Assembly (NCBI GenBank): GCA_964016885.1
Contig: OZ024761.1
Location: forward strand, 7,750,001 to 7,814,000
Length of the DNA: 64,000 bases
Direction of reading: 5' to 3'
Source of the DNA: Eledone cirrhosa
Taxonomy: Eukaryota
Both the position numbers and the translations under genes were made by a program. Below the pieces are notes generated by a model. It saw only the letters and a program-made list of their open reading frames with translations, was not told where the DNA came from and did not search any database. Positions 1 through 64,000 of the stretch are shown here, piece after piece. Positions within the stretch are counted from its first letter, which is position 1. Each line of letters opens with the position of its first letter.

Positions 1-147
1 TAGGGACCCCAGTCCCTATCATCTCATTTCTACAGCTGAGTAAACTGGAGCAATGTGAAATAAAGTGTCTTGCTCAAGGAAACAACACATCACCCGGTCC
101 AAGAATTGAACTCACAACCTTTCGATTGCAAGGCCATGCGCCTTCAC
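1..147 (-). mobile_element. tRNA-derived SINE family 1 (CORE/Meta-like central domain), cut by the window edge
   Basis: Near-identical to 9720-9886 and 18630-18794. The B-box-like GAGTTCAATTC lies on the minus strand. Confidence 0.85.
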
Positions 148-174
148 AGTAATGTAAAGGCTAAACGGTTGATA

Positions 175-350
175 ATGGTTTCTGATTTAGGCACAAGGCC
201 AACAATTTTTTGGGGGAGGGGAAAGTCGATTAAATCAACCCCAGTGTGTTACTGGTACTTTATTTTATCAATAACCAGCTTAACAATGGTTTCTGATTTA
301 GGCACAAAGCCAACAATGTTTATCGACCCCGTAAGGATGAAAGACAAAGT
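175..350 (-). mobile_element. SINE family 2 (Deu/Nin-like domain) fragments, partly duplicated
   Basis: atggtttctgatttaggcacaa occurs twice. tttatcgaccccgtaaggatgaaag is shared with 4330-4355 and, reverse-complemented, with 18935-18960 and 22010-22035. Confidence 0.75.
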
Positions 351-506
351 TCTGACAGAACCTGCTGGAAGGTGTACTTGAGGACTCAGCCCCCAGAACC
401 CTTACAAGTGAGCAAAGAAGAAGAATATGTATGCCCAACACAGAAAAACTAGAATAAATTTAATGTAGATACAACTATAGTTTTATAGAATTGTAGCCAT
501 GAAATT

Positions 507-930
507 GTCTTTCCCTCCATATTGTCTACAGATGTATTTCCCTCCAGATATGGTCAACAGACGTCTTTCCTTCTAGATATGGTCTACAGACGTCTATCCC
601 TTCAGATATGGCCTACAGATGATTATAGATGAGACATCTGTCAACATAAAACTATGTCTTTCCCTCCATATTGTCTACAGATGTATTTCCCTCCAGATAC
701 GGTCAACAGACGTCTTTCCTTCTAGATATGGTCTACAGACGTCTATCTCCTCAGATATGGCCTACAGATGATTATAGATGAGACATCTGTCAACATAAAA
801 CTATGTCTGTCCCTCCATATGGTCTACAAATGTCTTTCCCACCATATGGCCAGGCCAACAGATGTATTTTCCTCCATATGACCTCCCCACCAGATATTGT
901 CTCCAGATGATTATAGATGAGACATCTGTT
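507..930. repeat. 149-bp tandem repeat (about 2.8 copies) built from 27-29-bp subunits
   Basis: Units start at 507, 656 and 805. The subunit is atatggtctacagatgtctttccctcc(ag). Confidence 0.85.
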
Positions 931-940
931 AATACTTAAC

Positions 941-1062
941 CCTTCCAGTGTCATTCGAATGAGTCTTTTTAGTCCTGATTCTTCAAAAACCGTTTGTTGG
1001 TCTGCATCTGGTTTAAAGACTGTGTCAAAGGAAAATTTTTTCTGGGTGACACCCTGGTTGAT
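941..1062 (-). CDS. KIF12: Kinesin (KIF12-like) coding exon preceding the P-loop exon
   Basis: Reads ttttacag|ATC AAC...GAA GG|gttaagt. The exon is 122 nt, phase 0 to 2, and encodes INQGVTQKKFSFDTVFKPDADQQTVFEESGLKRLIRMTLEG. This matches the kinesin FxFDxVF...Q..VF pattern, and SGLKRLI.M.LEG resembles kinesin-16/KIF12. No GQTGSGKT exon was found in 1-940, so the gene continues past the window start. Confidence 0.92.
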
Positions 1063-1126
1063 CTGTAAAATATTTACAAATTTGTAAATAAATTAAAAAA
1101 ATGTGTATATGTATACATGTATTTAT

Positions 1127-1535
1127 CATCATCATTGTTTAATGTCCATTTTTCGTGCTAGCATGGGTTAGACGGGTCGTCCCATTTGAGATAAGTTGGG
1201 TCAGGTGACCTTGTCTTACTCATATAGGACTGTTTCTCGCTTGGTTTCTATGGCTGTCTGCCCTTCCTAATGCCAACTGGGGGATTTTGTTGTGTCATCA
1301 ACACGACCATTTTACAGTGTGGGCCGGGTGCTTTTGGAGTGATACTTGCGTGGCCACTTTACAGTGTTTTGGCCTGTCCTCATCAGAGATGTTTGGGAGG
1401 GTGAGATGGGGTAGTGCAAATTGTATATATGCTTCAGCTTCGGTCTGTGCCTGTGGGGAGTCAGGTCTTCTGTATTACTGCATAACACCAGAGATGACAC
1501 AGGTCCTGTGTCATCAACTTTGAGAGGTGCAATGG
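1127..1535 (-). mobile_element. Decayed RTE LINE 3' fragment
   Basis: It has an (ATG)n tail and the gctagcatgggttagacggg tail motif. The ORF-end remnant is homologous to 13790-14130. Confidence 0.75.
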
Positions 1536-1725
1536 GCAATATGTATATGTGTATGTGTATATAAACTATTAATAAATATATATATATATATATATGCAAA
1601 GGTTCTATTTAAATTGTTGGGATACAACAAGCAAATATTTTTATAACTGATATAAAGCACTCGACAAGTATTTGGAGTAAATATACGATATTAACAAATG
1701 GAAACTATATTTATAAAACCATATT

Positions 1726-1790
1726 TATTTTATTATACATATTTCAAGGATACCATGTTAAATTATGGTGTGCTTTCATCAGACAAAATA
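1726..1790 (-). ncRNA. Minimal type I hammerhead ribozyme motif (mirror copy, sense to the kinesin pre-mRNA)
   Basis: Reverse complement of 1905-1969 with an intact CTGATGA/GAAA core. Confidence 0.68.
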
Positions 1791-1904
1791 CAATATATAC
1801 CAGTTTTATAAATAAATATTGACATACCCTTGATGTCTTCCAAAAGTAACGGTTGCATTTTGTAAGGGTATGTCAATATTTATTTATAAAACTGATATAT
1901 ATTG

Positions 1905-1969
1905 TATTTTGTCTGATGAAAGCATACCATAATTTAACATGGTATCCTTGAAATATGTATAATAAAATA
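1905..1969 (+). ncRNA. Minimal type I hammerhead ribozyme motif
   Basis: tattttgt-CTGATGA-aagcataccat/atggtatcctt-GAAA-tatgtat-A-ataaaata. Stem I is 8 bp with one GU, stem II is 10 of 11 bp, stem III is short, and the cleavage triplet is AUA. Confidence 0.7.
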
Positions 1970-2034
1970 GATATGGTTTTATAAATATAGTTTCCATTTG
2001 TTAATATCGTATATATATATATATACATACATAC

Positions 2035-2113
2035 CAAGAGTGAACTGCCATCTTGAAATGTGATGATGTTACTGTCTTTGCGAGTGATTTCTGGTTGAGT
2101 CAGCGGTCGTACC
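2035..2113 (-). CDS. KIF12: Kinesin (KIF12-like) coding exon
   Basis: Reads ccaacag|G GTA CGA CCG...CTC TTG|gtatgt. The exon is 79 nt, phase 2 to 0, and encodes VRPLTQPEITRKDSNIITFQDGSSLL. It is in frame with both flanking exons. Confidence 0.92.
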
Positions 2114-2218
2114 CTGTTGGATTTAAAATAACAATCAATAGAAAAGATGTGAATAATATCAAAGTGTAACCAACCAATAATTTCGGTTATAACTATATAT
2201 ATATATATATATATATAT

Positions 2219-3050
2219 CATCATCATCATCATCGTTTAACGTCCATTTTCCACGCTAGCATGGGTTAGACGGGAGATGTCCCACTTGAAGCAAGGCTGG
2301 TCGGGTGACCTTGTCTCGCTCATATAGGACTATCTGGCAGGTTTTCTATGGCTGGATGCTCTTCCTAACACCAACCACATTTACAGTGTGGACTGGGAAG
2401 TTTTTACCATGTTACCTACACGGCCACATTACAGCGTGGACTGTGTGTTTTTGTCGTGATACCTACATGATCTCAATCTCATTTATCTCATTAGTTTGGA
2501 CTGGATGTTGTGGTACCAACTTTACAGGAAGAGGGTGGTGTTGGTGGGAGGGGGAGTAGAGGTGGTGGGAGGGGGAGTAGAGGTAGTGGGATGGGGTGTA
2601 TATTTGATTGTAGGTTTCACTTTGTACATAAGCAAGGTGGGTCTTCTGTATTACTGCATGGCGCCAAAGATCTCGGTCCAGGGACATTGTCTTAGAGAGG
2701 TGCAAGTGTGTAAGGTCGAAATTTATCAAATCGTCCCATGTTTTTCTGGGTCTACCTACTCCGTAACTTCCATCAATTTTGATCACCCTGCACTTTTTTA
2801 TACAGCTGTCGTCTTTCATGCATGACCTTTCAATGTGCCTACGTTCATGGTACCAACTCTGAAGTTGGGAGGGTGGAATGGATAGGTTGGAGGGGTGTGG
2901 GAGACGGAATTATGTTGGTCATTCATGTCTGAAATAAAGAGGGGTCCTTGCATTCTTGTCCTGCAGCGGGAGGTGAATTTAATCTTTAACTGTGACATTG
3001 TCATTGAGTGTTCAGACTTTCCAAATTCCGCAGTCCACCTAGCAAACCTA
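2219..3050 (-). mobile_element. Internally deleted (bipartite) RTE element
   Basis: The endonuclease N-terminus FRVGTMNVGTLKG abuts the ORF C-terminus MKDDSCIKKC...GVGRPRKTW...DRDLWR at about 2820. The 3' UTR and (ATG)n tail follow. The 5' boundary is uncertain. Confidence 0.75.
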
Positions 3051-3578
3051 AAAACAACCAGGTCTAAACTTAAGGACTAATAACCAAGGTGGTAGCTTTG
3101 CTATACAGATTTGTAAGAGAACTTACTATAAGCTGCTGAGTTATGATTGGACCAAATAGGAATGGTGGTGTGTGGGGGTTGGAGGGTGGTTCATGGGTAA
3201 CTTTAGGAGAAGGTTAGTTTTTAGGAAGGGTCCAAACAGAATGAGGCATATTATTAAAAACATGTAAAATATTAATTTAAAATCTGAGAGAAAAAGGGAG
3301 ATCAGAATTCTAGACTGGCATAAATAGAAGTTCAAAACACTGGTCATCAAATGGACTACGGAAAAAAATGGGAAGACAAGGGTTTTGCTTACATTTCTCA
3401 AATCGACAAATCGTCCATAAAGAAAGATTAGATGGCCTTAGAACCCTGCAAGGTTTATTTTATACTTGCGGGCAGAAGGGCGGGGGGGGGGGGGGATGGG
3501 GTCGTGAGAAGGAGCAAACTGTATACAAAGATAGGGAGAGAGGTGAAGGAAGGTTCTAGAATAATTAATTAACACACA

Positions 3579-3947
3579 CAGTGATACCTCGCAGTGTAAG
3601 TTTAATTCGTTCCATGTACGAGCTCGTTTTACGATTTACTCGTTTTCCAAATCAATTTTCCCCATTAAAATTAATTAAAATATAAATAATCCATTCCAGT
3701 CCCCAAAACCACCAAAAAATAATTTTTTATGGGTTTTAAAACAGAAAAAGTTACAAGGAAAATGACAATTATAAAAACATAACAAAAGAGAATGCAAAGG
3801 AAATATGTAAACTGGTTTTATTAATTGTATGAAACTCGCTTGTACTGCAGATTTCCACTCGTATTACAAGACAAAAATTTGCATGAGCCTTGGCTCGTAC
3901 AGCAAATTACTGGTACAATGGGGCACTTGTACTGCGAGGTTCTACTG
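3579..3947. mobile_element. Tc1/mariner (pogo/Tigger-like) MITE
   Basis: The TIRs cagtgatacctcgcagt and actgcgaggttctactg match at 14 of 17 positions. The right flank is TA and the left flank is CA. Confidence 0.75.
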
Positions 3948-4052
3948 TATATATATGTAAAAGGTAAACAGAAATAACAAAAATAACAAAACAAACAACA
4001 CAGTACATGGAAGAAATATATTAGTTTAACGCTTGAAATAGCAGGAAGAGAG

Positions 4053-4090
4053 TCTTAATGTTTTGGACACTAGTCCTTCATCAGAAAATA
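4053..4090 (-). ncRNA. Degenerate hammerhead motif (Penelope-like remnant)
   Basis: CTGATGA-a-ggac-tagt-gtcc-AAAACATTA. The expected CGAAACG has decayed to CAAAACA, so it is probably inactive. Confidence 0.5.
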
Positions 4091-4245
4091 GAGTTAGAAA
4101 TAGAAGATAAATAGAAAGTAGAGTGATAAAAGGAAGGAACAGGGAAAATGCGAAAAAAAATTGGGGAGAAAAAAACACACATGCGTATTGAGTCAGCCAT
4201 CTTGGAGAGTGGAAGAATATTTTTAATGAATGCACAACAATATTG

Positions 4246-4458
4246 GTTTCTTATATAGGCACAAGGCTAGCAATTTTGGGGAGGGGAAAGTCGATTAAAT
4301 CGACCCCAGTGCGTGACTGGTACTTTATTTTATCGACCCCGTAAGGATGAAAGGCAAAGTTTACCTCGGTGGGATTTGAACTCAGAATGGCAAGGGCCGT
4401 AAGTTTATGCATCAAAGCATGGTGTCCAACCCTCTACCAATACTGGCAATCCACCAGT
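4246..4458 (-). mobile_element. SINE family 2, near full length, with TSD
   Basis: It has a B-box GAGTTCAAATCC and a Deu/Nin-like core. The flanks are tgcacaacaatattg (4231-4245) and tgcataacagtattg (4459-4473). Confidence 0.85.
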
Positions 4459-4582
4459 TGCATAACAGTATTGATGATACTGTTTTTGCTCGATGACAAA
4501 ATAGTTGCAAAAATAACTGGTTAGAGTATACGCTTAGCAGTTAATATTACCTAGACAAACACACACACACGCATATATATAT

Positions 4583-4935
4583 CATCACCATTTAATGTCT
4601 ATTTTCCCATGCTAGCATGGGTTAGACGAGTTGTCCTGTTGTGAGACAAGTCAGATCAGGTGATCGGTTCATGCTCATACAGAACTGGTTCTGACTTGGT
4701 TTCTATGGCTGGATACCCTTCCTAACACCACATAGATATATCATCGTCATCACTGTTTAACGTCCATTTTTCCATGCGAGCATGGGCTAGATGGGTTGTC
4801 CTGTTTGAGGCAAGTTGGGTCTGGTAATAGTATCACACAGAACTGTTTCTGGCTTGGTTTCTACAGCTGGATGCCCTTCCTAACGCCAACCACACTTACA
4901 GTCTGTGCTGGGGGCTTTTTCTCATGACTCCTACA
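4583..4935 (-). mobile_element. Two tandem RTE/SINE 3'-tail fragments
   Basis: There are two copies of the catcatc...ccatgctagcatgggttagac...ggatgcccttcctaac tail, at 4583-4730 and 4741-4935. Confidence 0.75.
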
Positions 4936-5329
4936 TGACCATATATATTTCAAAATGTGAGAGTCCCAAATGTATAAAATATCTGTAATAATAGCTGCTC
5001 CCAATAGATAATAGTTGAGAAAATTCATTGGATAGAAACATCTACAAGGAATCAAACCACATATCTCTAAAATACTGTACAAGTGTATTACTATTACATT
5101 ATTTTCTGCATTTTTAAATATCAAACACTCCCAACACTTTGATAATTCTGGAAGGGCAATGATAGGTATTGTACTCATCATGGGGTACGTTTTGAGGCAA
5201 TATTATGCAGCTGAATCCTCTTCCTGTTGCCACACTCCTTTTTGTTACCCCTTACAACACACAGGGGTACAGTTTATCTATTCTAAACTGAACGCCCAGT
5301 AACTGAATATGCAAGCAATAAGGTGTGTA

Positions 5330-5680
5330 AGATGTGACAGTGCAATAAATTGCCCTTGAATCACCAGTAAGGTGAAAAAGAAGCCATGAAAGTGAATAAG
5401 AGGTGATAAAGGGCAATAAGAGGTTGTGAAACCACCATGAATTACCCTTGAATCAATAGTAAAGTGAATAAGAGGTCCTGAAGGGCAATAAGGGGTTGTA
5501 AAAGTGCTATACATTACCCTTATATCAACAGTAAGGTGAATAACAAGTCGTAAAAGTGCCATACATTTCCCTAATATAAACAGTAAGGAGTCAAGAAAGT
5601 GCCATAAATCGCCCTTATATCTACAGTAAAATGAATAAGGGGTTGTGAAGAGGCCATAAATTTCCCTTATATCAACAAGG
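5330..5680. repeat. Degenerate tandem repeat of about 55-60 bp
   Basis: cccttatatcaacagtaaggtgaataag and ggttgtgaa motifs recur throughout. Confidence 0.55.
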
Positions 5681-5997
5681 GTTGGCTGGAACAACATCAG
5701 TGTCATTATTTTTCAGTTAATCTTTAAGACAGTACATTGACCTAAATAACCTCTTTCTCAGTTTCAATATGGCTAAAATGAAGTTGAGAAGATTAATATC
5801 TTCATTGTGTGTTTGTTGAGCTGATAACTGTTTGAACTCACCAAATATTTGAACAGAGAGAACAGTTGTAGTATTAATCTTCAATTTGGAAACTTGTTGG
5901 TTCACATAAATAGTAAAGACATGAAAGAGGTTGAACTGTTTGGAAGACAATCTCTCCATTTTTCTCTCTCAGTCTATTTAACCCTTTAGTTACCAAC

Positions 5998-6318
5998 CTT
6001 GCAATGGCCGTGCAATCGAAAGGTTGTGAGTTCAATTCTCAGACCGGGTGATGTGTTGTTTCCTTGAGCAAGACACTTTATTTCACATTGCTCCAGTTTA
6101 CTCAGCTGTAGAAATGAGATGATAGGACTGGGGTCTCTATCATTCCACTGCAAAGTGGTCGTGGAGGTGCCACGGAAAAAAAGCACCCAGCACTCACTGT
6201 AAATGAGGTTGGTGTTAGGAAGGGCATCCAGCTGTAGAAATCAAGCCAGAATCAGTGCCCATCCCACCCTTGCAAGCAGGGAAAAGCGGACGTAAAAATG
6301 ATGATGATGATGATGATA
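5998..6318 (+). mobile_element. SINE family 1 with RTE tail type A
   Basis: It shows a tRNA-like head, the ccttgagcaagacacttta core, a hairpin, and the tail cccttgcaagcagggaaaagcggacgtaaaa(atg)n. Confidence 0.88.
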
Positions 6319-6332
6319 TAAATATATATATA

Positions 6333-6590
6333 TCATCATCATCATTTTACGTCCGCTTTTCCCTGCTTGCAAGGGTCCTATTCAGCATATCTCCACTTGT
6401 CACGGTCCCTCGTCATCTCCTCGGTGAGTTTCAGCAATATGAGGTCTGCTCTCAGCACCTCCGCCCATGTTTTTCGTGGTCTACCTCTACCACGTCTTCC
6501 TTCTACTGGGATTGCTTGGTATTTCTTTACCCAGCGGTCATCCTCCATGCGCATCACATGTCCATACCATCTCAGCCTTCTCTCCTGCAT
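6333..6590 (-). mobile_element. RTE LINE 3' end with short tail type A
   Basis: QERRLRWYGHVMRMEDDRWVKK...GRRGRGRPRKTW...DRDKWRYAE* is followed directly by gacccttgcaagcagggaaaagcggacgtaaaatgatg. Confidence 0.88.
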
Positions 6591-6950
6591 ATACACACAA
6601 ATACATATACAGACACAGACACACCCACAAACACAGTTGCGCACACATACAGACACACAATCACACATGCATATATACACACATGCGCAAACATACACAC
6701 AGACTATGACACATGCACCAACACAAACACACACACATACAGAAACACAAAAAATACACACAAACAGACACACGCACATACACAAACACACACACACAAT
6801 TACATGCATACACAAACACACACATGCACAAGCAAAAACATGGACACACAACAACACACACACACACACACAATTACATAAACACACACATACAATTACA
6901 CACATACACATGCAGCCACCTACACACACAAACACAGACACACACAGAAT
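6591..6950. repeat. Degenerate (CA)n microsatellite
   Basis: CA-rich low-complexity sequence. Confidence 0.9.
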
Positions 6951-7405
6951 TTTAAATACAAGCAAGTCTACACAGATAATTTACTTTACACAGCTTTTGA
7001 CTAAAAAGAGGTCAGAAAATGTGTGACACTGATCTGTAACAGGATTAACAAAGTGGATATATTCAAGGATTAAAATGTCCTAGTTAAGATATGTTTAAAT
7101 ATCTTAAGATATCTCATTTATTAGGGGCTTAAAAACAAACAAATGACAACCAAATTGCACTTATTGAGGGTGACATAAAAGGGTAACAAATAGAAAATTC
7201 TAGAAGTCAAAATAAAAAACATGTTTTGTGTAGCTTAGATTAATGTTCTCCAGCTTTTTTCACCACAAAACAAACCCCCAACAATAGTGAGGTAGTTATA
7301 AAGAACTCTTAAAATTTTATATTTCACAAAATGAACCCCAAATATTACTGTGGGAGTTATAAAGAGCCCTTAAAATTTGATAATAGGAAGAGTACATATG
7401 TACAA

Positions 7406-8350
7406 GTGCTGAAAAGTGGACGTAAAATGATGATGATGATGATGAAATTATCCTCTCAGATTCATACACTTATTGCAGCAGTCCTACCTCCCTTGTAAAG
7501 GTAACAGCTCTACCTGTTTGTGACACTTATTGCAGCAGTCCTACCTCCCTTGTAAAGGTAACAGCTCTACCTGTTTGTGACACTTATTGTAGCAGTCCTA
7601 CCTCCCTAGTAAAGGTAACAGCTCTACCTGTTTGTGACACTTATTGTAGCAGTCCTACCTCCCTTGTAAAGGTAACAGCTCTACCTGTTTGTGACACTTA
7701 TTGTAGCAGTCCTACCTCCCTAGTAAAGGTAACAGCTCTACCTGTTTGTGACACTTATTGTAGCAGTCCTACCTCCCTAGTAAAGGTAACAGCTCTACCT
7801 GTTTGTGACACTTATTGCAGTGGTCCTACCTCCCTAGTAAAGGTAACAGCTCTACCTGTTTGTGACACTTATTGTAGCAGTCCTACCTCCCTAGTAAAGG
7901 TAACAGCTCTACCTGTTTGTGACACTTATTGTAGCAGTCCTACCTCCCTTGTAAAGGTAACAGCTCTACCTGTTTGTGACACTTATTGCAGCAGTCCTAC
8001 CTCCCTTGTAAAGGTAACAGCTCTACCTGTTTGTGACACTTATTGTAGCAGTCCTACCTCCCTAGTAAAGGTAACAGCTCTACCTGTTTGTGACACTTAT
8101 TGCAGCAGTCCTACCTCCCTTGTAAAGGTAACAGTTCTACCTGTTTGTAACACTTATTGCAGTGGTCCTACCTCCCTTGTAAAGGTAACAGCTCTACCTG
8201 TTTGTGACACTTATTGCAGTGGTCCTACCTCCCTTGTAAAGGTAACAGCTCTACCTGTTTGTGACACTTATTGCAGCAGTCCTACCTCCCTAGTAAAGGT
8301 AACAGTTCTACCCTTTCGCAGTACCTTTAAAGCCAGAAACTTTTCAGCAC
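7406..8350. mobile_element. Mariner-derived MITE containing a 57-bp x about 15 tandem array (7466-8312)
   Basis: The inverted ends are gtgctgaaaagt (7406-7417) and acttttcagcac (8339-8350). The minus strand at about 7452-7484 reads DCCNKCMNLRG, like the mariner transposase C-terminus RWxKCVxxxGxY. Units start at 7466, 7523 and 7580. Confidence 0.7.
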
Positions 8351-8366
8351 CCCGGTGTGTGTGTTT

Positions 8367-9886
8367 ATCATCATCATTTTATGTCCGTTCTTCCACGCTA
8401 GCATGGGTTAGACGGGTTGTCCTGTTGTGGGCAGTGTCCAGTCAGCTGACCTTGTCTTGCTCATATGGGAACTGATTCTGGCTTGATTTCTACAGCTGGA
8501 TGCCCTTCCTAACACCAACCTCATTTACAGTGAGTGTTGGGTGCTTTTTTGCCGTGGCACCTCCACGACCACTTTACAGTGTGGGCTGGGTGCTTTCTTT
8601 TCATGGCGCCTAGACGTCCACTTTACAGTGTGGGCTGGGTGCTTTTTTGCCATGGCACCTCCACGACCACTTTACAGTGTAGGCTGGGTGCTTTTTTGCC
8701 ATGGCACCTCCACGACCACTTTACAGTGTGGGCTGGGTGCTTTTTTGCCGTGGCACCTCCACGACCACTTTACAGTGTAGGCTGGGTGCTTTTTTTGCCA
8801 TGGCACCTCCACGACCACTTTACAGTGTAGGCTGGGTGCTTTTTTGCCATGGCACCTCCACGACCACTTTACAGTGTAGGCTGGGTGCTTTTTTGCCGTG
8901 GCACCTCCACGACCACTTTACAGTGTAGGCTGGGTGCTTTTTTGCCGTGGCACCTCCACGACCACTTTACAGTGTAGGCTGGGTGCTTTTTTGCCGTGGC
9001 ACCTCCACGGCCACTTTACAGTGTAGGCTGGGTGCTTTTTTTGCCGTGGCACCTCCACGACCACTTTACAGTGTAGGCTGGGTGCTTTTTTGCCGTGGCA
9101 CCTCCACGACCACTTTACAGTGTGGGCTGGGTGCTTTTTTGCAGTGGCACCTCCACGACCACTTTACAGTGTGGGCTGGGTGCTTTTTTTGCCATGGCAC
9201 CTCCACGACCACTTTACAGTGTAGGCTGGGTGCTTTTTTGCCATGGCACCTCCACGACCACTTTACAGTGTAGGCTGGGTGCTTTTTTGCCGTGGCACCT
9301 CCACGACCACTTTACAGTGTAGGCTGGGTGCTTTTTTTGCCATGGCACCTCCACGACCACTTTACAGTGTAGGCTGGGTGCTTTTTTGCCATGGCACCTC
9401 CACGACCACTTTACAGTGTAGGCTGGGTGCTTTTTTGCCGTGGCACCTCCACGACCACTTTACAGTGTAGGCTGGGTGCTTTTTTGCCGTGGCACCTCCA
9501 TGACCACTTTACAGTGTAGGCTGGGTGCTTTTTTGCCGTGGCACCTCCACGGCCACTTTACAGTGTAGGCTGGGTGCTTTTTTTGCCGTGGCACCTCCAC
9601 GACCACTTTACAGTGTGGGCTGGGTGCTTTTTTGCAGTGGCACCTCCACGACCACTTTACAGTGTGGGCTGGGTGCTTTTTTGTCATGGCACCTCCACGA
9701 CCACTTTGCAGTGGAATGATAGGGACCCCAGTCCCTATCATCTCATTTCTACAGCTGAGTAAACTGGAGCAATGTGAAATAAAGTGTCTTGCTCAAGGAA
9801 ACAACACATCACCCGGTCTGAGAATTGAACTCATCCTCTCGATTGCAAGGCCAATGCTCTAACCACTAAGCCATGTGCCTTCACAC
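8367..9886 (-). mobile_element. SINE family 1 (tail type B) with an internal 48-50-bp unit amplified about 24 times
   Basis: The head has an A-box TGGCTTAGTGG near 9865-9875. The array of ctttacagtgtaggctgggtgcttttttgccgtggcacctccacgacca spans about 8524-9713. The RTE-type tail is at 8367-8480. Confidence 0.88.
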
Positions 9887-9916
9887 GTGTTTTAGACTCT
9901 GTGTGCAACAACGATT

Positions 9917-10005
9917 TCTTTTGTAGGCACAAGGCCAACAATTCTGGCGGAGGGGAAAGTCGATTAAATCGACCCCAGTGCATTACTGGTATTTTATTTT
10001 ATCAA
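9917..10005 (-). mobile_element. SINE family 2, 3' fragment
   Basis: taggcacaaggccaacaatt...gtcgattaaatcgaccccagtg. Confidence 0.75.
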
Positions 10006-10013
10006 CACTTTAT

Positions 10014-10140
10014 CCCTTTAGCATTTAAACCGGCCATATCTGGCCAGAATTCTCTCACCTCTTTCTGTTCAAACTGGCCAAGTAAAGCCTTTACTGTGAA
10101 AATACAAAAGTAATTATAGAGTAATGGAAATGATGAAGGG
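10014..10140. mobile_element. Short, unexpanded copy of the piggyBac-type MITE
   Basis: ccctttagcatttaaaccgg...gtaaagcctttactgtgaaaatac...aaatgatgaaggg is homologous to 14377-15810 but holds a single repeat unit. Confidence 0.7.
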
Positions 10141-10180
10141 TGGGGCCGGGGTGACGAATATTAGAAAAGATAACTCTTAC

Positions 10181-10324
10181 CTCAGTACAACAGTGATGTT
10201 GTCACCCCCGTCATCTGGTGACTTCACATGAGATGATGCTGGAAGCTCTGCATTACTGACCCTAGGGTGACGCAGAGAACAAGGAAAGCTTTGTTGAAAT
10301 GTATTGTCTTCTTTCTTCTTCTTC
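10181..10324 (-). CDS. KIF12: Kinesin (KIF12-like) coding exon, N-terminus up to the first motor-domain strand
   Basis: Minus strand reads gtgtgtag|G AAG AAG AAG AAA...CTG AG|gtaaga. The exon is 144 nt, phase 2 to 2, and encodes KKKKEDNTFQQSFPCSLRHPRVSNAELPASSHVKSPDDGGDNITVVL(R). It joins the next exon to give the kinesin motif NITVVLRVRP. The family symbol comes from recalled similarity, not a search. Confidence 0.88.
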
Positions 10325-10326
10325 CT

Positions 10327-10438
10327 ACACACACACACACACATACATATATACACATACATACACTCACATACATACACACATATATATACACACACAT
10401 ACACTCACATACATACACACATATCTATACATACACAC

Positions 10439-10473
<35 letters not shown>

Positions 10474-10895
10474 TACATATATACACATACATACACTCAC
10501 ATACATACACACACATACACTCACATACACACACTCACACATACATACTCACACACACACACATACATACACTCACACACACATACATATATACACACAC
10601 ACTCACACACATACACACATATATGTATACACACACTCACACATACACACTCACACACATATATACACTCACATACATACACACTTACACACATATACAT
10701 ACAAAATATTGTTATAGGTAATCCAGTTAATACTCACACACACACCCATACATACACTCACACATACATATATACACACACACACTCACACACATACACA
10801 CATATGTATACACACACTCACACATACACACTCACACATATATATACACTCACATACATACACACTTACACACACATACACACATATACATACAA
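10327..10895. repeat. (CA/TA)n microsatellite abutting the exon acceptor
   Basis: Low-complexity sequence, with an internal duplication of tacaaaatat...ttataggtaatccagtta at about 10700 and 10891. Confidence 0.9.
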
Positions 10896-11049
10896 AATAT
10901 CGTTATAGGTAATCCAGTTAGAGGTTGTGAATACTTCGTATTGTGGATAGTTTTAGCGTACTGCGTTGTTTGACTCAACAAAAGGTTTCCCTAGGTGGAG
11001 AGTTTATGAGTTCTCTTGCATTACTATGTAAGTTTATCTTGGAGTAATA

Positions 11050-11190
11050 ATATTGAAAGAGTGGAGAATAACATGGTCAACAGTACAAAAAAGGGTTTTA
11101 TTTACAGTCTAACAATCAATGAAACAATTGTTAAGACTGTAAATAAAACCCTTTTTTGTACTGTTGACCATGTTATTTTTCACTCCTTCA

Positions 11191-11194
<4 letters not shown>
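11050..11194. repeat. Inverted repeat with about 66-bp arms and a 10-nt loop
   Basis: aataacatggtcaacagtacaaaaagggttttatttacagtct pairs with agactgtaaataaaaccctttttgtactgttgaccatgttatt. Confidence 0.85.
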
Positions 11195-11221
<27 letters not shown>

Positions 11222-11335
11222 TAAGAGGAATTCCAACTTTGTCTGATTTACTCGTTTTATTTACAATCCTTTAAAATATATATAATGGTATTATAATGAA
11301 ATAGTATGATAGAATATTAAATTCTAAGTGTTAAT

Positions 11336-11374
11336 TGAACAAGTACTTTCATGCTTTCGCAATCTTCAGGTTCA
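11336..11374 (-). ncRNA. Minimal hammerhead ribozyme motif (mirror copy)
   Basis: Exact reverse complement of 11448-11486. Confidence 0.78.
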
Positions 11375-11447
11375 TAATATGTGGTGACAGTCAAGTTTGC
11401 AATTTTCAACTGTTGAAAATTGCAAACTTGACTGTCACCACATATTA

Positions 11448-11486
11448 TGAACCTGAAGATTGCGAAAGCATGAAAGTACTTGTTCA
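11448..11486 (+). ncRNA. Minimal hammerhead ribozyme motif
   Basis: tgaac-CTGAAGA-t-tgc-gaaa-gca-t-GAAA-gtac-T-T-gttca. Stem I is 5 bp, stem II is capped by a GNRA loop, and stem III is the palindrome AGTACT. Confidence 0.78.
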
Positions 11487-11648
11487 ATTAACACTTAGAA
11501 TTTAATATTCTATCATACTATTTCATTATAATACCATTATACATTTTAAAGGATTGTAAATAAAACAAGTAAATCAGACAAAGTTGGAATTCCTCTTATT
11601 AATATAATCTTCTATACACAATCATACACACCCGTGTATATTTACCTA

Positions 11649-11683
<35 letters not shown>

Positions 11684-11699
11684 GACATGTCGATATGTA

Positions 11700-14131
11700 A
11701 CACAAACTTAAAAAAACCCAACAACCATCTGATCACCTATTGATCAGGGGAGCATTCTAGTCAGATAGATTTTATCCTCATCAGAGGGCATGATAGATGG
11801 ATGGTCGTAAACACAAAAGCCTTCCCTGGTGAGGAATGTACCTCCCGACATAACTTAGTTGTCAGCGACCTCATTGTCAAAACTAGACGAACTTGGAAAC
11901 AGAAAGCAACCTGGAGAAGAAAGATCTGGAAGCTGAAAGACCCCTCAGCCAGTAACAGATTTAAAGATATTTTACTCGATGCCTATGACAGTAAAGAAGA
12001 ACAGATAGAGGCATCCAATGTAGAAGAGTACTGGGAGTTCCTAAAAAATAACTTACTAAAGGCAATGGACGAAATCAGTGTATCTGGAATGATAAAGGTG
12101 AGCTTGCCCTCACAAGTGCTGAGAAGAAAGATGCATGGAAGAGCGATTATGAAAGATTACTAAACGAGGAGAATGCATGGGAAAAAGAGACCCTACCCCA
12201 AGTGGACCCTATAGAGGAGCCAGCAGTAGAAGTCAGCAGCAGCATAGTAAGTAAGGCAATCAAAGATATGAAGACGGGGAAGGCAACCAGTCTATCGGGT
12301 ATAGCTGCCGAGATGCTGAAGGCATCTGGGTCTGTAGGTCACACTATAACCACACGTATTCTTAACCAGGTAGTACTAGAGGGTGTCATACCAAAGGATT
12401 GGTGCAGCAGCATCATTGTCAACTGCTACAAAGGTAAAGGTGATGCACTAGATAGAGTAAACTATAGAGGAATAAAGCTGATGGACCAGGTCATGAAAGT
12501 AATAGAAAGAGTTAAAGCATAGCTGATTAGGGACCGGGTGAAACTAGATGAGATGTAATTTGGGTTTGTGTCAGGAAAAGGCAATAATGATGCCCTCTTC
12601 CTTGTTAGGCAGTTACAGGAAAAGTACCTAGCTAAAAGTAAGTCGCTCTACCTGGGATTTGTCGATCTGAAAATAGCCTTCGACAGAGCTCTCCGTGCTA
12701 TAATCTGGTGGGCTTTTAGAAAACTAGGAGAAGCAAAGTTAGGGTTAGCAATGACTATAGCGAGGAATTTAGCATACAGGTCCGTGTCCACCAGGGCTCT
12801 GTTCTTAGCCCTCTCCTGTTCATTATAGTTTTGCAGGCAATAACGGAGGAGTTTAAGACCGGATAGGAACTCCTGTATGAGTTTAAGACCATGGGAACTC
12901 CTGTATGCGGATGACCTAGCACTTATATCTGAATCTATGGTAGAACTAGAGAAGAAATTCCAAACATGGAAGCAGGGACTAGAAAGAAAGGATCTCAAAG
13001 TCAACCTGACAAAGACGAAGATCCTTGTAAGTAGATGAGAAAACAGAACCCAGATCCCCTCAGGGAAATGGCTTTGCTCAGTATGTAGGAAAGGTGTAGG
13101 TAGGAACTCCATCCTCTGCCCCAAATGCAAACAATGAGTACACAAGAGATGTAGTGGGATCTCAGGAAGCTTAACTAAGAATGTAGGCTTAAAATGTAGC
13201 AGCTGCGCTGGGACAGCAAGCAGCATACGGCCACAGGAAACAAGCACCACCAAACTCTAGGAGGGCTCTGTAGAAACAGTAGACAGCTTCTGCTACCTAG
13301 GTGACTGAATTAACAGTGGAGGTGGGTGTTCAGAAAGTACAATAACTAGGGTAAGAACAGGATAGAAGAAGTTCAGGGAACTACTGCCACTGCTAGCTGC
13401 AAAAGGCTTTTCCCTCAAAATGAAAGGCAGACTGTATGATGTGTATATACGAACAGCAATGTTACATGGTAATGGGACCTGGGCGCTGTCTATAGAAGAC
13501 TTGCGTAGATTAGAAAGAAACGAAGCCTGCATGCTGCGATGGATGTGTAGCAGTAATATACGCAAACGACAAAGCATAAATGAATTGAGAGAGAGACTGA
13601 GCATAAGAGGAATCAAATGCTGTGTGCAGGATAGGTGGTTGTGTTGGTATGGACATGTGATGCGTATGAAGGATGACAGCTGCATAAAAAGGTGCAGAGC
13701 ACTAGAAGTCGATGGAAGCCGCGGAGTGGGGAGACCCAAGAAGGCCTGGGATGAGATGATAAAAGCCGACCTCACACAAAAACACCTCTCAAAGGCGATG
13801 ACACACGACCGTGACCTCTGGCGACACACAGTAATACGGAAGACCCGACACCTTCACGAATACAAGCCGAAGCTGAAGCATATAGACAATATGCCCCCAC
13901 ACCCTCCCACTGCAAAGTGGACGTGTAGGCGCCATGGAAAAAAGCACCCAGCCCTCACTGTAAATGAGGTTGGTGTTAGGAAGGGCACCCAGCTGTAGAA
14001 ATTAAGCCAGAATCAGTTCCCGTATGAGCAAGACAAGGTCACCTGACCAGACACTGCCCACAACAGGACAACCCGTCTAACCCATGCTAGCATGGAAGAA
14101 TCGATGTAAAACGGTGATGATGATGGTGATG
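11700..14131 (+). mobile_element. 5'-truncated, decayed RTE-clade LINE
   Basis: It contains the endonuclease end SQIDFIL...SRHNLVVSD and RT motifs YKGKGDALDRVNYRGIKL, FVDLKIAFDR and LYADDL (12901-12918), then WYGHVMR...GRPKKAW. There are many stops, frameshifts and internal deletions. It ends in tail type B and (GAT)n. Confidence 0.93.
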
Positions 14132-14238
14132 ATATATATAAGGAGAGAAAAGGGGATAGAGAGTGGGAGAAAATAAATAAATAAACCATTGGAAAGAAAA
14201 CAAGTGGTGAACCTAGAAAACTGTAGATAAACACTTAC

Positions 14239-14297
14239 ATTATGAAGGATACCAGTGATTATTCCTTGGGTTTCTTGTTGGCAGTGATCCTTTGGTC
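14239..14297 (-). other. Candidate 5' UTR exon of the kinesin gene, supplying the AT of a split ATG
   Basis: It has a poly-T tract with a caaag| acceptor and a strong CATAAT|gtaagt donor. Splicing to exon 10324 gives ATA AT|G AAG, with an in-frame TAA six codons upstream. Confidence 0.55.
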
Positions 14298-14376
14298 CTT
14301 TGATTGCAGCAAAAGGAAAAAAAAAAAAAAAAGGTGAACAAAAAAAACCCCCAGATAATATTCTTTTGTTCCTTAA

Positions 14377-15810
14377 CCCTTTAGCATTTAAACCGGCTGT
14401 ATTTAGCCAGAATTCTCTCATCTCCCTCTGTTCAAACTGGCTATAACTGGCCCCTCATATTTATGTTAAGGTATTGTTCTCAAAATAAATAATATCAAAA
14501 TCTTGTAAATTTGATATTATGTGAGATAAAGTCTTTACTGTGAAAATACAATAGTATATATAGAGTAATGTAAATGTTATGTGCGATATTATGTGAGATA
14601 AAGTCTTTACTGTGAAAATACAATAGTATATATAGAGTAATGTAAATGTTATCTGAGATATTATGTGAGGTAAAGCCTTTACAGTGAAAATACAATAGTA
14701 TATATAGAGTAATGTAAATGTTATGTGAGATATTATGTGAGGTAAAGCCTTTACAGTGAAAATACAATAGTATATATAGAGTAATGTAAATGTTATGTGA
14801 GATATTATGTGAGGTAAAGCCTTTACAGTGAAAATACAATAGTATATATAGAGTAATGTAAATGCTATGTGAGATATTATGTGAGATAAAGTCTTTACTG
14901 TGAAAATATAATAGTATATATAGAGTAATGTAAATGTTATGTGAGATATTATGTGAGATAAAGTCTTTACTGTGAAAATACAATAGTATATATAGAGTAA
15001 TGTAAATGTTATGTGAGATATTATGTGAGGTAAAGCCTTTACAGTGAAAATACAATAGTATATATAGAGTAATGTAAATGTTATCTGAGATATTATGTGA
15101 GGTAAAGCCTTTACAGTGAAAATACAATAGTATATATAGAGTAATGTAAATGTTATGTGAGATATTATGTGAGGTAAAGCCTTTACAGTTAAAATACAAT
15201 AGTATATATAGAGTAATGTAAATGTTATGTGAGATATTATGTGAGGTAAAGCCTTTACAGTGAAAATACAATAGTATATATAGAGTAATGTAAATGCTAT
15301 GTGAGATATTATGTGAGATAAAGTCTTTACTGTGAAAATATAATAGTATATATAGAGTAATGTAAATGTTATGTGAGATATTATGTGAGATAAAGTCTTT
15401 ACTGTGAAAATACAATAGTATATATAGAGTAATGTAAATGTTATGTGAGATATTATGTGAGATAAAGTCTTTACTGTGAAAATATAATAGTATATATAGA
15501 GTAATGTAAATGTTATGTGAGATATTATGTGAGGTAAAGCCTTTACAGTGAAAATACAATAGTATATATAGAGTAATGTAAATGCTATGTGAGATATTAT
15601 GTGAGGTAAAGCCTTTACTGTGAAAATACAATAGTGTATATATAGAGTAATGTAAATGCTATGTGAGATATTATGTGAGGTAAAGACTTTACTGTGAAAA
15701 TACAATAGTATATATAGAATAATGTAAATGTTATGTGAGATATTATGTGAGGTAAAGCCTTTACTGTGAAAATACAATAGTATATATAGAGTAATGTAAA
15801 TGCTAAAGGG
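14377..15810. mobile_element. piggyBac-type MITE containing a 72-bp x about 18 tandem array (about 14512-15805)
   Basis: TTAA-ccctttagcattta...taaatgctaaaggg-TTAA gives perfect 14-bp TIRs and a TTAA TSD. The unit period is 72 (14521, 14593). Confidence 0.9.
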
Positions 15811-16136
15811 TTAAAGAACAATATCAAGTGTCCATGATGTTGGAGAGAAGAATTCCTTGTGTTAAAAGGAATGGTGAAAACCTGACAAATGCATGAAAAT
15901 AAGGGACCAGGTTTTATATGGTTGTGTAAATGCATGTAGTATACATATTATGCCACCCCGTATAGGTGAAAATCGAGGACTATTCCAGCAAACCCTATTG
16001 CATGTGTCTCATCACAATATTCTCTGGTTCTTTTTTTTTTAAATAATATTTTTTTACATAAACATTTTATATAAAATTCATTCGTTTGAAATAAAATATT
16101 TACTTTCAATGAAAACACCCCAAAAAACAAATTAAA

Positions 16137-16138
<2 letters not shown>

Positions 16139-16200
<62 letters not shown>

Positions 16201-16360
16201 TTGGACTACCTTTTATTTTCTGTGTCTATCTTTTGTGATCCTGTCTCTTTTTTGTACTCCTGAAGAAGGGCTAACACCAGACACGTCCAACTTTCTTTCC
16301 CCTTTTCCATATAAAGCGTGAAACTAATAAGACTTTGTGTACCTGTTTTGTATTTCCTTG

Positions 16361-16430
<70 letters not shown>

Positions 16431-17690
16431 TTACTTAAATAAAAGCATATGTATTCATTTTTAGAGCCCTTAACTAAATTTGTTAGGGTGTAGTTTCAAC
16501 ATTCTTATTCCCCTTTCTTCTCTACCTCTTGGTACAACCTGTAGTAGTGATATAAGTAAACTAATAATTGTAAAATGTTGTTTGTGACTGAGAGAGAGGG
16601 AGAGAGAGAGAGGGGGAGAGGGAGGGAAGAAGGGTGGGAGGGAGGGCGAGAGAGATAGAGAGGGAGAGAGACATAGAGAGACTAATATAGAGAGGGGGGA
16701 GGGAGGGAAGGAGGGCGTTAGTGAGAGAGAGAGGGAGGGAAGGAGGGAGAGAGAGAGAGAGAAGGAGGGTGAGAGAGAGAGATTGTTTACGAATCTAGCA
16801 TAAATAAGTAAATTAGTTTATGTATATATATGTATGTATATGTATGTATATGTACCTATATATGTACCTATATATGTATGTATATGTACCTATATATGTA
16901 TGTATATGTACCTATATATGTATGTATATGTACCTATATATGTATGTATATGTATGTATATGTACCTATATATGTATGTATATGTATGTATATGTACCTA
17001 TATATGTATGTATATGTACCTATATATGTATGTATATGTACCTATATATGTATGTATATGTACCTATATATGTATGTATATGTACCTATATATGTATGTA
17101 TATGTACCTATATATGTATGTATATGTACCTATATATGTATGTATATGTATGTATATGTACCTATATATGTATGTATATGTACCTATATATGTATATATA
17201 TGTATGTATATGTACCTATATATGTATGTATATGTATGTATATGTACCTATATATGTATGTATATGTACCTATATATGTATATGTACCTATATATATATG
17301 TATATGTACCTATATATGTATATATGTATATGTACCTATATATGTATATATGTATATGTATATATATATATGTATATGTACCTATATATGTACCTATATA
17401 TGTATATGTACCTATATATGTATGTATATATATATGTTCAGCCCATCGGTAGGGGTTCTCCTACATTGATATAAAGTAGTGGCCGTACTCGAAAACGAGT
17501 TGGCAGCCACCATATGTGTGTATATATATATATATATACATATGGGTGTGTTTATATATATATATATACATATGGGTGTGTTTATATATATATATACATT
17601 GGGTGTGTTTATATATATATATATATACATATGGGTGTGTTTATATATATATATATACATTGGGTGTGTTTATATATATATATATATAGC
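16139..17690. repeat. Micro- and minisatellite cluster: (TA)n 16139-16198 and 16364-16425, GA-rich 16590-16782, about 20-bp tatatgtatgtatatgtacc 16819-17435, about 30-bp (TA)n-catatgggtgtgtt 17511-17690
   Basis: Direct reading of the sequence. Confidence 0.9.
16260..16290 (+). ncRNA. Degenerate hammerhead/Penelope terminal motif between (TA)n tracts
   Basis: CTGAAGAAGGGCTAACACCAGACACGTC resembles CTGAAGAAGGGnnnnnCCCGAAACGTC. Its downstream aagcgtgaaactaataa recurs at about 19455. Confidence 0.4.
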
Positions 17691-17804
17691 ATTTATGGAC
17701 AGAATTTGTGTACGAGGGTGTACATGTGTGTGTGTGTGTGCGTGCTATTGTGTGTGTATGTGTCAATGTTTCTATGTGTGTACAAGTGTTTGTATGTGTA
17801 TGTT

Positions 17805-18121
17805 TGTGCTAGTGTGTGCTAGTGTGTGTGCTAGTGTGTGTGCTAACGTGTGTGTGCTAGTGTGTGTGTGCCAGTGTGTGTGCTAGTGTGTGTGTGTCAG
17901 TGTGTGTGTGTGTGCTAGTGTGTGTGTGAGTGCTAGTGTGCGTGTGTGTGCCAGTGTGTGTGTGCTAGTGGGTGTGCTAGTGCTAGTGTGTGTGTGAGTG
18001 CTAGTGTGTGTGTGTGTGCCAGTGTGTGTGTGAGTGCTAGTGTGTGTGTGCTTGTGTGTGTGTGCCAGTGTGTGTGTGAGTGCTAGTGAGTGTGTGTGTG
18101 TGTGTGCCAGTGTGTGTATGC
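17805..18121. repeat. Irregular GCYAG(TG)n satellite, same family as the large array
   Basis: gctagtgtgtgt and gccagtgtgtgt units with variable TG number. Confidence 0.88.
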
Positions 18122-18455
18122 CAAACCCGTAGCCAGGTTTTCTGCCAGGTAATGCCATTTGAATATATGTTAAAAAATGGGGATGCCAAAACAAAATAAA
18201 GAAACATTGTTCAGTAAAATATATATATTATTCCAAACAAAGTCACATTATACAATGAAATGTCAAAAACAATAGTTTTCCTGGTTTCTTTAACCACTCT
18301 TTTGCAAGGTCTTCAAATTTAATTTTTTCACATTCATCTTTTTCGAAAAAGATGAATGTCAAATTGCATTCTGTGTCAGGTGACTTCTTCTTTGTGGTGA
18401 GTCTATGTGAGCCATAGCAGACAACAGGCATTCAACTGACGAACTATAGCCACAT

Positions 18456-18794
18456 CATTTTTCATCATTTCATTTTACGTCCACTTTTCCCTGTTTACAA
18501 GGGTGGGACGGGAACTGATTCTGGCTTGATTTCTACAGCTGGATGCCCTTCCTAACACCAACCTCATTTACAGTGAGTGCTGGGTGCTTTTTTGCCGTGG
18601 CACCTCCACGACCACATTGCAGTGGAATGATAGGGACCCTCAGTCCCTATCATCTCATTTCTACAGCTGAGTAAACTGGAGCAATGTGAAATAAAGTGTC
18701 TTGCTCAAGGAAACAACACATCACCCGGTCTGAGAATTGAACTCACAACCTTTCGATTGCAAGGCCAATGCTCTAACCACTAAGCCATGTGCCT
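18456..18794 (-). mobile_element. Full-length SINE family 1 (tail A) inserted in the transposase
   Basis: It has an A-box TGGCTTAGTGG and a B-box GAGTTCAATTC. ccacat is duplicated at 18450-18455 and 18795-18800. Confidence 0.9.
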
Positions 18795-18849
18795 CCACAT
18801 GTTAATACAATTCTGTATAGCATTATTATTGCAGAGGTCTTATTGCACA

Positions 18850-19015
18850 GGTGGTGGATTGGCAGTATCGGTAGAGGGTCGGACGCCATGCTTCGACCAT
18901 TGTGAGTTCAAATCCCGCCGAGGTTAACTTTTGCCTTTCATCCTTACAGGGTCGATAAAATAAAGTACCAGTAATGTACTGGGGTAATTGCTGGCCTTGT
19001 GCCAAAAGTAAAACA
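18850..19015 (+). mobile_element. SINE family 2 inserted in the transposase
   Basis: Flanked by the 16-bp duplication attattattgcagagg (18822-18837 and 19016-19031). Confidence 0.88.
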
Positions 19016-19151
19016 ATTATTATTGCAGAGGCCGTTGATTGATATTTTGTATGTAATAATTTATATATATCTTGAATATCTATTGTTTCAGTATTACATC
19101 GTTTACCAAAATAGTTTTTTACAAGACTTATATGGACACTACATTGAGCTT

Positions 19152-19762
19152 ATATACGATATTAAACAAATGGAAACTATATTTCCATATTTATTTCATT
19201 ATACATATTTCAGGGATCTGACGAAGGCATGCCATATTTTTAATATGGTATCCCTGTAATATGTATAATGAAATAAATATGGTTTTATAAATATAGTTTC
19301 CATTTGTTTAATATCATATATCTACTCCAAAAACTTGTCGAGTGCTTTATATCGGTTATAAAATATTTACTTGTTGTAACCCAACAACTTTAAATAAAAC
19401 TTTTGCATATACATATATATATATATATGTATATGTGTGTGTGTGTGTGTAAAAAGCGTGAACCTAATAAATTCTTATTTGTACTGCCTCTCTGTTTTTG
19501 TTCCCGTCTAAGTTTTAACTATATATATATATATATATAAGATATTAATAAATGGAAACTATATTTATAAAACCATATTTATTTCATTATACATATTTCA
19601 GGGATACCAAATTAAATTATGGTATGCCTTCATCAGACAAAATACAATATATAACAGTTTTACAAATAAGCTTTGACATACCCTATTAAAATGCAACCAT
19701 TGTTTTTGGAAGTCATCCGGATAGTATATATATATATATATATATACACACACGCACACACA
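19152..19762. mobile_element. Cluster of Penelope-like remnants (same family as 1596-2014) inside the transposase
   Basis: It has inverted arms and a mutated core CTGACGA...GTAA at 19218-19259. It is bounded by a 36-bp direct duplication (19116-19151 and 19763-19798). Confidence 0.7.
19580..19644 (-). ncRNA. Minimal hammerhead ribozyme motif
   Basis: tattttgt-CTGATGA-aggcatacca...tggtatccct-GAAA-tatgtat-A-atgaaata. Confidence 0.65.
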
Positions 19763-20130
19763 TTTTTACAAGACTTATATGGACACTACATTGAGCTTTC
19801 AGTAAATCGTTATCAATATTATTATCTTCAATAAATTTTTTCATGATTGGAATCGTTTTTACATAATCGAGTAAAGGTTTCAGAATTGTTGCATCTAAAA
19901 AATTATCAGATTCTAGACGTAATGCATCTATTGATAGCCATGTATTACAATTATATTCATTGAATCAATTGTTAAACAATGAAACCAAAATAGCTTTTAA
20001 TTCTACAACGATTTGACAAATATTTTAGTTTCACATTTACAATACAATTTTAGAAAAAGAATGCAGGTGTTTAATAATAGGTAATTATATAAAATATGTC
20101 CTGTATACATGTGATACCTTATACAAATTT

Positions 20131-21070
20131 TCATTTTTCATTTCATTTTATGTCCGCTTTTCCCTGCTTGCAAGGGTGGGACGGGAACTGATTCTGGCTT
20201 GATTTCTACAACTGGATGCCCTTCCTAACGCCAACCTCATTTACAGTGAGTGCTGGGTGCTTTTTTGCCGTGGCACCTACACGACCACTTTGCAGTGGAA
20301 TGATAGGGACCCCAGTCCCTATCATCTCATTTCTACAGCTGGATGCCCTTCCTAACACCAACCTCATTTACAGTGAGTGCTGGGTGCTTTTTTGCCGTGG
20401 CACCTACACGACCACTTTGCAGTGGAATGATAGGGACTCCAGTCCCTATCATCTCATTTTTACAGCTGGATGCCCTTCCTAACCCCAACCTCATTTTTAC
20501 AGTGAGTGCTGGGTGCTTTTTTGCCGTGACACCTCCACGACCACTTTGCAGTGGAATGATAGGGACCCCAGTCCCTATCATCTCATTTTTACAGCTGGAT
20601 GCCCTTCCTAACCCCAACCTCATTTTTACAGTGAGTGCTGGGTGCTTTTTTGCCGTGGCACCTCCACGACCACTTTGCAGTGGATTGATAGGGACCCCAG
20701 TCCCTATCATCTCATTTCTACAGCTGGATGCCCTTCCTAACACCAACCTCATTTACAGTGAGTGCTGGGTGCTTTTTTGCCATGGCACCTCCACGACCAC
20801 TTTGCAGTGGAATGATAGGGACCCCAGTCCCTATCATCTCATTTCTACAGCTGGATGCCCTTCCTAACACCAACCTCATTTACAGTGAGTGATGGGTGCT
20901 TTTTTGCCATGGCACCTCCACGTCCACTTTACAGTGGAATGATAGGGACCCAAGTCCCTATCATCTCATTTCTACAGCTGGATGCCCTTCCTAATGCCAA
21001 CCTCATTTACAGTGAGTGCTGAGTGCTTTTTTGCCGTGGGGCACCTCCACGACCACTTTGCAGTGGAATG
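20131..21070 (-). mobile_element. SINE family 1 3' part with a 127-bp unit repeated about 7 times
   Basis: tttctacagctggatgcccttcctaac recurs at about 20203, 20330, 20457, 20587, 20715, 20842 and 20969. Tail A is at 20131-20190. Confidence 0.88.
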
Positions 21071-21149
21071 ATATTTAAACAAATATTTAAACAAATATTT
21101 AAACAAATAGAAAAGTATTATAAGATATGTATGTATATTCTCGCTCCTC

Positions 21150-21850
21150 ATATTGTATATATGTATATTGCATATATGTATATTGTATATATGTATATTG
21201 TATATATGTATATTGTATATATGTATATTGTATATATGTATATTGTATATATGTATATTGTATATATGTATATTGTATATATATGTATATTGTATATATG
21301 TATATTGTATATATGTATATTGTATATATGTATATTGTATATATGTATATATGTATATATGTATATTGCATATATGTATATTGTATATATGTATATTGCA
21401 TATATGTATATTGTATATATGTATATTGTATATATTTATATTGTATATTGTATATATGTATATTGTATATATGTATATTGTATATATGTATATTGTATAT
21501 ATGTATATTGTATATATGTATATTGTATATTGTATATATGTATATTGTATATATGTATATTGTATATATGTATATTGTATATATGTATATTGTATATATG
21601 TATATTGTATATATGTATATTGTATATATGTATATTTTATATATGTATATTGTATATTGTATATATGTATATTGTATATATGTATATTGTATATATGTAT
21701 ATTGTATATATGTATATATGTATATTGTATATATGTATATTGTATATATGTATATTGTATATATGTATATTGTATATATGTATATTGTATATATGTATAT
21801 TGTATATATGTATATATGTATATTGTATATATGTATATATGTATATATGC
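21150..21850. repeat. 15-bp tattgtatatatgta minisatellite
   Basis: Direct reading of the sequence. Confidence 0.92.
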
Positions 21851-21904
21851 TTTGTCCAAAATACAAGTCAAACCGTATAATATTGTGATATTGTCTTATA
21901 TAGG

Positions 21905-22095
21905 CTTGGTAGATTGGCAGTATCGGTAGAGGGTCGGACGCCATGCTGTGAAGCATAGAGTTACCTCCCTGTATGATCTGAGTTCAAATCCCGCCGAGGT
22001 TAACTTTGCCTTTCATCCTTACGGGGTCGATAAAATAAAGTACCAGTAATGCACTGGGTTATTGCTGGCCTTGTGCCTAAAGTAGAAACAATTAT
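21905..22095 (+). mobile_element. SINE family 2
   Basis: gagttcaaatcccgccgaggttaactttgcctttcatccttacggggtcgataaaataaagtaccag. Confidence 0.88.
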
Positions 22096-22186
22096 TGTTT
22101 TATTTTGCCTTTAGCTGTTTTTAAAAATAAAATCTTGTTTGATGGGGATGCCGGGAAACCACTAGCATCCCTTGGCTACAGGCCTG

Positions 22187-25100
22187 GTGTGTGTGCCAGT
22201 GTGTGTGTGCTAGTGTGTGCGCTAGTGTGTGTGTGCTAGTGTGTGTGTGTGTTAGTGTGTGTGCTAGTGCGTGTGTGCCAGTGTGTGTGCCAGTGTGTGT
22301 GTGCTAGTGTGTGTGTGCTAGTGTGTGTGTGTGTTAGTGTGTGTGCCAGTGTGTGTGTGCTAGTGTGTGTGTGCTAGTGTGTGTGTGTGCTTGTGCGTGT
22401 GTGCCAGTGTGTGTGTGCTAGTGTGTGTGCTAGTGTATGCTAGTGTGTGTGTCAGTGTGTGTGTGTTAGTGTGTGTGCCAGTGTGCTAGTGTGTGTGCTA
22501 GTGCATGTGTGCAAGTGTCTGTGTGCGAGTGTGTGTGCTAGTGCGTGTGTGCCAGTGTGTGTGTGCTAGTGTGTGTGCTAGTGTGTGTGAGCTAACGTGT
22601 GTCCTAGTGTGTGTGCCAGTGTGTGTGCCAGTGTGTGTGCCAGTGTGTGTGCCAGTGTGTGTGCCAGTGTGTGTGCCAGTGTGTGTGCCAGTGTGTGTGC
22701 CAGTGTGTGTGCCAGTGTGTGTGCTAGTGTGTGTGTGCTAGTGTGTGTGTGCCAGTGTGTGTGCTAGTGTGTGTGCCAGTGTGTGTGCCAGTGTGTGCCA
22801 GTGTGTGTGCCAGTGTGTGTGTGCTAGTGTGTGTGTTAGTGTGTGTGCCAGTGTGTGTGCTAGTGTGTCTTCTAGTGTGTGTACCAGTGTGTGTGCCAGT
22901 GTGTGTGCTAGTGTGTGTTCTAGTGTGTGTACCAGTGTGTGTGCTAGTGTGTGTACCAGTGTGTGTGCCAGTGTGTGTGCCAGTGTGTGTGCCAGTGTGT
23001 GTTCTAGTGTGTGTGCTAGTGTGTGTGCCAGTGTGTGTGCCAGTGTGTGCCAGTGTGTGTACTAGTGTGTGTGCCAGTGTGTGTGTGCCAGTGTGTGTGC
23101 CAGTGTGTGTGCCAGTGTGTGTGCCAGTGTGTGCCAGTGTGTGTGCCAGTGTGTGTGCTAGTGTGTGTGCCAGTGTGTGTACTAGTGTGTGTGTGCTAGT
23201 GTGTGTGCTAGTGTGTGTGCCAGTGTGTGTGCTAGTGTGTGTGTGCCAGTGTGTGTGCCAGTGTGTGTGCCAGTGTATGTGCCAGTGTGTGTTCCAGTGT
23301 GTGCCAGTGTGTGTACTAGTGTGTGTGCCAGTGTGTGTACTAGTGTGTGTGCCAGTGTGTGTACTAGTGTGTGTGCCAGTGTGTGTGCCAGTGTGTGTGC
23401 CAGTGTGTGTGCCAGTGTGTGCTAGTGTGTGTACTAGTGTGTGTGCCAGTGTGTGTGTGCCAGTGTGTGTGCCAGTGTGTGTGTGCCAGTGTGTGTGCCA
23501 GTGTGTGTGCTAGTGTGTGTGTGTGCAAGTGTGTGTTCCAGTGTGTGCCAGTGTGTGTGCCAGTGTGTGTGCCAGTGTGTGTGCCAGTGTGTGTGCCAGT
23601 GTGTGCCAGTGTGTGTACTAGTGTGTGTGCCAGTGTGTGTGCCAGTGTGTGTGCCAGTGTGTGTGCCAGTGTGTGTGCTAGTGTGTGTGCCAGTGTGTGT
23701 GTGCCAGTGTGTGTGCCAGTGTGTGTGTGCCAGTGTGTGTGCCAGTGTGTGTGCTAGTGTGTGTGTGTGCAAGTGTGTGTTCCAGTGTGTGCCAGTGTGT
23801 GTGCCAGTGTGTGTGCCAGTGTGTGTGCCAGTGTGTGCCAGTGTGTGTACTAGTGTGTGTGCCAGTGTGTGTGCCAGTGTGTGTGCCAGTGTGTGTGCCA
23901 GTGTGTATGCTAGTGTGTGTGTGCCAGTGTGTGTTCCAGTGTGTGTGCTAGTGTGTGTGCCAGTGTGTGTGTGCCAGTGTGTGTTCCAGTGTGTGTGCCA
24001 GTGTGTATGCTAGTGTGTGTGTGCCAGTGTGTGTGCCAGTGTGTGCCAGTGTGTGTGCCAGTGTGTGTGCCAGTGTGTGTGCCAGTGTGTGCCAGTGTGT
24101 GTGCTAGTGTACTAGTGTGTGTGCCAGTGTGTGTGCCAGTGTGTGTGTGCCAGTGTGTGTTCCAGTGTGTGTGCTAGTGTGTGTGTTAGTGTGTGTGCCA
24201 GTGTTTGCCAGTGTGTGTGCCAGTGTGTGTGCCAGTGTGTATACTAGTGTGTGTGCCAGTGTGTGTGCTAGTGTGTGTGTGCCAGTGTGTGTTCCAGTAT
24301 GTGTGCTAGTGTGTGTGTTAGTGTGTGTGCCAGTGTTTGCCAGTGTGTGTGCCAGTGTGTGTGCCAGTGTGTGTGGCAGTGTGTGTGCCAGTGTGTGTGT
24401 GCCATTGTGTGCCAGTGTGTGTGCCAGTGTGTGTGCCAGTGTGTGTACTAGTGTGTGTGCCAGTGTGTGTGCCAGTGTGTGTGCCAGTGTGTGCCAGTGT
24501 GTATACTAGTGTGTGTGCCAGTGTGTGTGCTAGTGTGTGTGTGCCAGTGTGTGTTCCAGTGTGTGTGCTAGTGTGTGTGCTAGTGTGTGTGCTAGTGTGT
24601 GTGTGCTAGTGTGTGTGTGCTAGTGTGTGTGCCAGTGTGTGTGCCAGTGTGTGTGATAGTGTGTGTGCTAGTGTGTGTGCTAGTGTGTGTGCTAGTGTGT
24701 GTGCTAGTGTGTGTGCCAGTGTGTGTGCTAGTATGTGTGCTAGTGTGTGTGCCAGTGTGTGTGCCAGTGTGTGTGCTAGTGTGTGTGCTAGTGTGTATGT
24801 GCCAGTGTGTGTACTAGTGTGTGTGCCAGTGTGTGTGCCAGTGTGTGCCAGTGTGTGTACTAGTGTGTGTGCTAGTGTGTGCCAGTGTGTGTGCCAGTGT
24901 GTGTGCCAGTGTGTGTAGTAGTGTGTGTGCCAGCGTGTGTGCCAGTGTGTGTACTAGTGTGTGTGCTAGTGTGTGTGCTAGTGTGTGTGCCAGTGTGTGT
25001 GCCAGTGTGTGTGTGCTAGTGTGTGTGTTAGTGTGAGTGCCAGTGTGTGTGCTAGTGTGTGTTCTAGAGTGTGTACCAGTGTGTGTGCCAGTGTGTGTGC

Positions 25101-28100
25101 TGGTGTGTGTACCAGTGTGTGTGCCAGTGTGTGTGCCAGTGTGTGTGCCAGTGTGTGTGCTAGTGTGTGTACTAGTGTGTGTGCCAGTGTGTGTACTAGT
25201 GTGTGTGCCAGTGTGTGTGCCAGTGTGTGTGTGTGCCAGTGTGTGTGCCAGTGTGTGTGCCAGTGTGTGTGCTAGTGTGTGTGCCAGTGTGTGTGCCAGT
25301 GTGTGTACTAGTGTGTGTGCCAGTGTGTGTACTAGTGTGTGTGCCAGTGTGTGTGCCAGTGTGTGTGTGTGCCAGTGTGTGTGCCAGTGTGTGTGCCAGT
25401 GTGTGTGCCAGTGTGTGCTAGTGTGTGCCAGTGTGTGTGCCAGTGTGTGTGCCAGTGTGTGTGCCAGTGTGTGTGCCAGTGTGTGTGCCAGTGTGTGTGC
25501 CAGTGTGTGTACTATTGTGTGTGCTAGTGTGTGTGCCAGTGTGTGCCAGTGTGTGTGCTAGCGTGTGTGCCAGTGTGTGTACTAGTGTGTGTGTGCTAGT
25601 GTGTGCCAGTGTGTGTGCCAGTGTGTGTGCTAGTGTGTGTGTGCCAGTGTGTGTTCCAGTGTCTGCCAGTGTGTGTACTAGTGTGTGTGCCAGTGTGTGT
25701 GCCAGTGTGTGTGCTAGTGTGTGTACTAATGTGTGTGCCAGTGTGTGTGCTAGTGTGTGTACTAGTGTGTGTGCGACTGTGTGTGTGCCAGTGTGTGTGC
25801 CAGTGTGTGTGCCAGTGTGTGTGCCAGTGTGTGTGTGCCAGTGTGTGTGCCAGTGTGTGCCAGTGTGTGTGCCAGTGTGTGTGCCAGTGTGTGTACTAGT
25901 GTGTGTGCCAGTGTGTGTGCCAGTGTGTGCCAGTGTGTGTACTAGTGTGTGTGCCAGTGTGTGTGCCAGTGTGTGCCAGTGTGTGTACTAGTGTGTGTGC
26001 CAGTGTGTGTACTAGTGTGTGTGCCAGTGTGTGTGCCAGTGTGTGTGCCAGTGTGTGTGCTAGTCTGTGTGTGCCAGTGTGTGCTACTGTGTGTGCTAGT
26101 GTGTGTGCCAGTGTGTGCCAGTGTGTGTGCCAGTGTGTGTGCCAGTGTGTGCCAGTGTGTGTGCCAGTGTGTGTGCTAGTGTGTGTGCCAGTGTGTGCCA
26201 GTGTGTGTACTAGTGTGTGTGCTAGTGTGTGTGCCAGTGTGTGTGCCAGTGTGTGTGCCAGTGTGTGCTCCAGTGTGTGCCAGTGTATGTACTAGTGTGT
26301 GTGCCAGTGTGTGCTAGTGTGTGCCAGTGTGTGTGCCAGTGTGTGTGCCAGTGTGTGTGCCAGTGTGTGTGCCAGTGTGTGTGCCAGTGTGTGTGCCAGT
26401 GTGTGTACTATTGTGTGTGCTAGTGTGTGTGCCAGTGTGTGCCAGTGTGTGTGCTAGCGTGTGTGCCAGTGTGTGTACTAGTGTGTGTGTGCTAGTGTGT
26501 GCCAGTGTGTGTGCCAGTGTGTGTGCTAGTGTGTGTGTGCCAGTGTGTGTTCCAGTGTCTGCCAGTGTGTGTACTAGTGTGTGTGCCAGTGTGTGTGCCA
26601 GTGTGTGTGCTAGTGTGTGTACTAATGTGTGTGCCAGTGTGTGTGCTAGTGTGTGTACTAGTGTGTGTGCGACTGTGTGTGTGCCAGTGTGTGTGCCAGT
26701 GTGTGTGCCAGTGTGTGTGCCAGTGTGTGTGTGCCAGTGTGTGTGCCAGTGTGTGCCAGTGTGTGTGCCAGTGTGTGTGCCAGTGTGTGTACTAGTGTGT
26801 GTGCCAGTGTGTGTGCCAGTGTGTGCCAGTGTGTGTACTAGTGTGTGTGCCAGTGTGTGTGCCAGTGTGTGCCAGTGTGTGTACTAGTGTGTGTGCCAGT
26901 GTGTGTACTAGTGTGTGTGCCAGTGTGTGTGCCAGTGTGTGTGCCAGTGTGTGTGCTAGTCTGTGTGTGCCAGTGTGTGCTACTGTGTGTGCTAGTGTGT
27001 GTGCCAGTGTGTGCCAGTGTGTGTGCCAGTGTGTGTGCCAGTGTGTGCCAGTGTGTGTGCCAGTGTGTGTGCTAGTGTGTGTGCCAGTGTGTGCCAGTGT
27101 GTGTACTAGTGTGTGTGCTAGTGTGTGTGCCAGTGTGTGTGCCAGTGTGTGTGCCAGTGTGTGCTCCAGTGTGTGCCAGTGTATGTACTAGTGTGTGTGC
27201 CAGTGTGTGTGCCAGTGTGTGCCAGTGTGTGTACTAGTGTGTGTGCTAGTGTGTGTGCCAGTGTGTGCCAGTGTGTATACTAGTGTGTGTGCCAGTGTGT
27301 GTGCTAGTGTGTGTGTGCCAGTGTGTGTCCCAGTGTGTGTGCTAGTGTGTGTGCTAGTGTGTGTGTGCCAGTGTGTGTTCCAGTGTGTGTGCTAGTGTGT
27401 GTGCCAGTGTGTGCCAGTGTGTGTGCTAGTGTGTGTGCTAGTGTGTATGTGCTAGTGTGTGTGCCAGTGTGTGTGCCTGTGTGTGTGCTAGTGTGTGTGC
27501 TAGTGTGTGTGCTAGTGTGTGTGCTAGTGTGTGTGCCAGTGTGTGCTAGTGTGTGTGCCAGTGTGTGTGCTAGTGTGTGTGCCAGTGTGTGCCAGTGTGT
27601 GTGCCAGTGTGTGTGCTAGTGTGTGTGCCAGTGTGTGCTAGTGTGTGTGCCAGTGTGTGTGCTAGTGTGTGTGCCAGTGTGTGCCAGTGTGTGTGCCAGT
27701 GTGTGTGCTAGTGTGTGTGCCAGTGTGTGTGCCAGTGTGTGCCAGTGTGTGTGCCAGTGTGTGTGCTAGTATGTGTGCTAGTGTGTGTGCCAGTGTGTGT
27801 GCCAGTGTGTGTACTAGCGTGTGTGCCAGTGTGTGTGCCAGTGTGTGTGCTAGTGTGTGTGCCAGTGTGTGTGCCAGTGTGTGTGCAAGTGTGTGTGCTA
27901 GTGTGTGTGCTAGTGTGTGTGCTAGTGTGTGTGCTAGTGTGTGTGCCAGTGTGTGCCAGTGTGTGTGCCAGTGTGTGTGCTAGTATGTGTGCTAGTGTGT
28001 GTGCCAGTGTGTGTGCGAGTGTGTGTGCCAGTGTGTGTACTAGTGTGTGTGCCAGTGTGTGTGCCAGTGTGTGTGTGCCAGTGTGTGTGCCAGTGTGTGT

Positions 28101-31100
28101 GCCAGTGTGTGTGCCAGTGTGTGTGCCAGTGTGTGTGCTAGTGTGTGTGCCAGTGTGTGTACTAGTGTGTGTGTGCTAGTGTGTGTGCCAGTGTGTGTGC
28201 CAGTGTGTGTGCTAGTGTGTATGTGCCAGTGTGTGTGCCAGTGCGTGTGCTAGTGTGTGTGCCAGTGTGTGTGCTAGTGTGTGTGCCAGTGTGTGTGCCA
28301 GTGTGTGTGCTAGTGTGTGTGCTAGTGTGTGTAATATTGTGTGTGCCAGTGTGTGTAATATTGTGTGTGCCAGTGTGTGTGCCAGTGTGTGTGCTAGTGT
28401 GTGTGCCAGTGTGTGTACTAGTGTCTGTGCCAGTGTGTGTGCCAGTGTGTGTGCCAGTGTGTGTGCTAGTGTGTGTGCCAGTGTGCGTGCCAGTGTGTAC
28501 TAGTGTGTGTGCCAGTGTGTGTGCGAGTGTGTGTGCCAGTGTGTGTGCTAGTGTGTGTGCCAGTGTGTGTACTATTGTGTGTGCCAGTGTGTGTGCCAGT
28601 GTGTGTGCCAGTGTGTGTTCCAGTGTGTGTGCTAGTGTGTGTGCTAGTGTGTGTGCCAGTGTGTGTGCCAGTGTGTGTGCTAGTGTGTGTGCCAGTGTGT
28701 GTGCCAGTGTGTGTGCCAGTGTGTGTGCCAGTGTGTGTGCTAGTGTGTGTGCCAGTGTGTGTGCCAGTGTGTGTGCCAGTGTGTGTGCCAGTGTGTGTGC
28801 CAGTGTGTGTACTATTGTGTGTGCTAGTGTGTGTGCTAGTGTGTGTGCCAGTGTGTGTGCCAGTGTGTGTGCCAGTGTGTGTTCCAGTGTGTGTGCCAGT
28901 GTGTGTGCCAGTGTGTGTACTATTGTGTGTGCCAGTGTGTGTGCCAGTGTGTGTGCCAGTGTGTGTGCCAGTGTGTGTGCTAGTGTGTGTGCCAGTGTGT
29001 GTGCCAGTGTGTGCTCCAGTGTGTGTGCTAGTGTGTGTGCTAGTGTGTGTGCTAGTGTGTGTGCCAGTGTGTGTGCCAGTGTGTGTGCTAGTGTGTGTGC
29101 TAGTGTGTGTGCCAGTGTGTGTGCCAGTGTGTGTGCTAGTGTGTGTGCTAGTGTGTGTGCCAGTGTGTGTGCCAGTGTGTGCTCCAGTGTGTGTGCTAGT
29201 GTGTGTGCTAATGTGTGTGCTAGTGTGTGTGCCAGTGTGTGTGCCAGTGTGTGTGCTAGTGTGTGTGCTAGTGTGTGTGCCAGTGTGTGTGCCAGTGTGT
29301 GTGCTAGTGTGTGTGCCAGTGTGTGTGCCAGTGTGTGTGCTAGTGTGTGTGCTAGTGTGTGTGCCAGTGTGTGTGCCAGTGTGTGCTCCAGTGTGTGTGC
29401 TAGTGTGTGTGCTAGTGTGTGTGCCAGTGTGTGTGCCAGTGTGTGTGCTAGTGTGTATGCCAGTGTGTGTGCCAGTGTGTGTGCCAGTGTGTGTGCTAGT
29501 GTGTGTGCCAGTGTGTGTGCCAGTGTGTGTGCCAGTGTGTGTGCCAGTGTGTGTGCTAGTGTGTGTGCCTGTGTGTGTGCCAGTGTGTGTGCCAGTGTGT
29601 GTGCCAGTGTATGTGCCAGTGTGTGCTAGTGTGTGTGCCAGTGTGTGTGCCAGTGTGTGTGCTAGTGTGTGTGCCAGTGTGTGTACTATTGTGTGTGCTA
29701 GTGTGTGTGCCAGTGTGTGTGCTAGTGTGTGTGCCAGTGTGTGTGCTAGTGTGTGTGCCAGTGTGTGTGCCAGTGTGTGTGCTAGTGTGTGTGCTAGTGT
29801 ATGTGCCAGTGTGTGCTAGTGTGTGTGCCAGTGTGTGTGCCAGTGTGTGTGCTAGTGTGTGTGCCAGTGTGTGTGCTAGTGTGTGTGCTAGTGTGTGTGC
29901 TAGTGTATGTGCCAGTGTGTGCCAGTGTGTGTGCCAGTGTGTGTGCTAGTGTGTGTGCTAGTGTATGTGCCAGTGTGTGCCAGTGTGTGTGTTAGTGTAT
30001 GTGCCAGTGTGTGTGCCAGTGTGTGTACTATTGTGTGTGCTAGTGTGTGTGCCAGTGTGTGTACTATTGTGTGTGCCAGTGTGTGTGCTAGTGTGTGTGC
30101 TAGTGTATGTGCCAGTGTGTGTGCCAGTGTGTGTGCCAGTGTGTGTGCCAGTGTGTGTGCCAGTGTGTGTGCTAGTGTGTGTGCCAGTGTGTGTGCTAGT
30201 GTGTGTGCTAGTGTGTGTGCCAGTGTGTGTGCCAGTGTATGTGCCAGTGTGTGTGCTAGTGTGTGTGCCAGTGTGTGTGTCAGTGTGTGTGCCAGTGTGT
30301 GTGCCAGTGTGTGTGCCAGTGTGTGTGCCAGTGTGTGCCAGTGTGTGTGCCAGTGTGTGTACTATTGTGTGTGCCAGTGTGTGTGCCAGTGTGTGTGCCA
30401 GTGTGTGTGCCAGTGTGTGTGCTAGTGTGTGTGCCAGTGTGTGTGCCAGTGTGTGTACTATTGTGTGTGCCAGTGTGTGTGCCAGTGTGTGTGCCAGTGT
30501 GTGTGCTAGTGTGTGTGCCAGTGTGTGTGCTAGTGTGTGTACTATTGTGTGTGCTAGTGTGTGTGCCAGTGTGTGTGCTAGTGTCTATGCCAGTGTGTGT
30601 GCCAGTGTGTGTGCCAGTGTGTGTGCCAGTGTGTGTGCTAGTGTGTGTGCCAGTGTGTGTGCCAGTGTGTGTGCCAGTGTATGTGCCAGTGTGTGTGCCA
30701 GTGTGTGTGCTAGTGTGTGTGTGCCAGTGTGTGTGCCAGTGTGTGTGCCAGTGTGTGTGCCAGTGTGTGTGCCAGTGTGTGTGCCAGTGTGTGTGCTAGT
30801 GTGTGTGTGCCAGTGTGTGTGCCAGTGTGTGTGCCAGTGTGTGTGCCAGTGTGTGTGCCAGTGTGTGTGCTAGTGTGTGTGCCAGTGTGTGTGCCAGTGT
30901 GTGTACTATTGTGTGTGCCAGTGTGTGTGCCAGTGTGTGTGCTAGTGTGTGTGCCAGTGTGTGTGCTAGTGTGTGTGCTAGTGTGTGTGCCAGTGTGTGT
31001 GCCAGTGTATGTGCCAGTGTGTGTGCTAGTGTGTGTGCCAGTGTGTGTGTCAGTGTGTGTGCCAGTGTGTGTGCCAGTGTGTGTGCCAGTGTGTGTGCCA

Positions 31101-34100
31101 GTGTGTGCCAGTGTGTGTGCCAGTGTGTGTACTATTGTGTGTGCCAGTGTGTGTGCCAGTGTGTGTGCCAGTGTGTGTGCCAGTGTGTGTGCTAGTGTGT
31201 GTGCCAGTGTGTGTGCCAGTGTGTGTACTATTGTGTGTGCCAGTGTGTGTGCCAGTGTGTGTGCCAGTGTGTGTGCTAGTGTGTGTGCCAGTGTGTGTGC
31301 TAGTGTGTGTACTATTGTGTGTGCTAGTGTGTGTGCCAGTGTGTGTGCTAGTGTCTATGCCAGTGTGTGTGCCAGTGTGTGTGCCAGTGTGTGTGCCAGT
31401 GTGTGTGCTAGTGTGTGTGCCAGTGTGTGTGCCAGTGTGTGTGCCAGTGTATGTGCCAGTGTGTGTGCCAGTGTGTGTGCTAGTGTGTGTGTGCCAGTGT
31501 GTGTGCCAGTGTGTGTGCCAGTGTGTGTGCCAGTGTGTGTGCCAGTGTGTGTGCCAGTGTGTGTGCTAGTGTGTGTGTGCCAGTGTGTGTGCCAGTGTGT
31601 GTGCCAGTGTGTGTGCCAGTGTGTGTGCCAGTGTGTGTGCTAGTGTGTGTGCCAGTGTGTGTGCCAGTGTGTGTACTATTGTGTGTGCCAGTGTGTGTGC
31701 CAGTGTGTGTGCCAGTGTGTGTGCCAGTGTGTGCTAGTGTGTGTGCCAGTGTGTCTGCTAGTGTGTGTGCCAGTGTGTGTGCCAGTGTGTGTGCCAGTGT
31801 GTGTGCTAGTGTGTGTGTGCCAGTGTGTGTTCCAGTGTGTGTGCTAGTGTGTGTGCCAGTGTGTGTGCTAGTGTGTGTGCCAGTGTGTGCCAGTGTGTGT
31901 GCTAGTGTGTGTGCCAGTGTGTGCCAGTGTGTGTGCCAGTGTGTGTTCCAGTGTGAGTGTCAGTGTGTGTGCTAGTGTGTGTGTGCCAGTGTGTGTTGCA
32001 GTGTGTGTGCTAGTGTGTGTGCCAGTGTGTGTGCCAGTGTGTGTGCTAGTGTGTGTGCCAGTGTGTGTGCCAGTGTGTGTGCTAGTGTGTGTGCCAGTGT
32101 GTGTGCTAGTGTGTGTGCCAGTGTGTGTGCCAGTGTGTGTGCTAGTGTGTGTGCCAGTGTGTGTACTATTGTGTGTGCCAGTGTGTGTGCCAGTGTGTGT
32201 GCCAGTGTGTGTGCCAGTGTGTGTGCCAGTGTGTGTGCTAGTGTGTGTGTGCCAGTGTGTGTTGCAGTGTGTGTGCTAGTGTGTGTGCCAGTGTGTGTGC
32301 CAGTGTGTGTGCTAGTGTGTGTGCCAGTGTGTGTGCTAGTGTGTGTGCCAGTGTGTGTGCCAGTGTGTGTACTAGTGTGTGTGTGCCAGTGTGTGTTCCA
32401 GTGTGTGTGCTAGTGTGTGTGCCAGTGTGTGTGCTAGTGTGCGTGCCAGTGTGTCTGCTAGTGTGTGTTCCAGTGTGTGTGCCAGTGTGTGTGCTAGTGT
32501 GTGTGACAGTGTGTGTGCCAGTGTGTGTGCTAGTGTGTGTGCCAGTGTATGTGCCAGTGTGTGCTAGTGTGTGTGCCAGTGTGTGTGCCAGTGTGTGTGC
32601 CAGTGTGTGTGCCAGTGTGTGTGCCAGTGTATGTGCCAGTGTGTGCTAGTGTGTGTGCCAGTGTGTGTGCCAGTGTGTGTGCCAGTGTGTGTGCCAGTGT
32701 GTGTGCTAGTGTGTGTGCCAGTGTGTGTGCCAGTGTGTGTGCCAGTGTGTGTGCTAGTGTGTGTGTGCCAGTGTGTGTTCCAGTGTGTGTGCCAGTGTGT
32801 GTGCCAGTGTGTGTGCTAGTGTGTGTGCCAGTGTGTGTGCCAGTGTGTGTGCTAGTGTGTGTGCCAGTGTGTGTGCTAGTGTGTGTGCCAGTGTGTGTGC
32901 CAGTGTGTGTGCTAGTGTGTGTGCCAGTGTGTGTACTATTGTGTGTGCCAGTGTGTGTGCCAGTGTGTGTGCCAGTGTGTGCCAGTGTGTGTGCCAGTGT
33001 GTGTGCTAGTGTGTGTGTGCCAGTGTGTGTTGCAGTGTGTGTGCTAGTGTGTGTGCCAGTGTGTGTGCCAGTGTGTGTGCCAGTGTGTGTGCTAGTGTGT
33101 GTGCCAGTGTGTGTGCCAGTGTGTGTACTAGTGTGTGTGTGCCAGTGTGTGTTCCAGTGTGTGTGCTAGTGTGTGTGCCAGTGTGTGTGCTAGTGTGCGT
33201 GCCAGTGTGTCTGCTAGTGTGTGTTCCAGTGTGTGTGCCAGTGTGTGTGCTAGTGTGTGTGACAGTGTGTGTGCCAGTGTGTGTGCTAGTGTGTGTGCCA
33301 GTGTGTGTGCCAGTGTGTGTGCCAGTGTGTGTGCCAGTGTGTGTGCTAGTGTGTGTGCCAGTGTGTGTGCCAGTGTGTGTGCCAGTGTGTGTGCTAGTGT
33401 GTGTGTGCCAGTGTGTGTTCCAGTGTGTGTGCCAGTGTGTGTGCCAGTGTGTGTGCTAGTGTGTGTGCCAGTGTGTGTGCCAGTGTGTGTGCCAGTGTGT
33501 GTGCTAGTGTGTGTGCCAGTGTGTGCTAGTGTGTGTGCTAGTGTGTGCCAGTGTGTGTTCCAGTGTGAGTGTCATTGTGTGTGCTAGTGTGTGTGTGCCA
33601 GTGTGTGTTGCAGTGTGTGTGCTAGTGTGTGTGCCAGTGTGTGTGCCAGTGTGTGTGCTAGTGTGTGTGCCAGTGTGTGTGCCAGTGTGTGTGCTAGTGT
33701 GTGTGCCAGTGTGTGTGCTAGTGTGTGTGCTAGTGTGTGCCAGTGTGTGTGCTAGTGTGTGTGTGCCAGTGTGTGTTGCAGTGTGTGTGCTAGTGTGTGT
33801 GCCAGTGTGTGTGCCAGTGTGTGTGCTAGTGTGTGTGCCAGTGTGTGTGCTAGTGTGTGTGCCAGTGTGTGTGCCAGTGTGTGTACTAGTGTGTGTGCCA
33901 GTGTGTGTGCCAGTGTGTGTGCTAGTGTGTGTGCCAGTGTGTGTGCCAGTGTGTGCTAGTGTGTGTGTACTAGTGTGTGTGCCAGTGTGTGTGCCAGTGT
34001 GTGTGCCAGTGTGTGTGCTAGTGTGTGTGCCAGTGTGTGTTCCAGTGTGTGTGCTAGTGTGTGTGCCAGTGTGTGCCAGTGTGTGTGCTAGTGTGCGTGC

Positions 34101-37100
34101 CAGTGTGTCTGCTAGTGTGTGTGCTAGTGTATGTGCCAGTGTGTGTGCCAGTGTGTGTGCTAGTGTGTGTGCCAGTGTGTGTGCCAGTGTGTGTGCCAGT
34201 GTGTGTGCCAGTGTGTGTGCCAGTGTGTATGTGCCAGTGTGTGCTAGTGTGTGTGCCAGTGTGTGTGCTAGTGTGTGTGCCAGTGTGTGTGCCAGTGTGT
34301 ACTAGTGTGTGTGCTAGTGTGTGTGCGAGTGTGTGTGCCAGTGTGTGTGCTAGTGTGTGTGCCAGTGTATGTGCCAGTGTGTGTGCTAGTGTGTGTGCCA
34401 GTGTGTGCCAGTGTGTGTGCCAGTGTGTGTGCTAGTGTGTGTACTATTGTATGTGCTAGTGTGTGTGCCAGTGTGTGTTCCAGTGTGTGTGCTAGTGTGT
34501 GTGCCAGTGTGTGCCAGTGTGTGTGCCAGTGTGTGTGCTAGTGTGTGTGCCAGTGTGTGTGCCAGTGTATGTGCTAGTGTGTGTGCCAGTGTGTGTTCCA
34601 GTGTGTGTGCTAGTGTGTGTGCCAGTGTGTGTGCTAGTGTGTGTGCCAGTGTGTGTGCCAGTGTATGTGCTAGTGTGTGTGCCAGTGTGTGTGCCAGTGT
34701 ATGTGCTAGTGTGTATGCCAGTGTGTGTGCCAGTGTGTGTGCTAGTGTGTGTGCCAGTGTGTGTGCCAGTGTATGTGCCAGTGTGTGTGCCAGTGTGTGT
34801 GCTAGTGTGTGCCAGTGTGTGTGCCAGTTTGTGTGCCAGTGTGTGTGCTAGTGTGTGTGCTAGTGTGTGCTAGTGTGTGTTCCAGTGTGTGTGCTAGTGT
34901 GTGTGTGCCAGTGTGTGTTGCAGTGTGTGTGCTAGTGTGTGTGCCAGTGTGTGTGCCAGTGTGTGTGCTAGTGTGTGTGCTAGTGTGTGTGCTAGTGTGT
35001 GTGCCAGTGTGTGCCAGTGTGTGTGCCAGTGTGTGTGCTAGTGTGTGTGTGCCAGTGTGTGTTCCAGTGTGTGTGCTAGTGTGTGTGCCAGTGTGTGTGC
35101 TAGTGTGTGTGCCAGTGTGTGTGCCAGTGTATGTGCTAGTGTGTGTGCCAGTGTGTGTTCCAGTGTGTGTGCTAGTGTGTGTGCCAGTGTGTGTGCTAGT
35201 GTGTGTGCCAGTGTGTGTGCCAGTGTATGTGCTAGTGTGTGTGCCAGTGTGTGTGCCAGTGTATGTACTAGTGTGTATGCCAGTGTGTGTGCCAGTGTGT
35301 GTGCTAGTGTGTGTGCCAGTGTGTGTGCCAGTGTATGTGCCAGTGTGTGTGCTAGTGTGTGTGCCAGTGTGTGTGCTAGTGTGTGTGCCAGTGTGTGTGC
35401 CAGTGTGTGTGCCAGTGTATGTGCCAGTGTGTGTGCCAGTGTGTGTGCCAGTGTGTGTGCTAGTGTGTGTGCCAGTGTGTGTGCCAGTGTGTGTGTGCCA
35501 GTGTGTGTGCCAGTGTGTGTGCCAGTGTGTGTGCCAGTGTGTGTGCCAGTGTGTGTGCTAGTGTGTGTGCCAGTGTGTGTACTAGTGTGTGTGTGCTAGT
35601 GTGTGTGCCAGTGTGTGTGCCAGTGTGTGTGCCAGTGTATGTGCCAGTGTGTATGCCAGTGTGTGTGCCAGTGTGTGTGCTAGTGTGTGTGCTAGTGTGT
35701 GTGCCAGTGTGTGTGCCAGTGTGTGTGCTAGTGTGTGTGCCAGTGTGTGTGCCAGTGTATGTGCCAGTGTGTGCTAGTGTGTGTGCCAGTGTGTGTGCCA
35801 GTGTGTGTTCCAGTGTGTGTGCTAGTGTGTGTGCCAGTGTGTGTACTATTGTGTGTGCTAGTGTGTGTGCCACTGTGTGTGCTAGTGTGTATGTGCCAGT
35901 GTGTGTGCCAGTGTGTGTGCTAGTGTGTGTGCCAGTGTGTGTGCCAGTGTGTGTGCCAGTGTGTGTACTATTGTGTGTGCTAGTGTGTGTGCCAGTGTGT
36001 GTGCCAGTGTGTGTACTATTGTGTGTGCCAGTGTGTGTGCCAGTGTGTGTGCTAGTGTGTGTGCCAGTGTGTGTACTATTGTGTGTGCCAGTGTGTGTGC
36101 CAGTGTGTGTGCCAGTGTGTGTGCCAGTGTGTGTGCCAGTGTGTGTGCTAGTGTGTGTGCCAGTGTGTGTACTAGTGTGTGTGTGCTAGTGTGTGTGCCA
36201 GTGTGTGTGCCAGTGTGTGTGCCAGTGTATGTGCCAGTGTGTATGCCAGTGTGTGTGCCAGTGTGTGTGCTAGTGTGTGTGCCAGTGTGTGTGCCAGTGT
36301 GTGTGCTAGTGTGTGTGCCAGTGTGTGTGCCAGTGTATGTGCCAGTGTGTGCTAGTGTGTGTGCCAGTGTGTGTGCCAGTGTGTGTTCCAGTGTGTGTGC
36401 TAGTGTGTGTGCCAGTGTGTGTCCTATTGTGTGTGCTAGTGTGTGTGCCACTGTGTGTGCTAGTGTGTGTGCCAGTGTGTGTGCTAGTGTGTGTGCCAGT
36501 GTGTGTGCCAGTGTGTGTGCCAGTGTGTGTACTATTGTGTGTGCTAGTGTGTGTGCCAGTGTGTGTGCCAGTGTGTGTACTATTGTGTGTGCCAGTGTGT
36601 GTGCTAGTGTGTGTGCCAGTGTGTGTGCTAGTGTATGTGCCAGTGTGTGCTAGTGTGTGTGCCAGTGTGTGTGCCAGTGTGTGTGCCAGTGTGTGTGCCA
36701 GTGTGTGTGCCAGTGTGTGTGCTAGTGTGTGTGCGAGTGTGTGTGCGAGTGTGTGTGCTAGTGTGTGTGCCAGTGTGTGTGCCAGTGTGTGTGCCAGTGT
36801 ATGTGCCAGTGTGTGCTAGTGTGTGTGCCAGTGTGTGTGCCAGTGTGTGTTCCAGTGTGTGTGCTAGTGTGTGTGCCAGTGTGTGTACTATTGTGTGTGC
36901 TAGTGTGTGTGCCAGTGTGTGTGCTAGTGTGTGTGCTAGAGTGTATGTGCCAGTGTGTGCCAGTGTGTGTGCTAGTGTGTGTGCCAGTGTGTGTGCTAGT
37001 GTGTGTGCCAGTGTGTGTGCCAGTGTGTGTGCCAGTGTGTGTGCTAGTGTATGTGCCAGTGTGTGCTAGTGTGTGTGCCAGTGTGTGTGCCAGTGTGTGT

Positions 37101-40100
37101 GCCAGTGTGTGTGCCAGTGTGTGTGCCAGTGTGTGTGCCAGTGTGTGTGCCAGTGTGTGTGCCAGTGTGTGTGCCAGTGTGTGTGCCAGTGTGTGTGCCA
37201 GTGTGTGTGCCAGTGTGTGTGCCAGTGTATGTGCCAGTGTGTGTGCCAGTGTGTGTGCTAGTGTGTGTGCCAGTGTGTGTGCTAGTGTATGTGCCAGTGT
37301 GTGCTAGTGTGTGTGCCAGTGTGTGTGCCAGTGTGTGTGCCAGTGTATGTGCCAGTGTGTGTGCCAGTGTGTGTGCTAGTGTGTGTGCCAGTGTGTGTGC
37401 CAGTGTGTGTGCCAGTGTGTGTGCCAGTGTATGTGCCAGTGTGAAGTGCCAGTGTGTGTGCCAGTGTGTGTGCTAGTGTGTGTGCCAGTGTGTGCTAGTG
37501 TGTGTGCCAGTGTGTGTGCTAGTGTGTGTGCCAGTGTGTGTGCCAGTGTGTGTGCTAGTGTGTGTGCCAGTGTATGTGCCAGTGTGTGCTAGTGTGTGTG
37601 CCAGTGTGTGTGCCAGTGTGTGTGCCAGTGTGTGTGCCAGTGTATGTGCCAGTGTGAAGTGCCAGTGTGTGTGCCAGTGTGTGTGCTAGAGTGTATGTGC
37701 CAGTGTGTGTGCCAGTGTGTGTGCTAGTGTATGTGCCAGTGTGTGTGCTAGTGTGTGTACTATTGTGTGTGCCAGTGTGTGTGCCAGTGTGTGTACTATT
37801 GTGTGTGCCAGTGTGTGTGCTAGTGTGTGTGCTAGTGTATGTGCCAGTGTGTGTGCCAGTGTGTGTGCTAGTGTGTGTGTGCCAGTGTGTGTGCTAGTGT
37901 ATGTGCCAGTGTGTGTGCCAGTGTGTGTGCTAGTGTGTGTTCCAGTGTGTGTGCCAGTGTGTGTGCTAGTGTGTGTGCCAGTGTGTGTGCCAGTGTGTGT
38001 ACTATTGTGTGTGCTAGTGTGTGTGCCAGTGTGTGTGCCAGTGTGTGTGCTAGTGTGTGTGTGCCAGTGTGTGTACTATTGTGTGTGCTAGTGTGTGTGC
38101 CAGTGTGTGTGCCAGTGTGTGTGCTAGTGTGTGTGTGCCAGTGTGTGTACTATTTTGTGTGCCAGTGTGTGTGCCAGTGTGTGTGCTAATGTGTGTGCCA
38201 GTGTGTGTGCCAGTGTGTGTGCTAATGTGTGTGCCAGTGTGTGTGCCAGTGTGTGTGCCAGTGTGTGTGCCAGTGTGTGTGCCAGTGTATGTGCCAGTGT
38301 GTGTGCCAGTGTGTGTACTATTGTGTGTGCCAGTGTGTGTGCCAGTGTGTGTGCTAATGTGTGTGCCAGTGTGTGTGCCAGTGTGTGTGCTAGTGTGTGT
38401 GCCAGTGTGTGTGCCAGTGTGTGTACTATTGTGTGTGCTAGTGTGTGTGCCAGTGTGTGTGCCAGTGTGTGTGCTAGTGTGTGTGTGCCAGTGTGTGTGC
38501 GAGTGTGTGTGCCAGTGTGTGTTCCAGTGTGTGTGCCAGTGTGTGTGCCAGTGTGTGTGCCAGTGTGTGTGCTAGTGTGTGTGCCAGTGTGTGTGCTAGT
38601 GTGTGTGCCAGTGTGTGTGCCAGTGTGTGTGCCAGTGTGTGTGCTAGTGTGTGTGTGCCAGTGTGTGTTCCAGTGTGTGTGCTAGTCTGTGTGCTAGTGT
38701 GTGTGCCAGTGTGTGTGCTAGTGTGTGTGCCAGTGTGTGTGCCAGTGTGTGTGCTAGTGTGTGTGCCAGTGTGTGTGCCAGTGTGTGTGCCAGTGTGTGT
38801 GCTAGTGTGTGTGTGCCAGTGTGTGTTCCAGTGTGTGTGCCAGTGTGTGTGCTAGTGTGTGTGCCAGTGTGTGTGCTAGTGTGTGTGCCAGTGTGTGTGC
38901 CAGTGTGTGTGCCAGTGTGTGTGCTAGTGTGTGTGCTAGTGTGTGCTAGTGTGTGTTCCAGTGTGTGTGCTAGTGTGTGTGCTAGTGTGTGTGCCAGTGT
39001 GTGTGCTAGTGTGTGTGCCAGTGTGTGTGCCAGTGTGTGTGCCAGTGTGTGTGCTAGTGTGTGTGTGCCAGTGTGTGTTCCAGTGTGTGTGCTAGTCTGT
39101 GTGCTAGTGTGTGTGCCAGTGTGTGTGCTAGTGTGTGTGCCAGTGTGTGTGCCAGTGTGTGTGCTAGTGTGTGTGCCAGTGTGTGTGCCAGTGTGTGTGC
39201 CAGTGTGTGTGCTAGTGTGTGTGTGCCAGTGTGTGTTCCAGTGTGTGTGCCAGTGTGTGTGCTAGTGTGTGTGCCAGTGTGTGTGCTAGTGTGTGTGCTA
39301 GTGTGTGTGCCAGTGTGTGTGCTAGTGTGTGTGCCAGTGTGTGTGCCAGTGTGTGTGCCAGTGTGTGTGCTAGTGTGTGTGTGCCAGTGTGTGTTCCAGT
39401 GTGTGTGCTAGTCTGTGTGCTAGTGTGTGTGCCAGTGTGTGTGCTAGTGTGTGTGCCAGTGTGTGTGCCAGTGTGTGTGCTAGTGTGTGTGCCAGTGTGT
39501 GTGCCAGTGTGTGTGCCAGTGTGTGTGCTAGTGTGTGTGTGCCAGTGTGTGTTCCAGTGTGTGTGCCAGTGTGTGTGCTAGTGTGTGTGCCAGTGTGTGT
39601 GCTAGTGTGTGTGCCAGTGTGTGTGCCAGTGTGTGTGCCAGTGTGTGTGCTAGTGTGTGTGCCAGTGTGTGTGCCATTGTGTGTGCCAGTGTGTGTGCCA
39701 GTGTGTGTGCCAGTGTGTGTGCTAGTGTGTGTGCCAGTGTGTGTGCTAGTGTGTGTGCCAGTGTGTGTGCTAGTGTGTGTGCCAGTGTGTGTGCTAGTGT
39801 GTGTGCCAGTGTGTGTGCTAGTGTGTGTGCCAGTGTGTGTGTCAGTGTGTGTGCCAGTGTGTGTGTCAGTGTGTGTGCCAGTGTGTGTGCCAGTGTGTGT
39901 GCCAGTGTGTGTGCCAGTTTGTGTGCCAGTGTGTGTGCCAGTGTGTGTGCCAGTGTGTGTGCTAGTGTGTGTGCCAGTGTGTGTGCCAGTGTGTGTGCCA
40001 GTGTGTGTGCTAGTGTGTGTGCTAGTGTGTGTGCCAGTGTGTGTGCTAGTGTGTGTGCCAGTGTGTTCCAGTGTGTGTGCTAGTGTGTGTGCCAGTGTGT

Positions 40101-43100
40101 GTACTATTGTGTGTGCTAGTGTGTGTGCCACTGTATGTGCTAGTGTGTGTGCTAGTGTGTATGTGCCAGTGTGTGTGCCAGTGTGTGTGCTAGTGTGTGT
40201 GCCAGTGTGTGTGCTAGTGTGTGTGCCAGTGTGTGTGCCAGTGTGTACTAGTGTGTGTGCCAGTGTGTGTGCGAGTGTGTGTGCCAGTGTGTGTGCTAGT
40301 GTATGTGCCAGTGTGTGCTAGTGTGTGTGCCAGTGTGTGTGCCAGTGTGTGTGCCAGTGTGTGTGCCAGTGTGTGTGCCAGTGTGTGTGCCAGTGTGTGC
40401 TAGTGTGTGTGCGAGTGTGTGTGCCAGTGTGTGTGCTAGTGTGTGTGCCAGTGTGTGTGCCAGTGTGTGTGCCAGTGTATGTGCCAGTGTGTGCTAGTGT
40501 GTGTGCCAGTGTGTGTGCCAGTGTGTGTTCCAGTGTGTGTACTATTGTGTGTACTATTGTGTGTGCTAGTGTGTGTGCCAGTGTGTGTGCCAGTGTGTGT
40601 GCCAGTGTGTGTGCCAGTGTGTGTGCCAGTGTGTGTGCCAGTGTGTGTGCCAGTGTATGTGCCAGTGTGTGTGCCAGTGTGTGTACTATTGTGTGTGCTA
40701 GTGTGTGTGCCAGTGTGTGTGCCAGTGTGTGTGCCAGTGTGTGTGCCAGTGTGTGTGCTAGTGTGTGTGCCAGTGTGTGTGCCAGTGTGTGTGCCAGTGT
40801 GTGTGCTAGTGTATGTGCCAGTGTGTGTGCCAGTGTGTGTGCTAGTGTGTGTGCCAGTGTGTGTGCCAGTGTGTGTGCTAGTGTATGTGCTAGTGTGTGT
40901 GCCAGTGTGTTTGCCAGTGTGTGTGCCAGTGTGTGTACTATTGTGTGTGCCAGTGTGTGTGCCAGTGTGTGTGCTAGTGTGTGTGCCAGTGTGTGTGCTA
41001 GTGTGTGTGCTAGTGTGTGTGCCAGTGTGTGTGCTAGTGTGTGTGTGCCAGTGTGTGTGCCAGTGTGTGTGCTAGTGTGTGTGCCAGTGTGTGCCAGTGT
41101 GTGTGCCAGTGTGTGTGCCAGTGTGTGTGCCAGTGTGTGTGCCAGTGTGTGTACTATTGTGTGTGCCAGTGTGTGTGCCAGTGTGTGTGCCAGTGTGTGT
41201 GCTAGTGTGTGTGCTAGTGTGTGTGCCAGTGTGTGCCAGTGTGTGTGCCAGTGTGTGTGCTAGTGTGTGTGTGCCAGTGTGTGTTCCAGTTTATGTGCTA
41301 GTGTGTGTGCCAGTGTGTGTGCCAGTGTGTGTGCTAGTGTGTGTGCCAGTGTGTGTACTATTGTGTGTGCTAGTGTGTGTGCCAGTGTGTGTGCCAGTGT
41401 GTGTGCTAGTGTGTGTGTGCCAGTGTGTGTGCGAGTGTGTGTGCGAGTGTGTGTGCTAGTGTGTGTGTGCCAGTGTGTGTTCCAGTGTGTGTGCCAGTGT
41501 GTGTGCCAGTGTGTGTGCTAGTGTGTGTGCCAGTGTGTGTGCTAGTGTGTGTGCCAGTGTGTGTGCCAGTGTGTGTGCTAGTGTGTGTGTGCCAGTGTGT
41601 GTTCCAGTGTGTGTGCCAGTGTGTGTGCCAGTGTGTGTGCTAGTGTGTGTGCCAGTGTGTGTGCTAGTGTGTGTGCCAGTGTGTGTGCCAGTGTGTGTGC
41701 CAGTGTGTGTGCTAGTGTGTGCTAGTGTGTGTGCCAATGTGTGTGCCAGTGTGTGTGCCAGTGTGTGTGCTCGTGTGTGTGCTAGTGTGTGCTAGTGTGT
41801 GTGCCAGTGTGTGTGCTAGTGTGTGTGTGCCAGTGTGTGTTGCAGTGTGTGTGCTAGTGTGTGTGCCAGTGTGTGTGCCAGTGTGTGTGCTAGTGTGTGT
41901 GTGCCAGTGTGTGTTCCAGTGTGTGTGCCAGTGTGTGTGCTAGTGTGTGTGCCAGTGTGTGTGCCAGTGTGTGTGCTAGTGTGTGTGTGCCAGTGTGTGT
42001 TCCAGTGTATGTGCTAGTGTGTGTGCCAGTGTGTGTGCCAGTGTGTGTGCTAGTGTGTGTGCCAGTGTGTGTGCTAGTGTGTGTTCCAGTGTGTGTGCCA
42101 GTGTGTGTGCCAGTGTGTGTACTATTGTGTGTGCTAGTGTGTGTGCCAGTGTGTGTGCCAGTGTGTGTGCTAGTGTGAGTGTGCCACTGTGTGTGCGAGT
42201 GTGTGTGCCAGTGTGTGTGCTAGTGTGTGTGTGCCAGTGTGTGTTCCAGTGTGTGTGCTAGTGTGTGTGCCAGTGTGTGTGCTAGTGTGTGTGCTAGTGT
42301 GTGCTAGTGTGTGTTCCAGTGTGTGTGCCAGTGTGTGTGCCAGTGTGTGTGCCAGTGTGTGTGTGCCAGTGTGTGTTCCAGTGTGTGTGCTAGTGTGTGT
42401 GCCAATGTGTGTGCCAGTGTGTGTGGTAGTGTGTGTGCCAGTGTGTGTGCTAGTGTGTGTGCTAGTGTGTGCTAGTGTGTGTTCCAGTGTGTGTGCCAGT
42501 GTGTGTGCTAGTGTGTGTGTGCCAGTGTGTGTTGCAGTGTGTGTGCTAGTGTGTGTGCCAGTGTGTGTGCCAGTGTGTGTGCTAGTGTGTGTGCCAGTGT
42601 GTGTGCTAGTGTGTGTGCTAGTGTGTGTGCCAGTGTGTGCCAGTGTGTGTGCCAGTGTGTGTGCTAGTGTGTGTGTGCCAGTGTGTGTTCCAGTGTGTGT
42701 GCTAGTGTGTGTGCCAGTGTGTGTGTCAGTGTGTGTGCTAGTGTGTGTGCCAGTGTGTGTGCCAGTGTGTGTGCCAGTGTGTGTGCCAGTGTGTGTGCCA
42801 GTGTGTGTGCCAGTGTGTGTGCCAGTGTGTGTGCCAGTGTGTGTGCCAGTGTGTGTGCCAGTGTGTGTGCCAGTGTGTGTGCCAGTGTGTGTGCCAGAGT
42901 GTGTACTATTGTGTGTGCTAGTGTGTGTGCCAGTGTGTGCCAGTGTGTGTGCTAGTGTGTGTGCTAGTGTGTGTGCCAGTGTGTGCCAGTGTGTGTGCCA
43001 GTGTGTGTGCCAGTGTGTGTGTCAGTGTGTGTGCTAGTGTGTGTGCCAGTGTGTGCCAGTGTGTGTGCCAGTGTGTGTGCTAGTGTGTGTGTGCCAGTGT

Positions 43101-46100
43101 GTGTTCCAGTGTGTGTGCTAGTGTGTGTGCCAGTGTGTGTGTCAGTGTGTGTGCTAGTGTGTGTGCCAGTGTGTGTGCCAGTGTGTGTGCCAGTGTGTGT
43201 GCCAGTGTGTGTGCCAGTGTGTGTGCCAGTGTGTGTGCCAGTGTGTGTGCCAGTGTGTGTGCCAGTGTGTGTGCCAGTGTGTGTGCCAGTGTGTGTGCCA
43301 GTGTATGTGCCAGTGTGTGTGCCAGTGTGTGAGCCAGTGTGTGTGCTAGTGTGTGTGCCAGTGTGTGTGCCAGTGTGTGTGCCAGTGTGTGTGCCAGAGT
43401 GTGTACTATTGTGTGTGCCAGTGTGTGTGCTAGTGTGTGTGTGTGCCAGTGTGTGTGCTAGTGTGTGTGCCAGTGTGTGTGCTAGTGTGTGTGCCAGTGT
43501 GTGTGCCAGTGTGTGTGCCAGTGTGTGTGCTAGTGTGTGTGTGTGCCAGTGTGTGTTCCAGTGTGTGTGCTAGTGTGTGTGCCAATGTGTGTGCCAGTGT
43601 GTGTGCTAGTGTGTGTGCCAGTGTGTGTGCTAGTGTGTGTGCTAGTGTGTGCTAGTGTGTGTTCCAGTGTGTGTGCCAGTGTGTGTGCTAGTGTGTGTGT
43701 GCCAATGTGTGTTGCAGTGTGTGTGCTAGTGTGTGTGCCAGTGTGTGTGCCAGTGTGTGTGCTAGTGTGTGTGCCAGTGTGTGTGCTAGTGTGTGTGCCA
43801 GTGTGTGTGCTAGTGTGTTTGTGCCAGTGTGTGTTCCAGTGTGTGTGCCAGTGTGTGTGCCAGTGTGTGTGCTAGTGTGTGTGCCAGTGTGTGTGCCAGT
43901 GTGTGTGCCAGTGTGTGTGCCAGTGTGTGTGCTAGTGTGTGTGCCAGTGTGTGTGCCAGTGTGTGTGCTAGTGTGTGTGCTACTGTGTGTGCCAGTGTGT
44001 GTGCCAGTGTGTGTGCTAGTGTGTGTGCCAGTGTGTGTGTCAGTGTGTGTGCCAGTGTGTGTGCCAGTGTGTGTGCCAGTTTGTGTGCCAGTGTGTGTGC
44101 CAGTGTGTGTGCCAGTGTATGTGCCAGTGCGTATGCCAGTGTGTGTGCCAGTGCGTGTGCTAGTGTGTGTGCCAGTGTGTGTGCCAGTGTGTGTGCTAGT
44201 GTGTGTGCCAGTGCGTGTGCTAGTGTGTGTGCCAGTGTGTGTGCCAGTGTGTGCTAGTGTGTGTGCCAGTGTGTTCCAGTGTGTGTGCCAGTGTGTGTGC
44301 CAGTGTGTGTGCTAGTGTGTGTGCCAGTGCGTGTGCCAGTGTGTGTGCCAGTGTATGTGCCAGTGTGTGCTAGTGTGTGTGCCAGTGTGTGTGCCAGTGT
44401 GTGTGCCAGTGTGTGTGCCAGTGTGTGTGCTAGTGTGTGTGCCACTGTGTGTGCTAGTGTGTGTGCTAGTGTGTATGTGCCAGTGTGTGTGCCAGTGTGT
44501 GTGCTAGTGTGTGTGCCAGTGTGTGTGCTAGTGTGTGTGCCAGTGTGTGTACTATTGTGTGTGATAGTGTGTGTGCCACTGTGTGTGCTAGTGTGTGTGC
44601 TAGTGTGTATGTGCCAGTGTGTGTGCCAGTGTGTGTGCTAGTGTGTGTGCCAGTGTGTGTGCTAGTGTGTGTGCCAGTGTGTGTGCCAGTGTGTGTGCCA
44701 GTGTGTGTACTATTGTGTGTGCTAGTGTGTGTTCCAGTGTGTGTGCCAGTGTGTGTGCTAGTGTGTGTGCCAGTGTGTGTGCCATTGTGTGTGCTAGTGT
44801 GCGTGCTAGTGTGTGTGTGCCAGTGTGTGTTCCAGTGTGTGTGCTAGTGTGTGTGTGCCAGTGTGTGTTCCAGTGTGTGTGCCAGTGTGTGTGCCAGTGT
44901 GTGTGCTAGTGTGTGTGCCAGTGTGTGTGCCAGTGTGTGTGCCAGTGTGTGTACTATTGTGTGTGCTAGTGTGTGTTCCAGTGTGTGTGCCAGTGTGTGT
45001 GCTAGTGTGTGTGCCAGTGTGTGTGCCATTGTGTGTGCTAGTGTGTGTGCCAGTGTGTGTGCTAGTGTGTGTGTGCCAGTGTGTGTTCCAGTGTGTGTGC
45101 TAGTGTGTGTGCCAGTGTGTGTGCCAGTGTGTGTGCCAGTGTATGTGCCAGTGTGTGCCAGTGTGTGTGGCAGTGTGTGTGCCAGTGTGTGTGCCAGTGT
45201 GTGTACTATTGTGTGTGCCAGTGTGTGTGCCAGTGTGTGTGCTAGTGTGTGTGCTAGTGTGTGTGCCAGTGTGTGTGCCAGTGTGTGTACTATTGTGTGT
45301 GCCAGTGTGTGTGCCAGTGTGTGTGCTAGTGTGTGTGCCAGTGTGTGTGCTAGTGTGTGTGCCAGTGTGTGTGCCAGTGTGTGTGCCAGTGTGTGTACTA
45401 TTGTGTGTGCCAGTGTGTGTGCCAGTGTGTGTGCTAGTGTGTGTGCCAGTGTGTGTGCTAGTGTGTGTGCCAGTGTGTGTTCCAGTGTATGTGCTAGTGT
45501 GTGTGCCAGTGTGTGTGCCAGTGTGTGTGCTAGTGTGTGTGCCAGTGTGTGTGCTAGTGTGTGTGCCAGTGTGTGTGCCAGTGTGTGTGCCAGTGTGTGT
45601 ACTATTGTGTGTGCTAGTGTGTGTGCCAGTGTGTGCCAGTGTGTGTGCTAGTGTGTGTGCCAGTGTGTGTGCCAGTGTGTGTGTGCCAGTGTGTGTTCCA
45701 GTGTGTGTGCTAGTGTGTGTGTGCCAGTGTGTGTTCCAGTGTGTGTGCTAGTGTGTGTGTGCCAGTGTGTGTTCCAGTGTATGTGCTAGTGTGTGTGTGC
45801 CAGTGTGTGTGCCAGTGTGTGTGCTAGTGTGTGTGCCAGTGTGTGTGCCAGTGTGTGTGCTAGTGTGTGTGTGCCAGTGTGTGTTCCAGTGTGTGTGCTA
45901 GTGTGTGTGTGCCAGTGTGTGTGCCAGTGTGTGTGCTAGTGTGTGTGTGCCAGTGTGTGTTCCAGTGTGTGTGCCAGTGTGTGTGTGCCAGTGTGTGTTC
46001 CAGTGTGTGTGCTAGTGTGTGTGTGCCAGTGTGTGTTCCAGTGTATGTGCTAGTGTGTGTGCCAGTGTGTGTGCCAGTGTGTGTGCTAGTGTGTGTGCCA

Positions 46101-49100
46101 GTGTGTGTGCTAGTGTGTGTGCCAGTGTGTGTGCCAGTGTGTGTGCCAGTGTGTGTACTATTGTGTGTGCTATTGTGTGTGCCAGTGTGTGTGCCAGTGT
46201 GTGTGTGCCAGTGTGTGCCAGTGTGTGTGCCAGTGTGTGTGCCAGTGTGTGTGCTAGTGTGTGTGCCAGTGTGTGTGCCAGTGTGTGTGCCAGTGTGTGT
46301 GCGAGTGTGTGTGCCAGTGTGTGTGCTAGTGTGTGTGTGCCAGTGTGTTCCAGTGTGTGTGCTAGTGTGTGTGCCAGTGTGTGTGCCAGTGTGTGTGCGA
46401 GTGTGTGTGCCAGTGTGTGTGCTAGTGTGTGTGTGCCAGTGTGTGTTCCAGTGTGTGTGCCAGTGTGTGTGCCAGTGTGTGTGCTAGTGTGTGTGCCAGT
46501 GTATGTGCCAGTGTGTGTGTGCCAGTGTGTGCCAGTGTGTGTGCCAGTGTGTGTGCCAGTGTGTGTGCTAGTGTGTGTGCCAGTGTGTGTGCCAGTGTGT
46601 GTGCTAGTGTGTGTGCCAGTGTGTGTGCCAGTGTGTGTGCCAGTGTGTGTGCCAGTGTGTGTGCTAGTGTGTGTGTGCCAGTGTGTGTTCCAGTGTGTGT
46701 GCCAGTGTGTGTGCCAGTGTGTGTGCTAGTGTGTGTGCCAGTGTGTGTGCTAGTGTGTGTGCTAGTGTGTGTGTGCCAGTGTGTGTTCCAGTGTATGTGC
46801 TAGTGTGTGTGCCAGTGTGTGTGCCAGTGTGTGTGCTAGTGTGTGTGCCAATGTGTGTGCCAGTGTGTGTGCTAGTGTGTGTGCCAGTGTGTGTGCTAGT
46901 GTGTGTGCTAGTGTGTGCTAGTGTGTGTTCCAGTGTGTGTGCCAGTGTGTGTGCTAGTGTGTGTGTGCCAGTGTGTGTTGCAGTGTGTGTGCTAGTGTGT
47001 GTGCCAGTGTGTGTGCCAGTGTGTGTGCTAGTGTGTGTGCCAGTGTGTGTGCTAGTGTGTGTGCCAGTGTGTGCCAGTGTGTGTGCCAGTGTGTGTGCTA
47101 GTGTGTGTGTGCCAGTGTGTGTTCCAGTGTGTGTGCCAGTGTGTGTGCCAGTGTGTGTGCTAGTGTGTGTGCCAGTGTGTGTGCCAGTGTGTGTGCTAGT
47201 GTGTGTGTGCCAGTGTGTGTTCCAGTGTATGTGCTAGTGTGTGTGCCAGTGTGTGTGCCAGTGTGTGTGCTAGTGTGTGTGCCAGTGTGTGTGCTAGTGT
47301 GTGTGCCAGTGTGTGTGCTAGTGTGAGTGTGCCAGTGTGTGTGCGAGTGTGTGTGCCAGTGTGTGTGCTAGTGTGTGTTCCAGTGTGTGTTCCAGTGTGT
47401 GTGCTAGTGTGAGTGTGCCAGTGTGTGTGCGAGTGTGTGTGCCAGTGTGTGTGCTAGTGTGTGTTCCAGTGTGTGTTCCAGTGTGTGTGCTAGTGTGAGT
47501 GTGCCAGTGTGTGTGCGAGTGTGTGTGCCAGTGTGTGTGCTAGTGTGTGTTCCAGTGTGTGTTCCAGTGTGTGTGCTAGTGTGAGTGTGCCAGTGTGTGT
47601 GCGAGTGTGTGTGCTAGTGTGTGTGCCAGTGTGTGTTCCAGTGTGTGTGCCAGTGTGTGTGCCAGTGTGTGCTAGTGTGTGTTCCAGTGTGTGTTCCAGT
47701 GTGTGTGCTAGTGTGTGTGCCAGTGTTTGTGCTAGTGTGCGTGCCAGTGTGTGTGCCAGTGTGTGTGCCAGTGTGTGTGCCAGTGTGTGTGTGCCAGTGT
47801 GTGTTCCAGTGTGTGTGTGCCAGTGTGTGTTCCAGTGTGTGTGCTAGTGTGTGTGCCAGTGTGTGTGCCAGTGTGTGTGCTAGTGTGTGTGCCAGTGTGT
47901 GTGCCAGTGTATGTGCTAGTGTGTGTGCCAGTGTGTGTTCCAGTGTGTGTGTGCCAGTGTGTGTTCCAGTGTGTGTGCTAGTGTGTGTGCCAGTGTGTGT
48001 GCCAGTGTGTGTGCCAGTGTGTGTGCCAGTGTGTGTGCTAGTGTGTGTGCCAGTGTGTGTGCCAGTGTGTGTGCTAGTGTGTGTGCCAGTGTGTGTGCTA
48101 GTGTGTGTGCCAGTGTGTGTGCTAGTGTGTGTGCCAGTGTGTGCCAGTGTGTGTGCCAGTGTGTGTGCCAGTGTGTGTGCTAGTGTGTGTGTGCCAGTGT
48201 GTGTTCCAGTGTGTGTGCTAGTGTGTGTGCCAGTGTGTGTGCCAGTGTGTGTGCCTGTGTGTGTACTATTGTGTGTGCCAGTGTGTGTGCTAGTGTGTGT
48301 GCCAGTGTGTGTGCCAGTGTGTGTGCTAGTGTGTGTGTGTGCCAGTGTGTGTGCTAGTGTGTGTGCCAGTGTGTGTGTCAGTGTGTGTGCCAGTGTGTGT
48401 GCCAGTGTGTGTGCCAGTGTGTGTGCCAGTGTGTGTGCCAGTGTGTGTGCCAGTGTGTGTGTGCCAGTGTGTGTTCCAGTGTGTGTGCTAGTGTGTGTGC
48501 CAGTGTGTGTGCTAGTGTGTGTGTGCCAGTGTGTTCCAGTGTGTGTGCTAGTGTGTGTGCCAGTGTGTGTGCCAGTGTGTGTGTGCTAGTGTGTGTGCCA
48601 GTGTGTGTGCCAGTGTGTGTGTGCTAGTGTGTGTGCCAGTGTGTGTGCCAGTGTGTGTGTGCCAGTGTGTGTTCCTGTGTGTGCTAGTGTGTGTGCCAGT
48701 GTGTGTGCTAGTGTGTGTGCCACTGTGTGTGTTAGTGTGTGTGCCAGTGTGTGCCAGTGTGTGTGCCAGTGTGTGTGCTAGTGTGTGTGCTAGTGTGTGC
48801 TAGTGTGTGTGCCAGTGTGTGTTCCAGTGTGTGTGCTAGTGTGTGTGCCAGTGTGTGTGCCAGTGTGTGTGCCAGTGTGTGTGCCAGTGTGTGTGCTAGT
48901 GTGTGTGCCAGTGTGTGTGCCAGTGTGTGTGCCAGTGTGTGTGCTAGTGTGTGTGCCAGTGTGTGTGCCAGTGTGTGTGCCAGTGTATGTGCCAGTGTGT
49001 GTGCCAGTGTGTGTGCTAGTTTGTGTGCCATTGTGTGCGTCAGTGTGTGCGCCAGTGTGTGCGCCAGTGTGTGTGCCAGTGTGTGTGCCAGTGTGTGTGC

Positions 49101-52100
49101 TAGTGTGTGTGTGCCAGTGTGTGTTCCAGTGTGTGTGCCAGTGTGTGTGCCAGTGTGTGTGCCAGTGTGTGTGCCAGTGTGTGTGCTAGTGTGTGTGCCA
49201 GTGTGTGTGCCAGTGTGTGTGCTAGTGTGTGTGCCAGTGTGTGTGCCAGTGTGTGTGCCAGTGTGTGTGCCAGTGTGTGTGCTAGTGTGTGTGCCAGTGT
49301 GTGTGCCAGTGTGTGTGCCAGTGTGTGTGCCAGTGTGTGTGCCAGTGTGTGTGCTAGTGTATGTGCCAGTGTGTGCTAGTGTGTGTGCCAGTGTGTGTGC
49401 CAGTGTGTGTGCCAGTGTGTGTGCTAGTGTGTGTGTGCCAGTGTGTGTTCCAGTGTGTGTGCTAGTGTGTGTGCCAGTGTGTGTGCCAGTGTGTGTGCCA
49501 GTGTGTGTGCCAGTGTGTGTGCTAGTGTGTGTGCCAGTGTGTGTGCCAGTGTGTGTGCTAGTGTGTGTGCCAGTGTGTGCGCCAGTGTGTGTGCCAGTGT
49601 GTGTGCCAGTGTATGTGCCAGTGTGTGTGCCAGTGTGTGTGCCAGTGTGTGTGCTAGTGTATGTGCCAGTGTGTGCTAGTGTGTGTGCCAGTGTGTGTGC
49701 CAGTGTGTGTGCTAGTGTATGTGCCAGTGTGTGCTAGTGTGTGTGCCAGTGTGTGTGCCAGTGTGTGTGCTAGTGTGTGTGCCAGTGTGTGTACTAGTGT
49801 GTGTGCCAGTGTGTGTGCCAGTGTGTGTTCCAGTGTGTGTGCTAGTGTGTGTGCCAGTGTGTGTACTATGGTGTGTGCCAGTCTGTGTGCTAGTGTGTGT
49901 ACTAGTGTGTATGTGCCAATGTGTGTGCCAGTGTGTGCTAGTGTGTGTGCCAGTGTGTGTGCTAGTGTGTGTTCCAGTGTGTGTGCTAGTGTATGTGCCA
50001 GTGTGTGTGCCAGTGTGTCTGCCAGTGTGTGTACTATTGTGTGTGCCAGTGTGTGTGCTATTGTGTGTGCCAGTGTGTGTGCCAGTGTGTGTGCTAGTGT
50101 GTGTGCCAGTGTGTGTGCCAGTGTGTGTTCCAGTGTGTGTGCCAGTTTGTGTGCCAGTGTGTGTACTATTGTGTGTGCCAGTGTGTGTGCTATTGTGTGT
50201 GCCAGTGTGTGTGCCAGTGTGTACTAGTGTGTGTGCCAGTGTGTGTGCGAGTGTGTGTGCCAGTGTGTGTACTATTGTGTGTGCCAGTGTGTGTGCTAGT
50301 GTGTGTGCCAGTGTGTGTGCCAGTGTGTACTAGTGTGTGTGCCAGTGTGTGTGCGAGTGTGTGTGCCAGTGTGTGTGCTAGTGTATGTGCCAGTGTGTGT
50401 GCCAGTGTGTGTGCCAGTGTGTGTGCCAGTGTGTGTGCTAGTGTGTGTGCCAGTGTGTGTGCCAGTGTGTGTGCCAGTGTGTGTGCCAGTGTGTGTGCCA
50501 GTGTGTGTGCCAGTGTGTGTGCTAGTGTGTGTGCCAGTGTGTGTGCCAGTGTGTGTGCCAGTGTGTGTGCCAGTGTGTGTGCCAGTGTGTGTGCCAGTGT
50601 GTGTGGCAGTGTGTGTGCTAGTGTGTGTGCCAGTGTGTGTGCCAGTGTGTGTGCCAGTGTGTGTGCCAGTGTGTGTGCTAGTGTGTGTGCCAGTGTGTGT
50701 GCCAGTGTGTGTGCCAGTGTGTGTGCCAGTGTGTGTGCCAGTGTGTGTGCTAGTGTGTGTGCCAGTGTGTGTGCCAGTGTGTACTAGTGTGTGTGCGAGT
50801 GTATGTGCCAGTGTGTGTGCTAGTGTGTGTGCCAGTGTATGTGCCAGTGTGTGCTAGTGTGTGTGCCAGTGTGTGTTCCAGTGTGTGTGCTAGTGTGTGT
50901 GCCAGTGTGTGTGCTAGTGTGTATGTGCCAGTGTGTGTGCCAGTGTGTGTGCTAGTGTGTGTGCCAGTGTGTGTGCCAGTGTGTGTGTGCCAGTGTGTGT
51001 GCTAGTGTGTGTGCCAGTGTGTGTGCCAGTGTGTGTGCCAGTGTGTGTGCTAGTGTGTGTGTCAGTGTGTGTGCCAGTGTGTGTGCCAGTGTGTGTGCCA
51101 GTGTGTGCTAGTGTGTGTGCCAGTGTGTGTGCCAGTGTGTGTGCCAGTGTGTGTACTAGTGTGTGTGCCCGTGTGTGTGCGAGTGTGTGTGCCAGTGTGT
51201 GTGCTAGTGTATGTGCCAGTGTGTGTGCCAGTGTGTGTGCTAGTGTGTGTGCCCGTGTGTGTGCGAGTGTGTGTGCCAGTGTGTGTGCTAGTGTGTGTGC
51301 CAGTGTGTGTGCTAGTGTGTGTGCCAGTGTGTGTGCCAGTGTGTGTGCCAGTGTGTGTGCTAGTGTGTGTGCTAGTGTGTGTGCCAGTGTGTGTGCCAGT
51401 GTGTGTGCTAGTGTGTGTGCTAGTGTGTGTGCCCGTGTGTGTGCGAGTGTGTGTGCCAGTGTGTGTGCTAGTGTATGTGCCAGTGTGTGTGCCAGTGTGT
51501 GTGCTAGTGTGTGTGCCCGTGTGTGTGCGAGTGTGTGTGCCAGTGTGTGTGCTAGTGTGTGTGCCAGTGTGTGTGCTAGTGTGTGTGCCAGTGTGTGTGC
51601 CAGTGTGTGTGCCAGTGTGTGTGCTAGTGTGTGTGCTAGTGTGTGTGCCAGTGTGTGTGCCAGTGTGTGTGCGAGTGTGTGTGCCAGTGTGTGTGCCAGT
51701 GTGTGTGCCAGTGTGTGTGCCAGTGTGTGTGCCAGTGTGTGTGCTAGTGTGTGTGCTAGTGTATGTGCCAGTGTGTGCTAGTGTGTGTGCCAGTGTGTGT
51801 GCTAGTGTATGTGCCAGTGCGTGTGCCAGTGTATGTGCCAGTGTGTGTGCCAGTGCGTGTGCCAGTGTATGTGCCAGTGTGTGTACTATTGTGTGTGCGA
51901 GTGTGTGTGCCAGTGTGTGTGCTAGTGTGTGTGCCAGTGTGTGTGCCAGTGTGTGTGCCAGTGTGTGTGCTAGTGTGTGTGCTAGTGTATGTGCCAGTGT
52001 GTGCTAGTGTGTGTGCCAGTGTGTGTGCTAGTGTATGTGCCAGTGCGTGTGCCAGTGTATGTGCCAGTGTGTGTGCCAGTGTGTGTGCCAGTGTATGTGC

Positions 52101-55100
52101 CAATGTGTGTGCCAGTGTGTGCCAGTGTATGTGCCAGTGTGTGCTAGTGTGTGTGCCAGTGTGTGTGCCAGTGTGTGTACTATTGTGTGTGCCAGTGTGT
52201 GTGCCAGTGTGTGTGCTAGTGTGTGTGCCAGTGTGTGTACTATTGTGTGTGCCAGTGTGTGTGCCAGTGTGTGTGCTATTGTGTGTGCCAGTGTGTGTGC
52301 CAGTGTGTGTGCTAGTGTGTGTGCCAGTGTGTGTGCCAGTGTGTGTGCTAGTGTGTGTGCGAGTGTGTGTGCCAGTGTGTGTGCTAGTGTGTGTGCCAGT
52401 GTGTGTGCCAGTGTGTGTGCCAGTGTGTGTGCTAGTGTCTGTGCCAGTGTGTGTGCCAGTGTGTGTGCCAGTGTGTGTGCCAGTGTGTGTGCCAGTGTGT
52501 GTGGCAGTGTGTGTGCTAGTGTGTGTGCCAGTGTGTGTGCTAGTGTGTGTGCCAGTGTGTGTGCTAGTGTGTGTGCCAGTGTGTGTGCCAGTGTGTGTGC
52601 CAGTGTGTGTACTATTGTGTGTGCCAGTGTGTGTGCTAGTGTGTGTGCCAGTGTGTGTGCTAGTGTGTGTGCCAGTGTGTGTGCCAGTGTGTGTGCTAGT
52701 GTGTGTGCTAGTGTCTGTGCCAGTGTGTGTGCTAGTGTGTGTGCCAGTGTGTGTACTATTGTGTGTGCCAGTGTGTGTGCCAGTGTGTGTGCTAGTGTGT
52801 GTGCCAGTGTGTGTGCCAGTGTGTGTGCCAGTGTGTGTACTATTGTGTGTGCTAGTGTGTGTGCTAGTGTCTGTGCCAGTGTGTGTGCCAGTGTGTGTGC
52901 TAGTGTGTGTGCTAGTGTGTGTGCCAGTGTGTGTGCCAGTGTGTGTGCTAGTGTGTGTGCTAGTGTGTGTGCCAGTGTGTGTGCCAGTGTATGTGCCAGT
53001 GTGTGTACTATTGTGTGTGCTAGTGTGTGTGCCAGTGTGTGTGCCAGTGTGTGTGCCAGTGTGTGTGCTAGTGTCTGTGCCAGTGTGTGTGCCAGTGTGT
53101 GTGCTAGTGTGTGTGCCAGTGTGTGTGCCAGTGTGTGTGTGCCAGTGTGTGTGCTAGTGTATGTGCCAGTGTGTGTGCCAGTGTGTGTGCCAGTGTGTGT
53201 GCCAGTGTGTGTGCCAGTGTGTGTACTATTGTGTGTGCCAGTGTGTGTGCTAGTGTGTGTGCCAGTGTGTGTGCCAGTGTATGTGCCAGTGTGTGCTAGT
53301 GTGTGTGCCAGTGTGTGTGCTAGTGTGTGTGCCAGTGTGTGTACTATTGTGTGTGCCAGTGTGTGTGCCAGTGTGTGTGCTAGTGTGTGTGCCAGTGTGT
53401 GTACTATTGTGTGTGCCAGTGTGTGTGCCAGTGTGTGTGCTAGTGTGTGTGCCAGTGTGTGTGCCAGTGTGTGTGCCAGTGTGTGTGCCAGTGTGTGTGC
53501 CAGTGTGTGTGCCAGTGTGTGTGCCAGTGTGTGTGCCAGTGTGTGTGCCAGTGTGTGTACTAGTGTGTGTGCCAGTGTGTGTTCCAGTGTGTGTGTGCCA
53601 GTGTGTGTTCCAGTGTGTGTGTGCCAGTGTGTGTTCCAGTGTGTGTGCCAGTGTGTGTGCCAGTGTGTGTGCCAGTGTGTGTGCTAGTGTGTGTGCCAGT
53701 GTGTGTGCCAGTGTATGTGCTAGTGTGTGTGCCAGTGTGTGTTCCAGTGTGTGTGTGCCAGTGTGTGTTCCAGTGTGTGTGCTAGTGTGTGTGCCAGTGT
53801 GTGTGCCAGTGTGTGTGCCAGTGTGTGTGCTAGTGTGTGTGCCAGTGTGTGTGCCAGTGTGTGTGCTAGTGTGTGTGCCAGTGTGTGTGCTAGTGTGTGT
53901 GCCAGTGTGTGTGCTAGTGTGTGTGCCAGTGTGTGTGCCAGTGTGTGTGCTAGTGTGTGTGTGCCAGTGTGTGTTCCAGTGTGTGTGCTAGTGTGTGTGC
54001 CAGTGTGTGTGCCAGTGTGTGTGCCAGTGTGTGTGCCAGTGTGTGTGCCAGTGTGTGTGCCAGTGTGTGTGCCAGTGTGTGTGCCAGTGTGTGTGCCAGT
54101 GTGTGTGCCAGTGTGTGTGCCAGTGTGTGAGCCAGTGTGTGTGCTAGTGTGTGTGCCAGTGTGTGTGCCAGTGTGTGTGCCAGTGTGTGTGCCAGAGTGT
54201 GTACTATTGTGTGTGCCAGTGTGTGTGCTAGTGTGTGTGCCAGTGTGTGTGCCAGTGTGTGTGCTAGTGTGTGTGTGTGCCAGTGTGTGTGCTAGTGTGT
54301 GTGCCAGTGTGTGTGTCAGTGTGTGTGCCAGTGTGTGTGCCAGTGTGTGTGCCAGTGTGTGTGCCAGTGTGTGTGCCAGTGTGTGTGCCAGTGTGTGTGT
54401 GCCAGTGTGTGTTCCAGTGTGTGTGCTAGTGTGTGCCAGTGTGTGTGCTAGTGTGTGTGTGCCAGTGTGTTCCAGTGTGTGTGCTAGTGTGTGTGCCAGT
54501 GTGTGTGCCAGTGTGTGTGCTAGTGTGTGTGCCAGTGTGTGTGCCAGTGTGTGTGCTAGTGTGTGTGCTAGTGTGTGTGCCAGTGTGTGTACTAGTGTGT
54601 GTGCCAGTGTGTGTGCCAGTGTGTGTGCCAGTGTGTGTGCTAGTGTGTGTGCCAGTGTGTGTGCTAGTGTGTGTGCCAGTGTGTGTGCTAGTGTGTGTGC
54701 CAGTGTGTGTGCCAGTGTGTGTGCCAGTGTGTGTACTATTGTGTGTGCTAGTGTGTGTGCTAGTGTCTGTGCCAGTGTGTGTGCCAGTGTGTGTGCTAGT
54801 GTGTGTGCCAGTGTGTGTGCCAGTGTGTGTGTGCCAGTGTGTGTGCTAGTGTGTGTGCCAGTGTGTGTGCCAGTGTGTGTGCCAGTGTGTGTGCTAGTGT
54901 GTGTGCCAGTGTGTGTGCTAGTGTGTGTGCCAGTGTGTGTACTAGTGTGTGTGCCAGTGTGTGTGCCAGTGTGTGTGCTAGTGTGTGTGCCAGTGTGTGT
55001 GCTAGTGTGTGTGCCAGTGTGTGTGCTAGTGTGTGTGCCAGTGTGTGTGCCAGTGTGTGTACTATTGTGTGTGCTAGTGTGTGTGCTAGTGTCTGTGCCA

Positions 55101-58100
55101 GTGTGTGTGCCAGTGTGTGTGCTAGTGTGTGTGCCAGTGTGTGTGCCAGTGTGTGTGCCAGTGTGTGTACTATTGTGTGTGCTAGTGTGTGTTCCAGTGT
55201 GTGTGCCAGTGTCTGTGCCAGTGTGTGTGCCAGTGTGTGTGCTAGTGTGTGTGCCAGTGTGTGTGCCAGTGTATGTGCCAGTGTGTGCCAGTGTGTGTAC
55301 TATTGTGTGTGCTAGTGTGTGTGCCAGTGTGTGTGCCAGTGTGTGTGCTAGTGTGTGTGCCAGTGTGTGTGCCAGTGTGTGTGCCAGTGTGTGTGCCAGT
55401 GTGTGTGCCAGTGTGTGTGCTAGTGTGTGTGCCAGTGTGTGTGCCAGTGTGTGTGCCAGTGTGTGTGCTAGTGTGTGTGCCAGTGTGTGTGCCAGTGTGT
55501 GTGCCAGTGTGTGTGCCAGTGTGTGTGCTAGTGTGTGTGCCAGTGTGTGTGCCAGTGTGTGTGCTAGTGTGTGTGCCAGTGTGTGTGCCAGTGTGTGTGC
55601 CAGTGTATGTGCCAGTGTGTGCTAGTGTGTGTGCCAGTGTGTGTGCCAGTGTGTGTGCTAGTGTGTGTGCTAGTGTGTGTGCTAGTGTGTGTGCCAGTGT
55701 GTGCTAGTGTGTGTGCCAGTGTGTGTGCCAGTGTGTGTGCTAGTGTGTGTGCTAGTGTGTGTGCCAGTGTGTGTGCCAGTGTGTGTGCCACTGTGTGTGC
55801 CAGTGTGTGTGCCAGTGTGTGTGCCAGTGTGTGTGCTAGTGTGTGTGCCAGTGTGTGTGCTAGTGTGTGTGCCAGTGTGTGTGCCAGTGTGTGTGCTAGT
55901 GTGTGTGCCAGTGTGTGTGCCAGTGTGTGTGCTAGTGTGTGTGCCAGTGTGTGTGCCAGTGTGTGTGCCAGTGTGTGTGCTAGTGTCTGTGCCACTGTGT
56001 GTGCCAGTGTGTGTGCCAGTGTGTGTGCTAGTGTGTGTGCTAGTGTGTGTGCCAGTGTGTGTGCCAGTGTGTGTGCCAGTGTGTGTGCCAGTGTGTGTGC
56101 TAGTGTGTGTGCCAGTGTGTGTGCCAGTGTGTGTGCCAGTGTGTGTGCTAGTGTGTGTGCCTGTGTGTGTGCTAGTGTGTGTGCCAGTGTGTGTGCCAGT
56201 GTATGTGCCAGTGTGTGCTAGTGTGTGTGCCAGTGTGTGTGCCAGTGTGTGTGCTAGTGTGTGTGCTAGTGTGTGTGCCAGTGTGTGTGCCAGTGTGTGT
56301 GCCAGTGTGTGTGCTAGTGTCTGTGCCACTGTGTGTGCCAGTGTGTGTGCCAGTGTGTGTGCCAGTGTGTGTGCTAGTGTGTGTGCCAGTGTGTGTGCTA
56401 GTGTGTGTGCCAGTGTGTGTGCTAGTGTGTGTGCCAGTGTGTGTGCCAGTGTGTGTGCCAGTGTGTGTACTATTGTGTGTGCTAGTGTGTGTGCCAGTGT
56501 GTGTGCTAGTGTGTGTGCTAGTGTGTGTGCCAGTGTGTGTGCCAGTGTGTGTACTATTGTGTGTGCCAGTGTGTGTGCTAGTGTGTGTGCTAGTGTGTGT
56601 GCCAGTGTGTGTGCCAGTGTGTGTACTATTGTGTGTGCTAGTGTGTGTGCCAGTGTGTGTGCCAGTGTGTGTACTATTGTGTGTGCTAGTGTGTGTGCCA
56701 GTGTGTGTGCCAGTGTGTGTACTATTGTGTGTGCTAGTGTGTGTGCTAGTGTCTGTGCCAGTGTGTGTGCCAGTGTGTGTGCTAATGTGTGTGCCAGTGT
56801 GTGTGCCACTGTGTGTGCCAGTGTGTGTACTATTGTGTGTGCCAGTGTGTGTGCTAGTGTGTGTGCCAGTGTGTGTGCTAGTGTGTGTACTAGTGTGTGT
56901 GCTAGTGTGTGTGCCAGTGTGTGTGCTAGTGTGTGTGTGCCAGTGTGTGTTCCAGTGTGTGTGCTAGTGTGTGTGTGCCAGTGTGTGTTCCAGTGTGTGT
57001 GCCAGTGTGTGTGCTAGTGAGTGTGCCAGTGTGTGTGCTAGTGTGTGTGCCAGTGTGTGTGCTAGTGTGTGTGCGAGTGTGTGTGCCAGTGTGTGTGCTA
57101 GTGTGTGTGCCAGTGTGTGTGCCAGTGTGTGTGCCAGTGTGTGTGCTAGTGTCTGTGCCAGTGTGTGTGCCAGTGTGTGTGCCAGTGTGTGTGCCAGTGT
57201 GTGTGCCAGTGTGTGTGGCAGTGTGTGTGCTAGTGTGTGTGCCAGTGTGTGTGCTAGTGTGTGTGCCAGTGTGTGTGCTAGTGTGTGTGCCAGTGTGTGT
57301 GCCAGTGTGTGTGCCAGTGTGTGTACTATTGTGTGTGCCAGTGTGTGTGCTAGTGTGTGTGCCAGTGTGTGTGCTAGTGTGTGTGCCAGTGTGTGTGCCA
57401 GTGTGTGTGCTAGTGTGTGTGCTAGTGTCTGTGCCAGTGTGTGTGCTAGTGTGTGTGCCAGTGTGTGTACTATTGTGTGTGCCAGTGTGTGTGCCAGTGT
57501 GTGTGCTAGTGTGTGTGCCAGTGTGTGTGCCAGTGTGTGTGCCAGTGTGTGTACTATTGTGTGTGCTAGTGTGTGTGCTAGTGTCTGTGCCAGTGTGTGT
57601 GCCAGTGTGTGTGCTAGTGTGTGTGCTAGTGTGTGTGCCAGTGTGTGTGCCAGTGTGTGTGCTAGTGTGTGTGCTAGTGTGTGTGCTAGTGTGTGTGCCA
57701 GTGTGTGTGCCAGTGTATGTGCCAGTGTGTGTACTATTGTGTGTGCTAGTGTGTGTGCCAGTGTGTGTGCCAGTGTGTGTGCCAGTGTGTGTGCTAGTGT
57801 CTGTGCCAGTGTGTGTGCCAGTGTGTGTGCTAGTGTGTGTGCCAGTGTGTGTGCCAGTGTGTGTGTGCCAGTGTGTGTGCTAGTGTATGTGCCAGTGTGT
57901 GTGCCAGTGTGTGTGCCAGTGTGTGTGCCAGTGTGTGTGCCAGTGTGTGTACTATTGTGTGTGCCAGTGTGTGTGCTAGTGTGTGTGCCAGTGTGTGTGC
58001 CAGTGTATGTGCCAGTGTGTGCTAGTGTGTGTGCCAGTGTGTGTGCTAGTGTGTGTGCCAGTGTGTGTACTATTGTGTGTGCCAGTGTGTGTGCTAGTGT

Positions 58101-61100
58101 GTGTGCCAGTGTGTGTACTATTGTGTGTGCCAGTGTGTGTGCCAGTGTGTGTGCTAGTGTGTGTGCCAGTGTGTGTGCCAGTGTGTGTGCCAGTGTGTGT
58201 GCTAGTGTGTGTGCCAGTGTGTGTGCCAGTGTGTGTGCCAGTGTGTGTGCCAGTGTGTGTGCCAGTGTGTGTGCCAGTGTGTGTGCCAGTGTGTGTACTA
58301 GTGTGTGTGCCAGTGTGTGTTCCAGTGTGTGTGTTCCAGTGTGTGTGTGCCAGTGTGTGTTCCAGTGTGTGTTCCAGTGTGTGTGCCAGTGTGTGTGCCA
58401 GTGTGTGTGCTAGTGTGTGTGCCAGTGTGTGTGCCAGTGTATGTGCTAGTGTGTGTGCCAGTGTGTGTTCCAGTGTGTGTGTGCCAGTGTGTGTTCCAGT
58501 GTGTGTGCTAGTGTGTGTGCCAGTGTGTGTGCCAGTGTGTGTGCCAGTGTGTGTGCTAGTGTGTGTGCCAGTGTGTGTGCCAGTGTGTGTGCTAGTGTGT
58601 GTGCCAGTGTGTGTGCTAGTGTGTGTGCCAGTGTGTGTGCTAGTGTGTGTGCCAGTGTGTGTGCCAGTGTGTGTGCTAGTGTGTGTGTGCCAGTGTGTGT
58701 TCCAGTGTGTGTGCTAGTGTGTGTGCCAGTGTGTGTGCCAGTGTGTGTGCCAGTGTGTGTGCCAGTGTGTGTGCCAGTGTGTGTGCCAGTGTGTGTGCCA
58801 GTGTGTGTGCCAGTGTGTGAGCCAGTGTGTGTGCTAGTGTGTGTGCCAGTGTGTGTGCCAGTGTGTGTGCCAGTGTGTGTGCCAGAGTGTGTACTATTGT
58901 GTGTGCCAGTGTGTGTGCTAGTGTGTGTGCCAGTGTGTGTGCCAGTGTGTGTGCTAGTGTGTGTGTGTGCCAGTGTGTGTGCTAGTGTGTGTGCCAGTGT
59001 GTGTGTCAGTGTGTGTGCCAGTGTGTGTGCCAGTGTGTGTGCCAGTGTGTGTGCCAGTGTGTGTGCCAGTGTGTGTGCCAGTGTGTGTGTGCCAGTGTGT
59101 GTTCCAGTGTGTGTGCTAGTGTGTGTGCCAGTGTGTGTGCTAGTGTGTGTGTGCCAGTGTGTTCCAGTGTGTGTGCTAGTGTGTGTGCCAGTGTGTGTGC
59201 CAGTGTGTGTGCTAGTGTGTGTGCCAGTGTGTGTGCCAGTGTGTGTGCTAGTGTGTGTGCTAGTGTGTGTGCCAGTGTGTGTACTAGTGTGTGTGCCAGT
59301 GTGTGTGCCAGTGTGTGTGCCAGTGTGTGTGCTAGTGTGTGTGCCAATGTGTGCTAGTGTGTGTGCCAGTGTGTGTGCTAGTGTGTGTGCCAGTGTGTGT
59401 GCCAGTGTGTGTGCCAGTGTGTGTACTATTGTGTGTGCTAGTGTGTGTGCTAGTGTCTGTGCCAGTGTGTGTGCCAGTGTGTGTGCTAGTGTGTGTGCCA
59501 GTGTGTGTGCCAGTGTGTGTGTGCCAGTGTGTGTGCTAGTGTGTGTGCCAGTGTGTGTGCCAGTGTGTGTGCCAGTGTGTGTGCTAGTGTGTGTGCCAGT
59601 GTGTGTGCTAGTGTGTGTGCCAGTGTGTGTACTAGTGTGTGTGCCAGTGTGTGTGCCAGTGTGTGTGCTAGTGTGTGTGCCAGTGTGTGTGCTAGTGTGT
59701 GTGCCAGTGTGTGTGCTAGTGTGTGTGCCAGTGTGTGTGCCAGTGTGTGTACTATTGTGTGTGCTAGTGTGTGTGCTAGTGTCTGTGCCAGTGTGTGTGC
59801 CAGTGTGTGTGCTAGTGTGTGTGCCAGTGTGTGTGCCAGTGTGTGTGCCAGTGTGTGTACTATTGTGTGTGCTAGTGTGTGTTCCAGTGTGTGTGCCAGT
59901 GTCTGTGCCAGTGTGTGTGCCAGTGTGTGTGCTAGTGTGTGTGCCAGTGTGTGTGCCAGTGTATGTGCCAGTGTGTGCCAGTGTGTGTACTATTGTGTGT
60001 GCTAGTGTGTGTGCCAGTGTGTGTGCCAGTGTGTGTGCCAGTGTGTGTGCTAGTGTGTGTGCCAGTGTGTGTGCCAGTGTGTGTGCCAGTGTGTGTGCCA
60101 GTGTGTGTGCCAGTGTGTGTGCTAGTGTGTGTGCCAGTGTGTGTGCCAGTGTGTGTGCCAGTGTGTGTGCTAGTGTGTGTGCCAGTGTGTGTGCCAGTGT
60201 GTGTGCCAGTGTGTGTGCTAGTGTGTGTGCCAGTGTGTGTGCCAGTGTGTGTGCTAGTGTGTGTGCCAGTGTGTGTGCTAGTGTGTGTGCCAGTGTGTGT
60301 GCCAGTGTATGTGCCAGTGTGTGCTAGTGTGTGTGCCAGTGTGTGTGCCAGTGTGTGTGCTAGTGTGTGTGCTAGTGTGTGTGCTAGTGTGTGTGCCAGT
60401 GTGTGCTAGTGTGTGTGCCAGTGTGTGTGCCAGTGTGTGTGCTAGTGTGTGTGCTAGTGTGTGTGCCAGTGTGTGTGCCAGTGTGTGTGCCACTGTGTGT
60501 GCCAGTGTGTGTGCCAGTGTGTGTGCCAGTGTGTGTGCTAGTGTGTGTGCCAGTGTGTGTGCTAGTGTGTGTGCCAGTGTGTGTGCCAGTGTGTGTGCTA
60601 GTGTGTGTGCCAGTGTGTGTGCCAGTGTGTGTGCTAGTGTGTGTGCCAGTGTGTGTGCCAGTGTGTGTGCCAGTGTGTGTGCTAGTGTCTGTGCCACTGT
60701 GTGTGCCAGTGTGTGTGCCAGTGTGTGTGCTAGTGTGTGTGCTAGTGTGTGTGCCAGTGTGTGTGCCAGTGTGTGTGCCAGTGTGTGTGCCAGTGTGTGT
60801 GCTAGTGTGTGTGCCAGTGTGTGTGCCAGTGTGTGTGCCAGTGTGTGTGCTAGTGTGTGTGCCAGTGTGTGTGCTAGTGTGTGTGCCAGTGTGTGTGCCA
60901 GTGTATGTGCCAGTGTGTGCTAGTGTGTGTGCCAGTGTGTGTGCCAGTGTGTGTGCTAGTGTGTGTGCTAGTGTGTGTGCCAGTGTGTGTGCCAGTGTGT
61001 GTGCCAGTGTGTGTGCTAGTGTCTGTGCCACTGTGTGTGCCAGTGTGTGTGCCAGTGTGTGTGCCAGTGTGTGTGCTAGTGTGTGTGCCAGTGTGTGTGC

Positions 61101-64000
61101 TAGTGTGTGTGCCAGTGTGTGTGCTAGTGTGTGTGCCAGTGTGTGTGCCAGTGTGTGTGCCAGTGTGTGTACTATTGTGTGTGCTAGTGTGTGTGCCAGT
61201 GTGTGTGCTAGTGTGTGTGCTAGTGTGTGTGCCAGTGTGTGTGCCAGTGTGTGTACTATTGTGTGTGCCAGTGTGTGTGCTAGTGTGTGTGCTAGTGTGT
61301 GTGCCAGTGTGTGTGCCAGTGTGTGTACTATTGTGTGTGCTAGTGTGTGTGCCAGTGTGTGTGCCAGTGTGTGTACTATTGTGTGTGCTAGTGTGTGTGC
61401 CAGTGTGTGTGCCAGTGTGTGTACTATTGTGTGTGCTAGTGTGTGTGCTAGTGTCTGTGCCAGTGTGTGTGCCAGTGTGTGTGCTAATGTGTGTGCCAGT
61501 GTGTGTGCCACTGTGTGTGCCAGTGTGTGTACTATTGTGTGTGCCAGTGTGTGTGCTAGTGTGTGTGCCAGTGTGTGTGCTAGTGTGTGTACTAGTGTGT
61601 GTGCTAGTGTGTGTGCCAGTGTGTGTGCTAGTGTGTGTGTGCCAGTGTGTGTTCCAGTGTGTGTGCTAGTGTGTGTGTGCCAGTGTGTGTTCCAGTGTGT
61701 GTGCCAGTGTGTGTGCTAGTGAGTGTGCCAGTGTGTGTGCTAGTGTGTGTGCCAGTGTGTGTGCTAGTGTGTGTACCAGTGTGTGTGCCAGTGTGTGTGC
61801 TAGTGTGTGTGCCAGTGTGTGTGCCAGTGTGTGTGCTAGTGAGTGTGCCAGTGTGTGTGCTAGTGAGTGTGCCAGTGTGTGTGCTAGTGTGTGTGCCAGT
61901 GTGTGTGCCAGTGTGTGTGCTAGTGAGTGTGCCAGTGTGTGTGCTAGTGTGTGTGCTAGTGTGTGTGCTAGTGTGTGTACCAGTGTGTGTGCCAGTGTGT
62001 GTTCCAGTGTGTGTGCCAGTGTGTGTGCCAGTGTGTGTGCTAGTGTGTGTGCCAGTGTGTGTGCCAGTGTGTGTGCTAGTGTGTGTGCCAATGTGTGTTC
62101 CAGTGTGTGTGCTAGTGTGTGTGCCAGTGTGTGTGCCAGTGTGTGTGCCAGTGTGTGTGCTAGTGTGTGTGCCAGTGTGTGTTCCAGTGTATGTGCTAGT
62201 GTGTGTGCCAGTGTGTGTGCCAGTGTGTGTGCTAGTGTGTGTGCCAGTGTGTGTGCTAGTGTGTTCCAGTGTGTGTGCCAGTGTGTGTGCCAGTGTGTGT
62301 ACTATTGTGTGTGCTAGTGTGTGTGCCAGTGTGTGTGCCAGTGTGTGTGCTAGTGTGAGTGTGCCACTGTGTGTGCGAGTGTGTGTGCCAGTGTGTGTGC
62401 TAGTGTGTGTGTGCCAGTGTGTGTTCCAGTGTGTGTGCTAGTGTGTGTGCCAGTGTGTGTGCTAGTGTGTGTGCTAGTGTGTGTTCCAGTGTGTGTGCCA
62501 GTGTGTGTGCCAGTGTGTGTGCCAGTGTGTGTGCCAGTGTGTGTGGTAGTGTGTGTGCCAGTGTGTGTGCTAGTGTGTGTGCTAGTGTGTGCTAGTGTGT
62601 GTGCCAGTGTGTGTGCCAGTGTGTGTTCCAGTGTGTGTGCTAGTGTGTGTGCCAATGTGTGTGCCAGTGTGTGTGGTAGTGTGTGTGCCAGTGTGTGTGC
62701 TAGTGTGTGTGCCAGTGTGTGTGCTAGTGTGTGTGCCAGTGTGTGTCAGTGTGTGTGCCAGTGTGTGTGCTAGTGTGTGTGTGCCAGTGTGTGTGCCAGT
62801 GTGTGTGCCAGTGTGTGTGCCAGTGTGTGTGCTAGTGTGTGTGCCAGTGTGTGTGCTAGTGTGTGTGCCAGTGTGTGTGCTAGTGTGTGTGCCAGTGTGT
62901 GTGCCAGTGTGTGCTAGTGTGTGTGCCAGTGTGTGTGCCAGTGTGTGTGCTAGTGTGTGTGCTAGTGTGTGTGCTAGTGTGTGTGCCAGTGTGTGCTAGT
63001 GTGTGTGCCAGTGTGTGTGCCAGTGTGTGTGCTAGTGTGTGTGCTAGTGTGTGTGCCAGTGTGTGTGCCAGTGTGTGTGCCACTGTGTGTGCCAGTGTGT
63101 GTGCCAGTGTGTGTGCCAGTGTGTGTGCTAGTGTGTGTGCCAGTGTGTGTGCTAGTGTGTGTGCCAGTGTGTGTGCCAGTGTGTGTGCTAGTGTGTGTGC
63201 CAGTGTGTGTGCCAGTGTGTGTGCTAGTGTGTGTGCCAGTGTGTGTGCCAGTGTGTGTGCCAGTGTGTGTGCCAGTGTGTGTGCCAGTGTGTGTGCTAGT
63301 GTGTGTGCTAGTGTGTGTGCCAGTGTGTGTGCCAGTGTGTGTGCTAGTGTGTGTGCCAGTGTGTGTGCCAGTGTGTGTGCCAGTGTGTGTGCCAGTGTGT
63401 GTGCTAGTGTGTGTGCCAGTGTGTGTGCTAGTGTGTGTGCCAGTGTGTGTGCCAGTGTATGTGCCAGTGTGTGCTAGTGTGTGTGCCAGTGTGTGTGCCA
63501 GTGTGTGTGCTAGTGTGTGTGCTAGTGTGTGTGCCAGTGTGTGTGCCAGTGTGTGTGCCAGTGTGTGTGCTAGTGTCTGTGCCACTGTGTGTGCCAGTGT
63601 GTGTGCCAGTGTGTGTGCCAGTGTGTGTGCTAGTGTGTGTGCCAGTGTGTGTGCTAGTGTGTGTGCCAGTGTGTGTGCTAGTGTGTGTGCCAGTGTGTGT
63701 GCCAGTGTGTGTGCCAGTGTGTGTACTATTGTGTGTGCTAGTGTGTGTGCCAGTGTGTGTGCTAGTGTGTGTGCTAGTGTGTGTGCCAGTGTGTGTGCCA
63801 GTGTGTGTACTATTGTGTGTGCCAGTGTGTGTGCTAGTGTGTGTGCTAGTGTGTGTGCCAGTGTGTGTGCCAGTGTGTGTACTATTGTGTGTGCTAGTGT
63901 GTGTGCCAGTGTGTGTGCCAGTGTGTGTACTATTGTGTGTGCTAGTGTGTGTGCCAGTGTGTGTGCCAGTGTGTGTACTATTGTGTGTGCTAGTGTGTGT
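22187..64000. repeat. Large 12-bp satellite (GCYAGTGTGTGT)n, at least 41.8 kb, roughly 3,500 units
   Basis: A continuous head-to-tail array with 10-, 14- and 16-bp slippage variants and recurrent point variants (actag, actatt, ttccag, gttgcag, gcgag). No interrupting insertion was seen. It runs off the window end. Confidence 0.98.

Follow-up and report, generated by a model that had tools for sequence, protein, structure and literature searches.

The palindrome with two hammerhead motifs at 11214-11606 is part of a 431-bp unit (11214-11644), which very probably represents a doubly truncated fold-back insertion, left by one abortive event of an endonuclease-positive Penelope-like retrotransposon (EN+ PLE). 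The unit consists of two head-to-head, hammerhead-bearing repeat ends with (TA)n on both sides. A link to Penelope-like elements had been proposed in the first-pass annotation and is borne out by the head-to-head truncated copies, the one-sided tail, two alternative 3' ends in the repeat family and the position of the hammerhead within a terminal repeat. From this structure we infer the parent element. Within the window, i.e. the whole stretch of 64,000 nucleotides of repeat-rich eukaryotic DNA that was analysed, the ORF list contained no Penelope RT or GIY-YIG gene, and among eight peptides scanned the only match was a weak RVT_1 match in a neighbouring LINE.

Structure of the insertion

The palindrome is real and near-perfect, as first described. 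Its arms, 11214-11410 (197 nt) and 11412-11606 (195 nt), are reverse complements that differ by two substitutions (11278/11542 and 11253/11567) and one 2-nt indel (11283-84). A T at 11411 does lie between the arms, but the annotated 1-nt spacer is not a plain spacer. It is templated, since the antisense arm matches the repeat family through 11413 and the sense arm begins at 11412, which results in a 2-nt overlap. At this centre, loose contig ends were found behind 11413 in 27 contigs of sequencing run X1 and 40 contigs of run X6, and before 11412 in run X5. The insert is longer than the palindrome, since the right arm, unlike the left, continues in a tail up to about 11644 (Table 1). The predicted hairpin of the tail (11607-11644) has a z-score of -4.7, and none of 200 shuffled sequences was equally stable. 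Both ends of the insert lie in TA-type microsatellite, inside which no target-site duplication is readable.

Table 1. Elements of the fold-back insertion and its microsatellite borders
Feature	Position	Strand	Basis or remark
(TA)n microsatellite, left end	11192..11217	.	Probable target of the insertion, extending into the arm end; other family copies have (TA)n at the corresponding end
Copy of the element's 3' repeat, inverted and truncated at 5', with the short, untailed end	11214..11413	-	Arm comparison; family match through 11413
Minimal type I hammerhead motif, same as the plus-strand copy	11336..11374	-	
Inversion junction, templated T and 2-nt microhomology (11412-11413)	11411..11413	.	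Loose contig ends
Sense 5'-truncated copy of the element's 3' repeat (pLTR-like)	11412..11606	+	
Minimal type I hammerhead motif	11448..11486	+	
Tail on one side only (about 35-38 nt), containing an AC-rich stem-loop; exact end known to within a few bases	11607..11644	+	Family ends at 11606 and 11641-11644
(CT)n(TA)n microsatellite, right end	11648..11682	.	

The repeat family across sequencing runs

Positions 11350-11645 were compared with the contigs of four of the 18 matching runs (X1, X4, X5 and X6); the small-share runs X9-X15 and the raw RAD-seq runs X16-X18 were left out. X5 and X6 come from other organisms and studies, and X4 from the same organism and study as X1 and a different sample. 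Matching contigs numbered 2382 in X1, 270 in X4, one in X5 and 1537 in X6, where, in a comparison of contigs only, depth does not equal copy number. The arm is a high-copy repeat in several organisms.

The family has two 3' ends about 38 nt apart, and TA-type repeats follow next to both. The short end at 11606 was found in 33 contigs of X1 and 27 of X6, and the long end at 11641-44, which is uncertain by a few bases because the query ended at 11645, in 11 + 29 contigs of X1 and 21 of X6. At the locus, the left arm carries the short end and the right arm the long one. Non-palindromic copies run past the centre into other upstream sequence (27 contigs of X1 and 40 of X6). Alternative fold-backs occur as well: among the 15 joints listed, five lead from antisense to sense, with restarts at 11444, 11500, 11509, 11513 and 11579. 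Four of these five restart downstream of the hammerhead, and several alternative junctions remove one hammerhead; each alternative joint comes from one contig, and contigs cannot be placed unambiguously on a palindrome.

Among the changes listed for X1 or X6, none at a core position of the hammerhead reached 3%; in X6, variation was seen in loop 2 and, as U to A at 24% of depth, at H17. Variable places among the changes listed amount to 1 of 39 positions in the hammerhead and 22 of 195 in its flanks (p = 0.07), which is only suggestive of hammerhead conservation within the family. No RNA run is among the runs listed as matching, and no family loci were found in the metagenome_contigs and viral_contigs scans. 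Two loci from a relaxed metagenome scan were rejected as chance matches within bacterial-type coding DNA.

The hammerhead motifs

The first-pass annotation saw two back-to-back, intact minimal hammerheads. Each arm indeed carries one such motif, and the two 39-nt motifs are identical and have the complete minimal type I core as defined in PMC3088659, i.e. C3-U4-G5-A6-N7-G8-A9, G12-A13-A14-A15.1, U16.1 and H17. Their stem II, however, has 3 bp and is closed by U10.1-U11.1 (11460/11471) instead of the G10.1-C11.1 pair of the metazoan minimal consensus. A U-U at the stem II closure is reported in PMC3088659 for a natural hammerhead and as the best-tolerated mismatch. In the plus-strand copy, stem I is formed by 11448-52 and 11482-86 and stem II by 11461-63 and 11468-70, C3-A9 lie at 11453-59 and G12-A14 at 11472-74. 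The palindromic helix III (11475-80) starts with A15.1 at 11475 and ends with U16.1 at 11480, and H17 is a U at 11481, after which the predicted cut site follows in a CUU cleavage triplet. The minimum free energy structure of the 40-nt motif contains helix I with 5 bp and helix II with 3 bp, at a stability not above that of shuffled sequences (z = -0.6). The motif lies 120 nt upstream of the short 3' end of the family, inside the terminal repeat.

A 32-nt motif matched twice in the window and never in 100 shuffles. The descriptor search suggested with the annotation, in relaxed form, matched once per strand in the first 22.2 kb, with at least one match in 1 of 300 simulated sequences. Chance occurrence is thus excluded by both comparisons. 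The suggested covariance-model search did not recover the motifs. With the Rfam hammerhead models there were no gathering matches over the 64 kb, and no hammerhead family is among the 24 matches (E <= 10) in 11150-11680; the miRNA and snoRNA matches of Rfam stayed below the gathering score and reflect the perfect hairpin.

Like the metazoan PLE minimal hammerheads described in PMC4209133, the motif combines a type I core with a 5-bp helix I, palindromic positions 15.2-16.2 and nearly no helix III, and it comes as an opposite-strand pair; that work reports pairs of minimal hammerheads on opposite strands at a distance of about 100-700 bp. In contrast to the hammerheads described there, helix II has 3 bp (7-8 bp in the Schistosoma families), U10.1-U11.1 replaces G10.1-C11.1, A9 is not followed by a bulged base, and CUU is the cleavage triplet. 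The 6-nt palindromic helix III supports the annotated reading as a putative dimer-type minimal hammerhead. We rejected an assignment to the non-LTR retrozymes, for which, as far as the source describes them, hammerheads in direct tandem repeats are expected; the window has only two copies, and these are inverted.

The Hydra clade offers the best lead to the parent, with one mismatch in a defining hammerhead feature. Among the families listed for this clade in PMC8557442, stem II is U-U-closed in 14 of 25 and H17 is a U in 10 of 25, and 26 of 27 target (TA)n. The locus resembles them in its (TA)n target, its short, U-U-closed stem II and its H17, although the (TA)n preference is common to Naiads and hence not diagnostic (PMC8557442). 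In all 25 hammerheads listed there for the clade, position 16.2 is a G and stem III has 3-4 bp and a loop of 1-3 nt, whereas here we find C16.2 and a 6-nt palindrome. The clade itself is defined in the same source by the protein motifs RWK, DKT and CxCX5C and by the lack of CCHH.

Predicted folding of transcripts

Both hammerheads face outward from the centre, and the antisense arm is transcribed first on either strand, as the annotation had pointed out. The hairpin lock that it envisaged, in which the antisense arm comes first and the ribozyme is buried, is physically sound by folding prediction. A transcript of the full locus is predicted to form a hairpin of about 196 bp with -302 and -309 kcal/mol for the two strands. 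For the duplex of hammerhead and antisense, -67 kcal/mol is predicted, and with the antisense arm present the probability of stem I drops below 1e-40, in calculations that describe equilibrium folds of growing transcript prefixes and not kinetics. For a single arm without antisense, the predicted probabilities are about 0.03 for stem I and about 0.0001 for A15.1-U16.1. The 6-bp self-duplex of helix III reaches -4.8 kcal/mol and the dimer in its active register -13.8, and the cofold minimum of the dimer at -16.4 adds A14-U17 pairs, i.e. a predicted inactive register is preferred over the active one.

Muting by the hairpin would probably be redundant, since one transcript has one sense copy of a dimer-type motif that is predicted not to fold alone. 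With a weak monomer fold, a single sense copy and a dimer that prefers the A14-U17 register, there would probably be little activity to mute at this locus. For the single minimal metazoan hammerhead tested in PMC4209133, no monomer cleavage and a low activity of dimers are reported. The anole PLE hammerhead is described as protein-assisted and as dispensable for insertion in vitro (PMC11167929).

Genomic surroundings

The annotation considered the palindrome to be probably intronic, which the splice scan of the first 22.2 kb, together with a homolog and Pfam search of the candidate exon, did not confirm. The scan gave one candidate exon on the minus strand (10261-10181), about 1 kb from the locus; its 48-aa frame is without homolog, which is weak evidence, and without Pfam match. 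Exon-like segments with strong donor sites flank the locus at 10181-10261 (minus strand) and, by eye, at about 14240-14300 (minus strand), and their phases mismatch.

About 100 bp to the right of the locus lies a decayed LINE (11744-13998), which we take to be an RTE. Its endonuclease-like and RT frames are broken by stops and frameshifts and gave a weak RVT_1 match, and a search with its peptide matched four unnamed RT proteins.

Fold-back palindromes are routine in this window. A second, unrelated family with hammerhead cores has the head-to-head fold-back structure twice within 10 kb of the locus. One case, of PLE type, is a palindrome at 1591-2029 with 154-bp arms, a 32-nt spacer and (TA)n at both ends; its cores lie at 1782 (minus) and 1913 (plus), and one arm is extended by about 85 bp, which exceeds the 30-40 bp of a usual tail. 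The other is an asymmetric fold-back at 19152-19420, of which one arm ends inside the hammerhead and the core is mutated. An exact direct duplication of 36 bp (19116-19151 and 19763-19798) encloses this fold-back and a solo copy of the same family at 19520-19740. At 11050-11194 there is a third palindrome, which lacks a hammerhead and has arms of about 70 bp. It shares its terminal (TA)n tract with the 11214-11606 palindrome and may be a further stump at this target. Degenerate hammerhead-like cores were also seen at 4084 (minus) and 16260 (plus), near TA or AT-rich tracts.

Much of the remaining window is tandemly repeated. A GT-rich satellite with 8-14-bp units occupies 22170-64000 (42 kb), with a short copy at about 17650-18170. 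Judged by eye, the repeat units of four tandem arrays at 7470-8300, 8540-9720, 14500-15800 and 20190-21070 measure about 57, 48-49, 72 and 128 bp, and two of the four arrays have sequence in common with a dispersed SINE-like repeat.

A hint of RNA editing

Within 11394-11590, X4 has 11 changes at 5-26% of depth, each of which is at or below 0.03% in X1, for contig totals of 88 (X4) and 1428 (X1) million letters from differing samples and with rare variants dropped in contigs. A>G and T>C account for ten of these 11 (p = 1.5e-5 compared with the share of 12/45 in X1 and X6 together; p = 0.006 compared with one half). The base 5' of each of these ten is A or U and never G (p about 0.02), consistent with the ADAR neighbour preference given in PMC5625713. 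Among the ten are A15.1 (11475) and changes on both strands of helix III (11477 and 11478). If X4 is RNA, this would hint that duplexes of the family, not specifically of this locus, form and undergo A-to-I editing.

Heavy editing has already been reported for a palindromic Harbinger in Xenopus, and Penelope is described as massively edited in lizard (PMC5625713). A self-folding repeat as ADAR substrate is common to these hyper-edited repeats and to the family analysed here; different from the cases described there, our hint comes from contigs only and reaches a ribozyme core position. By title and start of abstract, and with few subscription journals covered, we found no paper that joins hammerheads with A-to-I editing or deals with host-gene tolerance of inverted PLEs.

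Origin of the insertion

Published EN+ PLE insertions provide a close parallel. Inverted pLTRs are described as mostly head-to-head, with palindromic junctions and an optional 31-bp tail, and self-priming has been proposed for them (PMC3846280); PMC8557442 treats this structure as a general one. A one-sided 30-40-bp tail is published for PLE insertions (PMC8557442; PMC3846280) and has been tied to two RT start sites at an AC-rich stem-loop (PMC11167929), and for Penelope-13_HM an inverted 5' copy is described along with hammerheads on both strands (PMC8557442). As far as these three sources describe such insertions, the locus shares with them the head-to-head inverted, 5'-truncated copy, the palindromic junction, the 30-40-bp tail at one end, the AC-rich stem-loop in this tail, the AT-rich target and the hammerhead in the terminal repeat. 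It differs in that both copies are truncated to about 200 bp, which leaves no ORF, and in that no target-site duplication is readable.

The insertion might have arisen as follows. The nuclease of the element would cut a (TA)n tract. Close to the AC-rich stem-loop, reverse transcription would have a choice of two initiation sites about 38 nt apart, one giving the tailed and the other the untailed end. After about 200-230 nt the synthesis would break off, and a snap-back or template switch at the 2-nt microhomology would then create the mirror copy. The hammerheads would have been carried along with the terminal repeat. RNA transcribed across the locus is predicted to fold into the hairpin of about 196 bp, which buries its single sense hammerhead and would be a substrate for ADAR. 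As cleavage by this motif is predicted to require a second sense copy, muting would be incidental.

The first-pass annotation instead proposed a self-muting cassette, in which fold-backs that cover the hammerhead are preferentially kept in host pre-mRNAs as the hairpin prevents cleavage. Geometry and folding hold for this proposal, and the occurrence of A>G together with T>C in X4 is what duplex editing would produce. Nevertheless, we consider selection for such a cassette very unlikely and the claim unsupported. A head-to-head copy is the published default structure of a PLE insertion, and a transcript has one sense copy, whose monomer is predicted not to fold, in line with the uncleaved single hammerhead of PMC4209133 and an anole hammerhead that needed its protein according to PMC11167929. 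Moreover, junctions vary, with most of the listed antisense-to-sense joints restarting downstream of the hammerhead, many copies are non-palindromic, and no host gene was demonstrated by the splice scan of the first 22.2 kb and the homolog search of the candidate exon.

Spread of the palindrome as a unit, either MITE-like or as a non-autonomous element mobilised in trans, is likewise very unlikely. It could yield the nearly shared centres of some other copies, as contigs cross the centre at or near 11411 in X1, X4 and X6, the last from another organism, and the three runs share the entry 'left out 3' at 11411. Such near-identical centres would, however, also be accounted for if the natural mini-palindrome were a junction hot spot, and a spreading unit agrees poorly with the asymmetric ends, the junctions that differ between copies and the contigs of X1 and X6 that enter non-palindromic upstream sequence. 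MITEs have fixed symmetric termini and a fixed interior across copies; the one-sided tail, the variable junctions and the non-palindromic copies do not agree with this class. A read fold-back or assembly artefact is extremely improbable. The comparison was made with contigs and no long reads, none of the listed contigs covers the whole of 11350-11645, and the best-matching runs X1-X3 may be the source sample. Yet the two arms differ from each other, and both alleles at 11542 and 11567 are present in contigs of the family. The flanks differ as well, the bases at the junction are templated by the family, and palindromic junctions of the family also occur in X6, which is of another organism and another study.

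For an abortive PLE insertion as the origin, the palindrome and its hammerheads are a known kind of feature and, as a locus, of low significance, being one of several stumps in 22 kb. The family is of more use, as a clean and abundant data set for the tail and inversion chemistry of PLEs, with two 3' ends and mappable junctions. Its hammerhead is an unusual variant that combines U-U closure, a CUU triplet and a 6-nt helix III palindrome, and it is cheap to assay. If the editing hint holds, PLE hairpins would form in vivo and editing would reach the ribozyme core. We may further speculate, as an unlikely extension, that fold-back insertion acts as a silencing route, with hairpins forming in vivo, ADAR editing both strands including A15.1 and the helix III palindrome, and hosts retaining in their introns preferentially those copies whose ribozyme is covered. 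If so, the insertion chemistry of Penelope would disarm its own ribozyme, and editing would make the disarming permanent.
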